From Candidatus Eiseniibacteriota bacterium (GTDB lineage Bacteria > Orphanbacterota > Orphanbacteria > Orphanbacterales > Orphanbacteraceae), in contig JBDROZ010000044.1 in NCBI GenBank assembly GCA_043809585.1, positions 1 through 58,516 on the forward strand: a stretch of DNA of 58,516 nucleotides, in the 5' to 3' direction. A program made the position numbers and the translations under genes. The notes under the pieces were generated by a model. The model was not told the origin of the DNA and made no database searches. It saw only the letters and a program-made list of their open reading frames with translations. Below, piece after piece: positions 1-58,516 of this stretch (position 1 is the first letter of the stretch; every line of letters begins with the position of its first letter).

Positions 1-717
1 TACTCCTTCGGACCCGTGGCGTTGGGCTTCCTGGAGCTGGACCGGGTCTTGACGGTCTCCGTGATCCCGGGCCTCCGCCATTCGGGGCGGGTCGCCGAGA
101 AAGCGGTGAAAGAGGGGAAGGGGCTCCTCGTTCATCTGCCGATGGAGCCCATCGAGTTCCCGCGGCACAATCCGGGACACGGCGCGGTGTTCGTCGAGCA
201 GGAGGACAAGGTGGTCCGGACCCTCGTGCGGAACGGTCTGGACGGTCTCCTTTCGGCGGTGGGCGTGAACAACCACATGGGGTCCCGCGCGATGCAGGAT
301 CCCCGGGTGATGCGCATCATTTTGGAAGAGGTCGGAGGTCGGGGGCTTTTCTTCCTCGACTCCAAGACGATCGCCGGTCACACTCCGCGGGACCTCGCCG
401 ACTCCCTCGGCGTTGTCTGTCTCGAAAACGACCTCTTTTGGGATACGGGATACGACGAGAAGGAGCAGATTCTCGAGAAGTTGGACCGCCTGGCGGACAT
501 CGCCCGCCTCCGGGGCACGGCCGTCGGCATCGGCCACCCCCGCGCGGTGACTCTCGAGGCGCTGAAAGAGAAGCTTCCCGAGTTCGACGAACTCGGGATC
601 CTGTTGGTTCCGATCGCGGACCTGGTCCGGGGCGAAATCCCGGCCGCGCCGGGGGGAGACCCTCCGGACCGGCCGGCCCCCCCGGCGGGGAGGACCGCGC
701 CTTCGGACTCGCCCTGA
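1..717 (+). CDS. Divergent polysaccharide deacetylase family protein (YibQ-like), 5' partial
   Basis: Motifs LVHLPMEP, GVNNHMGS, FFLDSKT, GIGHP; frame is open from base 1. Confidence 0.9.
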   Translation, partial: YSFGPVALGFLELDRVLTVSVIPGLRHSGRVAEKAVKEGKGLLVHLPMEPIEFPRHNPGHGAVFVEQEDKVVRTLVRNGLDGLLSAVGVNNHMGSRAMQDPRVMRIILEEVGGRGLFFLDSKTIAGHTPRDLADSLGVVCLENDLFWDTGYDEKEQILEKLDRLADIARLRGTAVGIGHPRAVTLEALKEKLPEFDELGILLVPIADLVRGEIPAAPGGDPPDRPAPPAGRTAPSDSP

Positions 718-763
718 GCAAGGTTGCCCCGCCGATCGGGCGGGGGAATCGAAGGAGCTGGGG

Positions 764-2566
764 ATGGGGAAGAACCGTCTCAGACTGATTCTGGTCATCG
801 CGGCGCTCGTGCTGGGCGCCTGGTACGTCTATCCGACCTTCCGCGTGGTCACCCTCTCCGACGAGAAGAAGGCGGCCATGGGCCCGGAGGCCTTCGCCGA
901 ATACCGGTCGAAGGCCCTCAACCTGGGGCTCGACCTCCAGGGGGGAATGCACCTGGTGCTTCAGGTCGATCGGACGAAACTGTCCGAGGACGAGGCGAGC
1001 GACGCCGTCGACCGGGCCCTGGAGATCATCCGGAACCGGGTGGACCAGTTCGGCGTCGCCGAGCCCTCGATCCAGCGGCAGGGGGATGACCGGATCGTCG
1101 TCCAGCTGCCGGGCGTCAGGAACCCGCTTCAGGCGAAGAGCCTGATCGGGCAGACGGCGCTCCTCGAGTTCAAGCTCGTCCGTTCCTCCAGCGAATTCAC
1201 CGAGACCCTGCGGCGGGTCGACGACTATCTCTACGAGCGGTACAAAAAGAGCGGCGGTGAAAAAGAGCAGAAAAGCGGGGAGGAGGGCGACGAGGAGTCG
1301 GACGGGGACCAGGAATCGGCGGAAGGGAATGACGAAGCCGAGGCCGGCGAGACCAAAGAGGGCGAATCGGATGCGAGCGCTCTGGACGGCCAGGGCGCGG
1401 AGCCGACGCCGGGCGACACGACGAAGCCCGACCCGGGCGACACGGCCTTCACCGGGGACGATTTCCTCGCCGAAGAGACGAAAGCGCAGGACGAGGCTTC
1501 GCGGCAGTCGCCGCTCACGTCCAGGCTGCGATTCTTCCGCACCGGCGAGCAGGACAATGGGTGGGTGCCCGAAGACAACATCGCCCAGGTCGAGTCGCTT
1601 CTCGCCGTGCCGGGCGTCCGCGGCCTGATCCCCTTCGGGGCCAGTTTCGCGTGGGGCAGGGATCTGAAGAATTACGGCGATGCGGACATGAAGGCCCTCT
1701 ACCTGATCGACGACCGGGCCGAGCTGACCGGAAAGTCCGTGAGCAACGCGATCGTCCAGGTGGGACTCGACTCGAATCGTCCGAACACCCCGGGCGTCAG
1801 CCTCACCTTGACCGGGGAGGGCGCCCACGATTTCTCCCGGATCACGGGGAACAATGTCGGCCGGCGACTCGCGATCGTTCTCGACGGCAAGGTCCACTCG
1901 GCGCCGAACATCATCGACAAAATCCCTCACGGCCGGGCGTCGATCACCGGTCAGTTCGATTTCGACGAGGCGAAGGTTCTCGCCATCGTCCTCCGGGCGG
2001 GCGCGCTGCCGGCGCCTCTCGAGATCATGGAAGAGCGGACCGTGGGTCCCTCCCTCGGCCGGGACTCGATCCGCATGGGCGTCCGGGCGGCGATCTTCGG
2101 CGGCATCGTGGTGGTTGTTTTCATGATCTTCTACTACAAGGGGGCCGGCGTGATCGCGAACGTCGCCCTGGTGCTGAACCTCGTCTTCTTGATGGCCGCC
2201 CTTTCCGGACTCCACGCGACTCTGACCCTGCCGGGGATCGCGGGCATCATCTTGACTATCGGCATGGCGGTGGACGCGAACGTGCTCATTTTCGAGAGAA
2301 TACGGGAGGAGCTCCGCAACCGGAAGACGGTGCGGGCCTCCATCGAGAGCGGATACGGACGGGCGTTCCGGACCATTCTGGACGCCAACGTGACGACGCT
2401 GATCACGGCTTTCGTGCTGCTCCAATTCGGCACGGCGAGCATCAAGGGGTTCGCCGTGACACTTAGCATCGGCATCCTGACCTCCATGTTCACGGCCCTC
2501 GTCGTGACGCGGCTGATCTTCGACTTCATGGTCGACCGTTTCGCGGTGAAAAAACTGAGCATCTAG
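764..2566 (+). CDS. secD: Protein translocase subunit SecD
   Basis: LGLDLQGGMHLVL, IRNRVDQFGVAEP, LRAGALPAP, GMAVDANVLIFERIREE; GAAGGAG RBS upstream. Confidence 0.98.
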   Translation: MGKNRLRLILVIAALVLGAWYVYPTFRVVTLSDEKKAAMGPEAFAEYRSKALNLGLDLQGGMHLVLQVDRTKLSEDEASDAVDRALEIIRNRVDQFGVAEPSIQRQGDDRIVVQLPGVRNPLQAKSLIGQTALLEFKLVRSSSEFTETLRRVDDYLYERYKKSGGEKEQKSGEEGDEESDGDQESAEGNDEAEAGETKEGESDASALDGQGAEPTPGDTTKPDPGDTAFTGDDFLAEETKAQDEASRQSPLTSRLRFFRTGEQDNGWVPEDNIAQVESLLAVPGVRGLIPFGASFAWGRDLKNYGDADMKALYLIDDRAELTGKSVSNAIVQVGLDSNRPNTPGVSLTLTGEGAHDFSRITGNNVGRRLAIVLDGKVHSAPNIIDKIPHGRASITGQFDFDEAKVLAIVLRAGALPAPLEIMEERTVGPSLGRDSIRMGVRAAIFGGIVVVVFMIFYYKGAGVIANVALVLNLVFLMAALSGLHATLTLPGIAGIILTIGMAVDANVLIFERIREELRNRKTVRASIESGYGRAFRTILDANVTTLITAFVLLQFGTASIKGFAVTLSIGILTSMFTALVVTRLIFDFMVDRFAVKKLSI

Positions 2567-2587
2567 GAAGGCCGGGGGGATATCGTC

Positions 2588-3529
2588 ATGCAGTGGCTGG
2601 TGAATGCGAACTACGAGTTTATCAACCGGCGGCGGGCCGCCTACGTCTTGTCCGGCGTCCTGATCGCCGTAGGTCTCTTTTCGATCCTGTTCCACAAGGG
2701 TCTGAACTACTCGATCGACTTCAAGGGCGGGTCGATTCTGGAGGTCCGGTTCGACGAGTCCCTTCCCATGAGGGACATCCGTTCCAGCGTGGAGAGATCC
2801 GGGGTCGGGGGCTTCGAGCTTCAGCGCTTCGGCGACGACCGGGAGATCCTCGTCAGCATCGAACAGGCCGAGAAGTCGGGCGAGTTCGGAGAGAAACTGA
2901 TCGCCCAGTTCCGGAAGGACTTTCCCGATCGGTCCGCCGAGATCCGGCGGGAGGAGAGCGTTGGCCCCCGGATCGGGGCCGAGCTCCGGAACAAGGCCTT
3001 CCTCGCGATCGTCTTCGCCCTGATCGGCATCCTGATCTACGTTTCGTGGCGGTTCGAGTTCCGTTTCGCCCTGGCGGCCGTGGCCGCCCTCGCCCACGAC
3101 GTGATCGTGACCCTCGGGGTCTTCTCCATCCTGGACCGGGAGATCTCCCTCGGAGTGATCGCGGCGTTTCTCACGATCGTCGGGTATTCGCTCAACGACA
3201 CGATCGTGGTCTTCGACCGGATCCGGGAGGACCTCCGCCTCTACTCGAGACAGCCCTACGACCGGATCCTGAACACGGCGATCAACCGGACCCTCTCCCG
3301 GACCATCCTGACCTCGGGCACCACCTTGTTTGTCGTGGGCTTCCTCCTCTTCATGGGAGGGAGCGTGCTACGGGACTTCACGCTGGCCCTCACCATAGGA
3401 ATCATCACCGGTACCTACTCCACGGTCTATGTGGCGAGCGCGCTCCTGGTGGACTGGAACAACTGGACCGTCGCCCGCGCGAAGGCGAAGGGGCTCTCCC
3501 GGGTGAAGGGGAAGGCGCTGGCCAAGTAG
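2588..3529 (+). CDS. secF: Protein translocase subunit SecF
   Basis: SIDFKGG, GYSLNDTIVVFDRIRE, TLSRTILTS, GTYSTVYVA; directly follows secD. Confidence 0.98.
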   Translation: MQWLVNANYEFINRRRAAYVLSGVLIAVGLFSILFHKGLNYSIDFKGGSILEVRFDESLPMRDIRSSVERSGVGGFELQRFGDDREILVSIEQAEKSGEFGEKLIAQFRKDFPDRSAEIRREESVGPRIGAELRNKAFLAIVFALIGILIYVSWRFEFRFALAAVAALAHDVIVTLGVFSILDREISLGVIAAFLTIVGYSLNDTIVVFDRIREDLRLYSRQPYDRILNTAINRTLSRTILTSGTTLFVVGFLLFMGGSVLRDFTLALTIGIITGTYSTVYVASALLVDWNNWTVARAKAKGLSRVKGKALAK

Positions 3530-3580
3530 GAGAGCGGGTCCCGTCCCCGGCCGGGGCCAGGGGGTTCCGCATTCGAGACA

Positions 3581-3618
3581 CCCTCCGTCGGCTTCGAAGC
3601 CGCCGGAGGGCTCTTTTT
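3581..3618 (+). terminator. Intrinsic terminator after secDF
   Basis: CCCTCCGtCGGCTT-cg-AAGCCGcCGGAGGG hairpin followed by CTCTTTTT. Confidence 0.75.
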
Positions 3619-3661
3619 CGCACTCCCGGCGGGCTTACGGCGCTCGATCTCTTCCCTTCCA

Positions 3662-3677
3662 TGGCACGACCCTTGCG
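3662..3677 (+). promoter_or_regulatory. Sigma54 (-24/-12) promoter
   Basis: TGGCACG-ACCC-TTGCG matches TGGCACG-N4-TTGC with exact GG-N10-GC spacing; lies between a terminator and the next gene. Confidence 0.7.
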
Positions 3678-3743
3678 TAGTCACACACTCATTATCCCCT
3701 GTTCCATGTGGCCTGGGAAAACCGGGCCGGAAGGAGACCGTCC

Positions 3744-4247
3744 ATGGGTCGCGCCTCCGTGTGGCTCCTGCTCACGATCCTCATCGCGGGGTCGACCGGG
3801 CTCATCGCCTCCCCGGTCCCGGATTCCCGGGTTCATGCCGCGGAGGGGGCGGTGGTCCTCCTCGAGGGGGAGGGGGTCGACGAGGGGCTCCGCCGGGTCT
3901 TCCTGGATGTCGAAAGGGCATGGAGGATCGGTGGCGCCGATTCACTGGTCCGTCACATCGGCGAGCGGGGCGCCCTGCTCCCCCGTTCCGGCGAGGAACG
4001 TTCGGAGCGGTTTTCCCGAAGCCAGGCTCTTTACATCCTGGACGGGATGATGCAAGGTTCCGAAACGATCAGTTTCGAGTTTCTTCGTTTCCGGAACTTG
4101 GACGGCGCGAACGGTCGTCCGAACGGGGCGGCGGTCCGGGAGGCCCTTCTTCCCGGCGGCGCGGTCCGCCGGGATCTGGTTTTCGTCGCCCTGGCGAGAC
4201 AGGACGATCGGTGGACGATCGACGAAATCCGGACCAAACGGCCCTGA
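3744..4247 (+). CDS. Exported DUF4783-like protein
   Basis: AAGGAG RBS 7 nt before ATG 3744, N-terminal signal peptide, FSRSQALYIL...ISFEF pattern recalled from DUF4783. Confidence 0.6.
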   Translation: MGRASVWLLLTILIAGSTGLIASPVPDSRVHAAEGAVVLLEGEGVDEGLRRVFLDVERAWRIGGADSLVRHIGERGALLPRSGEERSERFSRSQALYILDGMMQGSETISFEFLRFRNLDGANGRPNGAAVREALLPGGAVRRDLVFVALARQDDRWTIDEIRTKRP

Positions 4248-4273
4248 GCCCGCCGGCGCGCCGGGATGAGCCG

Positions 4274-7200
4274 ATGACTCCCACCCGTATCCGGACCGTC
4301 AACCCCGCCGCGGTCTATCTCGCGCTCGCGCTCGCCGCGGGCGGGGTCCTCTTCTTCACCGGCCGTCTCGGCGTGGAGAGCGCCAATCTCCTCTGGATCG
4401 GAATAGGGGCGGCGCCCGCTCTCGTCTTCATCGGTCTCGGCCGGTGCCGGTTCCGATCGGTCTTGATTCTCCTTCTCTTCTTGGTTCTCGCCCTCGGGCG
4501 GCACGCGGCGCACCGGATTCCTTCGCCGGGGGAGGGTGGGGCGGAGCGGGCCCTCGCCGAAGCCGAGGAGATCGCGCTGCAGGCGCTCGCCGCCCGGGCC
4601 GATTCCCTTCAGCGCTGGACCCATGAGATCGCCGCCGACAAGAACGTGGCCGCCCTCGTGCGGGACGAGAGCCGGCGGGGACGGCTCGAGCTCTTCCGGC
4701 TTCTCGAAGAGCGGGGGGGGGCAATCGCGGCCCGGCCGGCGGGGCGGGAGCTCGCCCTCGAGGTCTACGGCGATGGGGGGAGCGAACCGGTGGCGTGGTG
4801 GGGAGAGGTCCCGGACCTCGAGGAGCGGGGTGAGCGTGGTTGGATGCGGCTCGCGAGCGATCCGTTCCGGGTTCATCTGCTGGTGGAATCGCCCGTGCGG
4901 ATGCCGGGGCGCCGGGCGCCCGGCGGCCTGGTGCGCGCCGTCCTCCCGATAGGACCGAATCCGGAGCTCGCCGGCCGCGCCACGCGGCCCGTGGCCTTCG
5001 CCGCTGAACTCCGGGAGCTCACCGGCGGAGAAGTGGTCTTCCATCCGGACGCGGAACGGAGCGATCGACCCCTCCAAGCTTCGGAGGGGACGGAGATCGG
5101 CGGGCTCAATGTGCGCCTCCCGAGCCGCGAAGAGCGGGTCGCCCGAATCCGGGACCGGGGAGATCGGGCCGGGGCGACGCTGCTCTTCCTCCTCGCCGCG
5201 GCGACGCTCCCGTGGCGCCACCGGAAGCGGGCGGGCGCCGCGGACCGGGGCCGCGGCCCCATCCGGGATCGGGTGGCCCGGATCCCGGTGGGACCGGTGA
5301 TCGGTCTCCGCCTCCTCTCGCTCCTCTTCGATCTTCCGGGGCGATGGCTGCCCGGTTCCCTGTCCGGCCCGGAGTCGTTCGCTTCCGGAATCGGCCTCGG
5401 GCTCTTCCGTTCCCCGTCGGATCTCCTGCTCACCGCCGCGGCGCTCTTCGCCGTTCTCCTCGTTCTCCGCGAGAGAACCGTGTCCGTCCTCGCCTCGTCC
5501 CCCCGCGAAACTTCGCGCCGGCCGGCGGCACTCGCCGCCGTTCTCCTGGTTCTGTCCGGGGCGGCGATCGGGTTCGGCCTGCTTCTCCGGGAGATCACTT
5601 TTTCGACGACTCTCCCCCTGTTCGACGGCCCCAACCCGATCGGCCCTCCGCCGGTAATGATCCTGGAACTCTCCCTCTTTCTCCTCGGCGCGGCGTACCT
5701 GCTCCTCGTCGACGGAGGGTTCTCGGCCGGGGGGCGTCTCGGACGCCGGGCGACGGGGCTCGCCCTTCCTCTCCGGGTCCTTCTCGGTCTTCTCTCCGCC
5801 GCGGCGGTCCTCCTGCTCACCCGGGCCCAGATCGGCGGTGGTCCGCTCTATCTCGTCGCCCCGGCGACCGCGGCGGCCACGGGTCTTCTGGTTCTCTTTC
5901 TCCTGCGCGGCCGGGGTTGGCGCGTCTGGAGCGGCTTCGGATTCGTCATCGCCGTGGCCATCGTTTCCTACCCCCATCTCTCGGCGGCCCGGGACGAGGC
6001 GATGCGTCTTCGCTTGGAGGAGAAGGCCCGGGGCTTCGCCGATCCCCGGGACGAGTGGAAACGGTTCCTCCTCGAAGAGACGATGCGATTCTTCGCCGAG
6101 GACGAAGAACTGGCCGGGAAGCTGAGCGCCGATCCGGCGCCGCCGATGGACCGGGAGGCTTTCCTCGCATGGGTCCGGAGCGGACTTTCCCGCTTTGACT
6201 ACAGCACCGAAGTTCGCGTGCTCGACCGGCAAGGGGCGGTGGTGAGCCGTTTCGCCCTCGACATGCCTGCCGAGTCCCCGGTCCGGGCCGCGTTCGTCTT
6301 CCGCGATATCCGAGCGTCGGGGGGCCCGCGGGTCTATGAGGAGCGCCGCCGCCTCGCCGGGGAGTCGGTGGAGATTTACACCGGCGCCGTCCCCCTCTTC
6401 GCGGAGGACCGGCTGATCGGCGCCGTGGTGGTTTCGATCCCTTACTACTACGAGAGTCTCGAACAGGCCGGCCGCCAGGAGAGGTCGTCGGAAATCCTCC
6501 GGGCGGGGGAAAGCGCTTCCGCGCCCCGTCGGGATCAGGGGGAATTCCAGGTGGTGCTCTACCGGGGGGGGAAGTGTCCCGCACCACGAGCGACCGGTTT
6601 CCGGTCGAGACGGACCTCCCCGATGAGGTCCGCGAAGAGATCGAGCGGCGGGGGAGCGCGTGGGGAGAGATCACCATCGAGGGCCGGCGGCACCGAACCT
6701 TCTTCACGTCGTGGAAGGACCCGGAACGGGAGGGCGTCGTCGCATTCGCCGCGCCGGTCCGGGGATGGAAGGAACACACTCTCTCGCTCCTCGACACTGT
6801 GCTCATTCATCTCTTCTTCGCCGTCGCTCTCCTCCTTCTTTCCCTCCCCGCCCTTTTGCTCGTCTCCCGGAGGCGGCCCGGCCGGGGGCGCCGTTTCGAA
6901 CCGACCTTCCAGGACAAGCTGGTGCTCGCCTTCCTGCTCGTGGCGCTCCTCCCCGCGGTTCTTCTCGGCGGCGCGGGGCGGCGCATGATCGCGAGCCAGC
7001 TCCGGGAAGCGGGAGAGTCGGAGGCCCGGACCTCCCTCAGGGCGGTGCTCCACGCCCTCGAAAGGGACGGCACGCGGGAGGCGGAGGACCTCGCCCAGAG
7101 CACGCTCGTCCGCCGCCGGGTCCTCGGAGTGGAGGAAACGGAGGAGATGGTCGACCTCGAGCTCTCACTGAAACGATTCGCGATCTTCTCCCCCGACGGA

Positions 7201-9042
7201 GAGCTGATCTTACAAAACGGGAAGGTGGGCGCCGTGGACCCCGAAGCGCTCGCCGAAGTGAGGGAAAGGAGGACGCCGGTCACCGCGTTTCAGAGCGACG
7301 ACGGTCTCGCCCTCACCGCCCTCGTCGGAATCGCCCTCGAAGGACTCGAGGAGACCCTCGAGGGAATCCTGATGCTCACCCGGTCCATCGACGAGGAATG
7401 GATCGCCGCCCTCGGCGAGCGGGTGGGGAGGGACGTGTCGTTCTACTCGGGGGGTTCGATCCTCGCCTCCACGCGGTTCGAACTCTTCCAGGCGGGGCTC
7501 CTCCCCCCGCGGCTTCCGGCGAACGTCTTCGCCCCTCTCGAGCTGAAGGGGGAGGAGATGAGGTTCGGCCGGGAGAACGTGGCGGGGACCCCCTATCTCG
7601 TCGGATACGGCGCCCTCCGCGATTTCCGGGGGGAGCCGGTCGGCACGGCGGCGGTCCCCCTCCTCTTCCGGGAGCGGGAGGCGAGGCGGGACCTCGACAG
7701 GGCGTACGCCGCGATCACCTATCTCACGTTTTTCGCTCTCGTGGTGATCGTCGTCGTCGCCGAGACCATGGGACAGCGGATCGCCCGCCCCGTGGCCGAG
7801 CTCTCCCGGGGGATGGACCGGATCACGTCGGGCGATCTCGAACTCGAGCTGCCGGTACGTTCGGGGGGCGAGATCGGCAAGTTGGTCCGCGCCTTCAACC
7901 GGATGACGGGAGAGCTGAAACGGGGCCGGGACGCCCTCACCGAACGGAGCCGGTACATCGAGACCGTTCTCGGGAGCGTCGGCGCGGGCGTGATCGCCTT
8001 CGACGGCGAGGACCGCGTGGCGAGCGCGAATCCGGCCGCCTCCCGGATCCTCGGCGTTCCCCTCGAGGAACTCCGGGGGGCGCGGCTCGAGTGGGTCGCC
8101 GGCGGCCGTCTCGCTCCCCTCTTCCGCATCGTCTCCCGGGTCGAACCGGCGGCGGACCGGATCGTGGAGGACGAGGCGGAGCTCTCCCGCCCGGGGGGGA
8201 CGGCGACGCTCCGGGTGGTGGCGACGGCCATTGTCGACGAATCGGGGGGGAGCCGGGGGAGCGTGATCGTCTTCGAGGATCTCACCGACCTGATCCAGTC
8301 GAAGAAGCTGCTCGCCTGGGGGGAGATGGCGCGGCAGGTCGCCCACGAGATCAAGAATCCCCTGACGCCGATGAAGCTCTCGGTGCAGCACCTCAAGCAG
8401 GCGTACCACGACGGGCACGAGCGGTTCGGAGACCTGCTCGACGAGTCGGCGGACCTCATCATCGAGGAGATCGGCAGCCTCCAGCGGATCGCCGCGGAGT
8501 TCTCCACCTTCGCGCGCATGCCCCGCCGCGAAGTCGGTCTCGTGCCGGCGGCGACGGTGATCCGGGACGCGCTCCGTCTTTACGAGGAAGGGCTCGCCGC
8601 GGGGCGACTCGAGACGGACGTGCCGGGCGATCTCCCCGAACTCCGGGTCGACCGGGAGGAGGTCCGGCGCCTCCTGATCAACCTGCTCGAGAACGCCGTT
8701 CAGGCGACCGGCGCCGCCGGGCGGATCCGGGTCAGCGCCCGCGTCGAGGAAGGACCCCCGCGGAACCGGGAGGGGTGGAAGCTCTGGGAAGTCACTTCGG
8801 AGGGACCGGAAACCGGTCCGATGCTCGTCGTCAGGATCGCCGACGACGGTCCCGGCGTCTCCGAATCGGCCCGGGGCAAGCTCTTCGAGCCGAACTTCAG
8901 CACCAAGACCGACGGAACCGGACTCGGCCTCGCGATCTGCCGGGCCATCATCGAAGACTACGGCGGCGTGATCGCCCTCGGATCGAATCCGGGAGAAGGA
9001 ACTGTGGCGATCGCCGCCTTTCCGGTGGCGGCGACCCTTTGA
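4274..9042 (+). CDS. Large multi-TM sensor histidine kinase (NtrY-like, HAMP-PAS-HisKA-HATPase), frameshifted at G8 run 6564-6571
   Basis: N-half has many TM helices. C-half has HAMP (GGEIGKLVRAFNRM), PAS, H-box MARQVAHEIKNPLTP, N-box NLLENA, DDGPG, GTGLGL. Adding one G joins YRGG to EVSRTT in frame. Confidence 0.85.
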
Positions 9043-9068
9043 CGGCGGACCGGGGGCCGTTGTAGGAT
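9039..9068 (+). promoter_or_regulatory. Putative sigma70 promoter of the DUF4159 cluster
   Basis: TTGACG-N18-TAGGAT. Confidence 0.45.
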
Positions 9069-9117
9069 GGGCGGACAGACCGCGTTCGGGACCCCCCTTC
9101 AGGAGATGCGAAACCCC

Positions 9118-9822
9118 ATGGCACCGATCCGATTCTCCTCCGGTCTCCGCCGGCCCTTCGCGGCGGTCCTCGCGGTCGCGGCCCTCTCGGCGCCGTCGCC
9201 GGCCGCGCCCCCATTCGCCGAGGACACGGGGGCGTTCACCGTGGCCAGGTTGAAGTACGGGGGTGGGGGGGACTGGTACTCCGATCCCACGTCTCTCCCG
9301 AACCTCCTCCGGGGTCTCCGGGAACGGACGGGGCTCCTCGTGGAGGAGCGGGAGGCGCGAGTGGAGGTCCTCGAAGAAGAGTTCTTCCGCTATCCTTTCC
9401 TCTATATGACCGGCCACGGCGAGATCCGCTTCAGCGGCGCCGAGGTGGAACGCCTCCGCTATCATCTCGTGCACGGCGGCTTCCTCTGGGCCGACGACAA
9501 CTACGGCATGGACGAACATTTCCGGCGGGAGATCCGCAAGGTCTTTCCGAACGAGGAGTTCGTGGAACTCCCCTTCGATCACCCGATCTACCACGCCTTC
9601 TACGACTTCCCCCGGGGGCTCCCCAAGATCCACGAACATGACGGCGGCGCGCCGAAGGGTTTCGGCATCTTCCATGATGGGAGGCTCGTCGTTTTTTATA
9701 CTTACGATACGGACATCGGCGACGGTCTCGAGGATTCGGAAGTTCACCAGGACCCGCCGGATAAGCGGGAGGAGGCTCTCCGGATGGGCATCAACATCGT
9801 CACCTACGCCGTCACCCGATAG
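9118..9822 (+). CDS. DUF4159 domain protein (exported)
   Basis: ARLKYGGGGDWY, YPFLYMTGHG, GGFLWADD, LPKIHEHDG, DIGDG, ALRMGINI; start could be 9106. Confidence 0.85.
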   Translation: MAPIRFSSGLRRPFAAVLAVAALSAPSPAAPPFAEDTGAFTVARLKYGGGGDWYSDPTSLPNLLRGLRERTGLLVEEREARVEVLEEEFFRYPFLYMTGHGEIRFSGAEVERLRYHLVHGGFLWADDNYGMDEHFRREIRKVFPNEEFVELPFDHPIYHAFYDFPRGLPKIHEHDGGAPKGFGIFHDGRLVVFYTYDTDIGDGLEDSEVHQDPPDKREEALRMGINIVTYAVTR

Positions 9823-9852
9823 AAGAGAGCGACCGGACCGGGAGGCGACATC

Positions 9853-12800
9853 GTGAACATGGAGCAGGCATACCGGGCGATTCGCGGAAGGCTGACGGCG
9901 ATCCGAAACCGGATCGCCGGGGTCGAGGCGACGATCTTCCTCGGCAAGGCGGCCTTCGCCGCCCTCCTCCTCCTTCTCCTGAACGTGCTGGCCGGATGGC
10001 TCTTGCCCTCCCGGACCTTTCTCCGCGTGGCGGCGGTGATCTCCCTCGGCGCCCTTCTTGCCTGGATCGCCTGGGCCCTCGCGGCGCTCGTCCGTCGATG
10101 GCCCCGCCTCCGCTGGATCGCCGCCGAGGCGGAGCGGGCGACCCCCGACCTGAAAGGGGATCTCCTCCGGGGCGCCCTCGACCTCGGGCGCCGGAGCGCC
10201 GATTCCGAGCGGTTCGGCTACTCGCCCGCCCTCATCGAAGCCCTCGTGGCGGATGCCCTCCGGAAGTCGGATGCGATTCGGGAGCGGACGCTCGGCGCCC
10301 GAAACCGGATCCGCCGGGCCCTTCCCGCGATCCCCCTCGCCCTGCTCGCCGCGGTCTTTCTATTCGCCGTCGTCCCCCACCGGACCGCGGGGGTGGTGCG
10401 CGCCCTCGCCCCTTCGGGCCGGGAGGCAGTCCTCGCCGAGGTCGGCCTCCAAGTCTCCCCGGGCGATTGCACCGTCGAGGCGGGGGAGACGGTGCCGGTG
10501 ACCGCGAGTTTCACGGAATACGCCGGGAAGGGCGTCCACCTCCTCACCCGCTCGGGCGAAGAGGAGTGGCGGGCCTTCCCCATGGCGGAGCGCCGCCGCT
10601 CGGAAGGCCGTCTCTTCGAAGGGGAGATCCCCGCCCTCGAGGCGGACGCCGAGTACCGGATCCGCTTCGACAACGGGGAGAGCCCCTCTTTCCGGGTGGC
10701 CGTTCACCGCCCCCCCATGATGACCGGCCTCGCCTATCGCCTCCGGTTCCCCCCCTACACCGGTCTCGAGGATCTGCCGGTGCGGGAGAACCACGGCAAC
10801 GTCACCGCCCTCTACGGCTCGGAGGTTTTCCTCGAAGGGGAGACGAACCTCCCGGTCGCGGAGGCGTGGCTCGCCGTGGAAGGGCGGGAGAAGGCGCTCC
10901 TCGCCGCCGAGGGGAGACGGGTTCACGGGAGCTTCGTCGTGGACGGGCGCTTTTCCTACGAAATCCTCCTCGTCGATTCGTCGGGGGCGATGAACGCCGA
11001 TCCGGTCCGTTACGAAGTGATGCCCGTGGAGGACGAGAAGCCCTTCGTCCGAATCACCCATCCCGGCGAGAACGTGGACCTCGACCAGGAGATGGCACTC
11101 GACATCCGGTTCACGGCCCTCGACGATTACGGGGTCCGCTCGGTGAATCTCGTCTACCGGGTGGGCGAGGAGGACGAGCGGAAGATCGCCCTCTTCTCCA
11201 CCGCCGATCGGATCACCGGGATCGAGCGGCTCCGCCCGTGGGATCTCTCGGACATCCGCCTCCTTCCACAAGATGTGATCACCTACTACCTCGAGGCGTG
11301 GGACAACGACGATCTCCGCGGTCCGAACCGCGGGGTGAGCCGGACCTATCAGGTCCGCATGCCTTCCCTCGCCGAGATCTTCCAGGAGGTGACGGGCGAC
11401 CGGGAGACGGAGATCGCCGAGCTGGAGGACCTCTACGACGAGAGCAGGGACCTCGAGGAGACCCTCGACGAACTCTCCCGGGAGATCCGCCGGAACGAGG
11501 AGATCTCCTGGGACGAGAAGAAGAAGATCGAGAACGTCCTCGACAAGCAGAAGGAGATCGAGGAGTCCCTCCGGGATGTGGCCAGCGAGATCGACCGGAC
11601 GACGGACAAGCTCGAAGAGAGCCGACTGATCACGCCGGAGACGGTGGAACGGATGATGGAACTCTCCCGGCTCCTGAGCGAGGTCGCCACCGACGAGATG
11701 CGCCAGGCCCTCCAGGACCTGCAGGCGGCGATGCGCGATCTGAAACCGGAGGAGATCCAGGCGGCGGCGGAGAATTTGGAACTCACCCAGCAGGATTTCA
11801 TGGAGCGCCTCGATCGCGCCATCGAGATGCTGAAGCGCTTGAAGGACCTCCAGGACACGGACGCCCTCGCCGAGGCGCTGCAGCGCATGGCGGAGGAGCA
11901 ACGGAGCCTCCGGGAGCGTACCGAAAACGTGGAAGCGAACTCCGAGGAGATGAATGCCCTCGCCGAGGAGGAGGACGCCCTCCGGGAGGAGCTCGACCGG
12001 ACGACGGAGGAGCTCGAGGAACTCGCCGAGCGGAGCGAGGAGAACTCGCCCTCCCTGGCGGAGCAGCTGAGGCAGGCCATGGAGGAGCTCGAAAAGCGCA
12101 AGACCAACTCGAAGATGGAGCAGTCGGCGGACAACATGCGCCAGGGGAAGAAGTCCGCCGCGCAGCAGAAGCAGCAGGAGGCGGAGAACGACCTGTTCGA
12201 CCTTTCCTTCCGGCTGACCGAGACGGTGTCCGCCATGTGCTCTTCGGCGAGCCAAAGAAGCCAGGCCGCCTTCGGCGAGAGCATTCAGGATCTCATCTAC
12301 CTCTCTAAGGGGCAGGAGGGTGTCCTCGTCGACGCGACGGGAGACGGCCGGAGCTCGTCCCTCGAGAGGAGGCGGGACCTCGCGGAGAAGCAGCAGGAGG
12401 TGTGGACCGGAATCGGCCGGGTGATGGAGAAGATCCGGGAGGTGGGCAAGGATTCCCCCCATCTCTCCTCGATGGCCCTCGACCTCCTCCGCCGGGGGCG
12501 GGGCAAGGCGGAACAGGCCGCGTCGGAATTCGAGGCGGGCCGGATGGACCTCGCCCGCGCCCGGGGGGACGAGGCGATGATCCATCTGAACCGCTCCATC
12601 GTGGAGCTTCTTCGATCCCAGGAGAACCAGGCCTCGTCGTGCAGCAACCCGAACGGACAGAGCCAGGGCATGCAGCAGATGCAGCGGATGACCGACAGGC
12701 AACGGGGGCTGAACCAGGAGTCTTCCCAGGTGCCCATGCCCTCGAACAACCCGGCCGCCATTCCCATGGAGACCCGGGCCCAGATGTCCCGACTCGCCGC

Positions 12801-13206
12801 GGAGCAGCAGCAGATCCGGAAGGGCGTGGAACAGCTCCAGCAGGAGGTGGAAGAGGGGGGCGACGTTCTCGGCCGTCTCGACGATATCATGGAGGAGATG
12901 CGGGGGGTCGAGAAGGATCTAGACAACGCGAACCTCTCCCCCGAGACCCGGGAGCGCCAGGAGCGGATCCTCTCACGGATGCTCGACGCCCAGCGCTCGA
13001 TCCGGGACCGGGGGTACAGGAAAGATCGCCGCTCCCGGACCGGCGAAGCGGTGGAGGCCGGCGCGCCCGACCGCCTGCCCCGAACCCTCTCGGAGGCGCG
13101 GGAGCGGATGCGCGAGGACGCCGCCCACATGCCCGGTTTCGTCTACCCGCCGGAGTACGAAGAGCTGATCCGATCCTACTACCGGGCCCTCGAAGCGAAG
13201 GACTGA
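9853..13206 (+). CDS. DUF4175-like membrane-anchored coiled-coil protein
   Basis: N-terminal TMs, Ig-like region (FPPYTG, DDYGV, YYLEAWDND), long Q/E-rich coiled coil, C-terminal PPEYEELIRSYY. Confidence 0.8.
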   Translation: MNMEQAYRAIRGRLTAIRNRIAGVEATIFLGKAAFAALLLLLLNVLAGWLLPSRTFLRVAAVISLGALLAWIAWALAALVRRWPRLRWIAAEAERATPDLKGDLLRGALDLGRRSADSERFGYSPALIEALVADALRKSDAIRERTLGARNRIRRALPAIPLALLAAVFLFAVVPHRTAGVVRALAPSGREAVLAEVGLQVSPGDCTVEAGETVPVTASFTEYAGKGVHLLTRSGEEEWRAFPMAERRRSEGRLFEGEIPALEADAEYRIRFDNGESPSFRVAVHRPPMMTGLAYRLRFPPYTGLEDLPVRENHGNVTALYGSEVFLEGETNLPVAEAWLAVEGREKALLAAEGRRVHGSFVVDGRFSYEILLVDSSGAMNADPVRYEVMPVEDEKPFVRITHPGENVDLDQEMALDIRFTALDDYGVRSVNLVYRVGEEDERKIALFSTADRITGIERLRPWDLSDIRLLPQDVITYYLEAWDNDDLRGPNRGVSRTYQVRMPSLAEIFQEVTGDRETEIAELEDLYDESRDLEETLDELSREIRRNEEISWDEKKKIENVLDKQKEIEESLRDVASEIDRTTDKLEESRLITPETVERMMELSRLLSEVATDEMRQALQDLQAAMRDLKPEEIQAAAENLELTQQDFMERLDRAIEMLKRLKDLQDTDALAEALQRMAEEQRSLRERTENVEANSEEMNALAEEEDALREELDRTTEELEELAERSEENSPSLAEQLRQAMEELEKRKTNSKMEQSADNMRQGKKSAAQQKQQEAENDLFDLSFRLTETVSAMCSSASQRSQAAFGESIQDLIYLSKGQEGVLVDATGDGRSSSLERRRDLAEKQQEVWTGIGRVMEKIREVGKDSPHLSSMALDLLRRGRGKAEQAASEFEAGRMDLARARGDEAMIHLNRSIVELLRSQENQASSCSNPNGQSQGMQQMQRMTDRQRGLNQESSQVPMPSNNPAAIPMETRAQMSRLAAEQQQIRKGVEQLQQEVEEGGDVLGRLDDIMEEMRGVEKDLDNANLSPETRERQERILSRMLDAQRSIRDRGYRKDRRSRTGEAVEAGAPDRLPRTLSEARERMREDAAHMPGFVYPPEYEELIRSYYRALEAKD

Positions 13207-13213
13207 TCCCACG

Positions 13214-15844
13214 ATGGCATGGCTCGCGGGCGGCGCCCTGTTCGCCCTTTATCTTCTCACCCTCTGTCCGACGGTCTACGTCGGCGACTCGGGGGAGCTG
13301 ATCACCGCCGCGTCGGTGCTCGGTATCGCCCACCCGCCGGGGTATCCTCTCTACGTTCTTCTCGGCCGCCTCTTCTCGCTGTTCCCTTTCGGATCCGTGG
13401 CGCTCCGGGTCAATCTGATGTCCTCCTTCTTCGGCGCCGGCGCCGCGGTCCTTCTCTACCGGTACGTCCGTCTTCTTCTCGCCCGGAGCGCCCCGGAAGG
13501 GGAGAGGAGGCCTTTCGCCGAGGGCGTGGCGGCGCTGACGGTGGTCCTGCTCTTCGGGGCGGCCCGGACCGTCTGGGGGGAGAGCGTGAAGGCCGAGGTG
13601 TACAGCCTGCATCTCTTCGCCGTCGCCGCGATTCTCCTCGTTGCCGAGAGCGGCCGCCGCGGGTCGCTCACCTTCTTTCTTCTCGGCCTGGCGGCGGCGA
13701 ACCACCCGACCGCGCTTCTTCTCGTCCCCGGACTCGCCTTCCGGTTTTTCGGGGAGCGCCGTCCCGGCCCCCGGGAGATCGCCGGGGCGGCGGCCGCCTT
13801 CGCCGGCGGCGTGACCCTCTATCTCTCTCTTCTGGTCCGGCCTTCCGCTCCCGAACTCTTCGCCTGGCGCAAGCCGGAGACCCTCGCCGCCCTCTGGACC
13901 CACGTCACCCGCGGGCAGTACGGCGGTCTCTCCGAACACTCGAGGAGCGTCCCCCTCCTCTTGGCCCAGATCGTCTGGCTCGTCCGGCTGCTCGCCCGGG
14001 AAGGGGGACCGGTTCTTCTGCTCCTTCCGGTCGCGCTCCACCGGGCGTTCCGACCCGCCGCTCCGGCGGCGCTGCGGACCCTCGTGATCCACTTCGTGTT
14101 CTTCTCCGTCGGGCTTCTGCTTCTCCTGAACCACGGGGTCGACGCCCGGGACGGGGCCGTCGCGACGGTCTTCTACCTTCCCGCGGTGCTGACCGCCCTC
14201 GCACTCGCGGCCGTCACCCTCCGGGATCTCGCCGCCCGCCTCGGTCCGGCGTCGTCCCGGTTCGCCGCCGCGGCGCTCCTCCTCCCGGCCCTCTCGTTCG
14301 TCTGGAACGGGTCGGTGTGCGACGCCCGGGGCTTCACCCTCGCGGACGACATCGGCCGGGCCGTGCTCGACGGCGCGCCGATGGACGCGCTCCTTCTCAG
14401 CGAAGGGGACAACAACACCTTCGTCCTGCACTACCTTCAGATCGCCGAGGGGAGGAGGAGGGACGTGACCGTGCTCGACCGGGACCTCAATCTCTTCCCC
14501 CGTCGTTTTGACGGATCCCGGGGGGATCCGGTCGATCGGGAGACGCGGGACCGGGTTGTCGAGGAGGCGGTGCGCCGGGGGGAGAGGCCCGTCTGCAGCG
14601 TGAACGCCTACACCCGGCGACCCGTGGCGGGGAAGAGGCTCGCCTCCATCGGTCCCCTCTATCGTTTCATCGGGGAGGGCGAGGAGGTGCCGCCGAGCGA
14701 CATCGAACGGTACCACCCCGGCGGCTTCGGGCCGGGCCCCCTCCGGGGGGATTACCTGGCGCGACGCTTCGCGGTCTCTTATCTCTCCCGGTGGGCGGAC
14801 CACTACCGGGAAACGGGGAACGAGGAGGGGATCGCCTCGGTGAGGGAGAAGATCCTCGCCGTGGGGGAGGGCCTCAAGGAGGCCCACCTCGTGGTCGGCG
14901 AGGCGCTCGCCGCGGCGGGGGACACGGCGGCGGCGATCGAGGAGATCGATCGATCGGTCCGGGCGGACCCCGAATTCCTGCGGGCCCGCCGGGAGCTCGC
15001 CGACCTTCTTCTCGCCGACGGGGTGGGAGAGCGGGCGGTGGAGGAGTACCGTCGTCTCGTCGACATGACGGGACGGCCGGGGGACAGGCTCAATCTGGCG
15101 AACGCTCTTCTCCTCACCGGCGACCGGGAGGGGGCGGCGGAAGAGTACGGACGGGTGGCGGCGGAGGCGGAAGGGGACAGCACGATCCTCTTTGGCGTCG
15201 CCACGGGCTACGAGAATCTCGGCCGGACCGAGGAGTGGGCCCGGGCCCTCGAGAGTCTCCGGGGGGCCCATCCCGGGATGTTCGCCCATCACGAAGACCT
15301 CGGCGACGCGTACGACCGGCTCGGGAAGGGGGACCCCGCCCGGGAGGCGTACCGGGAGGCGATCCGCCGGGATCCGGGGAACGGGGACCTTTCCTACAAG
15401 CTGGGCCTCCTGCTCCTCCGGCAAGGGTCCCCGGGCGTCGCGGAAGGGCACCTGGCCCGGGCGATCGAGCTCGATCCGGCCCATTCCGGCGCCCTGAACG
15501 CCCTGGCCTACCTCTACGGCGCCGAGAACCGAAACCTGGAGGAGGCCCTCGAGTTCGCGGACCGGGCGATTCGAGCCGCCCCGCCGGGGGAAGCCGGTTA
15601 CTATCACGACACCCGGGGTGTTATCCTGGGGAAACTCGGCCGCGACGAAGAGGCGGCAGAGGCTTTTCGGCTCGCCCTTCGGGAGACGCCGGAGTGGGAC
15701 CGGGCGGCCCTCGCCGAGACGTGGGACCATCTCGGGGAGCTCTCCGAACGGGAGGGGGACGGCGCCGGCGCGGCGGGTTGCCGGGCACGGGCGGATTCGA
15801 TCCGCGGAAGACGGGAACCGGCCCGCCCCGCGGCGGGTGGGTAG
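13214..15844 (+). CDS. DUF2723 / TMEM260-like GT-C membrane protein with C-terminal TPRs
   Basis: GDSGELITAASVLGIAHPPGYPLY, AEVYSL, GDNNTF...YLQ; TPR repeats in the C-terminal third. Confidence 0.85.
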   Translation: MAWLAGGALFALYLLTLCPTVYVGDSGELITAASVLGIAHPPGYPLYVLLGRLFSLFPFGSVALRVNLMSSFFGAGAAVLLYRYVRLLLARSAPEGERRPFAEGVAALTVVLLFGAARTVWGESVKAEVYSLHLFAVAAILLVAESGRRGSLTFFLLGLAAANHPTALLLVPGLAFRFFGERRPGPREIAGAAAAFAGGVTLYLSLLVRPSAPELFAWRKPETLAALWTHVTRGQYGGLSEHSRSVPLLLAQIVWLVRLLAREGGPVLLLLPVALHRAFRPAAPAALRTLVIHFVFFSVGLLLLLNHGVDARDGAVATVFYLPAVLTALALAAVTLRDLAARLGPASSRFAAAALLLPALSFVWNGSVCDARGFTLADDIGRAVLDGAPMDALLLSEGDNNTFVLHYLQIAEGRRRDVTVLDRDLNLFPRRFDGSRGDPVDRETRDRVVEEAVRRGERPVCSVNAYTRRPVAGKRLASIGPLYRFIGEGEEVPPSDIERYHPGGFGPGPLRGDYLARRFAVSYLSRWADHYRETGNEEGIASVREKILAVGEGLKEAHLVVGEALAAAGDTAAAIEEIDRSVRADPEFLRARRELADLLLADGVGERAVEEYRRLVDMTGRPGDRLNLANALLLTGDREGAAEEYGRVAAEAEGDSTILFGVATGYENLGRTEEWARALESLRGAHPGMFAHHEDLGDAYDRLGKGDPAREAYREAIRRDPGNGDLSYKLGLLLLRQGSPGVAEGHLARAIELDPAHSGALNALAYLYGAENRNLEEALEFADRAIRAAPPGEAGYYHDTRGVILGKLGRDEEAAEAFRLALRETPEWDRAALAETWDHLGELSEREGDGAGAAGCRARADSIRGRREPARPAAGG

Positions 15845-15904
15845 ACAAGGAACGGCACCGGGGGGCCGATCCTCGGATCGGGCCAACGATCGGCGGAGAG
15901 TCTC

Positions 15905-17737
15905 TTGAATCGAATCGCACACAAGACGGGATGGATCCTCATCGTCCTGCTCGCTTTCGGTGGCGTGCTCGGCGGACCGGCCCCTTCCCGCGCCCAGGAC
16001 GGCCCCGGCCCCGACCCGCGGTTCCAGCGGCGCCTCGAGGAGGCGAGCCGCCATCTCCGCCGGGGGGGCGCGGAAAGGGCCCGCCGCATTTTCGAGGAGC
16101 TGCTCTCCGAGCGCCCGGAGGACCGGGACGCTTTCGCGGGGCTCATCGCCGCCCGGATCGAGACGTTCGACCTCGAAGGGCTGGGGGAGATGGTGGAGAC
16201 CCGGATCGCGGAGAAGGGGATCGACCCGGAACTCTCCCTTCTTCTCGGCGACGTCCACGCGGCGGCGGGGCGCCGGCCGGAGGCGATGGCCGTCTGGCGG
16301 GCGTCCGTCGATCTCTTCGACAGCCGGGAAGAGGCGTACCGGCTGATCGCTCGGCGAATGGAAGACCGCCGCATGGTCGATGAAGCGATCCTCTTTCTCC
16401 GGGAAGGGCGCCGGGAGTCGGGGGACCGGTTCCAATTCTCCGAAGATCTCTGCCGGCTCCTCGGCTTCGCGGGGAAGATGGACGAGTCCGCCCGGGAGTG
16501 GGTGCGCGCCGCCGCCGCCGGGACCCGGAAGAACGCCGAGGCGGCCCGGCGCCTTCAGGAGCTCCGGAACGACGGGGAAATCGACGCCTATCCGTACGAC
16601 GAGATGAGAGCGATCCTCGATTCCCTCCCCTCCCGGCACGGGGTGCGGGAGATTCTCGCGGAATGCTATCTCGAGGACGGCCGTTGCGACGCCGCGCGCG
16701 GAGAGTATGAGGAGCTCGAGCGGAGCCAACCCCGCTGCGGCACCTATCTCATGCCCTTCGCCAAGCGCGCCGCGGAGCTGGGGTGTTTCGGCGAAGCGGC
16801 GAAAGCGGCCTCCGATCTCGCCCGCCGGTGCGACCGACCTTCGGTGCGGCTCGACGCCGCGTTTCTCCTCGCCCGCGTGCAGAGGGAGGAGGGAAACCCG
16901 GACGGGGCGATCGCCACGTACGACGGGATCCTGAAGGACACGAAGAACGTCCGGGAGACGAACCGGGCCCGGTTCGAGCTCGCCTCGGTGCTCGTCGACG
17001 AGATGGGGGAAGGGGAACGGGCGATCCCGGTGCTCGAGGAGCTGCTCCGGGCGGACAAGTACGATGGGCTGACGGACGCCCGGTTTCTCCTCGCCCGTGG
17101 GCGGCTGATCACGGGAGACTTCGAGGGGGCCCGGACGGAGTACCAATCGATTCACGACACGGCGGAGGACGACGACACGCGGGAGAGGGCGATCTTCGCC
17201 GTCGGCCGCTCCCTGTTCTTCGCGGGCGACATGGACGGCGCCCTCGCCGAGTACCGGCGCGTGGTGGACCAGTATCCGGCGGGGTTCTACCTGAACGACG
17301 CGATCGACCAGTCGATCTTCATCAGCGGGCACCGGGACGCGGGGGACGGGGCCCTCCGGGAGTACGCCGATTGTCTTCTCCGAATCGACCGGAAGGACTT
17401 CGACGGGGGGCGAAAGAAAGTGGAGTCCCTCCTCGAAACGCTCACGGTCTCCCATCTTCGGGACGAGTTGACCTGGCAACTCGGGCGGATCGCCGAAGAG
17501 GAGGGGCTCTACCGGCAGGCGGTGGAGGTCTACGAGCGCCTGGTCGCCGAGTTCCCCGGGGAGCGGCTCGCCCACGTGGCGAGCGTCCGGGTCGCGGACC
17601 TCTACTGCACCCGCCTCGGCGACATTCCCCGGGGCCTCGCGCGGTACGACAAATTCCTGGTCGACCATCCGACCAGCATTCTCGCCGATGAGGCGCGGCG
17701 GAAGAAGCGGGAGGCCCAGAGCGAACACGGGTCGTGA
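15905..17737 (+). CDS. Exported tetratricopeptide repeat protein
   Basis: Signal peptide; repeated helical TPR-like units (A..Y..LV..FP). Confidence 0.8.
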   Translation: MNRIAHKTGWILIVLLAFGGVLGGPAPSRAQDGPGPDPRFQRRLEEASRHLRRGGAERARRIFEELLSERPEDRDAFAGLIAARIETFDLEGLGEMVETRIAEKGIDPELSLLLGDVHAAAGRRPEAMAVWRASVDLFDSREEAYRLIARRMEDRRMVDEAILFLREGRRESGDRFQFSEDLCRLLGFAGKMDESAREWVRAAAAGTRKNAEAARRLQELRNDGEIDAYPYDEMRAILDSLPSRHGVREILAECYLEDGRCDAARGEYEELERSQPRCGTYLMPFAKRAAELGCFGEAAKAASDLARRCDRPSVRLDAAFLLARVQREEGNPDGAIATYDGILKDTKNVRETNRARFELASVLVDEMGEGERAIPVLEELLRADKYDGLTDARFLLARGRLITGDFEGARTEYQSIHDTAEDDDTRERAIFAVGRSLFFAGDMDGALAEYRRVVDQYPAGFYLNDAIDQSIFISGHRDAGDGALREYADCLLRIDRKDFDGGRKKVESLLETLTVSHLRDELTWQLGRIAEEEGLYRQAVEVYERLVAEFPGERLAHVASVRVADLYCTRLGDIPRGLARYDKFLVDHPTSILADEARRKKREAQSEHGS

Positions 17738-17809
17738 CCCGGATCGCTCGCCGACTTTCGGCTGCGGGCCAAGGCCGCGGGCCGGGAACGCGGTTCTCAT
17801 GGAGATTTC

Positions 17810-19084
17810 ATGAAAGCGATCGGTATTCATCCGGCTTTGGGATTCTTCTTCTTCTTTGCCCTTCTGACGATCTCCCCCGCGTCCGCCGGGCTCTACCTGA
17901 TCCCCATGGATCTCGCCCAGACGGACCACCTGAAGGCGTACGGGGTGGCGTACTGGTTTCTGGAGCAGGGGGTGAACGTGCACTGGCTCCTCAACTACCG
18001 GGGGGGCTCGTTTCTCGCCGAGGGGGGCGACATTCTGGAGCGGCGCGCCACCCTGCAGGGGGTCCGGATCGAGCCGGTCTCGGCGTCCGGGAGGGATCGG
18101 ATCCTCGCGGAGGTGGAGGCGAACAACATGGCGGATGTCCTTCTCGAAAAGCCGCCGAGGGTGGCGATTTACACGCCGCCGAACAAGCAGCCTTGGGACG
18201 ACGCCGTGACACTCGCCCTGACGTACGCGGAAATCCCGTATGCGACGCTCTGGGACGAAGAGGTGCTCGCCGGCGACCTGGAGCGGTACGACTGGCTCCA
18301 CCTCCACCACGAGGACTTCACGGGCCAGTACGGGAAATTCTACGTCAGCTTCAAGGACGCCGACTGGTACAAGCGTCAGCAGACCCTCTACGAGCAACTC
18401 GCCCGGGAGGCGGGTTATTCGAAGGTGTCGGAGCATAAGAAGGCGGTGGCCCGGCAGGTGACGCAGTACGTCTCCCGGGGCGGATTTCTCTTCAGCATGT
18501 GTTCCGCCACGGACACGTACGACATCGCTCTGGCTGCGTGGAAGACGGACATTTGCGACGTGATGAACGACGGGGATCCGCCGGACCGGAGCGCGGAGAA
18601 GAAGCTCGACTTCTCCGAGACCTTGGCCTTCGAGAATTTCCGGTTGGTGATGGATCCCCTCGTCTACGAGTACTCGGACATCGACGTGTCGAACTACTCC
18701 CAGGCGGCGGGGGCGGAGAACGACTATTTCACGCTCTTCGACTTTTCGGCGAAGTACGATCCGGTGCCGTGCATGCTCACCCAGAACCACGTGTCGGTGG
18801 TGAAGGGGTTCCTCGGGCAGACGACGGCGTTCCGGAAGTCGCTCATCAAACGGCCCGTGATCATCCTCGGCGAGACGGAGGGGACGGACGTGGTGAAGTA
18901 CCTGCACGGAAACTACGGGCGGGGGACGTTCACCATGCTCGGCGGTCACGACCCGGAGGATTACCAGCACGCGGTCGGCGACCCGCCGACGGACCTTTCG
19001 CTCCACAAGAATTCCCCCGGCTATCGGCTCATCCTGAACAACATCCTCTTCCCGGCGGCCAAGAAGAAGGAGCGCAAGACGTAA
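17810..19084 (+). CDS. Conserved exported protein of an FCB family often labelled 'asparagine synthetase B' (class I GATase-like; function unverified)
   Basis: LIPMD.AQTDHLKAYGVAYW, WLLNYRGGSF, WDDAVT, DWLHLHHEDFTGQYGKF, GGHDPEDY, SPGYRLILNN. Confidence 0.75.
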   Translation: MKAIGIHPALGFFFFFALLTISPASAGLYLIPMDLAQTDHLKAYGVAYWFLEQGVNVHWLLNYRGGSFLAEGGDILERRATLQGVRIEPVSASGRDRILAEVEANNMADVLLEKPPRVAIYTPPNKQPWDDAVTLALTYAEIPYATLWDEEVLAGDLERYDWLHLHHEDFTGQYGKFYVSFKDADWYKRQQTLYEQLAREAGYSKVSEHKKAVARQVTQYVSRGGFLFSMCSATDTYDIALAAWKTDICDVMNDGDPPDRSAEKKLDFSETLAFENFRLVMDPLVYEYSDIDVSNYSQAAGAENDYFTLFDFSAKYDPVPCMLTQNHVSVVKGFLGQTTAFRKSLIKRPVIILGETEGTDVVKYLHGNYGRGTFTMLGGHDPEDYQHAVGDPPTDLSLHKNSPGYRLILNNILFPAAKKKERKT

Positions 19085-19454
19085 GGGGCCCTCGGGGGCT
19101 TTCCCCCTTCGGGACACGGCGGAGTACGGGCGGGTCCTGACCGCTCCCGTCCGCTGCGATGCTCGCCAGTCGCACACTTGTCATTCATGTTCTCTGCTAC
19201 TTGAACCGCGCCTTTCGATCTCGATGATGCCAATACTCGTCGGGGTCTGGTGCTTGGTGGCTGCGCGTCTCGCGGACCCCTGTCGCCGCCACCCGCCCGT
19301 GGTTTCGAATGATCAGCAAGGACTGCCGGCCGGAAGGCCCCTTCCGTCATGCGAGAGGGAGAAGGATGACGTCCGCCCACCCGGGGCCGTGGGCTCCTCA
19401 TCAGTCTCACCGCGCTTAATGCTCTGCAATGAGCCGGAGCATTGCTCGTCTGGC

Positions 19455-19544
19455 TAATTCCGGGGACGCCGTACCTATTTCCAGAGTGGCTTCATCGGCG
19501 GCAGTGATATCATCGAATAAATAAGTATGGCGTCCCCAGAATTA
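19455..19544. repeat. 26-bp imperfect inverted repeat with 38-bp spacer (REP/MITE-like)
   Basis: TAATTCCGGGGACGCCGTACCTATTT (19455-19480) vs AAATAAGTATGGCGTCCCCAGAATTA (19519-19544), 3 mismatches. Confidence 0.8.
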
Positions 19545-19840
19545 CATAATCATCGGCGGGGTGGGGGAGTGGCTGAGGGAGGGATAGAGGGGCAGACGTG
19601 AACGCTCGTCGTGCTGCGGGAGAGAACCCTCCCATTCTCCGGACGCGTAGAGGAGGCGTTACTGAAGACGGCAACAACTCCCCGGTTATGCCCCCATCCC
19701 TCCCGAAGCCGCTCCCCCGCTCGCCGGATCCCCATCGACAGAGAATGGCATCGGCCGCCTGCTCCGCCGCCCTCCGGACGGGTATCGCCCACGAGCACAT
19801 CTTCTCCAGGGTTCAGAGGAGGAGTGCGAGGAAGATGGTC
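19545..19840 (+). ncRNA. Unrecognised structured RNA-like element, copy A
   Basis: Homologous to 29807-30060. Long basal stem with G-U pairs on the + strand and compensatory changes between copies; no conserved ORF. Confidence 0.6.
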
Positions 19841-19935
19841 ACATCACCGTTCCCCCCTAAAGATCACGGTACTTCCTGCCGATTCTCTGAGTGCGGGCAA
19901 GGTATGCCCGATCAAGCCTTTGCACGGGGGGAACG

Positions 19936-21045
19936 ATGACTGGAACGCCCTGGTCCCGGGTGATCTTGATCGCGAGCGCCGTGCTCGTGACGGCGCTGGT
20001 CGTAGTCGTGATCGGCTTCGGATGGGGAATTCCCGGCGCCGCGGACAGGACCGGCCTCGCCGCCATCCTCCTCGTGGGGGCCCTCCTGAACTCGGTATTC
20101 ATCCATCGCCTCCTCAGGAAACGGGGTGTCCCGGCCGAGCCCGAACTCCGCATGACCCGTGACCAGCGGGTGAACACCGAATTCCGTCACGAGGTGGAGC
20201 GGTTCCTCGCCGAGATGGCCCGGGGCACGAGGCGGGACTTCGACCCGAAGAAGAAGCGGAGCGAAGCGAAGAAGCCGCCCCCGATCCCGAGCCGGGACGA
20301 AGACCGCCCGCCGGCTCCTCCCGAAGACCTGATCGCCCGGGTGGCGGAGAACCTGGAAATCCTCGGCGGCTACCGGGAAGATCTATCAGCGCTCCTCCGT
20401 CTCTACCGTCTCCTTGACGACCCGACTCTGACGGTCGAGGAAAAGGAGAAGACGAAAAAGGAAATCCGGCGGTTCGAAAAGGTGATCGCCCTCTCGTTCC
20501 TCCTCGAGGACTCGAGCTCGGTTCAGGACGAGACGCGCCGCCTGCTCGAGGGGCTTCGCCGGACCCTGAGCGGCGAGGAGACGGTCTCGGTTCCGCGGGA
20601 AGAATGGACCCCCGTGGACGTCAAGGACCAGATCGAGCAGGTCGTCCGCAGCCTTCCGGAGGACCGGACACGTTCCGCCTGGATCGACCGCCACGGGGGC
20701 GACGTGCCCCTCGTCCTCACCCGCCCGAACACCCTGTTCGAGGCGTTCTACTACGTGCTCGAGTACTTCCTCGACCTCGCGGGCGGCAAGACCATCCACG
20801 TCCGCACCGCCCAGCGGGGCGAAGATGTCTGGATCGGCGTCGGTGTCGGCCCCACTCCGGGGGCTTCGGTTCCGGAGATGGAGACGGACTCGCGGGTCGC
20901 CGCCGCCGGCGGCCTCTGGCGCGAGCTCGGCGGGAACCAGACTCTCGGCGAGGGCGAGATCCAGATTCTCCTTCCGATGCACGGTCCGGCCAGCCTCTTC
21001 TCCGAGAAGGGTGTCCGCCGAGGGGCCGGGGAAAAAACGAGTTGA
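19936..21045 (+). CDS. Hypothetical membrane protein (2 N-terminal TMs, C-terminus resembling a degenerate HATPase domain)
   Basis: GGGGGA RBS; two hydrophobic helices; PVDVKDQIEQVV...LFEAFYYVLEY...IHVRT order resembles kinase ATPase domains but lacks N/G boxes. Confidence 0.6.
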   Translation: MTGTPWSRVILIASAVLVTALVVVVIGFGWGIPGAADRTGLAAILLVGALLNSVFIHRLLRKRGVPAEPELRMTRDQRVNTEFRHEVERFLAEMARGTRRDFDPKKKRSEAKKPPPIPSRDEDRPPAPPEDLIARVAENLEILGGYREDLSALLRLYRLLDDPTLTVEEKEKTKKEIRRFEKVIALSFLLEDSSSVQDETRRLLEGLRRTLSGEETVSVPREEWTPVDVKDQIEQVVRSLPEDRTRSAWIDRHGGDVPLVLTRPNTLFEAFYYVLEYFLDLAGGKTIHVRTAQRGEDVWIGVGVGPTPGASVPEMETDSRVAAAGGLWRELGGNQTLGEGEIQILLPMHGPASLFSEKGVRRGAGEKTS

Positions 21046-21071
21046 CGCTTTTTCCGGCCCGGTGATACCGT
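21042..21071 (+). promoter_or_regulatory. Sigma70-type promoter of the small Zn-ribbon gene
   Basis: TTGACG-N18-TACCGT with extended TG; very similar to the 6S RNA promoter at 33587-33615. Confidence 0.55.
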
Positions 21072-21237
21072 CGATCCGGCATCGAGTTACCGTTCCGACA
21101 TCGGAATACGTCTCGTTCGACCGTGGACTCACCGTCCGGCCCGCCGGGCCGGCTCGGGTCCGTGCGGGTTCCGTGAGGCGGAAGGGGACGGGCTACGGGA
21201 CGGAGAAACCTGAGTGGTGATGGGAGGAGACGGAACG

Positions 21238-21429
21238 ATGGTGGGCGGATTCCCCCCGTGTAAGCAATGTTCCAACGGTGTTCTCTTGCCTCTGTCCGAC
21301 TACGGGAGGGATGGAGCCCCGATCCAGTACAAAGCCTGGGTCTGTTCCAACCCCGACTGCGGTTACAATGTGCGGATCGACAACGGGGAGATAAGCCTCG
21401 GCCGCCGTCTGGGCCAGTCCATCAAGTAA
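21238..21429 (+). CDS. Small zinc-ribbon-like protein (63 aa)
   Basis: GGAGGA RBS; CKQC...WVCSNPDC motifs; followed by a terminator. Confidence 0.8.
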   Translation: MVGGFPPCKQCSNGVLLPLSDYGRDGAPIQYKAWVCSNPDCGYNVRIDNGEISLGRRLGQSIK

Positions 21430-21443
21430 CGGAATCTTCGGCG

Positions 21444-21488
21444 AGGAAGGTCCGGGCCCGCGGCGCGTGGGGCGGCCTTCCTTTTTTT
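21444..21488 (+). terminator. Intrinsic terminator
   Basis: AGGAAGGTC...GGCCTTCCT stem followed by a T7 tract. Confidence 0.7.
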
Positions 21489-21511
21489 GTGCCCTCCCAG
21501 GAGGATCGGCC

Positions 21512-23074
21512 GTGGAAGTCCTGACACCGGATGAAATGCGCCGGGCCGACCGGATCGCCATCGACGAGATGGGCATTCCCGGCCTCGATCTGATGGAGCG
21601 GGCGGGCGCCGAGGTGGCGCGGGAGGTGGTGGTGCGTCTCGGCGACGCCCGAGGGCGGGTCGCCGTCTTTTGCGGCAAGGGGAACAACGGGGGGGACGGC
21701 TTCGCCGCGGCCCGGCGGCTGGCGGACCGGGGCGTCCGGGTCGAGGTCTTCCTCTTCGGGCGGGCCGCGGACCTCCTGGGGGAGGGGCGTGTGAACCACG
21801 ACCGCGCGGTCGCCGCCGGCGTCCCCGTGCGCGAGGCGCCGGAGGAGTCGGACGACGGTTTCGTCGCTTCCCGGCTTTCGGGGGCGACCCTTCTGGTCGA
21901 CGCCCTCCTCGGCACCGGCTTCACCGGAGCGCCGCGCGGTCGGATCCGGGACGCCATACGGCTCGCCAACGAATCGGGCCTCTTCACGATCGCCGTGGAC
22001 GCCCCCTCCGGTGTCGACACCCTATCGGGCCGCGCCGGAGGGGATGCGTTCCGGGCGGACGTGACGGTCACCCTCTGCCGCCCGAAGGTGGGGCTCTATC
22101 TCCACCCGGGGCGCGCCCTCGCCGGCGAGATCGTCACGGTTCCGATCGGCATCCCGGAGGCCGCCCTCGCGAAGGCGGGCGCCGGCGCCCGCCTCTTCGG
22201 CGAAGAAGAGGCGGCGGCTCTCGTGGAGCCCCGTCCCCGGAACGCCCACAAGGGGAGCTTCGGCCGAATCCTGATCGCCGGCGGTTCGCCCGACTACACA
22301 GGCGCGCCCCTCCTCGCGGGGCGGGCCGCGCTCCGCACCGGGGGCGGGCTCGTCACCCTCGGCCTTCCGGCGTCGCTCCGCCCTCTCTACGCGGCGCGGG
22401 TCCCGGAGTTGATGTCCCGCGCCTTCCCCGATCGGGACGGCGCGCACACCGGGGAGGGGGCGGCGTCCTTCCTGAGCGATCCGGCCCCTTTCGACACCCT
22501 CGCCGTCGGCCCGGGCCTCTCGCGGGGGGACGATCCCTTCGCCTTCGTTCGCGCCCTCGTCGCGGGCTGGGGGGGGGCTCTCGTCGTCGACGCCGACGGC
22601 CTGCACGCCCTCGCGGGGCGGGAGAAGGAGGTCGCCTCCTCGAAGGCCGACCTGGTCCTCACGCCCCACCTCGGCGAGATGGAATCCCTCACCGGCGCGG
22701 GCCGGGAGGAGATCCTCGACGACCCGACCGGCTTCGTGCGCGCGTGGGCGAAGCGCCTCCGGGCCACCCTCCTGCTCAAGGGAAACCCGACCCTCGTGGC
22801 GGACCCGGACGGTCTCGTCTCGATCAACACCACCGGCAATCCGGGAATGGCGACCGCCGGCTCCGGCGACGTCCTCACCGGCGTCATCGCCGCCCTCCTC
22901 GGGTCCCGCATGCCCGGGAAGGACGCCGCGCGCCTCGGCGTCTGGCTCCACGGCCGGGCGGGGGACCTGGCCGCGGCCCGGCTCGGCGAGGCGGGGCTCA
23001 CGGCCGGCGATCAGATCGAACACCTCCCCTACGCGATGCTCCCCCTGGAGCGCGCGGCGAAAGAGAAGCGATGA
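21512..23074 (+). CDS. nnr: Bifunctional NAD(P)H-hydrate epimerase/dehydratase (YjeF)
   Basis: LMERAG, GKGNNGGDG, DALLGTG, HKGSFG, VDADG, LTPHLGE, MATAGSGDVLTG; GTG start with AGGAGG RBS. Confidence 0.96.
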   Translation: MEVLTPDEMRRADRIAIDEMGIPGLDLMERAGAEVAREVVVRLGDARGRVAVFCGKGNNGGDGFAAARRLADRGVRVEVFLFGRAADLLGEGRVNHDRAVAAGVPVREAPEESDDGFVASRLSGATLLVDALLGTGFTGAPRGRIRDAIRLANESGLFTIAVDAPSGVDTLSGRAGGDAFRADVTVTLCRPKVGLYLHPGRALAGEIVTVPIGIPEAALAKAGAGARLFGEEEAAALVEPRPRNAHKGSFGRILIAGGSPDYTGAPLLAGRAALRTGGGLVTLGLPASLRPLYAARVPELMSRAFPDRDGAHTGEGAASFLSDPAPFDTLAVGPGLSRGDDPFAFVRALVAGWGGALVVDADGLHALAGREKEVASSKADLVLTPHLGEMESLTGAGREEILDDPTGFVRAWAKRLRATLLLKGNPTLVADPDGLVSINTTGNPGMATAGSGDVLTGVIAALLGSRMPGKDAARLGVWLHGRAGDLAAARLGEAGLTAGDQIEHLPYAMLPLERAAKEKR

Positions 23075-24096
23075 GCCTCCGCGAAACGGGGGAACGGGGG
23101 CTTATCGAGGAGTTGCGCCGAATGTTCGAAAAGACCGGGGAGCGCACGCTCCTCGGCATCGGAGACGACGCGGCGGTGGTGGACGCGGGGGGCCGGCTCC
23201 TGGTCATCACGACCGATTCCTTCACCGAGTGGCACCACTTCCGCTGGGACTTCATCTCCCCTGACCAGACGGGGGAGAAGGCGCTGAACGCCACGGTGAG
23301 CGATTGCGCCGCCATGGGGTGCGCCCCCCTCTGGGTCACCGTCTCCCTCGCCGCCCCCGCCGAAACCCAGACCGAGCGGATCATGGAGATCTTCATCGGC
23401 CTGAAGCGGGGCGCCGAGAGGCACCGGTGCGACATCGTGGGCGGGGACACGGTCGCCTCCACGAGTGATCTCGTTCTCACCCTCACCGCCGTGGGCGAGC
23501 CCTTCGGCGAGCGCGTGATCACCCGGTCCGGCGCCGGAGTGGGAGACGACCTGTTCGTCACCGGCCGTCTCGGCGGTCCGATGGCCGGTTTGCTCCTGCT
23601 CCGTCACGAACCGTCTCTCTCCTTGGAGGAGGAGTTCCGCCCGTCGGTCATGCGCTTCCTCGCGCCGGAGGCGCGGGTCGATGCGGCGCGGATCCTCTCC
23701 CGGCGCTTCCCGGTCACCTCCCTCATCGACGTGAGTGACGGCCTCTCCGTCGATCTTCATCACCTCGCCCGGGAGAGCGGCGTCGGGTTCCATGTGGAGA
23801 AGGCGAACCTTCCCGTGGAGTCTTCGATTTTCGCCATCGCCGAGCGGCTCGAAGTGCCTCCGGAGGTCCTCGCCCTGCACGGCGGCGAGGAGTTCGAACT
23901 CCTCTTCACGCTCCCCCCCGGCGAGGAGGAACGGGTGGTCCGGGAGCTTCGCGAAGAGGCGGGTCTCGAGGTGACGCGCATCGGAACGGCGGTCCCCTCG
24001 GAAGAGGGGGTGCTCCTCGTGGACGAAAACGGCGAAGAGGAGCCCCTCCCCGAGAAGGGATACGAGCACTTCCGCGAGAGGGGCCCCGAGAAATAG
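23071..24096 (+). CDS. thiL: Thiamine-monophosphate kinase
   Basis: GERGLI, GIGDDAAV, SDCAAMG, GGDT, IDVSDGL, GGEEFEL; ATGA overlap with nnr. Confidence 0.95.
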   Translation: MSLRETGERGLIEELRRMFEKTGERTLLGIGDDAAVVDAGGRLLVITTDSFTEWHHFRWDFISPDQTGEKALNATVSDCAAMGCAPLWVTVSLAAPAETQTERIMEIFIGLKRGAERHRCDIVGGDTVASTSDLVLTLTAVGEPFGERVITRSGAGVGDDLFVTGRLGGPMAGLLLLRHEPSLSLEEEFRPSVMRFLAPEARVDAARILSRRFPVTSLIDVSDGLSVDLHHLARESGVGFHVEKANLPVESSIFAIAERLEVPPEVLALHGGEEFELLFTLPPGEEERVVRELREEAGLEVTRIGTAVPSEEGVLLVDENGEEEPLPEKGYEHFRERGPEK

Positions 24097-24126
24097 GGTG
24101 CTCATCCGAGCGGGGTCAAATACCAC

Positions 24127-24144
24127 ATTTTATTGTAATAAAAT
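24127..24144. promoter_or_regulatory. AT-rich perfect palindrome, possible operator
   Basis: ATTTTATT-GT-AATAAAAT in a GC-rich genome, ~50 bp upstream of the repair-operon promoter. Confidence 0.4.
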
Positions 24145-24191
24145 AGATTAACAGAGTGCGAGTGGTTTCCGGGGAGACAGTGAGATCTCTC

Positions 24192-24220
24192 TTGACCGCT
24201 GCACAAATGTCCAGTATGTT
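24192..24220 (+). promoter_or_regulatory. Sigma70 promoter with LexA-type SOS box in the spacer (24199-24214)
   Basis: TTGACC-N17-TATGTT. Spacer contains CTGCACAAATGTCCAG (CTG-N10-CAG; also TGCAC-N4-GTCCA). Drives the dinB operon. Confidence 0.7.
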
Positions 24221-24258
24221 GGGCAGTGAACCAATCCCGAGGGGAGGTCCCGATCGCC

Positions 24259-25446
24259 ATGGCCGACGAGAGACGCGAGCGTCCGGAGGGTGTTCCCTGG
24301 ATCTGGATGCTCCGGTCCCGCATCGCCACCAAAGGATCTCTGGACGCCCTCTTCCGGCTCTTCGGCGCGAAGACCGTGCTTCCCGATCTCTTCTTCGTCC
24401 GTCCTCTTCTCTCGGGCGCCCAGTTCCTCGATGTTCGTGAGGCGTTCTCCCGGATCAAGTCGTGGAACGACTGGGTCCTCTCCTGGAGCGGCATCGCCGA
24501 GAAGAGGGAAACTTACGCCGCCCTCGCCGAAGAGGAGGGCCGGCTCGTGACGGCCAGGGAGAATTGGATCTGGGCCGCCGCCGCCCACCACATGGCGCAG
24601 TTCCTCCTCTTCGAGGAGGTCGATCGGAAGCGGGAGATCTACCGGCGATCCGCCGCCTGCTACCGCCGTGGCGCGGCCCTCCTCGATCCGCCGGCCGAAC
24701 CGGTTGCGATTCCCCACGGGGCCATCGAGATGGCCGGCGTCCTCCGTCTCCCTTCGGGAGAGGGGAAGCGGCCGTTGGTGGTCCTCCTCTGCGGCGCGGA
24801 CGGATCGAAAGAGGAGATGCACTTCTTCGCCGAGGGGTTCGTGCGGCGCGGGATCGGCGCTCTCGCCATGGACGGCCCCGGGATCGGGGAGACCTGGGAT
24901 CTCGCCCCGCTCGGGGGAGGGGACGATCCGGTGGGGACGTCGGTTTTCGATTTTCTCTCCCGGGACGGCCGGATCGACGAAGACCGGATCGCCCTCTTCG
25001 GCGTCTCCTTCGGCGGGACTCTCGGGCTCCGGATGGCCGCCGCCGAACCGCGGTTCCGGGCGGTGGTCACCCTCACGGCCCCCTACGATCTGTCCGCGTA
25101 CGACGAGTACGTCATGCCCGTCATCCGGGAGCAGGTGATGTACCTCCTCCATTCCGATTCGGAGGAGGGCTTCCGGAAGTGGGCGAAGGAATTCTCGGTC
25201 CGGGGGGTCGTCGCGAAGATCGAGGCGCCCATTCTCGTCATCGGCGGCGGCGAGGACGTCTTCGTTCCGGGGGACCACGCGAAACGCATCTTCGAGGAGG
25301 CCCGGGGGAGGAAGAAGATGGTCTTCTTCCAGGACTCCGATCACCTGTGCACGGAATTTCTCTTCGATCTGGTCGGAAAGGTGGAGGAATGGCTGATCGA
25401 GATCGGTTTCGTTTCGGCGGCAAAGAGGGGAACGGCCCGTCCGTAA
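24259..25446 (+). CDS. Alpha/beta hydrolase (FrsA / 2,6-dihydroxypseudooxynicotine hydrolase-like)
   Basis: GADGSKEE, DGPGIGE, nucleophile elbow GVSFGG, GGEDVFV, DHLC; GGGGAGG RBS. Confidence 0.88.
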   Translation: MADERRERPEGVPWIWMLRSRIATKGSLDALFRLFGAKTVLPDLFFVRPLLSGAQFLDVREAFSRIKSWNDWVLSWSGIAEKRETYAALAEEEGRLVTARENWIWAAAAHHMAQFLLFEEVDRKREIYRRSAACYRRGAALLDPPAEPVAIPHGAIEMAGVLRLPSGEGKRPLVVLLCGADGSKEEMHFFAEGFVRRGIGALAMDGPGIGETWDLAPLGGGDDPVGTSVFDFLSRDGRIDEDRIALFGVSFGGTLGLRMAAAEPRFRAVVTLTAPYDLSAYDEYVMPVIREQVMYLLHSDSEEGFRKWAKEFSVRGVVAKIEAPILVIGGGEDVFVPGDHAKRIFEEARGRKKMVFFQDSDHLCTEFLFDLVGKVEEWLIEIGFVSAAKRGTARP

Positions 25447-26609
25447 TCCTCCACGTCGACATGGACTCGTTCTTCGTTTCCGTGGAGCGATCCCTCGACC
25501 CGCGCCTCCGGGACCGGCCGGTCATGGTGGGGGGCACGCCGGGGGGGCGGGGCGTCGTCGTCGCCTGCTCCTACGACGTGCGGAAGATGGGCGTGCGGGC
25601 CGGCATGCCCGCGGGACGGGCGATCCGGCTCGCGCCGGGGGCGACCATGCTCCCCTCCCGGCACAGGCTCTACACGCAGATCTCCACCGGCATCATGATC
25701 ATCCTCTCCCGGTTCACCGACCGTTTCGAGCCGACCTCCGTGGACGAGGCGTATCTCGATCTCTCCGGTCTTCCCGGCGGGTGCCTCGCGGCGGTATCCG
25801 TGGGGGAGGAGATCCGGCGCGCCGTACGGGAGAAGTACGGCCTCCCGGCATCGGTCGGCATCGGCCCGAGCCGGATGATCGCCAAGATCGCATCCCGAAT
25901 GGCGAAGCCGGACGGGATCGATTGCATTCCGGCGGAGCGGATCCCATGCGCCGTTTTTCCCCTTCCGGTGGATGCCATGGGAGGGGTGGGGGAGAAAACG
26001 GCCGCGTCCCTCCGCATGCTCGGGATCCGAACCATCGGCGATCTCGCCGCGGCGGACGGGGGGGCGCTCCGCAGGTTTTTCGGCAAGAACGGCTCCCTCC
26101 TGTCGCGCCTCGCCCGGGGGGAAGGGGATTTCGCCGTCGTCTCCTTCCGGGAGGCGCCGGACCCGAAATCGATGTCGAACGAACGGACCCTCGCCCGGGA
26201 CTCGTCGAATCCGGAGTTCCTCGACACCACGCTCCTCTGGCTTTCGGAGAAGGTCGCGGGACGCCTCCGGCGGGAGGAGATGATCGGCGATGTCTTCACA
26301 TTGAAGATCCGGTTCGCCGATTTCCGGACGATCCTCCGAAGCCGGACGCTGCCGGAGCACACGAACGACGAGCGCACGATACTCGCCCTCGCCCGGGAGT
26401 CCTTCGCGCGCCACTCCGGGGGGCGGCCCGTGCGGCTGCTCGGAGTGGGAATCTCGAATCTGGTCCGCCTTGGGGCGGGGGGGGGAGGATCTATTCCCGC
26501 CCTCGATCTCGAGCCCGCGCGCCGGCGTTACCGGGAGGCCCTTCCGGTCTTCGACAGGGTCCGTTCCCGGTTCGGCGAGGGGTCCCTCCGAAAGGCGAGT
26601 CTCCTATGA
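25389..26609 (+). CDS. dinB: DNA polymerase IV (Y family)
   Basis: ILHVDMDSFFVSVE, GRGVV..CSYDVR, SVDEAYLD, AKIASRMAKPDG, GVGEKT, little-finger VRLLGV; start position uncertain. Confidence 0.95.
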   Translation: MADRDRFRFGGKEGNGPSVILHVDMDSFFVSVERSLDPRLRDRPVMVGGTPGGRGVVVACSYDVRKMGVRAGMPAGRAIRLAPGATMLPSRHRLYTQISTGIMIILSRFTDRFEPTSVDEAYLDLSGLPGGCLAAVSVGEEIRRAVREKYGLPASVGIGPSRMIAKIASRMAKPDGIDCIPAERIPCAVFPLPVDAMGGVGEKTAASLRMLGIRTIGDLAAADGGALRRFFGKNGSLLSRLARGEGDFAVVSFREAPDPKSMSNERTLARDSSNPEFLDTTLLWLSEKVAGRLRREEMIGDVFTLKIRFADFRTILRSRTLPEHTNDERTILALARESFARHSGGRPVRLLGVGISNLVRLGAGGGGSIPALDLEPARRRYREALPVFDRVRSRFGEGSLRKASLL

Positions 26610-27412
26610 TCCTGGTCGGCACTTCGGGTTTCCACTTCGACGACTGGGTCGGGCCTTTCTACCCCCCCTACCTCAAGAAGTCGGAGCACTTCGCCTGGTA
26701 CGTCCGCCACTTTCCGGCCCTCGAAGTGAACGGCACCTACTACCGAATTCCCGCGACAGGCACCTTCGACCGGTGGAACCGGATCTCGCCGGACGGCTAC
26801 CCCTTCGTCGTGAAGTTTCACGGCGACGTCACCCACGGGCGGCGGAATCCGGAGGACTCGGTCTACCGCCTGATGCAGGCTCTCGAGCCGATCCGCTCGT
26901 CGGGCAAGCTCGCCGGGCTCCTCGCCCAGTTTCCCTGGGGCTTTCGCGAGGGGGAGGAAGAGCGGGAATATCTCCGGCGCGTCCGGCGCCTCGTGCCGGA
27001 AAGCGATCCCGTTTTCGTCGAGTTCCGCCACGCCGGGTGGGATTCGCCCGAGACCTACCGCTTCCTCGAGGACGAGAGGTTCGGTTTCTGCTCCGTCGAC
27101 GAACCCGCTCTGGGCGGACTCATGCCCCCCGTGGCCCGGCAGACGAACGGCATCGGATACGTCCGCCTTCACGGGCGGAACGAAAAAGCGTGGTGGGGGG
27201 GGGAGGGGGGCGACCGGTACGACTACCTCTACTCGGATGAAGAACTCGGCGAGTGGGTCGAGCGGGTCCGGGAGTTCGAGACGTCGACCGCCCGGTCCTA
27301 CGTCTTCTTCAACAACTGCTACGCCGGGCAGGCGGTCCGGGGGGCGAAGCGGATGCAGGAGCTGCTCGGGATCCCGCCGACCGGAGAGGAGGCGCCTTCT
27401 CTTGACCTCTAA
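26606..27412 (+). CDS. DUF72 (YecE-like) protein
   Basis: VGTSGF..DDWVGPFYP, EVNGTYY, LAQFP, VEFRH, YVRLHGRN, YDYLYS, FFNN; ATGA overlap with dinB. Confidence 0.92.
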   Translation: MILVGTSGFHFDDWVGPFYPPYLKKSEHFAWYVRHFPALEVNGTYYRIPATGTFDRWNRISPDGYPFVVKFHGDVTHGRRNPEDSVYRLMQALEPIRSSGKLAGLLAQFPWGFREGEEEREYLRRVRRLVPESDPVFVEFRHAGWDSPETYRFLEDERFGFCSVDEPALGGLMPPVARQTNGIGYVRLHGRNEKAWWGGEGGDRYDYLYSDEELGEWVERVREFETSTARSYVFFNNCYAGQAVRGAKRMQELLGIPPTGEEAPSLDL

Positions 27413-29729
27413 GATCGGCGGATTTCTCGCGACGCTCATGGAGCGGCGGCGCTTCCGCAATCGGATCGTCCACGTCGAGGAGATCCCCGCCCGGGAGGCG
27501 CGCTGGGCGGATCCGAAGATCCTGCTCACCGACGCGATGCGGAGGGCCCTCGCCGCGACCGGCGTGGAGCGCCTCTACTCCCATCAGGGGGAGGCGATCG
27601 AGGCGGCCCGCCGGGGCGAGCACGTCGTGATCGTGACCGGAACGGCGAGCGGGAAGACCCTCTGCTACAACATCCCGGTCCTCGAGGCGCTGCTCGAGGG
27701 GAAGGGAACAGCGCTCTATCTCTTTCCGACGAAGGCCCTCGCCCAGGACCAGCTCCGGGGCCTCAACCGGCTCGCCGACGCCGATCCCCGCCTCGCCGCG
27801 GAGCTGGTCGCCGGGACCTACGACGGCGACACGAGCCGGTACGGGCGGCGAAAACTCCGGGACCGGGGGAACGCCATCCTGTCCAACCCGGACATGCTTC
27901 ACGCGGGAATCCTCCCGAATCACTCCGCCTGGAGCCGTTTCTTCTCCGGGCTTCGCTTCGTGGTGCTCGACGAGATCCACGCGTACCGGGGGATCTTCGG
28001 GTCGAACGTGGGGAACGTGATCCGCCGCCTCCGGCGGGTGGCGGCCCACTATGGCGCCGATCCGACCTTCCTCTGCTGTTCGGCGACCATCGCGAACCCG
28101 GACGAACTCGCCGGCGCGCTGATCGCAGGCGAGGTCCGGGTGGTCGACCGGGACGGATCCCCCCGGGGCCCGAAGCGCTTCGTCCTCTGGAATCCGCCGG
28201 TGGTCGGAGAAGGGGACGTGGAGCGGCGGAGCTCGAACGTGGAGGGGAAGGACCTGTTGGTGCATCTGGTGCGGGAGGGGGTGCCGACGATCCTCTTCAC
28301 GCGCGCCCGGGTGACGGCGGAACTCGTCTACCGGTACGCCCGGGAAGAGCTGGAGAAGAGGGAGCGGCGCCTCGCGGACCGGGTCGCCGTCTACCGGGGG
28401 GGGTATCTGCCGGAGGAGCGCCGGGAGATCGAACGGCGCCTCTTCTCGGGGGAGCTCCTCGGCGTGTCGAGCACGAACGCCCTGGAGCTCGGCATCGACG
28501 TGGGGAGTCTCGGCGCTTCGATCCTCGTCGGCTTTCCGGGGACCATCGCGAGCACCTGGCAGCAGTCGGGCCGGGCCGGGCGAACCGAGGAGGAATCGCT
28601 CAGCGTCCTCGTCGCGTACAACGACCCGATCGACCAGTACCTGATCCGGAACCCGGGCTATTTCTTCGGGCGGAGCCCGGAGCACGCGATCGTGGACCCC
28701 GGAAACCCGTACATCCTGGAACGTCATCTCCGGTGCGCGGCCCACGAGCTTCCCCTCGAGGAGGGAAACGAGGCGCTCTTCGGCGACCTGTGGCCGGAGA
28801 TCGCCGAGGCATTGGAGGACCACGGGAATCTGACGCGGGTGGAGGACCGCTACTACTGGGCCCTCACCGACTATCCGGCCGCGGAGGTGTCGCTCCGGAA
28901 CATGTCGGACGCGACCTTCACGATTCTGGAGAGGGTCCCGGAGGAGAAGGAGCCCCGCACCATAGGAAACGTCGACGCCGTCAGCGCCCCCGAGCTTCTC
29001 TATCCCGAGGCGATCTACCTTCACGAGGGGGAGACCTACTTTGTCCGGGAACTCGACATGGAGCAGCGCGTCGCGTACGTGGAGCGCCGGGAGGTCGACT
29101 ACTACACCCAGGCGATCGTGGACTCCACGATCCGTCTCGGCGAGGTCCGGGAGAAGGGGGCCCTCCCCGGGGCCGAGACGATCCTCGCCGAGGCGACGGT
29201 CACCTGGATGACCACGGCGTTCAAGAAGATCAAGTTCTACGGACAGGATTCGATCGGATGGGGAAAGCTCGATCTGCCCCCACAAAGTCTCGAGACCGTG
29301 ACGCTGGGGATCGCGCCGGACGTCGAGACGACGGACACCCTCGGCCGGTTCGCCCTGAAGATCGCCGAGGGGCTCGCGGGCGTCCGGAATCTGCTTCTCG
29401 TGGTCCTTCCCCTGCACTCCATGTGCGACCCGAGCAACCTGGGGGGCGTGGTGGAGAGCTCGAACCTCGGCCGGCCGGCGGTCTTCATCTACGACCGATT
29501 CCCGGGCGGGCTCGGGCTGTCGGAGAAGGGCTTCGACACGGCGGCGGAGGTTCTCGCCGCCGCCCTCGAGCTGATCCGCTCCTGCCCCTGTCCGGACGGG
29601 TGCCCTTCCTGCGTCGGCCAGCCCCGGCCCCCCCTCCTCCATCACGATCCCGAACTGATGCGCGGCTACCCGATTCCGAACAAGGCGGCGGCGGAAAAGC
29701 TGCTCGAAATCTGGACGCGGGGGGATTAA
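27402..29729 (+). CDS. mrfA: MrfA/YprA/Hrq1-family SF2 helicase with C-terminal DUF1998 Cys cluster
   Basis: LYSHQ, TGTASGKT, PTKALAQDQ, DEIH, SATIANP, ALELGIDVG, QQSGRAGR, MCD...IYD.FPGG.G...CPCPDGCPSC; start TTG 27402 or ATG 27438. Confidence 0.92.
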   Translation: MTSKIGGFLATLMERRRFRNRIVHVEEIPAREARWADPKILLTDAMRRALAATGVERLYSHQGEAIEAARRGEHVVIVTGTASGKTLCYNIPVLEALLEGKGTALYLFPTKALAQDQLRGLNRLADADPRLAAELVAGTYDGDTSRYGRRKLRDRGNAILSNPDMLHAGILPNHSAWSRFFSGLRFVVLDEIHAYRGIFGSNVGNVIRRLRRVAAHYGADPTFLCCSATIANPDELAGALIAGEVRVVDRDGSPRGPKRFVLWNPPVVGEGDVERRSSNVEGKDLLVHLVREGVPTILFTRARVTAELVYRYAREELEKRERRLADRVAVYRGGYLPEERREIERRLFSGELLGVSSTNALELGIDVGSLGASILVGFPGTIASTWQQSGRAGRTEEESLSVLVAYNDPIDQYLIRNPGYFFGRSPEHAIVDPGNPYILERHLRCAAHELPLEEGNEALFGDLWPEIAEALEDHGNLTRVEDRYYWALTDYPAAEVSLRNMSDATFTILERVPEEKEPRTIGNVDAVSAPELLYPEAIYLHEGETYFVRELDMEQRVAYVERREVDYYTQAIVDSTIRLGEVREKGALPGAETILAEATVTWMTTAFKKIKFYGQDSIGWGKLDLPPQSLETVTLGIAPDVETTDTLGRFALKIAEGLAGVRNLLLVVLPLHSMCDPSNLGGVVESSNLGRPAVFIYDRFPGGLGLSEKGFDTAAEVLAAALELIRSCPCPDGCPSCVGQPRPPLLHHDPELMRGYPIPNKAAAEKLLEIWTRGD

Positions 29730-29806
29730 ACGCAGGGAGGGGGGGACCGGTTCCACACGAGCCCTTCGATACGGACCTTCGGTCCTACTCAGGACGAACG
29801 GGGGGG

Positions 29807-30060
29807 CATGATTCCGGCGGGGCGGCGGATCGGAGGAGGGAGGGGATCGGGGCGGACTGGGACGCTCGTCGTGCGGCGGGAGAGCACCCTCCCATTCTCC
29901 GGGCGCGCGTAATCTGCGGTGCGCAGATCTTCCATGAGTTGCCCGGTTATGCCCCGGCCCCTCCCGATGCCGATTCCCCGTCCCGCCGTCCTCCGGACGG
30001 ATGCTGCTGACGAGCACAACTGATTCGGCGTGCAGAAGAGAAGTCCGAGGAAGATGGGTC
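29807..30060 (+). ncRNA. Unrecognised structured RNA-like element, copy B
   Basis: Homologous to 19545-19840; sits in the mrfA-mrfB intergenic region. Confidence 0.6.
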
Positions 30061-30198
30061 CTTCGGACGATCCGGCGCCCGGAGAAGAGTCCGGCCTCCC
30101 TTTCCCCCTTGCCCGGCGGCCCGGGATGGCCTAATCTACCGGGCAAAGGTCCCCGTTCCGGCTTCGCGCCTTCGCCGCCGAGGAAGTTCGAGAGCCCC

Positions 30199-32468
<2,270 letters not shown>

Positions 32469-32557
32469 CGAAGGAAGCCGGAACCGGAGGCGAGGAGAAG
32501 GACGAAACGCGTCCCACCGGATCTCATCGAGCCGGACATCAAGCCTCGGGTCCCTAG

Positions 32558-32732
32558 CCTGGATTATGCATGAATCTCCGTCGCGAGGGCTCGGATCGCC
32601 TGCCGAGAAGCTGACTTGGACGAGCCGTCACCGGAGGTGTAGTCATGCACTACATCGAGGAGGCGGCGCAGGAAAGGAGGCTTCGCAGACGGCGATCCGA
32701 GATCACAGTAGGAGATTTGTGCATAATCCAGG
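32558..32732. mobile_element. MITE (175 bp) with ~22-bp terminal inverted repeats and CTAG target duplication
   Basis: CTAG|CCTGGATTATGCATGAATCTCC ... GGAGATTTGTGCATAATCCAGG|CTAG; internal nested palindromes; no ORF. Confidence 0.75.
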
Positions 32733-32756
32733 CTAGGGATAGAAGATGCCGAAGCG

Positions 32757-32797
32757 AAGGCGGGCGGGGACCCAATCGTTCCCGCCCGTTTCATTTC
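32757..32797. terminator. Hairpin terminator between guaB and the convergent gene
   Basis: GCGGGCGGGGA-cccaatcg-TTCCCGCCCGT followed by TTCATTT. Confidence 0.6.
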
Positions 32798-32803
32798 GCC
32801 CGA

Positions 32804-33463
32804 TTATCGGAGGGCGGCGGAGAGGAAGATGGTGAGGCCCGTGAGGTCGATGTCGGGGGTGCCGAGGCCCCGTTCGTCGTTGATCGCGACGAAGGCGATG
32901 CGCCCCTTCACGCCAAGTCCGGCCCGGCCGAGGAAGAAAGGGACTTCGTAAGCGGCGAAAACGGAGAGCGCCGGTCCCTGGCCGTCCCGCTCTCCCTCCT
33001 CGCCGGATAAGCGGAACCAGGCCGGGGTTCCCAGTTCCTCGGGGGCGTCGACGGAGACTTTCAGATAATAGTAGTGGGCCAAGGCGCCCCACATCCAGCC
33101 CCGCCCGGCGTCCCCCGGATCCCGCCGCGCGAAACCGACGCTGAAGGGGAAGGCGATCGCCTGGATCCGGCCCTTCGCCCCTTCGGCCTGAAACGGGATG
33201 TCGTCGTCCCTCTCGGTCCGCCGGGACCAAAAGATACCGAAGCCGGCGAGAACGCTCGTCTTCTTCGAGTCCCGGAAGGTGAGCAGATAGTCTCCGTCGT
33301 ATCCCGGTGAGAGGTCGTCCGCCCGGAGGTCGGCCGCCGTTCTATCGAAACCTCCCGTGTCGAAAAAGGTGAGCCCGTTCAAGAAGAGACTGTTCACGCC
33401 GGCGCCGGAAAGGGAGGGCGTGAGGCAAAGAAGCGTCGCGAGAAGAAACGCCCGGATCATCAT
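32804..33463 (-). CDS. Exported hypothetical protein, probable small outer-membrane beta-barrel
   Basis: Signal peptide MMIRAFLLATLLCLTPSLSGA; alternating hydrophobic strands; ends LTGLTIFLSAALR. Confidence 0.6.
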   Translation of the reverse strand: MMIRAFLLATLLCLTPSLSGAGVNSLFLNGLTFFDTGGFDRTAADLRADDLSPGYDGDYLLTFRDSKKTSVLAGFGIFWSRRTERDDDIPFQAEGAKGRIQAIAFPFSVGFARRDPGDAGRGWMWGALAHYYYLKVSVDAPEELGTPAWFRLSGEEGERDGQGPALSVFAAYEVPFFLGRAGLGVKGRIAFVAINDERGLGTPDIDLTGLTIFLSAALR

Positions 33464-33586
33464 GGTAAGGAGAGTACCACACACGTGGAGATCGGCCAAC
33501 GACCGGACGGGGCGCCGCGTCAAGCCGAACCGATCCCGACGAACTTGAAGGATCAAGCGAAATCGGTTTGTCCACTCCGCTTCCTC

Positions 33587-33615
33587 TTGACACGTTTTTG
33601 CACCGGTGATACGCT
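33587..33615 (+). promoter_or_regulatory. Sigma70 promoter of 6S RNA
   Basis: TTGACA-N17-TACGCT with extended TG. Confidence 0.7.
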
Positions 33616-33640
33616 TACATCAGAGTCAAGTCAGGGAATG

Positions 33641-33821
33641 AAATCCCTGCCCGGATCCGATCCGGTCACACTCATGATGAGCCAACAGTACCCGAAGGGG
33701 AACCTAACTTCGACCGGGTAGAGCCGCCGCTTGTTCGGACGACTTGAGCCGGTCGGGAGGGTGCCCACCTGGATGATGTCGGGTCAATCATGAGGCGGGC
33801 GGTCGACCGTGGCGGGGATTT
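33641..33821 (+). ncRNA. ssrS: 6S RNA
   Basis: 181 nt; terminal stem AAATCCCTGCC/GGCGGGGATTT; 6S-like motifs GAGCCAACA...GGGGAACC and GGGTGCCCACCTG...CGGGTCAA; own promoter and T tract. Confidence 0.85.
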
Positions 33822-34008
33822 TTTGTTCGTTCTTCTTCCCGGACCTTCGGGGTCTTCGTGTCCTCTGCGGTCTCTTCTCCATTTCCGGAAACACGGAGCT
33901 TCCGGAAATACGCCGCGGAGGAGACGACCATCAGGAAGGTCCGAGGGCCGATAATGAATCGCCCGCCGGCCCGGCCGGGGGGCGTCGACGTTCCATCGTG
34001 CTTCCCGG

Positions 34009-34776
34009 CTACCCCTGTCCCACCCGGTCCACGTCAAGATCGGGCCACGCCTTCGGGTCGAGGGCGTGGAGCGCCTCGAGGGTGCGGCGCACCCGTCCCC
34101 GGTTTTCGTCGGAACCGTTCCTCTGGTAGTCGAGATAGGAGTCGAGGAGCTCGTCCTGAAGGAACTTCGCCCGCGACCGGCGTTCCCGCTCCTCCATGTT
34201 CTCGTACAGAAGCCGTATGTCCCTGTCGCCGATCGGCTCCACGAGACCGAGGAACTCTCCGCGCATGTGGGACAGAATCCGCCGGTACTTCTCGAAGTCG
34301 TACGAGAGCTTCGCGAGCACCTCGCTCACCGGCCGGTATCGCGGCGGAATCCGGTCGGCGAGAGAGCTTGCGAGGCGATAGTACGTGCTCCCCCGCTCGT
34401 TGGCCGCCGCCCGGGCCAGTTTCGTTACCTGGTCCTCCCGCGGAACCTGAAAGAGGCCGCTCTGGAGGAGGACGAAATCGCCGTTGACACGGTAGATCTC
34501 GTGCTTCACGTACAGGTTGTCCGTCTGTTCCATGATCTCGGCCAGGTCGATTTCCCGGGGCGCCACGTACCGGGACGTCACCTCGTGGAACCGATCGCTG
34601 ACGACCGAGTTCAGGAGGAGCGCCAGGTAGACGTTCACGTCCTCGTCGAAAAAGTCCCGATTCGACTCCTGGGCGATCGCGATCCGCGACTGCAGGAGCG
34701 AGTCCATCATGTAACAGAAAGACGGTTCGTGGGTCCCTCGTTTTGCGAGCGCACTGGTGTATTTCCCGAGTTTCAT
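34009..34776 (-). CDS. Conserved hypothetical alpha-helical protein (255 aa)
   Basis: GAGG RBS; DEDVNVYLALLL, NGDFVLLQSGLF, GSTYYRLA, VLAKLSYDFEKYRRIL; normal coding pattern. Confidence 0.75.
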   Translation of the reverse strand: MKLGKYTSALAKRGTHEPSFCYMMDSLLQSRIAIAQESNRDFFDEDVNVYLALLLNSVVSDRFHEVTSRYVAPREIDLAEIMEQTDNLYVKHEIYRVNGDFVLLQSGLFQVPREDQVTKLARAAANERGSTYYRLASSLADRIPPRYRPVSEVLAKLSYDFEKYRRILSHMRGEFLGLVEPIGDRDIRLLYENMEERERRSRAKFLQDELLDSYLDYQRNGSDENRGRVRRTLEALHALDPKAWPDLDVDRVGQG

Positions 34777-34810
34777 GCTGAACCTCGAGGGAAGAGCGAT
34801 GTCTGGAAAT

Positions 34811-34826
34811 CGCACGAACCGTGCCA
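34811..34826 (-). promoter_or_regulatory. Sigma54 (-24/-12) promoter
   Basis: Minus strand TGGCACG-GTTC-GTGCG, GG-N10-GC, 35 nt upstream of ATG 34776. Confidence 0.6.
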
Positions 34827-35018
34827 GGGAACGCACAGGGGACGACGGGGATAACACGATAAGAATCAATGGCATGAGGGGTCTGTTCAGGGATTGGACA
34901 GCGGGCGGCTCCCCGTCGCGCCCTCTTTTGCAACGGGCCGTTGCGAGGAGCCATGCCCCGGGGTAAACTGGAGAACCGCCGCGCGCCGGCGGGAGAACGG
35001 GGAGGAGAGGGAGGGCAC

Positions 35019-35822
35019 ATGCAGGCCGGATACCTTCAGTTCGAGCCGGTTTTCGGGAAGCCGGAAGAGAACCTGGAGGCGATCGAGAGAATCGCCTTGG
35101 GGCACGCCGCGGGCGCGGACCTGCTCGTGATCCCCGAACTCGCCACCACCGGCTACCTCTTTCTCTCCAAGGAAGAAGCCCTTTCCCTCGCCGAGGCTTT
35201 TTCGGGGGGGGCGACGGAACGGTGCCTCTCCAAGATCGCCCGGGAGCTCGACGCAGTGGTCGTCGGCGGATTCGCCGAGCGGTCGGGGGATCTCCTCTAC
35301 AACTCGTGCGCCCTCGTTCGCCCGGACGGCACATCCCACGTCTACCGGAAGGCCCAGCTTTTCATGAACGAGAAGGACATCTTCACGCCGGGCGACACGC
35401 CCCTCGAGCCGGTCCGGGGGGCGGGGACCGATCTCGGCCTCATGATCTGCTTCGATTGGTACTACCCCGAGGTGATGCGGGTCCTCGCCCTCGGAGGCGC
35501 GAAGGTATTCTGTCACCCGTCGAATCTCGTGCTGCCCCACTGCCCGGAGTCGATGCGAACCCGGTGCCTCGAGAACCGGGTGTTCGCGATCACGGCGAAC
35601 CGCGTCGGCGCCGACGTGCGTGGCGAAAGCGGCCTCTCCTTCATCGGCATGAGCCAGGTGATCGCGCCGGACGGGCGGGTGCTCCTCAGGGCCCCCTCGA
35701 ACGGAACCCACGTGGGAATCGTCGAGATCGATCCCTCCCTCGCCGAAAACAAGGACATCACGCCCCGCAACCGCTGGACCGACGACCGGCGCTCCGACCT
35801 CTTCAGGCGACTTGCCGATTAA
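35019..35822 (+). CDS. Carbon-nitrogen hydrolase (nitrilase superfamily)
   Basis: Catalytic triad motifs PELATTGY, YRK, ICFDWYYPE; RCLENRVFAITANRVG. Confidence 0.92.
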   Translation: MQAGYLQFEPVFGKPEENLEAIERIALGHAAGADLLVIPELATTGYLFLSKEEALSLAEAFSGGATERCLSKIARELDAVVVGGFAERSGDLLYNSCALVRPDGTSHVYRKAQLFMNEKDIFTPGDTPLEPVRGAGTDLGLMICFDWYYPEVMRVLALGGAKVFCHPSNLVLPHCPESMRTRCLENRVFAITANRVGADVRGESGLSFIGMSQVIAPDGRVLLRAPSNGTHVGIVEIDPSLAENKDITPRNRWTDDRRSDLFRRLAD

Positions 35823-36010
35823 CCTCGATTCTTCATAGAACCTCGGCCCAAAACGCTGACGCTCGCATGATCGCACGCCATCTGCGACAGGGCGCGGCAT
35901 TCACCAATGCTCACATATCGTTGGATATGCTCTGCTTGGTGAATGCTGCGCGCTGCCGCATCTGACGCACTCTCACGCGGTTGCTCTCGAGATTTTATGA
36001 AGAATCAAGG
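35823..36010. mobile_element. MITE (188 bp) with 23-bp TIRs and TTAA target duplication
   Basis: TTAA|CCTCGATTCTTCATAGAACCTCG ... CGAGATTTTATGAAGAATCAAGG|TTAA (20/23); internal hairpin GCGCGGCATTCACCAA/TTGGTGAATGCTGCGC; lower GC. Confidence 0.8.
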
Positions 36011-36814
36011 TTAATGCTTCCGGGTCAGTTCTGCCATTCTTTCCGGTTCGAGGTCTTCTTCTTTCTTTCCCGCCTGGAGGATCTTGGTGATGCGGTCGAC
36101 CATCTCCCTGTCGTCCGCGCAAGGCTGGAGGGTCCCGCGGTTCGCCACCGAGATGGTGCCCGTCTCCTCGGAGACGATGACGACGATGGCGTCCGTCTCC
36201 TCGGCGAGCCCGAGGGCGGCCCGGTGCCGGGTGCCGAGAGTGATGCCCGCCGACCGGTCCTGGGAGAGGGGAAGGATGCAGCCCGCCGCCACGAGGATGG
36301 TGTCCCGGACGACCACCGCGCCGTCGTGCAGGGGCGAGTAGTTCGTGAAAATCGTGACGATCAGCTCCGCCGAGAGCTTCGCGTCCACCCGGTGCCCCGA
36401 CTCGACGATGTTCCGGAGCGAGGCGTCTCGGGAGATGACGATGAGCCCGCCGATCCGTTTCCGCGACATCACCCGCACGCCCTTGGCGATCTCCTCGAGG
36501 GCTTCCGTCGCCTGGATCGGGAGGAACATCCGGAAAAGACGGGAATGCCCCGTCTGGGAAAGGGCGCGCCGGAGCTCCGGCTGGAAGAGGATCACGAAGG
36601 CGACGAGCCAGACCGTCTTCAGGCTGGAGAAGATCCGGTTCAGCCCGGTGAGCTGGAAGGTCTCGGCGAGGGCCGAAGCGAGATAGATGAGGGCGAGCCC
36701 CAAGATCATCTGGGAGGCCCGCGTGCCTTTCACGACGAGGAGGAGCCGGTAGAGGAGGAACCAGACGATCGCGAAGTCGATCAGATCGTAGATCCGGAAT
36801 TGGAGATGCTCCAT
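36011..36814 (-). CDS. dacA: Diadenylate cyclase CdaA/DacA
   Basis: 3 N-terminal TMs, FQPELRRAL, SPLHDGAVV, GTRHRAALG, VSEETG. Confidence 0.95.
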   Translation of the reverse strand: MEHLQFRIYDLIDFAIVWFLLYRLLLVVKGTRASQMILGLALIYLASALAETFQLTGLNRIFSSLKTVWLVAFVILFQPELRRALSQTGHSRLFRMFLPIQATEALEEIAKGVRVMSRKRIGGLIVISRDASLRNIVESGHRVDAKLSAELIVTIFTNYSPLHDGAVVVRDTILVAAGCILPLSQDRSAGITLGTRHRAALGLAEETDAIVVIVSEETGTISVANRGTLQPCADDREMVDRITKILQAGKKEEDLEPERMAELTRKH

Positions 36815-36826
36815 CGCTTTTCTCCG

Positions 36827-37855
36827 TCAGGCGCCTTCGATCGCCTCCGCCGTCCTCACGGCCCGCGAGACGGCCCGCACGTCGTGGATCCGGAGAATAT
36901 CCGCCCCGTGAAGGACCGCGGAGACGGACGCTCCGATCGTCCCCTCGAGACGTTCTTCCACCGGGAGGCCGAGGATCGCCCCGAGGAATGACTTCCGAGA
37001 AGGCCCCACCAGTATAGGAAATCCGAGGGAGCGGATCTCGAAAAGTCGACGGAGGAGCCGGAGATTGTCTTCGACCCTCTTCCCGAACCCGATGCCGGGA
37101 TCGACGGCGATCTTCTCTTCCGCCACGCCCGCCCCGAGGGCGATCTCCGCCGAACGGGCAAGCTCATCATACACTTCCGCCACCGGGTCGCGGTAGCGCG
37201 GGTTTTCCTGCATGTCCGCCGGGGTCCCCCGGATGTGGCCGATGACGAGACCGCACCCCGTCTCGGCGGCGACTCGGGCGAGCTCGGGATCGTGGGTGAG
37301 GCCGGTCACGTCGTTGATCACCGCCGCCCCCGCCTCCGCCGCGGCCCGCGCCACCACGCCCTTCCTGGTGTCGATGGAAAGGGGCTTCTCGATCTTCCCG
37401 GCGAGGGCGCGGATGACGGGCACCGCCCGCCGGATCTCCTCGTCCGGGGGCACTTCCGCCGCGCCGGGCCGGGTCGACTCGCCCCCCACGTCGACGAGGT
37501 CCGCCCCCTCCCGGACGAGGGCGAGGCCCCATTCCACCGCCGCCCCTTCATCGGCGAATCGGCCGCCGTCGGAGAAAGAGTTGGGCGTCACGTTGAGAAC
37601 GCCCATGAAGATGGTGCCGCTCCGCGCCGCGGGAATCCCCCATGCCCTGAGCCATGAAGCGCGGTCCGGTCCGCGGAGGGCCCGGCCGAGCCAAGGTCCG
37701 AGTTCATGGAAGGGGGGGAGTGTCGAAAGGGTCTCGAGTTCGGCGGGAGAGACGTCGAAGGTGAAGTTCCCTTCTCCTCCCTCGAAAGAGGGGATTCCCC
37801 GGGAGAGAAGCAGTCGCGCGAGGGCTTCCGTGGAGGAGGCTTCGAGGCCGGACAA
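36827..37855 (-). CDS. folP: Dihydropteroate synthase
   Basis: MGVLNVTPNSFSDGG, DVGGESTRPGA, SIDT, INDV, DPGIGFGK, SRKSF, RIHDV; start uncertain. Confidence 0.95.
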   Translation of the reverse strand: MSGLEASSTEALARLLLSRGIPSFEGGEGNFTFDVSPAELETLSTLPPFHELGPWLGRALRGPDRASWLRAWGIPAARSGTIFMGVLNVTPNSFSDGGRFADEGAAVEWGLALVREGADLVDVGGESTRPGAAEVPPDEEIRRAVPVIRALAGKIEKPLSIDTRKGVVARAAAEAGAAVINDVTGLTHDPELARVAAETGCGLVIGHIRGTPADMQENPRYRDPVAEVYDELARSAEIALGAGVAEEKIAVDPGIGFGKRVEDNLRLLRRLFEIRSLGFPILVGPSRKSFLGAILGLPVEERLEGTIGASVSAVLHGADILRIHDVRAVSRAVRTAEAIEGA

Positions 37856-37940
37856 GATCCAATGGTCGACGGGGGTCCCGTGCGCGATCCGAGGGGAGTC
37901 GATTCCGCGGCGGGTTCGTCGTATGCGGATGGCGGCTCTC

Positions 37941-40121
<2,181 letters not shown>

Positions 40122-40252
40122 TCTCTCAGTCCCGAGTCGTTTCCGTTTTCAAGGTCCGGGCGGCGGAGGAACGGACGTCCCCGCGCCTGGTCGAAATCTG
40201 CCGCGCGGAGGCGGCTACGAGCGGCCTGCCAAGGCCGGATGAGGGCTCGTCT

Positions 40253-41656
40253 TCAAGTGATAGTAGTATCCTTCCCGGCCGGATGAAATGCAACCTCCAA
40301 GATATTCGCGGTTTTGGAGGTGACCTTCGCCCGTTCCGCCACGGCAAGTCCGCAGACCCACAGAATGCCCTCCCCGTCCGCGAGAATCGGCACACCGTCC
40401 CGGAGGGGGCGGGGCACCTTCCGGTCCACCATCAGGTCCTGCACTTTTCGCGAGCCCGGCGCGCCGAGAGGGCAGAACCGGTCCCCCGGCAGCCGGCTCC
40501 GGAGAAGGAGGGGGGGCGAGATGCGGTCGGCGTCGAAGTGGCCGGTGTCGGGTCCGAAGTCTCCCGGGTCCGCCGACATCTCCGAAGGGGCGATGAACCG
40601 GCAGGTCACGCGCCGCCGGCCCGGGAGCGACACCTCGCCGGGCAAGGGGAGCGGAACGTCGAATGGGGGCGGGCCCTCCGTCGGCGGGCCGAGCACGAGC
40701 CTTCCTCCCTCGCGCCGTGCTTCCCCCCCGACCGGAAGGGGCACCTTTCCCGCGCCGCCCTCCCCCGCGAGCCGGAGAACCCGTTCCACGTGATCGAACC
40801 GGACTTCCGCGAGAGAGCCGGCCACCTCGCGGATCGCCGCGCGCACCACCTGGCGGCCGAGGGCTCGGGGAAGGAGCGCGAGTTCCGCGGCCGGCACGCC
40901 GAGGCTCCCCTGGACGTCCCGGTCCCCGGCCGCTTCGAGCCACCCCGCCGCTTTGTCGTCCAGAAAATCCTCCACGTCGGCGAAGACGTCCGCCGCCCGG
41001 GCGAGGGACGCCCGCACGGTCCGGCCGAGAACACGCTCGACGAGGGGAAGGACCTCGAGCCGGATCCGGTTCCGGTCGTAGAGGGTCTCCCGGTTCGAGC
41101 GGTCTGTCCGGTATCCCCCTTTTCGGGCGGCGAGATCGCGGAGGATCTCCTCCCGTCCCGCGTCGAGGAGGGGCCTCGCCACCACCCCCCGCCGGTAGGG
41201 AATCGCGCCGAGTCCCCGGGGTCCCGCTCCGCGGAACAGATTGAGGAGGACCGTCTCGGCCCGGTCGTCCCGGTTGTGGCCGGTCACGATCCGGTCCGCC
41301 CCCGACGCCGCCCGCTCCTCTTCGAGATAGGCGTAGCGGACCCGGCGGGCCGCCATCTGCAGCGATTCCCCCCGGAGTCCGGCGACGGCTCCCGACTTCC
41401 GGATGGTGAGGTCGATGCGGAGCGTCTCGCAGAGGGAGCGGACGAAGGCCTCGTCCCCTTCCGACTCCTCCCCCCGGAGGCCGTAGTTCACGTGGAGCGC
41501 CGCGAGCCGGAGACGCCACTCGTCGCGGATTTCCCCCAGCAGATGGGCGAGAGCCGTCGAGTCCGGCCCCCCCGAGAGGGAGAGAATCAGGGCATGGCCC
41601 GGCCGGAAGAGGCTTCTCTCCCGGACCGTGGCGATCATGATCTCCGATAGTTCCAC
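40253..41656 (-). CDS. tilS: tRNA(Ile)-lysidine synthetase
   Basis: SGGPDS PP-loop, HVNYGLR, ARRVRY, GHNRDDRAET, RPLL, DRSN, RNRIR, TilS C-terminal domain. Confidence 0.96.
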   Translation of the reverse strand: MELSEIMIATVRERSLFRPGHALILSLSGGPDSTALAHLLGEIRDEWRLRLAALHVNYGLRGEESEGDEAFVRSLCETLRIDLTIRKSGAVAGLRGESLQMAARRVRYAYLEEERAASGADRIVTGHNRDDRAETVLLNLFRGAGPRGLGAIPYRRGVVARPLLDAGREEILRDLAARKGGYRTDRSNRETLYDRNRIRLEVLPLVERVLGRTVRASLARAADVFADVEDFLDDKAAGWLEAAGDRDVQGSLGVPAAELALLPRALGRQVVRAAIREVAGSLAEVRFDHVERVLRLAGEGGAGKVPLPVGGEARREGGRLVLGPPTEGPPPFDVPLPLPGEVSLPGRRRVTCRFIAPSEMSADPGDFGPDTGHFDADRISPPLLLRSRLPGDRFCPLGAPGSRKVQDLMVDRKVPRPLRDGVPILADGEGILWVCGLAVAERAKVTSKTANILEVAFHPAGKDTTIT

Positions 41657-41687
41657 GGAAGGTCTTCAGTGTGGGGTGGGAACAAAG

Positions 41688-41761
41688 TGCCGGTGCAGGG
41701 ACTCGAACCCCGGACACGCGGATTATGATTCCGCTGCTCTAACCAACTGAGCTACACCGGC
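41688..41761 (-). tRNA. tRNA-Met (CAT), non-initiator; CCA not encoded
   Basis: GCCGGTGTAGCTCAGTTGGTTAGAGCAGCGGAATCATAATCCGCGTGTCCGGGGTTCGAGTCCCTGCACCGGCA folds as a cloverleaf; G1-C72 pair. Confidence 0.95.
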
Positions 41762-41788
41762 ATCGACTCGTTTCGATTCGGATCTTTG

Positions 41789-41817
41789 AAACTAGCCGCC
41801 GGGGAGGGGGAAGTCAA
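41789..41817 (-). promoter_or_regulatory. Sigma70 promoter for tRNA-tilS
   Basis: Minus strand TTGACT-N17-TAGTTT. Confidence 0.55.
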
Positions 41818-44377
41818 CGGGAAAGATGGGCCCTCCGCCGAATCCCCGGGAGGGCGATCCCGGCCCAGAGGATGACGGCGATGAGGGATCCGGCGACCCC
41901 GGCGCGGAAGGATCGCGGTCGATAGCGGAAGGAGACGACATGCTCCCCCGCCGGAACGGGAACGGCCCGGAAGGCGTAGTCGGCCCGAAAGAGGGGCGCC
42001 GGATCACCGTCCACTTCGGCCTCCCATCCTGGATACCAGGTCTCGGAGAGAAAGAGGAGGCCCGGCTCGTTCGAGCGGACCAGGAACTCGGCGTTCCCCC
42101 CGCGCCGTTCGACGAGGACGCACTCGTCCGCCGGGATTGCCGCCGCCCCCCCTTGAGGGAGGCCGGGATCCTCTTCGAGGAGAAGGGGACCGTGGGAATC
42201 GAAATCGGGGGCGGTGATCCGGGCGAGGATCTCCTCCCGGCCCGGCACGACTTCGTAGCGATGCCGGAGGAAGGCGCGGGGAAGGACCTCTTCGTTCTTC
42301 GCCACCACCGGTGAGGCACCGAGGAAATCCCCCTCCGGGGGCCAATCGACCGCGAGCTTCTCACGGCTAAGGAGAATCAGATCGTCGGGGTACACGGCGC
42401 TCCTCGTGAGCGGGTGTCCCGGGCCGAGGAAGACGCCCACGTTCAGGAGGGACCAGAGGGGGCGGTCGATCGCGTCCCCCATCGCCGCCGTGAATGGCGC
42501 GATCCGCCGCTTGTCCGGCCAGAGCCGCGGGTGGACCGCCTCGAACACGCGGCCGATGTCGGCGGGCATGAGAGCGTTCACCCCCTGCAGGTCTTCGATT
42601 CCGTAGACGAGCCCGGTGTTCGACGGGATCAGGTATTCCCTCCGACCCGGGCGATGCGGACCGAGCTTTCATCGTTCCGGAGCTTCTCGAGAAGGGAGTG
42701 ATCGGCGAAGGTCGAGCTTCTCGGCTGGGGCGTGTAGTAGATCCTCGAGAAGAACCACCCGTCGGCGGCGGTGACGGCCACGAGGGCGGCGGCGCCGAGC
42801 ACCGCCCGCCGTCCCCCCTTCCGAAGAAGAAGGAGCCCCGCCCCTCCGGCGCCGAGAAGGACGGCGTACCGCGCGAACCCGCGCCCGTGGAATCTCATCC
42901 AATTATCCCCGTGCCCGCTTCGGAAGTACCACCGCGCCACGGGGGGGACGCTCGCTTCGAGGATCCCGGGCCCCCGCTCCCTTTCGATCTCGACAAGCCG
43001 TTTCGACGCGTACTCCCGGAGGGCCGGGCCCCCCGCGAAGATCGCCCCCCCGAAGGCGGGGATCGTCAGGAGCCAGACCATGACGTAGAGGGCCGGGCCT
43101 CGCCACGGCCCTTCCCCGGCCCGCTTCCGCATCGCCTCGTATCCGAGGCCGGCGAGGACCGCCGTCGCGAGGAGGAAGGGGAACTGGAGTCGGTGCACCT
43201 CCGTCGACAGGCGTGCGAAGGGGACGAGCCTGTAGAAGAGAGAGAACAAGAAGGGCGAGAAGGCGAGGAGGGCCGAAAGCAGCCCGAGCCCCGCGAAGAA
43301 CCACCGCTCCCTCCGCCGCGAGAGGAACGGCGCCGCGAGGGCGAGGAGGAGGGGAATCACGCCCCCGTACCCGATGAACCCGAGGTCCGACGGGTGGGGG
43401 AGCGGGCCCCGCATCGCGACGAGCCACAAATTCTCGTCCACCGGGTTGCCGAAAAAGTCGGGGAGGCAGAGACGGATCAGCTCCGCGGGGACCGGCATGT
43501 GGGAGTCGACGATCCGCTCCAGGGGGATCTCCTCACGCTCCGAGAGCCCGCCGAGCTCCGCCGTCGGCGCGATCTGGAAGAGCGTGAGGCCCGCGCCGAG
43601 AACCACCAGCCCGGCCAAAGCGGCGAGCCGGAGCGCGCCCCTTCTCCTCTCCCCCCCCGGAAGCCCGGTCCAGAGATAGAGGGCGTAGGCGCCCGCGATC
43701 AGGAGCCCGTAGAAAATCGTCTGAGGAAAGCCGCCGAGGATCGTCATCGCGACGGCAAAGGGGACGATCCGCCGTCCATGCCCTTCCGTCACGCACCGGT
43801 GGACCAGGAGGAGGAGAAGGGGGATCCAGCAGCCCGTCGAGATGTGCACCGGGTGGCCGAGGTAGGTGGCGAAGTACGCGTTGAAGAGAAAGGAGAGCCC
43901 CCCGATCACGGATCCGACGGGGCCCACGCCGAGCCGCCGGAGAAAGAGGAAGAGGAAGAGTCCGCCGAGAAAGAGGTGGACCGCGACGAAGGCGCCCATC
44001 GCCCAGAGCGGGTCGACCCAGTAGAGGAAGAAGACGTTCAGCGGATGGAAGACGCATGACTGGAAGTCGGCGAGATGGGGCGCGCCGCAAAGAACGTAGC
44101 GGTTCCAGAGAGGAACCCGGCCCGCTTTCATCTCTTCGCCCGAGAGGAACCGCCGGGGGAAGTACGTCTCCGCCGAGTCGTCGCGGAAGGAGGGGCGCGA
44201 CATCTCGTCCGTCGTTGAAGAGAGCCGCCAGGGGAGCCACCGGGACATATTGGAGGTGACGAGGCAGTCGTCGCCGAAGAGGACGCCCCCGAAGAAGAGG
44301 AGTACGAGAAGGAGCAGGAGGGAGGCGACGAGAAGATCCCCCCGCGCGTACCCGCCCTCCCCGCGCCGTGGGGTCAT
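41814..44377 (-). CDS. YfhO-family (GT-C) membrane protein, frameshifted near 42638
   Basis: Multi-TM N-part (PLWNRY..CGAPHLAD.Q...FHPL); C-part SETWYPGWEAEVDG...ADYAFRAV.VPAGEH. One extra G in GGAGGG-AA joins the parts via EYLIPSNTGLVYGIEDLQG. Confidence 0.82.
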
Positions 44378-45081
44378 GACCGCCGGAGTTCCCGCCAGAG
44401 CCCGACCATTTGGGTCATGGTCTTCACGATCTCCCGGATCCGGTACCGGCTTCCTCCCGCCCGCCGGCGGAAGTGGGTCACGCCGACCTGGACGATCCGG
44501 AAGCCCGCGCGCTCCGCCTTGAGGAGAACCTCGGCGTCGATCAGCCCCCGGGTCGAGACGAGGGTGATCATGTCGAACACCTCGCGCCGGTAGAGTTTGA
44601 AGCCGCAGTTCACGTCACGCACCTTGAGGCCGAAGAAGAGCCGGAGCGACGTGTTGTAGACCCACGAGACGACGCGGCGCTGCATTCCGTCCATGCGGCG
44701 GATCTTGTAGGCGGAGACGATGTCCGCGTCGTCGATGAGGGGGATCAGCTTCGAGAGCTCCGCGACGTCGAACTGGAGGTCGCCGTCGGTGTAGAAGACG
44801 AGGTCCATCGTCGCCGCCGCGAACCCGCTCCGGAGGGCGACGCCGTACCCCTGGTTCGTCTCGTGGTGGACGACGCGGATCCGCCGGTTCTCCTCGGCGA
44901 GCCGATCGGCGATCTCCTCCGTCCGGTCCGTGGAGCCGTCGTTCACGATGATCACTTCGTAATCCGAAGTCAGGTCCCGGAGCACCCGGTCCGCCCGGCG
45001 CGCCAGCTCCTCCACCGTATCCTCTTCGTTGCAGGCGGGGAAGAAGAACGAAATGGTCGGCTTGTCCAACTTGGATTTCAC
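44374..45081 (-). CDS. Glycosyltransferase family 2 (polyprenol-phosphate glycosyltransferase-like)
   Basis: FFPACNEE, VNDGSTD, NQGYG.AL, DGDLQFD, DVNCGFKL. Confidence 0.92.
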   Translation of the reverse strand: MKSKLDKPTISFFFPACNEEDTVEELARRADRVLRDLTSDYEVIIVNDGSTDRTEEIADRLAEENRRIRVVHHETNQGYGVALRSGFAAATMDLVFYTDGDLQFDVAELSKLIPLIDDADIVSAYKIRRMDGMQRRVVSWVYNTSLRLFFGLKVRDVNCGFKLYRREVFDMITLVSTRGLIDAEVLLKAERAGFRIVQVGVTHFRRRAGGSRYRIREIVKTMTQMVGLWRELRRS

Positions 45082-45082
45082 G

Positions 45083-46483
45083 TCACTCCTCGAGGTAACC
45101 GAGGCTTCGAAGATTCTCCCGCTCCTCGTCGGTCAGCTCCGGAAAATCCTCATCCGGCAAGGGGGTGGAGGCCATCCATTCGAGAAGGAGCGCCTGGAGC
45201 TCCGCGCTCTTCGCCGTCTCTTCGTCCGCGAGGTTTCTCTCCTCCCCGGGATCGGCGGCCAGATCGAAGAGCTGCACCCCGTCCTCTCCCTCCACGGTGA
45301 TCAGCTTCCAGTCGCCGTAGCGGATGCCGTGGCGGGGGGGCGATTTCCACTCCGGCTTGGGCGGGAAGACCTCGGCGAAGATCGGCGCCTCTTCGAGCGC
45401 TTCCCCCCGGAGGGCGGGCGCGAAGGAGCGCCCCTCCCAGAGGATGTCGGGCCGGTGCACGCCGAGGAGATCGAGGATCCCCGGGAGGAGATCGATCTGG
45501 CGGACCTGATCGTTCACGATCGTTCCTCCCTTCGCCGCCCCGGGGGCGCGCACGAGCAGGGGGACACGGATCGACGGATCGTAGAGCATGATGTCGTGGC
45601 CGAAGTAGCGGTCGTGCTCGTAGAGCACCTCCCCGTGATCGGCCGTGTAGACCACGAGCGTGCGGTCCAGAACGCCCATCTCCTCCAGCCTTTCGAGGAC
45701 CATGCCGAGCTGGCGGTCCGTGAACGCCACCTCCCCCTGGTAGAGCCTGCGGAACCGGTCGATCTCCGCCGGGGTCGGTTCGATCCCCCCGCGCCAGACC
45801 CGGTTCAGCGTCTCCACGTCCGCCCGGAGGGGGCTCGACGGATCGGGATCATAGATGGCGTCCATCGGCGGCGGCGGCTCGTAAGGTTTGTGGGGATGGA
45901 ACCAATGGAGCCAGAGGAAGAAGGGCTCGTCGAGCTCGAGGCGCGCCCAATCGAGGGCGGCCTGGGTGAGGAGATCCTCCCCCCGGTCCCGGAGAGCCCG
46001 TCTCATCCGTTTCGGGCCGTAGTTGTACCTCTTCCAGAAGATGTCGAAGCCCTGGCCCGTCCCGTACTTGTCGTCGAGCACGTGGCTCGAGATGAACGCG
46101 GCGGTCCGGAACCCCTCCCCCTTCAGGATCTCCGAGAGGGTGGTACGCTCCTCGGGGAGCGTGTATCCGTGGGAGAGCACGCCGTGGGTTCGGGGGTAGA
46201 GCCCGGTCAGGATCGAACAGTGGGCGGGGAGCGTGATCGGGATCGAGGTGAACGCGTTCGTGAAGAGGACGCCCTCCCGGGCGAGACGGTCCGCGACGGG
46301 GGTGAGGGCGCCCGGCGCGCCGTAGCAGCCGAGGCGGTCCGCCCGCTCGGTGTCCACGGTGACGAGGAGGAGGTTCGCCGGCTTTTCCGGCCCCCCGGAG
46401 CAGGAGAGGGCGGCCGGGAGCAAGAGGAGGAGAACCCGTGTGCGCCGTCCCCGCCCATCTCCTTTCGTCCGTCCTCGTGGCAC
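45083..46483 (-). CDS. Sulfatase-like / alkaline-phosphatase-superfamily lipoprotein
   Basis: Lipobox ALSC, VDTERAD, TLPAHCSILTG, FHPH.PY, TADHGE, DLAADPGE, LRSLGY. Confidence 0.88.
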   Translation of the reverse strand: MPRGRTKGDGRGRRTRVLLLLLPAALSCSGGPEKPANLLLVTVDTERADRLGCYGAPGALTPVADRLAREGVLFTNAFTSIPITLPAHCSILTGLYPRTHGVLSHGYTLPEERTTLSEILKGEGFRTAAFISSHVLDDKYGTGQGFDIFWKRYNYGPKRMRRALRDRGEDLLTQAALDWARLELDEPFFLWLHWFHPHKPYEPPPPMDAIYDPDPSSPLRADVETLNRVWRGGIEPTPAEIDRFRRLYQGEVAFTDRQLGMVLERLEEMGVLDRTLVVYTADHGEVLYEHDRYFGHDIMLYDPSIRVPLLVRAPGAAKGGTIVNDQVRQIDLLPGILDLLGVHRPDILWEGRSFAPALRGEALEEAPIFAEVFPPKPEWKSPPRHGIRYGDWKLITVEGEDGVQLFDLAADPGEERNLADEETAKSAELQALLLEWMASTPLPDEDFPELTDEERENLRSLGYLEE

Positions 46484-46606
46484 CGGTCTCTTGTCCCCTT
46501 CGGCGAGCGATGATCGTTTCCAGACGTAGGTTGCAGCGTATCACCGGGTTCTGAGGAAGCGCAACGGGAATCGCCCCGCCGTGCGCCGGGGAATGCAGGG
46601 TGGTTC

Positions 46607-46635
46607 TTGACCGCCCCGGGCCGTTCCCCTACCAT
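46607..46635 (+). promoter_or_regulatory. Sigma70 promoter
   Basis: TTGACC-N17-TACCAT upstream of ATG 46670. Confidence 0.55.
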
Positions 46636-46669
46636 GACGTCGCCCCGAAGAGAACGCGAGGGTGAGAGG

Positions 46670-47845
46670 ATGGCGCGACATCGATGGTTCCTGGCGGCGG
46701 CGGTACTCCTGCTCGCCTCCTGTTCCAGCAAAGACGAGAACACCCTCGTGGGAGCCGAGTTCGTCGACGCCCGGCGGTGGGCGGTCCCGGCGGAGGACGA
46801 CACGATCGTGACCCTGACCACCGACACCTACTTCGAGGCGGACACCCTTTCGGGGGTGAAGGACGATCTTCTGATCGGCGACCGCCGGAAGTTCCGCTTC
46901 GAAATCGTCGTCTCCTTCGCGAACCTCCCCGGCCGGGAGGACACCCTCATCTCCGCCCGGATCACCGCGTCTCCTTGGCAGGCCGACGGAATCGGAACGG
47001 TCCGTATCGACCGGGTGACCGAAAAGTGGACCGAGTCGTCGAAACGGGACACGCTGGGCGTCGTGCCGGGGGAGGAGTTTGCCTTCGATCCCGATTTGGA
47101 CGCGCCGGTTCCGATCGAGTGGGTGAGGAGCTGGGTCGACTCGTCGGCGGGCAACCACGGTCTTCTCCTCCGCCCCGTGGAAGGGGACTCGTTCTTCCTC
47201 CGCATCCCCTCCCGTGAAGCGAAGAACGACAGCGGGGGGGCGGACGAAAGCGCGTTCCGTCTTCACCTGACCTACCGGGACGGGGATTCCGGAAGGGACA
47301 CCACCGCCGCGATCGCCCCGTCATTCGACCGGTTCTACGCGTTCAAGGTCGATCCCTCCAGTTATGTGGCGGAGAACTTCCCTGCCGCGACCCTTCTCGT
47401 CGGCGTCCGGGAGTCGATGACGAACCAGGCTCTCTTCGAATTCGATCTTCCGGCGGAGCTGAAGGATGTCACGGTGAACCGGTTCGAGTTGGTTCTGACC
47501 GTCGCCGAAGCCCGCACGAACGACGCGGAAATCCCCTTCGCGGTTCACCGGGTGGTGAGCGATTCCCTCGGGAGCGACGCCGTGGTCTTCGAGAGACAGG
47601 CCGTGAGGACGTTCTCCATGCCTCCCGACGCCCTGCCGGGCGATACGGTCGCGGTTCGCCTCAGTCAGTCGGCGAGCGGCTGGTGGGCGGCCGGGAACTG
47701 GGATCCGATCATCCTGATCCGGGCGTCGGTCAATCTCGCACGAGACCGTTACGTCTCTTTCTATTCGATGGAAGCGGCGGACAGTCTTTCCCCGCGACTC
47801 AGGCTCCTCTACACGCCGCCGCGCCCCGGCGCCGGGACGGAGTAA
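46670..47845 (+). CDS. Hypothetical lipoprotein (beta-rich)
   Basis: Lipobox LLASC; GNHGLLL and SPRLRLLY motifs resemble DNRLRE/DUF4270-type domains. Confidence 0.7.
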   Translation: MARHRWFLAAAVLLLASCSSKDENTLVGAEFVDARRWAVPAEDDTIVTLTTDTYFEADTLSGVKDDLLIGDRRKFRFEIVVSFANLPGREDTLISARITASPWQADGIGTVRIDRVTEKWTESSKRDTLGVVPGEEFAFDPDLDAPVPIEWVRSWVDSSAGNHGLLLRPVEGDSFFLRIPSREAKNDSGGADESAFRLHLTYRDGDSGRDTTAAIAPSFDRFYAFKVDPSSYVAENFPAATLLVGVRESMTNQALFEFDLPAELKDVTVNRFELVLTVAEARTNDAEIPFAVHRVVSDSLGSDAVVFERQAVRTFSMPPDALPGDTVAVRLSQSASGWWAAGNWDPIILIRASVNLARDRYVSFYSMEAADSLSPRLRLLYTPPRPGAGTE

Positions 47846-47848
47846 CCG

Positions 47849-49066
47849 GTGAGACTCAAGTCCCTCCCGGGTCTGGCCCTGATTTTCTTCGCCCTCCCCA
47901 CGGGGGCGGGGGCGGACAGCCAGTTCGCGTCGAACGGGCTCGGGATCGGTCTCCAACCGACCCACGTCCGGGGATGGACGATGGGCGGTCTCGGAGTCGC
48001 CCTGAACGATACCCTCCGCCTCTCCCTCGCGAACCCCGCCGGGCCCGGGGGCTACCGGGAGGTCTCGCTGAACATTCTCTATCTGGCCGACCGGCGGACA
48101 GCGAAGGACGCCACGGGCGAGGAGTTCATCACATCCTCCGGCTTCCCCCTCTTCGAGTTCCTGATTCCCTTCGGGAGCCGATTCGCCGCCGGTTTCGGCT
48201 ATGCTCTGGAGCAGGACATGGGAACGGCCCGGACCCGGATTCCCTTGGGGTCCGGGGAGGAGATCGGGGAAGGAGTTCCTTCTTACGACCGGTTCTTCGA
48301 GCGCCGGGGCGCACTCTTCCGCGTGCCCGGGGTTCTCGCGTTCCGATTCTTCCGCGACCTGCGGTTCGGAATCCGGCTGGACAACTACTTCTTCAATGTC
48401 GAAGAGGACTACAACCTGGTCTTCGACGACTCGTCGATCCTGCCCACGAAGGAGCGCCTGCTCCTCTCGGGCTCGGGAACGGGGGGCACCGCGGGGCTCA
48501 TGATCCCGATCGGCGCCATCGGTCATTTCGGATTCGTCTACTCCACGGAGGCGGCCTTGGACGTCGACCGGGAGCGGGAGGGGGCGTCGGGGACCGTCTC
48601 GTCGGAGAGGATCGAGATCGGCCTGCCCGAGCGGATCGGCGCGGGCGTCTCCTTCCAATACGATCGATGGACGATCGGCGCCGAGATCCGGACCGCCGCC
48701 TGGGGCGACGTGAATGACACCCTCGCCGCCCTCGGCGGCTACGAGGACGTGACGGGCTGGTCCGTCGGTCTGGAGCGGATGCCCCGGCGGGGGGATCCGT
48801 GGATCCTCGGCCTTCCCGTGCGGGCGGGGTTCCGGGTCGACCCTCTTCCCCTCCTCGCGGAGGAAGGGGGCGAGATCGCCCGCTGGTCCGTCTCCTTCGG
48901 GTCCGGGTTCCCCATCGGCGTCCGCCGGAGCTTCTGTGACTTCGGCCTTGAATACGGGCGAATCGGCTCGGAGGAGGAGGTGGGGCTCGAAGAAGGGTAC
49001 TACCGGTTCCTCGTCGGCTTCACCGCCCAGGAACCCTGGCGCCGCCGCAAGAGCTACGTGGAGTAA
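47849..49066 (+). CDS. Outer-membrane beta-barrel protein (FadL/OMPP1-like)
   Basis: Signal peptide; N-terminal hatch motif RGWTMGGLGVA...NPAG; amphipathic strands. Confidence 0.7.
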   Translation: MRLKSLPGLALIFFALPTGAGADSQFASNGLGIGLQPTHVRGWTMGGLGVALNDTLRLSLANPAGPGGYREVSLNILYLADRRTAKDATGEEFITSSGFPLFEFLIPFGSRFAAGFGYALEQDMGTARTRIPLGSGEEIGEGVPSYDRFFERRGALFRVPGVLAFRFFRDLRFGIRLDNYFFNVEEDYNLVFDDSSILPTKERLLLSGSGTGGTAGLMIPIGAIGHFGFVYSTEAALDVDREREGASGTVSSERIEIGLPERIGAGVSFQYDRWTIGAEIRTAAWGDVNDTLAALGGYEDVTGWSVGLERMPRRGDPWILGLPVRAGFRVDPLPLLAEEGGEIARWSVSFGSGFPIGVRRSFCDFGLEYGRIGSEEEVGLEEGYYRFLVGFTAQEPWRRRKSYVE

Positions 49067-49085
49067 TCCCCCTGCGATCAAGGGT

Positions 49086-49114
49086 TTGCGGTTCCATCGG
49101 ATCCTGGGTATACT
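49086..49114 (+). promoter_or_regulatory. Sigma70 promoter
   Basis: TTGCGG-N17-TATACT upstream of ATG 49197. Confidence 0.5.
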
Positions 49115-49196
49115 CCCTGCACGGAAGAGAGCTTCCGGCGGAGCCCCCCCGCCGAACGGGGAGCGCGGACCTCGCCCCTCCCTGAAGGATTTCGTC

Positions 49197-52100
49197 ATGG
49201 GCATCAACCGATTCATCGCGCCCCTTCTCTTGGCGCTCCTCCTCCTGCCCGGAGCCGCGGGCGCCCAGTACTTCGGGAAGAACAAGGTCCAGTACAGGGA
49301 CTTCGACTGGAAGATCATCAAGACCGAGCACTTCGAGGTCTTCTACTACGAGGCGGAGAAGGGAGCGGCCCTCGACGCGGCGCGGATGGCCGAACGCTCG
49401 TACCGGAAACTCTCCCGCGTCCTCGGTTACGACATGGAGCGGCCGATCCCGCTCATCCTCTACGCCTCCCATTCCGATTTCCAGCAGACCAATATCAGCT
49501 ACTCCCTGATCAGCGAGGGGACGGGCGGGCTCACGGAGTTCCTGAAGCGCCGGGTCGTCCTCCCCTTCACCGGTTCCTACGGCGACCTGGAGCACGTGCT
49601 CACCCACGAAATGGTTCACGCGTTCCAGGTGGAGATCCTCTTCGGCTCGTCCGGGAGCGTGCTCGCCAACACGGTCGGGTTCTCGCCCCCTCTCTGGTTC
49701 ATGGAGGGGATGGCCGAGTATCTCTCCACGGAGGGGGTGGACCGGCACACCGAGATGTGGATGCGCGACGCCGCGCTGCAGGGCTACCTGATTCCGATCG
49801 ACGTCCTCTCCCGGGTGGGCGACATCCGGGTCTACCGGTTCGGCCAGTCGATCTACCAGTTCCTCGGCGAAAAGTACGGCGACGAGAAAATCGGCGAGAT
49901 CCTCCGGGTGGCGCCCCGGGTGGGGGGCGTTCATCAGGCGTTCCAGTCGGTCCTCGGCATTTCGCTGAAGAAATTCTCCGACGAGTGGCTCGAGGAGGTG
50001 CGCCGCACCTACCTGCCCCAGATCGCCGACTACCAGAAGCCGGAGAAGTTCGCCCGCCCCATCACGGATCCGGAGAAGGACCTGGCCTCCCTCAACCTGG
50101 TGCCCGCCGTGTCGCCGAGCGGGGAGCGGGTGGCGTACATTTCGGACCGCTCCATGTATTCCAATATCTACCTCGCCCGGACGAGCGACGGAAAGATCCT
50201 GGACAAGCTGGTCGAGGGGGAGCGGACCGGCAGTTTCGAGTCCCTCCGCTTCTTCCGGACCTCCATCTCCTGGTCGCCCGACGAGCGGTTCCTCGCCTTC
50301 CCGGCGAAGATCGGCGCCGAAGACGCGATCTACCTCTTCGACGTGGACGAGAAGAAGGTGGTCCGCCGCCTGACCTTCGGTTTCGACGGGGTGCTCTCCC
50401 CCTCCTTCTCCCCCGGCGGGGAGCGGATCGTCTTCGTCGCCCTCGAGGGGGGGCGGTCCAATCTCTTCATCTGCGACTCGGAGGGCGGGGGGCTCCGGCG
50501 GCTCACGGACGACCCGTACACGGACTTCCACCCGACCTGGTCCCCCGACGGGCGGACCATCGCCTTCACCACCGACCGGGGCGCCGGCACCGATTTCGAG
50601 ACCCTCCGCTTCGGCAATCTTCGTCTCGCCCTCTACGACCTGGAGACCGACGAGGTCCGGGAACTGCCGAACATGGAGAGGGGGAAGAACATCGCCCCTT
50701 ACTGGTCGCCGGATGGGAAAGACCTGCTCTTCGTCTCCGACCGGGACGGCCCGTCCAACCTGTACGCCTACGAGCTGGAGACGGACCGGGTCTTCCCGCT
50801 GACGAACGTGATCAGCGGGATCACGGGGATCATTCCCGATGCTCCGCCTTTCAGTTGGTCCCGGAACGGCGAGGTGCTCGTCTTCTCCGCCTTCTCCCGG
50901 GGAACGTGGAATCTGTACACGTTGAACGACCCGCTCCGTCTGAAACGCGTGCCTCTGCGGCAAGAGGCGGCGCCCACGGGCCCGAAGACGGTCGTGGCGG
51001 CCGAATCGTCCGCGCCGATCCCGCGGGAGGAGGACGAGGCGCCCGTCCCCGCGAGCGAGGGCGAGGGAGAGACGGAGCTTCTCGCCGACCCGGGGGCCGC
51101 GGAAGAGGAAACGGCCGTGACGGCCGGGGACGATGACGGGGCTCCGCCGGAAGAGGGGCCCGACCCTCCGCCGCCGGCCGAGGAGAACCTGGTCGACCTC
51201 CGTTCGATCTTCCCCGAGGGGGAGGGGCCCGATCCGGAGCGGCTCAGTTCCTCCGCCCCCGCGGAAGACCCGGACGCCCTTCCGGACACGACCGAGTTCG
51301 AACGAAAGAAGTACAAGCTCCGCTTCACCCAGGACTTCCTCTTCGGCGGCGCCGCTTTCGGGTCGAACGTCGGATTCCTCGGGCAGAGCGCGATCTCCTT
51401 CAGCGACATTCTCGGCAATCACAACCTCAGTTTCGCCGCCGGGATCTACGGAAGCCTCTCGGACGCGGACCTCTTCTTCTCCTATTTGAATCTCCGGCGG
51501 CGGACGAATTGGGGCTTCTCCCTCTTCCAGTACCGGAACGATTACTACCTCTACACGGCCGAGACGGATGCGGAGTTCGCGAGCCAGATCTACCGGGGTT
51601 TCGAGCTGATGACGAGCCGCCCCTTCTCCAAATTCTCGCGGTTCGAGTTCGGCGTGCGGGGACAGTCGATCACGAGCAGCGTCTACGAAGAGTCCTTCTA
51701 CAATGGTTCCTACTACGAATTCAAGGAGGTCCGAGGGGATCCGCAGTATTTCGCGGAGCCGTACGTCGCCCTCGTCAGGGACAACGTGCTCTACGGCATG
51801 ACCGGGCCGATCAACGGAAGCCGGTCCCGCTATTCCATGGAGTACGCTTTCGGCGATCTCTCCTTCGGAACGGGCATCGTCGATATCCGAAACTACTACA
51901 ACATCCGCCACCGGTACACTTTTGCGACCCGGCTGATCGCGGGGGGGAGCGTGGGGCGGAACATTCAGTACTTCCGGATCGGCGGGCCCTACACCTTCCG
52001 GGGGATCGATTACGGAGATCTTCGGGCGACCCGGGTGGGCCTCGTCAATCTGGAATTCCGGTATCCCCTGATCGAGCAGCTCCGCCTCGGATGGCCGCTC

Positions 52101-52370
52101 CCCCTCGATCTCCGGGGGATCAACGGCGTGCTCTTCATCGACGGCGCCGCGGGATGGTACGGAGACGGCGAGGAGCTCGCGCCCATCCAGAACCGGCCGG
52201 TCGAGCCGATCACGGACCGCGTATTCAACGCCTACGGTTACGCCTACGGGGTGGGGGCCCGGATCAACCTCGGGTTCTTCGTGCTCCGTTACGACTGGGG
52301 GCAGCTCACCGACTTCCGGAGGAACCTCGGGCCCGGCATCTCGTTCTTCACTCTGGCCGCCGACTTCTAA
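49197..52370 (+). CDS. Omp85/BamA-TamA family protein with N-terminal zincin-like domain and PD40 (TolB-like) propeller
   Basis: QYFGKNKVQY, HEMVH...WFMEGMAEY, repeated WSPDG, FRIGG..TFRG, NLEFRYPL, C-terminal Phe. Confidence 0.85.
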   Translation: MGINRFIAPLLLALLLLPGAAGAQYFGKNKVQYRDFDWKIIKTEHFEVFYYEAEKGAALDAARMAERSYRKLSRVLGYDMERPIPLILYASHSDFQQTNISYSLISEGTGGLTEFLKRRVVLPFTGSYGDLEHVLTHEMVHAFQVEILFGSSGSVLANTVGFSPPLWFMEGMAEYLSTEGVDRHTEMWMRDAALQGYLIPIDVLSRVGDIRVYRFGQSIYQFLGEKYGDEKIGEILRVAPRVGGVHQAFQSVLGISLKKFSDEWLEEVRRTYLPQIADYQKPEKFARPITDPEKDLASLNLVPAVSPSGERVAYISDRSMYSNIYLARTSDGKILDKLVEGERTGSFESLRFFRTSISWSPDERFLAFPAKIGAEDAIYLFDVDEKKVVRRLTFGFDGVLSPSFSPGGERIVFVALEGGRSNLFICDSEGGGLRRLTDDPYTDFHPTWSPDGRTIAFTTDRGAGTDFETLRFGNLRLALYDLETDEVRELPNMERGKNIAPYWSPDGKDLLFVSDRDGPSNLYAYELETDRVFPLTNVISGITGIIPDAPPFSWSRNGEVLVFSAFSRGTWNLYTLNDPLRLKRVPLRQEAAPTGPKTVVAAESSAPIPREEDEAPVPASEGEGETELLADPGAAEEETAVTAGDDDGAPPEEGPDPPPPAEENLVDLRSIFPEGEGPDPERLSSSAPAEDPDALPDTTEFERKKYKLRFTQDFLFGGAAFGSNVGFLGQSAISFSDILGNHNLSFAAGIYGSLSDADLFFSYLNLRRRTNWGFSLFQYRNDYYLYTAETDAEFASQIYRGFELMTSRPFSKFSRFEFGVRGQSITSSVYEESFYNGSYYEFKEVRGDPQYFAEPYVALVRDNVLYGMTGPINGSRSRYSMEYAFGDLSFGTGIVDIRNYYNIRHRYTFATRLIAGGSVGRNIQYFRIGGPYTFRGIDYGDLRATRVGLVNLEFRYPLIEQLRLGWPLPLDLRGINGVLFIDGAAGWYGDGEELAPIQNRPVEPITDRVFNAYGYAYGVGARINLGFFVLRYDWGQLTDFRRNLGPGISFFTLAADF

Positions 52371-52436
52371 CCTCGAATATTCAGATGACAAACCTCCGCA
52401 GACTTCCGAATTCGAAGCCCTGAAAGGAAAGGCGTC

Positions 52437-53027
52437 ATGCCCCTGGTGCCCCCGCTGTCCCCCGACGCGAACGAAGAAGTGAAGAAGCTCGCCCGGTTCT
52501 TCGACGAGACACTCGGCTTCTGCCCGAACAGCGTGCTCACCATGCAGAGGCGGCCCGCGATCGCGAAAGCGTTCATCGAGCTGAACATGGCGGTGATGGA
52601 GAACCGGGGGCGCGTGACGAGCGCGTTGAAGCGCCTCATCGGCTACGTTTCGAGCCACGCCGCCGGATGCCGTTACTGCCAGGCCCACGCGATCCGCGCC
52701 GCCGAGCGGTACGGCGCGGGCGAAGATCAGGTGCGGCACGTCTGGGAGTACGAGACCCATCCCGCCTTCGACGAGGCGGAGCGGGCCACCCTCGATTTTG
52801 CCCTCGCCGCCTCCCGGATCCCGAACGCCGTGGACGAGGCGGTCCAAGCGCGTCTTCGAGAGCACTGGGACGACGGGGAGATCGTCGAAATCCTCGGGGT
52901 GGTCGCCCTCTTCGGCTACCTGAACCGGTGGAACGACAGCATGGCGACGACCCTGGAGGAGGGGGCCGAAGAGTCGGGGCGGCAATGGCTGATCGGATCG
53001 GGATGGGAGAAGGGGAAACACCGATGA
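52437..53027 (+). CDS. AhpD/carboxymuconolactone decarboxylase family peroxidase-like protein
   Basis: GCRYCQAH, EI..VVALFGYLNRWND. Confidence 0.88.
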   Translation: MPLVPPLSPDANEEVKKLARFFDETLGFCPNSVLTMQRRPAIAKAFIELNMAVMENRGRVTSALKRLIGYVSSHAAGCRYCQAHAIRAAERYGAGEDQVRHVWEYETHPAFDEAERATLDFALAASRIPNAVDEAVQARLREHWDDGEIVEILGVVALFGYLNRWNDSMATTLEEGAEESGRQWLIGSGWEKGKHR

Positions 53028-53070
53028 GACCGATGACCGTGCGCCCTTCCCCGCGAGAGAGGCGGGAGAG

Positions 53071-53403
53071 ATGACCCGGAGCGAAACGGCGGTCCGGTTT
53101 CTGGAGGCGTTCTGCCGGAACGATCTCGATCTCCTCGCCTCCCTCCTCACCGAAGATTTTCGCCTGCAAGGACCGTTCGGCTTCTTCCCTTCCCGGAGCG
53201 CCTACCTCGCGAGCCTGGAGGAAGACCCCCCGGAGGAGAGCGGGTTCGAGGTTCTCCGGATGGTGGATGGGGGTGAGGAAGTCTGCCTCTTCTACGAGTA
53301 CACCAAGCCCCGCGGCACGGCCCTCGTCGCCCAACTCTTCCTTTTCCGGGAGGAGAAGATCGCCGAAACGCTCCTCGTCTTGGACGGATCGTCCCTGGTC
53401 TGA
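53071..53403 (+). CDS. NTF2/SnoaL-like protein
   Basis: FLEAF...D...LL.EDF...GP; F.FREEKIAE pattern. Confidence 0.7.
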   Translation: MTRSETAVRFLEAFCRNDLDLLASLLTEDFRLQGPFGFFPSRSAYLASLEEDPPEESGFEVLRMVDGGEEVCLFYEYTKPRGTALVAQLFLFREEKIAETLLVLDGSSLV

Positions 53404-53421
53404 TCCGGCCTTCCCGTCCGG

Positions 53422-54141
53422 CTACATGGTCCGGCCGGCGAGGGCGGTCAGGTCTTCCACGCGAAGGGGCCCGCGCACGAGGAAGGGCTCTCCATAGGGA
53501 ACCTGCACCAGGGCGCCGTAGGCGCGGCAGCGCAGCTCGACCTGATCGAGAAGAGAGTCCCGCCCGTTCGAGAGGACGTCTCCCGCCTCGACGGCCCCTT
53601 CGAATTGGGAGGCGTAGGCCCGGAGCGACTCCATCTTGGCGTCGAATGACGACGTGACGTCGACGACGAGGGTGGGGGGGACGTTCAGGAAGGAGACCGC
53701 CTCGACGAGGCGCCGGGGACGGTGGGGCGCTTCATCGCCCGCGAGCTTGGCGAGACCGGAGGAGTAGCACGCCTCCCGGGCGAGTGCGAAGGCGGCGTAG
53801 TGGTCCGGATTCCGCCCGGCGGCGTGATGAAGGATCACCACGTCGGGGCGGAGGGCGCGGATCCGGGCGGCGAGGAGGAGCCGGTTCTCGACGGAGGCCT
53901 CGATCCGCCCGTCGGGGAGGCCGAGGTTCTCGCGCACGGCGAGGCCGAGGATCGAGGCGGCTTTCTCCGCCTCCTTCACGCGCGTCGAAGCGTCCCCCTT
54001 CGTGCCCGACTCTCCGGCGGCGAGGTCGATCACGCCGGCCCGCTTCCCCTCCGAAGCGGCCCGGGCGAGGGTACCGCCGGCGAGGAGCTCCGCATCGTCC
54101 GGATGGGCGAAGATCCCCAGAATGTCCAATCGTCCGTCCAT
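53422..54141 (-). CDS. bshB1: PIG-L family deacetylase, BshB1-like (bacillithiol biosynthesis)
   Basis: AHPDDAEL, GESGTKG...R..EA, NPDH, K..SL.AYASQF, YGEPF. Confidence 0.82.
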   Translation of the reverse strand: MDGRLDILGIFAHPDDAELLAGGTLARAASEGKRAGVIDLAAGESGTKGDASTRVKEAEKAASILGLAVRENLGLPDGRIEASVENRLLLAARIRALRPDVVILHHAAGRNPDHYAAFALAREACYSSGLAKLAGDEAPHRPRRLVEAVSFLNVPPTLVVDVTSSFDAKMESLRAYASQFEGAVEAGDVLSNGRDSLLDQVELRCRAYGALVQVPYGEPFLVRGPLRVEDLTALAGRTM

Positions 54142-54218
54142 CACTCCCTCCGCTCCCGAAGGTAATTCCATCCCCCCATCACAGTCAACAGAGTCGACCG
54201 ACGTGCTATCCTCGGAGA

Positions 54219-56502
54219 ATGAACCAACCTCCTGCTACCCTCCGGGCCGCCGTCACCGTCCGGGGGGCGGTGCAAGGCGTCGGCTTCCGGCCCTTCGTCT
54301 ACCGACTCGCGACGGACCTCGAGCTCACCGGATGGGTGCGGAACTCCTCCCTCGGCGTCTTCCTCGAAGTGGAAGGAGGGGAAGAGGAGGTGCGGGCGTT
54401 TCTCCTTCGACTCGAAGCGGAGAAGCCCCCCCCTCGCCGTCATCCAAGGCCTCGAAACACGCCTCTTGGACCCCGCGGGCCGCGAATCGTCCTCGATCCT
54501 CGAAAGCGACGACGCCGGAGAGAAGGGGGCCCTCGTGCTCCCCGACGTGGCGACCTGCCCCGACTGCCTGCGGGAGATCTTCGATCCCGGCGACCGGCGC
54601 CATCTCTACCCATTCACGAACTGCACCAACTGCGGCCCCCGCTTCTCCATTATCCGGTCCCTTCCCTACGACCGTTCCAAGACGACCATGGCGAAGTTCA
54701 CCATGTGTGACCGGTGCCGGGCCGAGTACGAGGACCCATCGGACCGCCGCTTTCACGCCCAGCCGAACGCCTGCCCCGAGTGCGGGCCCCGGCTCGCCCT
54801 GTGGAACGAGAAGGGCCGCGCTCTCGCGGAGCGCCGGGGCGCCCTTCTCGGGGCGGTCGCCTCGGTGAGGGAGGGCCGGATCGTCGCCGTCAAGGGTCTC
54901 GGCGGTTTTCATCTCGTCGCGGACGCCTCGAACGACGGCGCCGTGCGCCGCCTCCGGGAGAGGAAGCACAGGGAGGAAAAGCCCCTCGCGATCATGGTCT
55001 CCGATCTCGGCGCGGCTCGGGTCCTCGCGGCGGTCTCCCCGGAGGAGGCCCGTCTTCTCGCTTCGCCCGAAGCGCCGATCGTCCTTCTCCGGGCGAAGAA
55101 CGGGGGCGTCGCCCCGTCGGTCGCCCCGGGCAACCCGAACCTCGGCGTTCTGCTCCCCTACACGCCGCTCCATCACATCCTCCTCCGCGAGTTCGGAGGC
55201 GTGATCGTCGCGACGAGCGGGAATCGGTCCGACGAACCGATTTGCACCGAGGAAGAAGAAGCCCTCGAGCGCCTCGCCGGAATCGCCGACCTCTTCCTCG
55301 TTCACGACCGTCCCATCGAACGGCATGTCGACGACTCGATCGCCCGGGTCGTCCTCGGCCGGGAGATGATCCTTCGCCGCGCCCGGGGATACGCGCCCCT
55401 CCCCGTGCGTCTTCCGGCGGACGTCGGGGAGGCCCTCGCCGCCGGGGCGGAGCAGAAGAGCGTCCTGGCCGTCAGCCGCGGGAGGGAGGCCTTCCTCAGC
55501 CAGCACGTCGGCGATCTCGAGAGCGTCGAAGCCTACGACGCTTATCGCCGGACCTTTCTCTCCTTCGCCGGCCTCCACGAGATCCGCCCCGTGCGGGTCG
55601 CCTGCGACATCCACCCGGACTTCGCCTCCACCCGTCACGCCGAGGAGAGCGGCCTTCCGGTGACGCGGGTTCAACACCACCACGCCCACGTGCTTTCCTG
55701 CACCGCCGAGAATGAGTTGGAGGGGCCGGTCCTCGGAGTCGCCTGGGACGGCTTCGGTCTCGGCCCGGACCGCGGGTACTGGGGAGGAGAGTTCCTCGTC
55801 CCGGAGGGCCGGTCGTTCCGACGCGTCGCGTCCCTCCGCCCCTATCCACTGGTCGGGGGGGACGCCGCCGCCCTCACCCCTTCCCGGTCGGCGGGGGGTA
55901 TTCTTTTCGCGACGTTCCGGGAGAAGTGGATCGACATGTTTCCGGTCCGTCCCGAATGGGCGGACGCCCGCCGCTTACCGCTTCTGGAACGGGAATACGA
56001 ACTGCGGGCCGAACGGCCGAACTGCACGAGCATGGGGCGCCTCTTCGACGCCGTCGCGTCCCTTGCCGGTGTCTGCCGGGCGACCACGTTCGAAGGGCAG
56101 CCGGCGATGGCCCTCGAGTGGGCGATCGACGGCCGGGGGACGGACGAAGCCTACCCTCTCCCGATCGTGGCCGGGGAGGACCGCCTCCTCCTCGATTGGG
56201 AGCCGATGATTCACGCGATCCTGTGCGACGTGGGGAGGCGCGAGTCCCCTTCGGTCGTTTCGGCCCGCTTCCACAACGCCCTCACCCGGGCGATCGTTGA
56301 GACGGCGCGGCGGATCGGACCGGACCGAGTGGTTCTCACCGGCGGGTGCTTCCAAAACGAGTATCTTCTCAGGAGAGGTGTGGAGGCGCTCCGCTCCGCC
56401 GGTTTCCGACCTTACTGGCATCAGCGTGTGCCGCCGAACGACGGGGGCATCGCCCTCGGCCAGCTCGCGGCGCTCGCCTACCATGACTTGGAGGGTTCGT
56501 GA
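54219..56502 (+). CDS. hypF: Carbamoyltransferase HypF, frameshifted at C8 run 54426-54433
   Basis: Acylphosphatase GAVQGVGFRPFVY; Zn fingers CPDC..FTNCTNCGPR, RRFHAQPNAC; KGLGGF; QHHHAH; PPNDGGIALGQ. Removing one C restores EKPPLAVI. Confidence 0.93.
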
Positions 56503-56771
56503 TGTGTCTCGCCGTGCCCGGACGGATTCAGAGTATTCAAGGGGACGACCCGCTCATGAAGACCGGCAAGGTCGACTTCGGCGGCGTCATGAAAGAGGTC
56601 TCCCTCGCGTACATCCCCGGCGCCGCGGTCGGTGACTACGTCCTCGTGCACGTCGGATTCGCCATCAGCAAGGTGGACGAGGATGAGGCGCGGAAGACCC
56701 TCGAGCTTCTCCGGGAGATGGGGGAGATCGCCGCCCGGGAGGATGGGGAACCGGGGGAGGCGGGTCCGTGA
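56502..56771 (+). CDS. hypC: Hydrogenase maturation chaperone HypC
   Basis: [19 protein letters not shown]. Confidence 0.97.
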
Positions 56772-57859
56772 AGCACCTCGACGAGTACCGGGACGAGAAG
56801 AGGGCGCGGGCACTCGCCGGCGAGATCCGCCGGACCCTCACGGCGCCGCGGACGATCATGGAGATCTGCGGCGGCCAGACCCACTCGATCGTCAGGTTCG
56901 GCGTCGACGAACTCCTCCCGCCGGAGATCAATCTCGTCCACGGCCCGGGCTGCCCGGTCTGCGTCACCCCGCTCGAGCTGATCGACAAGGCGGCGGAGAT
57001 CGCGGGGCGCGACAACGTCATCCTCTGCTCCTTCGGCGACATGCTCCGGGTGCCCGGCTCGAAGACCGACCTCCTCTCGGTGAAGGCGTCGGGGGGGGAT
57101 GTGCGGATGGTTTACTCCCCGCTCGACGCTTTGAAGGTCGCCCGGGAGAACCCGGAACGGGAAGTGGTCTTCTTCGCCGTCGGCTTCGAGACCACCGCCC
57201 CCGCGAACGCCTTGGCCGTGCATCAGGCGAAGGAGTCGGGCGTGAAGAATTTCACGGTCCTCGTCTCCCACGTGCTCGTGCCCCCGGCCATGGAGGCGAT
57301 CCTCTCGTCCGAGACGAACCGGGTCGAGGCGTTTCTCGCGGCGGGCCACGTCTGCGTCGTCATGGGTACCGCCGAGTACGAACCGATCGCGAAGAAATAC
57401 CGGGTGCCGATCGTGGTGACCGGCTTCGAGCCGGTCGACCTGCTCCAGGGCATCCTCCTCTGCGTGCGCCAGCTCGAGGAGGGGCGGGCGGAAGTGGAGA
57501 ATGCCTACCTCCGGGCGGTACGGCCCGAGGGCAACACCGGCGCCCAGGACCTGATCGGCCGGGTCTTCCGGGTGATCGACCGGAAGTGGCGGGGGATCGG
57601 CGTGATCCCGTCGAGCGGCTACGGACTCGCGGAGGAGTACGAAGAGCTCGACGCGGAGCGGAGGTTCGGCGTGGCCGGGATCGAGGCGGACGAGCCGGAG
57701 GAGTGCATCAGCGGGCTCATACTTCAGGGCGTGAAGAAGCCGAACGAATGCTTCGCCTTCGGAACGCGCTGCGTGCCGGAGCGTCCCCTCGGTGCGACCA
57801 TGGTCTCGTCAGAAGGGGCGTGTGCCGCGTACTACCGATACAAAGGCCGGAACTCATGA
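56768..57859 (+). CDS. hypD: Hydrogenase maturation protein HypD
   Basis: [32 protein letters not shown]. Confidence 0.97.
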
Positions 57860-58516
57860 ACGAGACGCCGAAGGATCTCCGCCTCACCTGCCCGATCCCG
57901 ATCGCCGACTATCCGCATGTCCTCCTCGCCCACGGGGGGGGCGGGCGTCTCATGAACCAACTGATCGGGAAGATGTTCCTCGCCGCATTCGCTGACGAAG
58001 AACTCGATCGTCGCCACGACTCGGCGGTCCTTCCGGCGCCGGGGAAGCGGCTCGTCTTCACCACCGACTCGTACGTGGTGCGGCCCCTCTTCTTTCCGGG
58101 AGGCGACATCGGTTCCCTCGCGGTGCACGGCACGGTGAACGACATCGCCATGTCCGGCGCCCGCCCCCTTTATCTCAGCGCCGGGTTCATCCTCGAGGAG
58201 GGCCTGCCGATGGAGACGCTCTGGCGGGTCGCCTCTTCCATGGCAGACGCGGCGCGGGCGGCGGGCGTCCGGATCGTGACGGGGGACACGAAGGTGGTCG
58301 ACCGGGGGAAGGGGGACGGGATCTTCATCAACACCGCGGGGGTCGGCGTACCGGTGACGGAGGAGATCATCGGCGCGGAGAGCGTCCGCCCCGGCGACGC
58401 GGTGATCCTCTCGGGTGACGTGGGGCGTCACGGGATGGCGATCATGGCGGTCCGGGAGGGGCTCGAGTTCGAGAGCTCGATCGAGAGCGACTCGGCGCAG
58501 GTGGCGGCGCCGGTGC
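57856..58516 (+). CDS. hypE: Hydrogenase maturation protein HypE, 3' partial
   Basis: [46 protein letters not shown]; runs off the window end. Confidence 0.96.

Follow-up and report, generated by a model that had tools for sequence, protein, structure and literature searches.

The question raised by this locus is what kind of element accounts for two similar, hairpin-forming stretches of noncoding DNA that lie about 10 kb apart in a Candidatus Eiseniibacteriota genome. The window, meaning the whole stretch of DNA that was analyzed, is 58,516 nt long; copy A lies at positions 19545 to 19840 and copy B at 29807 to 30060. The original prediction was that A and B represent a new RNA family, and pairwise alignment reproduced exactly the similarities on which it was based: five common blocks with 39/41, 14/14, 11/11, 9/9, and 12/12 identities, and spacers of 9 nt and 27 nt that are equal in length and different in sequence. 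Each copy folds as a long hairpin with interruptions, and in both the + strand folds better than the − strand (copy A, −141.8 kcal/mol [z = −3.15] versus −138.1 kcal/mol [z = −2.01]; copy B, −142.9 kcal/mol [z = −5.21] versus −115.6 kcal/mol [z = −1.69]), most clearly in copy B. Neither copy matched an Rfam 15 family at the gathering score, and at an E value of ≤10 there were only far sub-threshold matches to hairpin-type miRNA precursor models, none of them credible, as expected from the claim that no known RNA would match. Neither a strong Rfam match nor a match to the end of a known insertion sequence (IS) was found. The only Rfam 15 matches in the window were a tRNA-Met (41687 to 41761, − strand) and a 6S RNA (33641 to 33822, + strand; 57.1 bits against a gathering score of 46.4).

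The element had been described as present twice, which is true of the window only. The genome to which the window belongs (4.24 Mb in 123 contigs, 66% G+C) was searched by iterated nhmmer after BLAST gave dozens of matches. The longer part of the element, a hairpin of about 167 nt that we call M1, had 98 nhmmer matches on 45 contigs, 64 of them full length, and the shorter part, a tail of about 72 nt called M2, had 86. These counts are lower bounds, because seven M1 matches are at contig edges, where the repeats break the assembly. We conclude, with a probability of about 0.75, that A and B are members of a lineage-specific noncoding interspersed repeat family that spread as a nonautonomous mobile element via + strand single-stranded DNA (ssDNA) or RNA. 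Among the points that we counted for a mobile repeat are the copy number, the dispersal, the intergenic position, the truncated and nested copies, the absence from relatives, and the two-sided changes in the stem. Among the points that we counted against this explanation are that there is no target-site duplication (TSD), no partner enzyme, and no pair of copies more than 97% identical, and that the center of M1 is more conserved than its ends. The most likely reading is that A and B are repeat DNA, either selfish or structural, rather than a gene-specific regulatory RNA.

In copy A, M1 lies at 19553 to 19726 on the + strand and is an imperfect long hairpin of about 167 to 178 nt, as delimited by nhmmer, a covariance model, folding, and pair counts. 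Two arms of about 45 nt surround a conserved center (ACGCTCGTCG; GGGAG..CCCTCCCATTCTCCGG; CTCCCCGGTTATG). The module scored 161 bits with nhmmer (at 19553 to 19719) and 186.6 bits with the covariance model R1 (at 19549 to 19726). M2 of copy A (19766 to 19837, + strand) corresponds to nhmmer model positions 1 to 72 and was placed with an alignment of 57 M2 copies; the 3′ hairpin half that most copies have is degenerate in copy A. A gap relative to copy B marks a private insert of 44 nt between the two modules of copy A (19720 to 19763, + strand). In canonical copies, which have no insert, M1 and M2 are about 5 nt apart; contigs that carry other copies join position 19719 to 19764 with 2 letters between, and the genome copy number falls to 3 to 5 across the insert. 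In copy B, M1 is at 29815 to 29980 on the + strand (129.8 bits with nhmmer, 165.9 bits with R1, and the + strand fold with a z of −5.21 given above), and M2, identified by the M2 profile and the alignment, is at 29985 to 30067 on the same strand, including the 3′ hairpin (TCCGAGG/CTTCGGA, 30044 to 30067).

Neither copy stands alone. A per-base copy-number profile showed that both are parts of a patchwork of repeats, which runs from 19085 to 19845 upstream of and including copy A and from 29731 to 30066 around copy B. Six modules (M0, M0b, Mx, M3, M1, and M2) were modeled, and together they occupy 171 loci and at least 32 kb of the genome. M0 (207 nt, 64 matches) lies at 19123 to 19328 on the + strand, within the intergenic mosaic of copy A and 5′ of that copy; next comes M0b (67 nt, 20 matches; 19354 to 19420, + strand), which was defined by the copy-number profile and a profile search and has a conserved CUGAUGAG, then a GC hairpin and GGAC/GAAC. 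Mx (four matches; 19452 to 19544) separates M0b from M1 in copy A; it has inverted arms of about 19 nt (GGGGACGCC...) and resembles the repeats that flank a Y1 (HUH) transposase-like gene of the same genome. Directly upstream of copy B is M3 (62 nt, 67 matches; 29737 to 29795, + strand), which contains a GGACC-TTCG-GGTCC hairpin.

The modules recur in the order M0-M0b-M3-M1-M2, all in the same orientation, and each is also found alone and in other orders and orientations. Among the 86 M1 matches with an intact 3′ end, 24 are followed within 60 nt, mostly after 5 to 6 nt, by an M2 in the same orientation. The remaining M2 copies are tails behind other hairpin "heads," including a GGGGGACAT...GTGTCCCCC hairpin. 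Some M1 copies are truncated, split, or nested, or end at contig ends, and in two of them (C23:26653-26908 and C4:11898-12151) the central GGGAG hairpin has given way to an unrelated domain (about 96 nt), with both arms retained. M0 appears to have a history of its own. Its two ends (about 45 to 50 nt each) are adjacent 23, 46, and 23 times in the sister-genus genomes G004, G007, and G008, respectively, and short M0 variants without the middle part occur in the genome studied here. Because the ends recur in a sister genus, M0 is taken as a separate and older family than M1, M2, and M3. M3 was absent by BLAST from all nine other genomes of the phylum that were searched, versus 41 BLAST matches in its own genome.

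The element consists of an M1 hairpin "head" (about 167 nt), often followed after 5 to 10 nt by an M2 "tail" (about 72 to 90 nt), and in intergenic mosaics both are combined with the other modules. The copies differ by 1- to 2-nt indels and share no conserved reading frame, so M1 is noncoding. Pairwise identity among M1 copies has a median of 0.77 (0.90 to the nearest neighbor, with a maximum of 0.97), and all four combinations of variants occur in 1,266 of 2,211 (57%) informative column pairs, a pattern that points to either exchange between copies or recurrent toggling. On these figures, the M1 copies are old and mosaic.

The original prediction also held that the basal stem is kept by compensatory changes, and the larger set of copies bears this out. 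In a 47-pair structure evaluated over 60 copies, 90.9% of cells were paired, compared with 86.8% ± 0.3% in shuffled alignments; when the partners of the M1 stem were slid out of register, only 46% to 59% of cells paired. Cells in which both sides of a pair had changed numbered 108 versus 38.4 in shuffles. Neither the paired fraction nor the number of two-sided changes was reached in any of 500 shuffles. The number of pairs with any two-sided change was unexceptional (13 versus 11.0, reached by 70 of the 500 shuffles).

The predicted preference of G-U pairs for the + strand also held, with 258 G:U cells versus 53 A:C cells in the stems of 63 copies. Each Watson-Crick pair has one transition that leads to G:U and one that leads to A:C, so neutral decay predicts a 1:1 ratio. 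Pair types present in three or more copies departed strongly from this ratio (237 G:U versus 31 A:C, in 15 versus 4 columns), whereas pair types present in only one or two copies matched it (21 versus 22). The shared variants would have been inherited from lineages that kept copying, and so would have been filtered for pairing on the + strand; the rare ones probably arose after insertion. That the G:U excess is found in the former and is absent from the latter argues for a single-stranded + strand intermediate, either ssDNA or RNA, that would have to fold into the hairpin for the family to spread as a nonautonomous mobile element. On modest counts, the contrast between shared and rare variants suggests that the M1 fold is selected during propagation and not for a function at individual loci.

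Two details of the predicted structure fared less well. The GA/GA tandem mismatches, said to be conserved, occur in most copies (45 of 63), but 11 of the 63 have Watson-Crick pairs instead, and hence the mismatches are not required. Among the 60 copies, 95% of the cells of the GGGAG/CTCCC hairpin are paired, but the hairpin never covaries. The interior of M1 folds differently among copies, and for this reason we propose no structure for it; the RNAalifold consensus is partial, with 31 pairs. The center of M1 is more conserved than its ends, the opposite of what is typical for a transposon with terminal inverted repeats (TIRs). The central block (GGGAG..CCGG) had 7 rare variants versus 20.6 expected (P = 0.0005, uncorrected, with seven blocks tested), and this mutation-poor block leaves room for a function in place. 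The 3′ hairpin of M2 was paired in 84.2% of cells, which is not above the control (shuffle mean, 82.1%; maximum, 85.4%), and one of its pairs covaries. We considered whether the M1 loop pairs with M2 (GCTCGT with ACGAGC) and rejected this, since inspection of adjacent M1-M2 pairs revealed no covariation.

We determined the positions of the 72 M1 copies of at least 120 nt relative to genes called by a simple GC3-based script (2,716 genes covering 77% of the genome, with approximate starts). Eleven copies are at contig edges; of the other 61, 55 lie between two called genes and 6 overlap one. Between codirectional genes there are 15 copies in the same orientation as the genes and 19 antisense to them, and there are 14 copies between convergent and 7 between divergent genes; the spacers of the genome as a whole are 63.8% codirectional, 17.8% convergent, and 18.4% divergent. 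The distance from M1 to a gene varies from 21 to 5,705 nt, and the downstream gene is co-oriented with M1 in 22 of the 55 copies. There was no replication-strand bias (31 of 72 copies with positive GC skew; P = 0.29), in a test of low power because the skew is weak (median, 0.015). With about 100 dispersed intergenic copies and no preferred orientation or distance, a 5′ leader or riboswitch is excluded. The part of the original prediction that invoked a cis-regulatory RNA is also contradicted by the absence of M1 from the orthologous spacers and the genomes of relatives. No ribozyme signature was found, and of the three alternatives in the prediction only a mobile element fits.

Several other readings of the two mosaics were tried and rejected. 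A hammerhead ribozyme in M0b (the CUGAUGAG motif, 19354 to 19420, − strand) scored 18 bits against a gathering score of 37; it was rejected because none of 15 further M0b copies matched at an E value of ≤1 and because the core is noncanonical. There was no hammerhead match in M1 or M2. A small open reading frame (ORF) starting from a Shine-Dalgarno sequence and an ATG at the end of M2 was dismissed, as only 12 of 58 copies have the ATG. The 2,096-amino-acid (aa) ORF beside copy A (12887 to 19177, − strand) is a spurious high-GC frame with no Pfam match; opposite it, the + strand carries genes at 13214 to 15844 (TMEM260-like plus TPR), 15905 to 17737 (TPR), and 17810 to 19084. Recurrent neighboring proteins were considered as partners of the repeats: one cluster has 19 members, all secreted proteins that share FlgD_ig or Por_Secre_tail ends, and another has 5, all small secreted proteins encoded next to M0; neither includes a nucleic acid enzyme. 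The sequencing runs that were compared are assembled contigs and are uninformative for expression; in an RNA run of another study (share, 0.10), contigs matched the upstream gene and, within M0, its 3′ part (19260 to 19328), and none matched M1 or M2.

The family appears to be restricted to a narrow lineage. M1, with or without M2, was found in none of the nine other genomes of the phylum by BLAST, and M1 was found in none of them by the covariance model R1, which was built from 60 copies. Exact-pattern scans of species-representative genomes and metagenome contigs gave no match to M1, although the records of its own genome are possibly outside that scan, and there was none in plasmid and phage collections. 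A full-text literature search with the term "Eisenbacteria" gave, among the matches listed, no paper on repeats in this phylum.

Copy B lies between two genes that are conserved in the family. Upstream is an mrfA-like helicase gene (27237 to 29729, + strand; Pfam DEAD, Helicase_C, WHD_HRQ1, and MZB) and downstream an mrfB-like gene for an exonuclease with an RNase H fold (30199 to 30999, + strand; Pfam RNase_H_2). Orthologues of the mrfB-like gene are present in all eight family relatives, and the mrfA/mrfB-like pair is syntenic in relatives. The copy B mosaic begins 2 nt past the stop codon of the mrfA-like gene; the copy A mosaic likewise begins directly past the stop codon of its upstream gene (19084). 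The spacer between the mrfA- and mrfB-like genes is 470 nt here, about 336 nt of which is repeat, versus about 105 to 205 nt, estimated from tblastn ends, in the four relatives (of seven loci examined) in which both genes were on the fetched locus. Copy B is an insertion into a conserved gene-pair spacer, and locus B is, on this comparison of spacers, the only clean empty site. At locus A the spacers of relatives give no uniform picture, with lengths of about 75 nt (G001), about 870 nt (G002), and about 1,390 nt (G005).

Searches for the means of mobilization gave no partner for M1. Among 63 copies, no TSD of 3, 4, 5, 6, or 8 nt was found above permuted controls at offsets within ±10 nt (best counts of 30, 9, 5, 2, and 1, respectively, versus permuted maxima of 32, 9, 5, 2, and 1). 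Self-comparison of the genome gave no multicopy IS, and every segment of at least 350 bp that it returned was in two copies, bearing in mind that a metagenome-assembled genome may lack collapsed IS copies. One IS110-family element is present in two copies that are 87% identical (C82:18644-20302 and C23:33779-35439), one with an intact 392-aa frame and the other with a stop. These IS110-like elements have no sequence in common with the repeat modules, there is no M1 beside the two or three IS110-like genes, and Rfam gave no match to a bridge RNA at the element ends. In the same genome there was no match to TnpB past the Pfam cutoff, and none of three matches to reverse transcriptase adjoins M1.

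The genome also has two Y1_Tnp genes, one intact (a 227-aa frame) and one with a stop. The intact gene (contig C51, about 15400 to 16220) is flanked on both sides, within C51:15160-16340, by repeats that start with GGGGGACAC and are present in 25 to 57 copies; they fit the GGGGWSAS motif given for TIRYT repeats in the available part of PMC3733652. Going by its repeats, the Y1 gene would form with them a REPIN/TIRYT-like system separate from M1. No module was found within 2 kb of either Y1 gene, and Y1 genes are present in six of the nine relatives, none of which has M1. [quoted passage not shown] One copy is in the window (35823 to 36010, with TTAA at 35819 to 35822 and 36011 to 36014), and others are at C51:25913-26093, C52:39917-40096, and C70:627-806. 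Three copies of this MITE, with both orientations represented, are inserted in M1 hairpins at the GGGAG loop, which may be a preferred target for it.

It is unlikely, in our judgment, that the copies act where they lie as transcribed RNA elements, such as stabilizers of mRNA ends, processing sites, insulators, or a multicopy small RNA, with the + strand fold and the conserved center as the functional part. The mean folding energy of M1 is −110.9 kcal/mol versus −103.3 kcal/mol, with the + strand the more stable; this, the excess of G:U over A:C cells, the two-sided changes in the stem, and the dearth of rare variants in the central block (7 versus 20.6) would all be expected of such an RNA, and the comparable repeats bcr1, ERIC, and Correia have been reported to be transcribed and to affect mRNA (PMC3184786, in the part available). 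However, a local function is hard to reconcile with copies that are as often antisense as co-oriented in codirectional spacers (19 versus 15), that lie 21 to 5,705 nt from genes, and that are in many cases truncated, split, or nested; there is no T-run after the hairpin, M1 is in none of the nine relatives searched, and the rare variants of the stem favor neither strand (21 versus 22). The mutation-poor center also enters a very unlikely variant of the mobile-repeat explanation, in which M1-M2 would be the moving part of an enzyme-orphan mobile class, a rod-like structured nucleic acid of about 170 to 250 nt that would have a conserved central domain and would copy itself via a single-stranded + strand intermediate, possibly RNA. 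Copying would then be by host or unrecognized machinery, and some copies would have been co-opted in place, as the conserved center hints.

Two known kinds of mobilization bear on the same evidence. IS200/IS605-type transposition is not expected to produce a TSD, so the lack of one in M1 is what would be seen if a RAYT- or TIRYT-type Y1 (HUH) transposase acted on M1 and M2, moving them like REPs and BIMEs as top-strand ssDNA with an unusually long hairpin. Strand-specific selection of the hairpin fits ssDNA recognition, many solo M2 tails sit behind GGGGGACAT-type hairpins, and the genome has the intact 227-aa Y1_Tnp gene, flanked by the GGGGGACAC repeats that fit GGGGWSAS (PMC3733652, available part), and the one with a stop. 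We nevertheless regard this as improbable: M1 flanks neither Y1 gene and is absent from the six relatives that have such genes, the motif is absent from M1 ends, M1 is 4 to 8 times as long as REPs, and the copies show no replication-strand bias (31 of 72, a comparison of low power). The lack of a TSD has the opposite bearing on the proposal of a classical MITE, in which M1 would be a DNA transposon with an internal deletion whose TIRs are acted on in trans by the transposase of a parent IS. The size, the inverted arms, the intergenic position, and the high copy number of M1 agree with the MITE description in the accessible text of PMC3184786, and the genuine family described above shows that MITEs occur in this genome. 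Yet the TSD counts are not above the control, there is no multicopy IS and no IS end that resembles M1, the arms vary while the center is conserved, and a strand-asymmetric excess of G:U is unexpected if the TIRs are recognized as double-stranded DNA; a MITE origin is therefore highly improbable. The interspersed family spread via single-stranded + strand DNA or RNA remains our preferred explanation.

This result removes a false lead, in that an apparent new structured RNA with covariation is most likely repeat DNA; covariation together with a G-U strand bias was not enough to tell these two readings apart. The comparison of shared with rare stem variants (237:31 versus 21:22) is a simple and reusable test that distinguishes a role in spreading from a local function. 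The analysis also documents dense, modular intergenic hairpin repeats in an uncultured lineage, amounting to at least 32 kb and breaking the assembly. The strand-specific selection on its structure makes M1 modestly interesting; should it prove to move via ssDNA or RNA with no known enzyme, the mobile-DNA field would find that of real interest.

M1 shares features with several known classes of bacterial repeats. With REP/BIME, REPIN-RAYT, and TIRYT systems, as described in the available parts of PMC3184786 and PMC3733652, it shares extragenic G+C-rich hairpins, mosaics of variable order, the lack of a TSD, and the presence of a Y1-like gene in the genome. Like REPs and BIMEs, M1 is found in extragenic mosaic clusters. 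However, in those descriptions REPs are 20 to 40 bp, whereas M1 is 167 to 178 nt long and has an internal domain that is conserved; nor does M1 lie beside the Y1 gene or carry the GGGGWSAS or GTAG/CGTC tags. MITEs such as Correia, ERIC, Nezha, and Chunjie are, in the portion of PMC3184786 available, like M1 in being noncoding, lineage-restricted, and present in many intergenic copies that would form long stem-loops if transcribed, with lengths of 100 to 235 bp; the same text defines MITEs by TIRs and TSDs and derives them from ISs. M1 has inverted arms around a core without a transposase gene, but it has neither the TSD nor a matching autonomous IS. Because M1 lacks the TSD and parent IS of a MITE and the size and RAYT flanking of a REP, we file it with the broad kind of bacterial interspersed hairpin/mosaic repeats and assign it to neither of those two families. 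Of the elements compared, the closest to M1 is bcr1 of the Bacillus cereus group, about 155 bp long with a long cruciform-like stem that is kept by base-pair compensatory changes (PMC3184786, available part). As described there, both are noncoding and interspersed, both have a long stem with compensatory changes, and the distribution of neither is conserved between relatives; bcr1 has flanking 5-bp direct repeats, whereas none were detected for M1, and bcr1 is known to be transcribed (PMC3184786). M1 differs from it further in usually lying within mosaics, often with the separate M2 tail.
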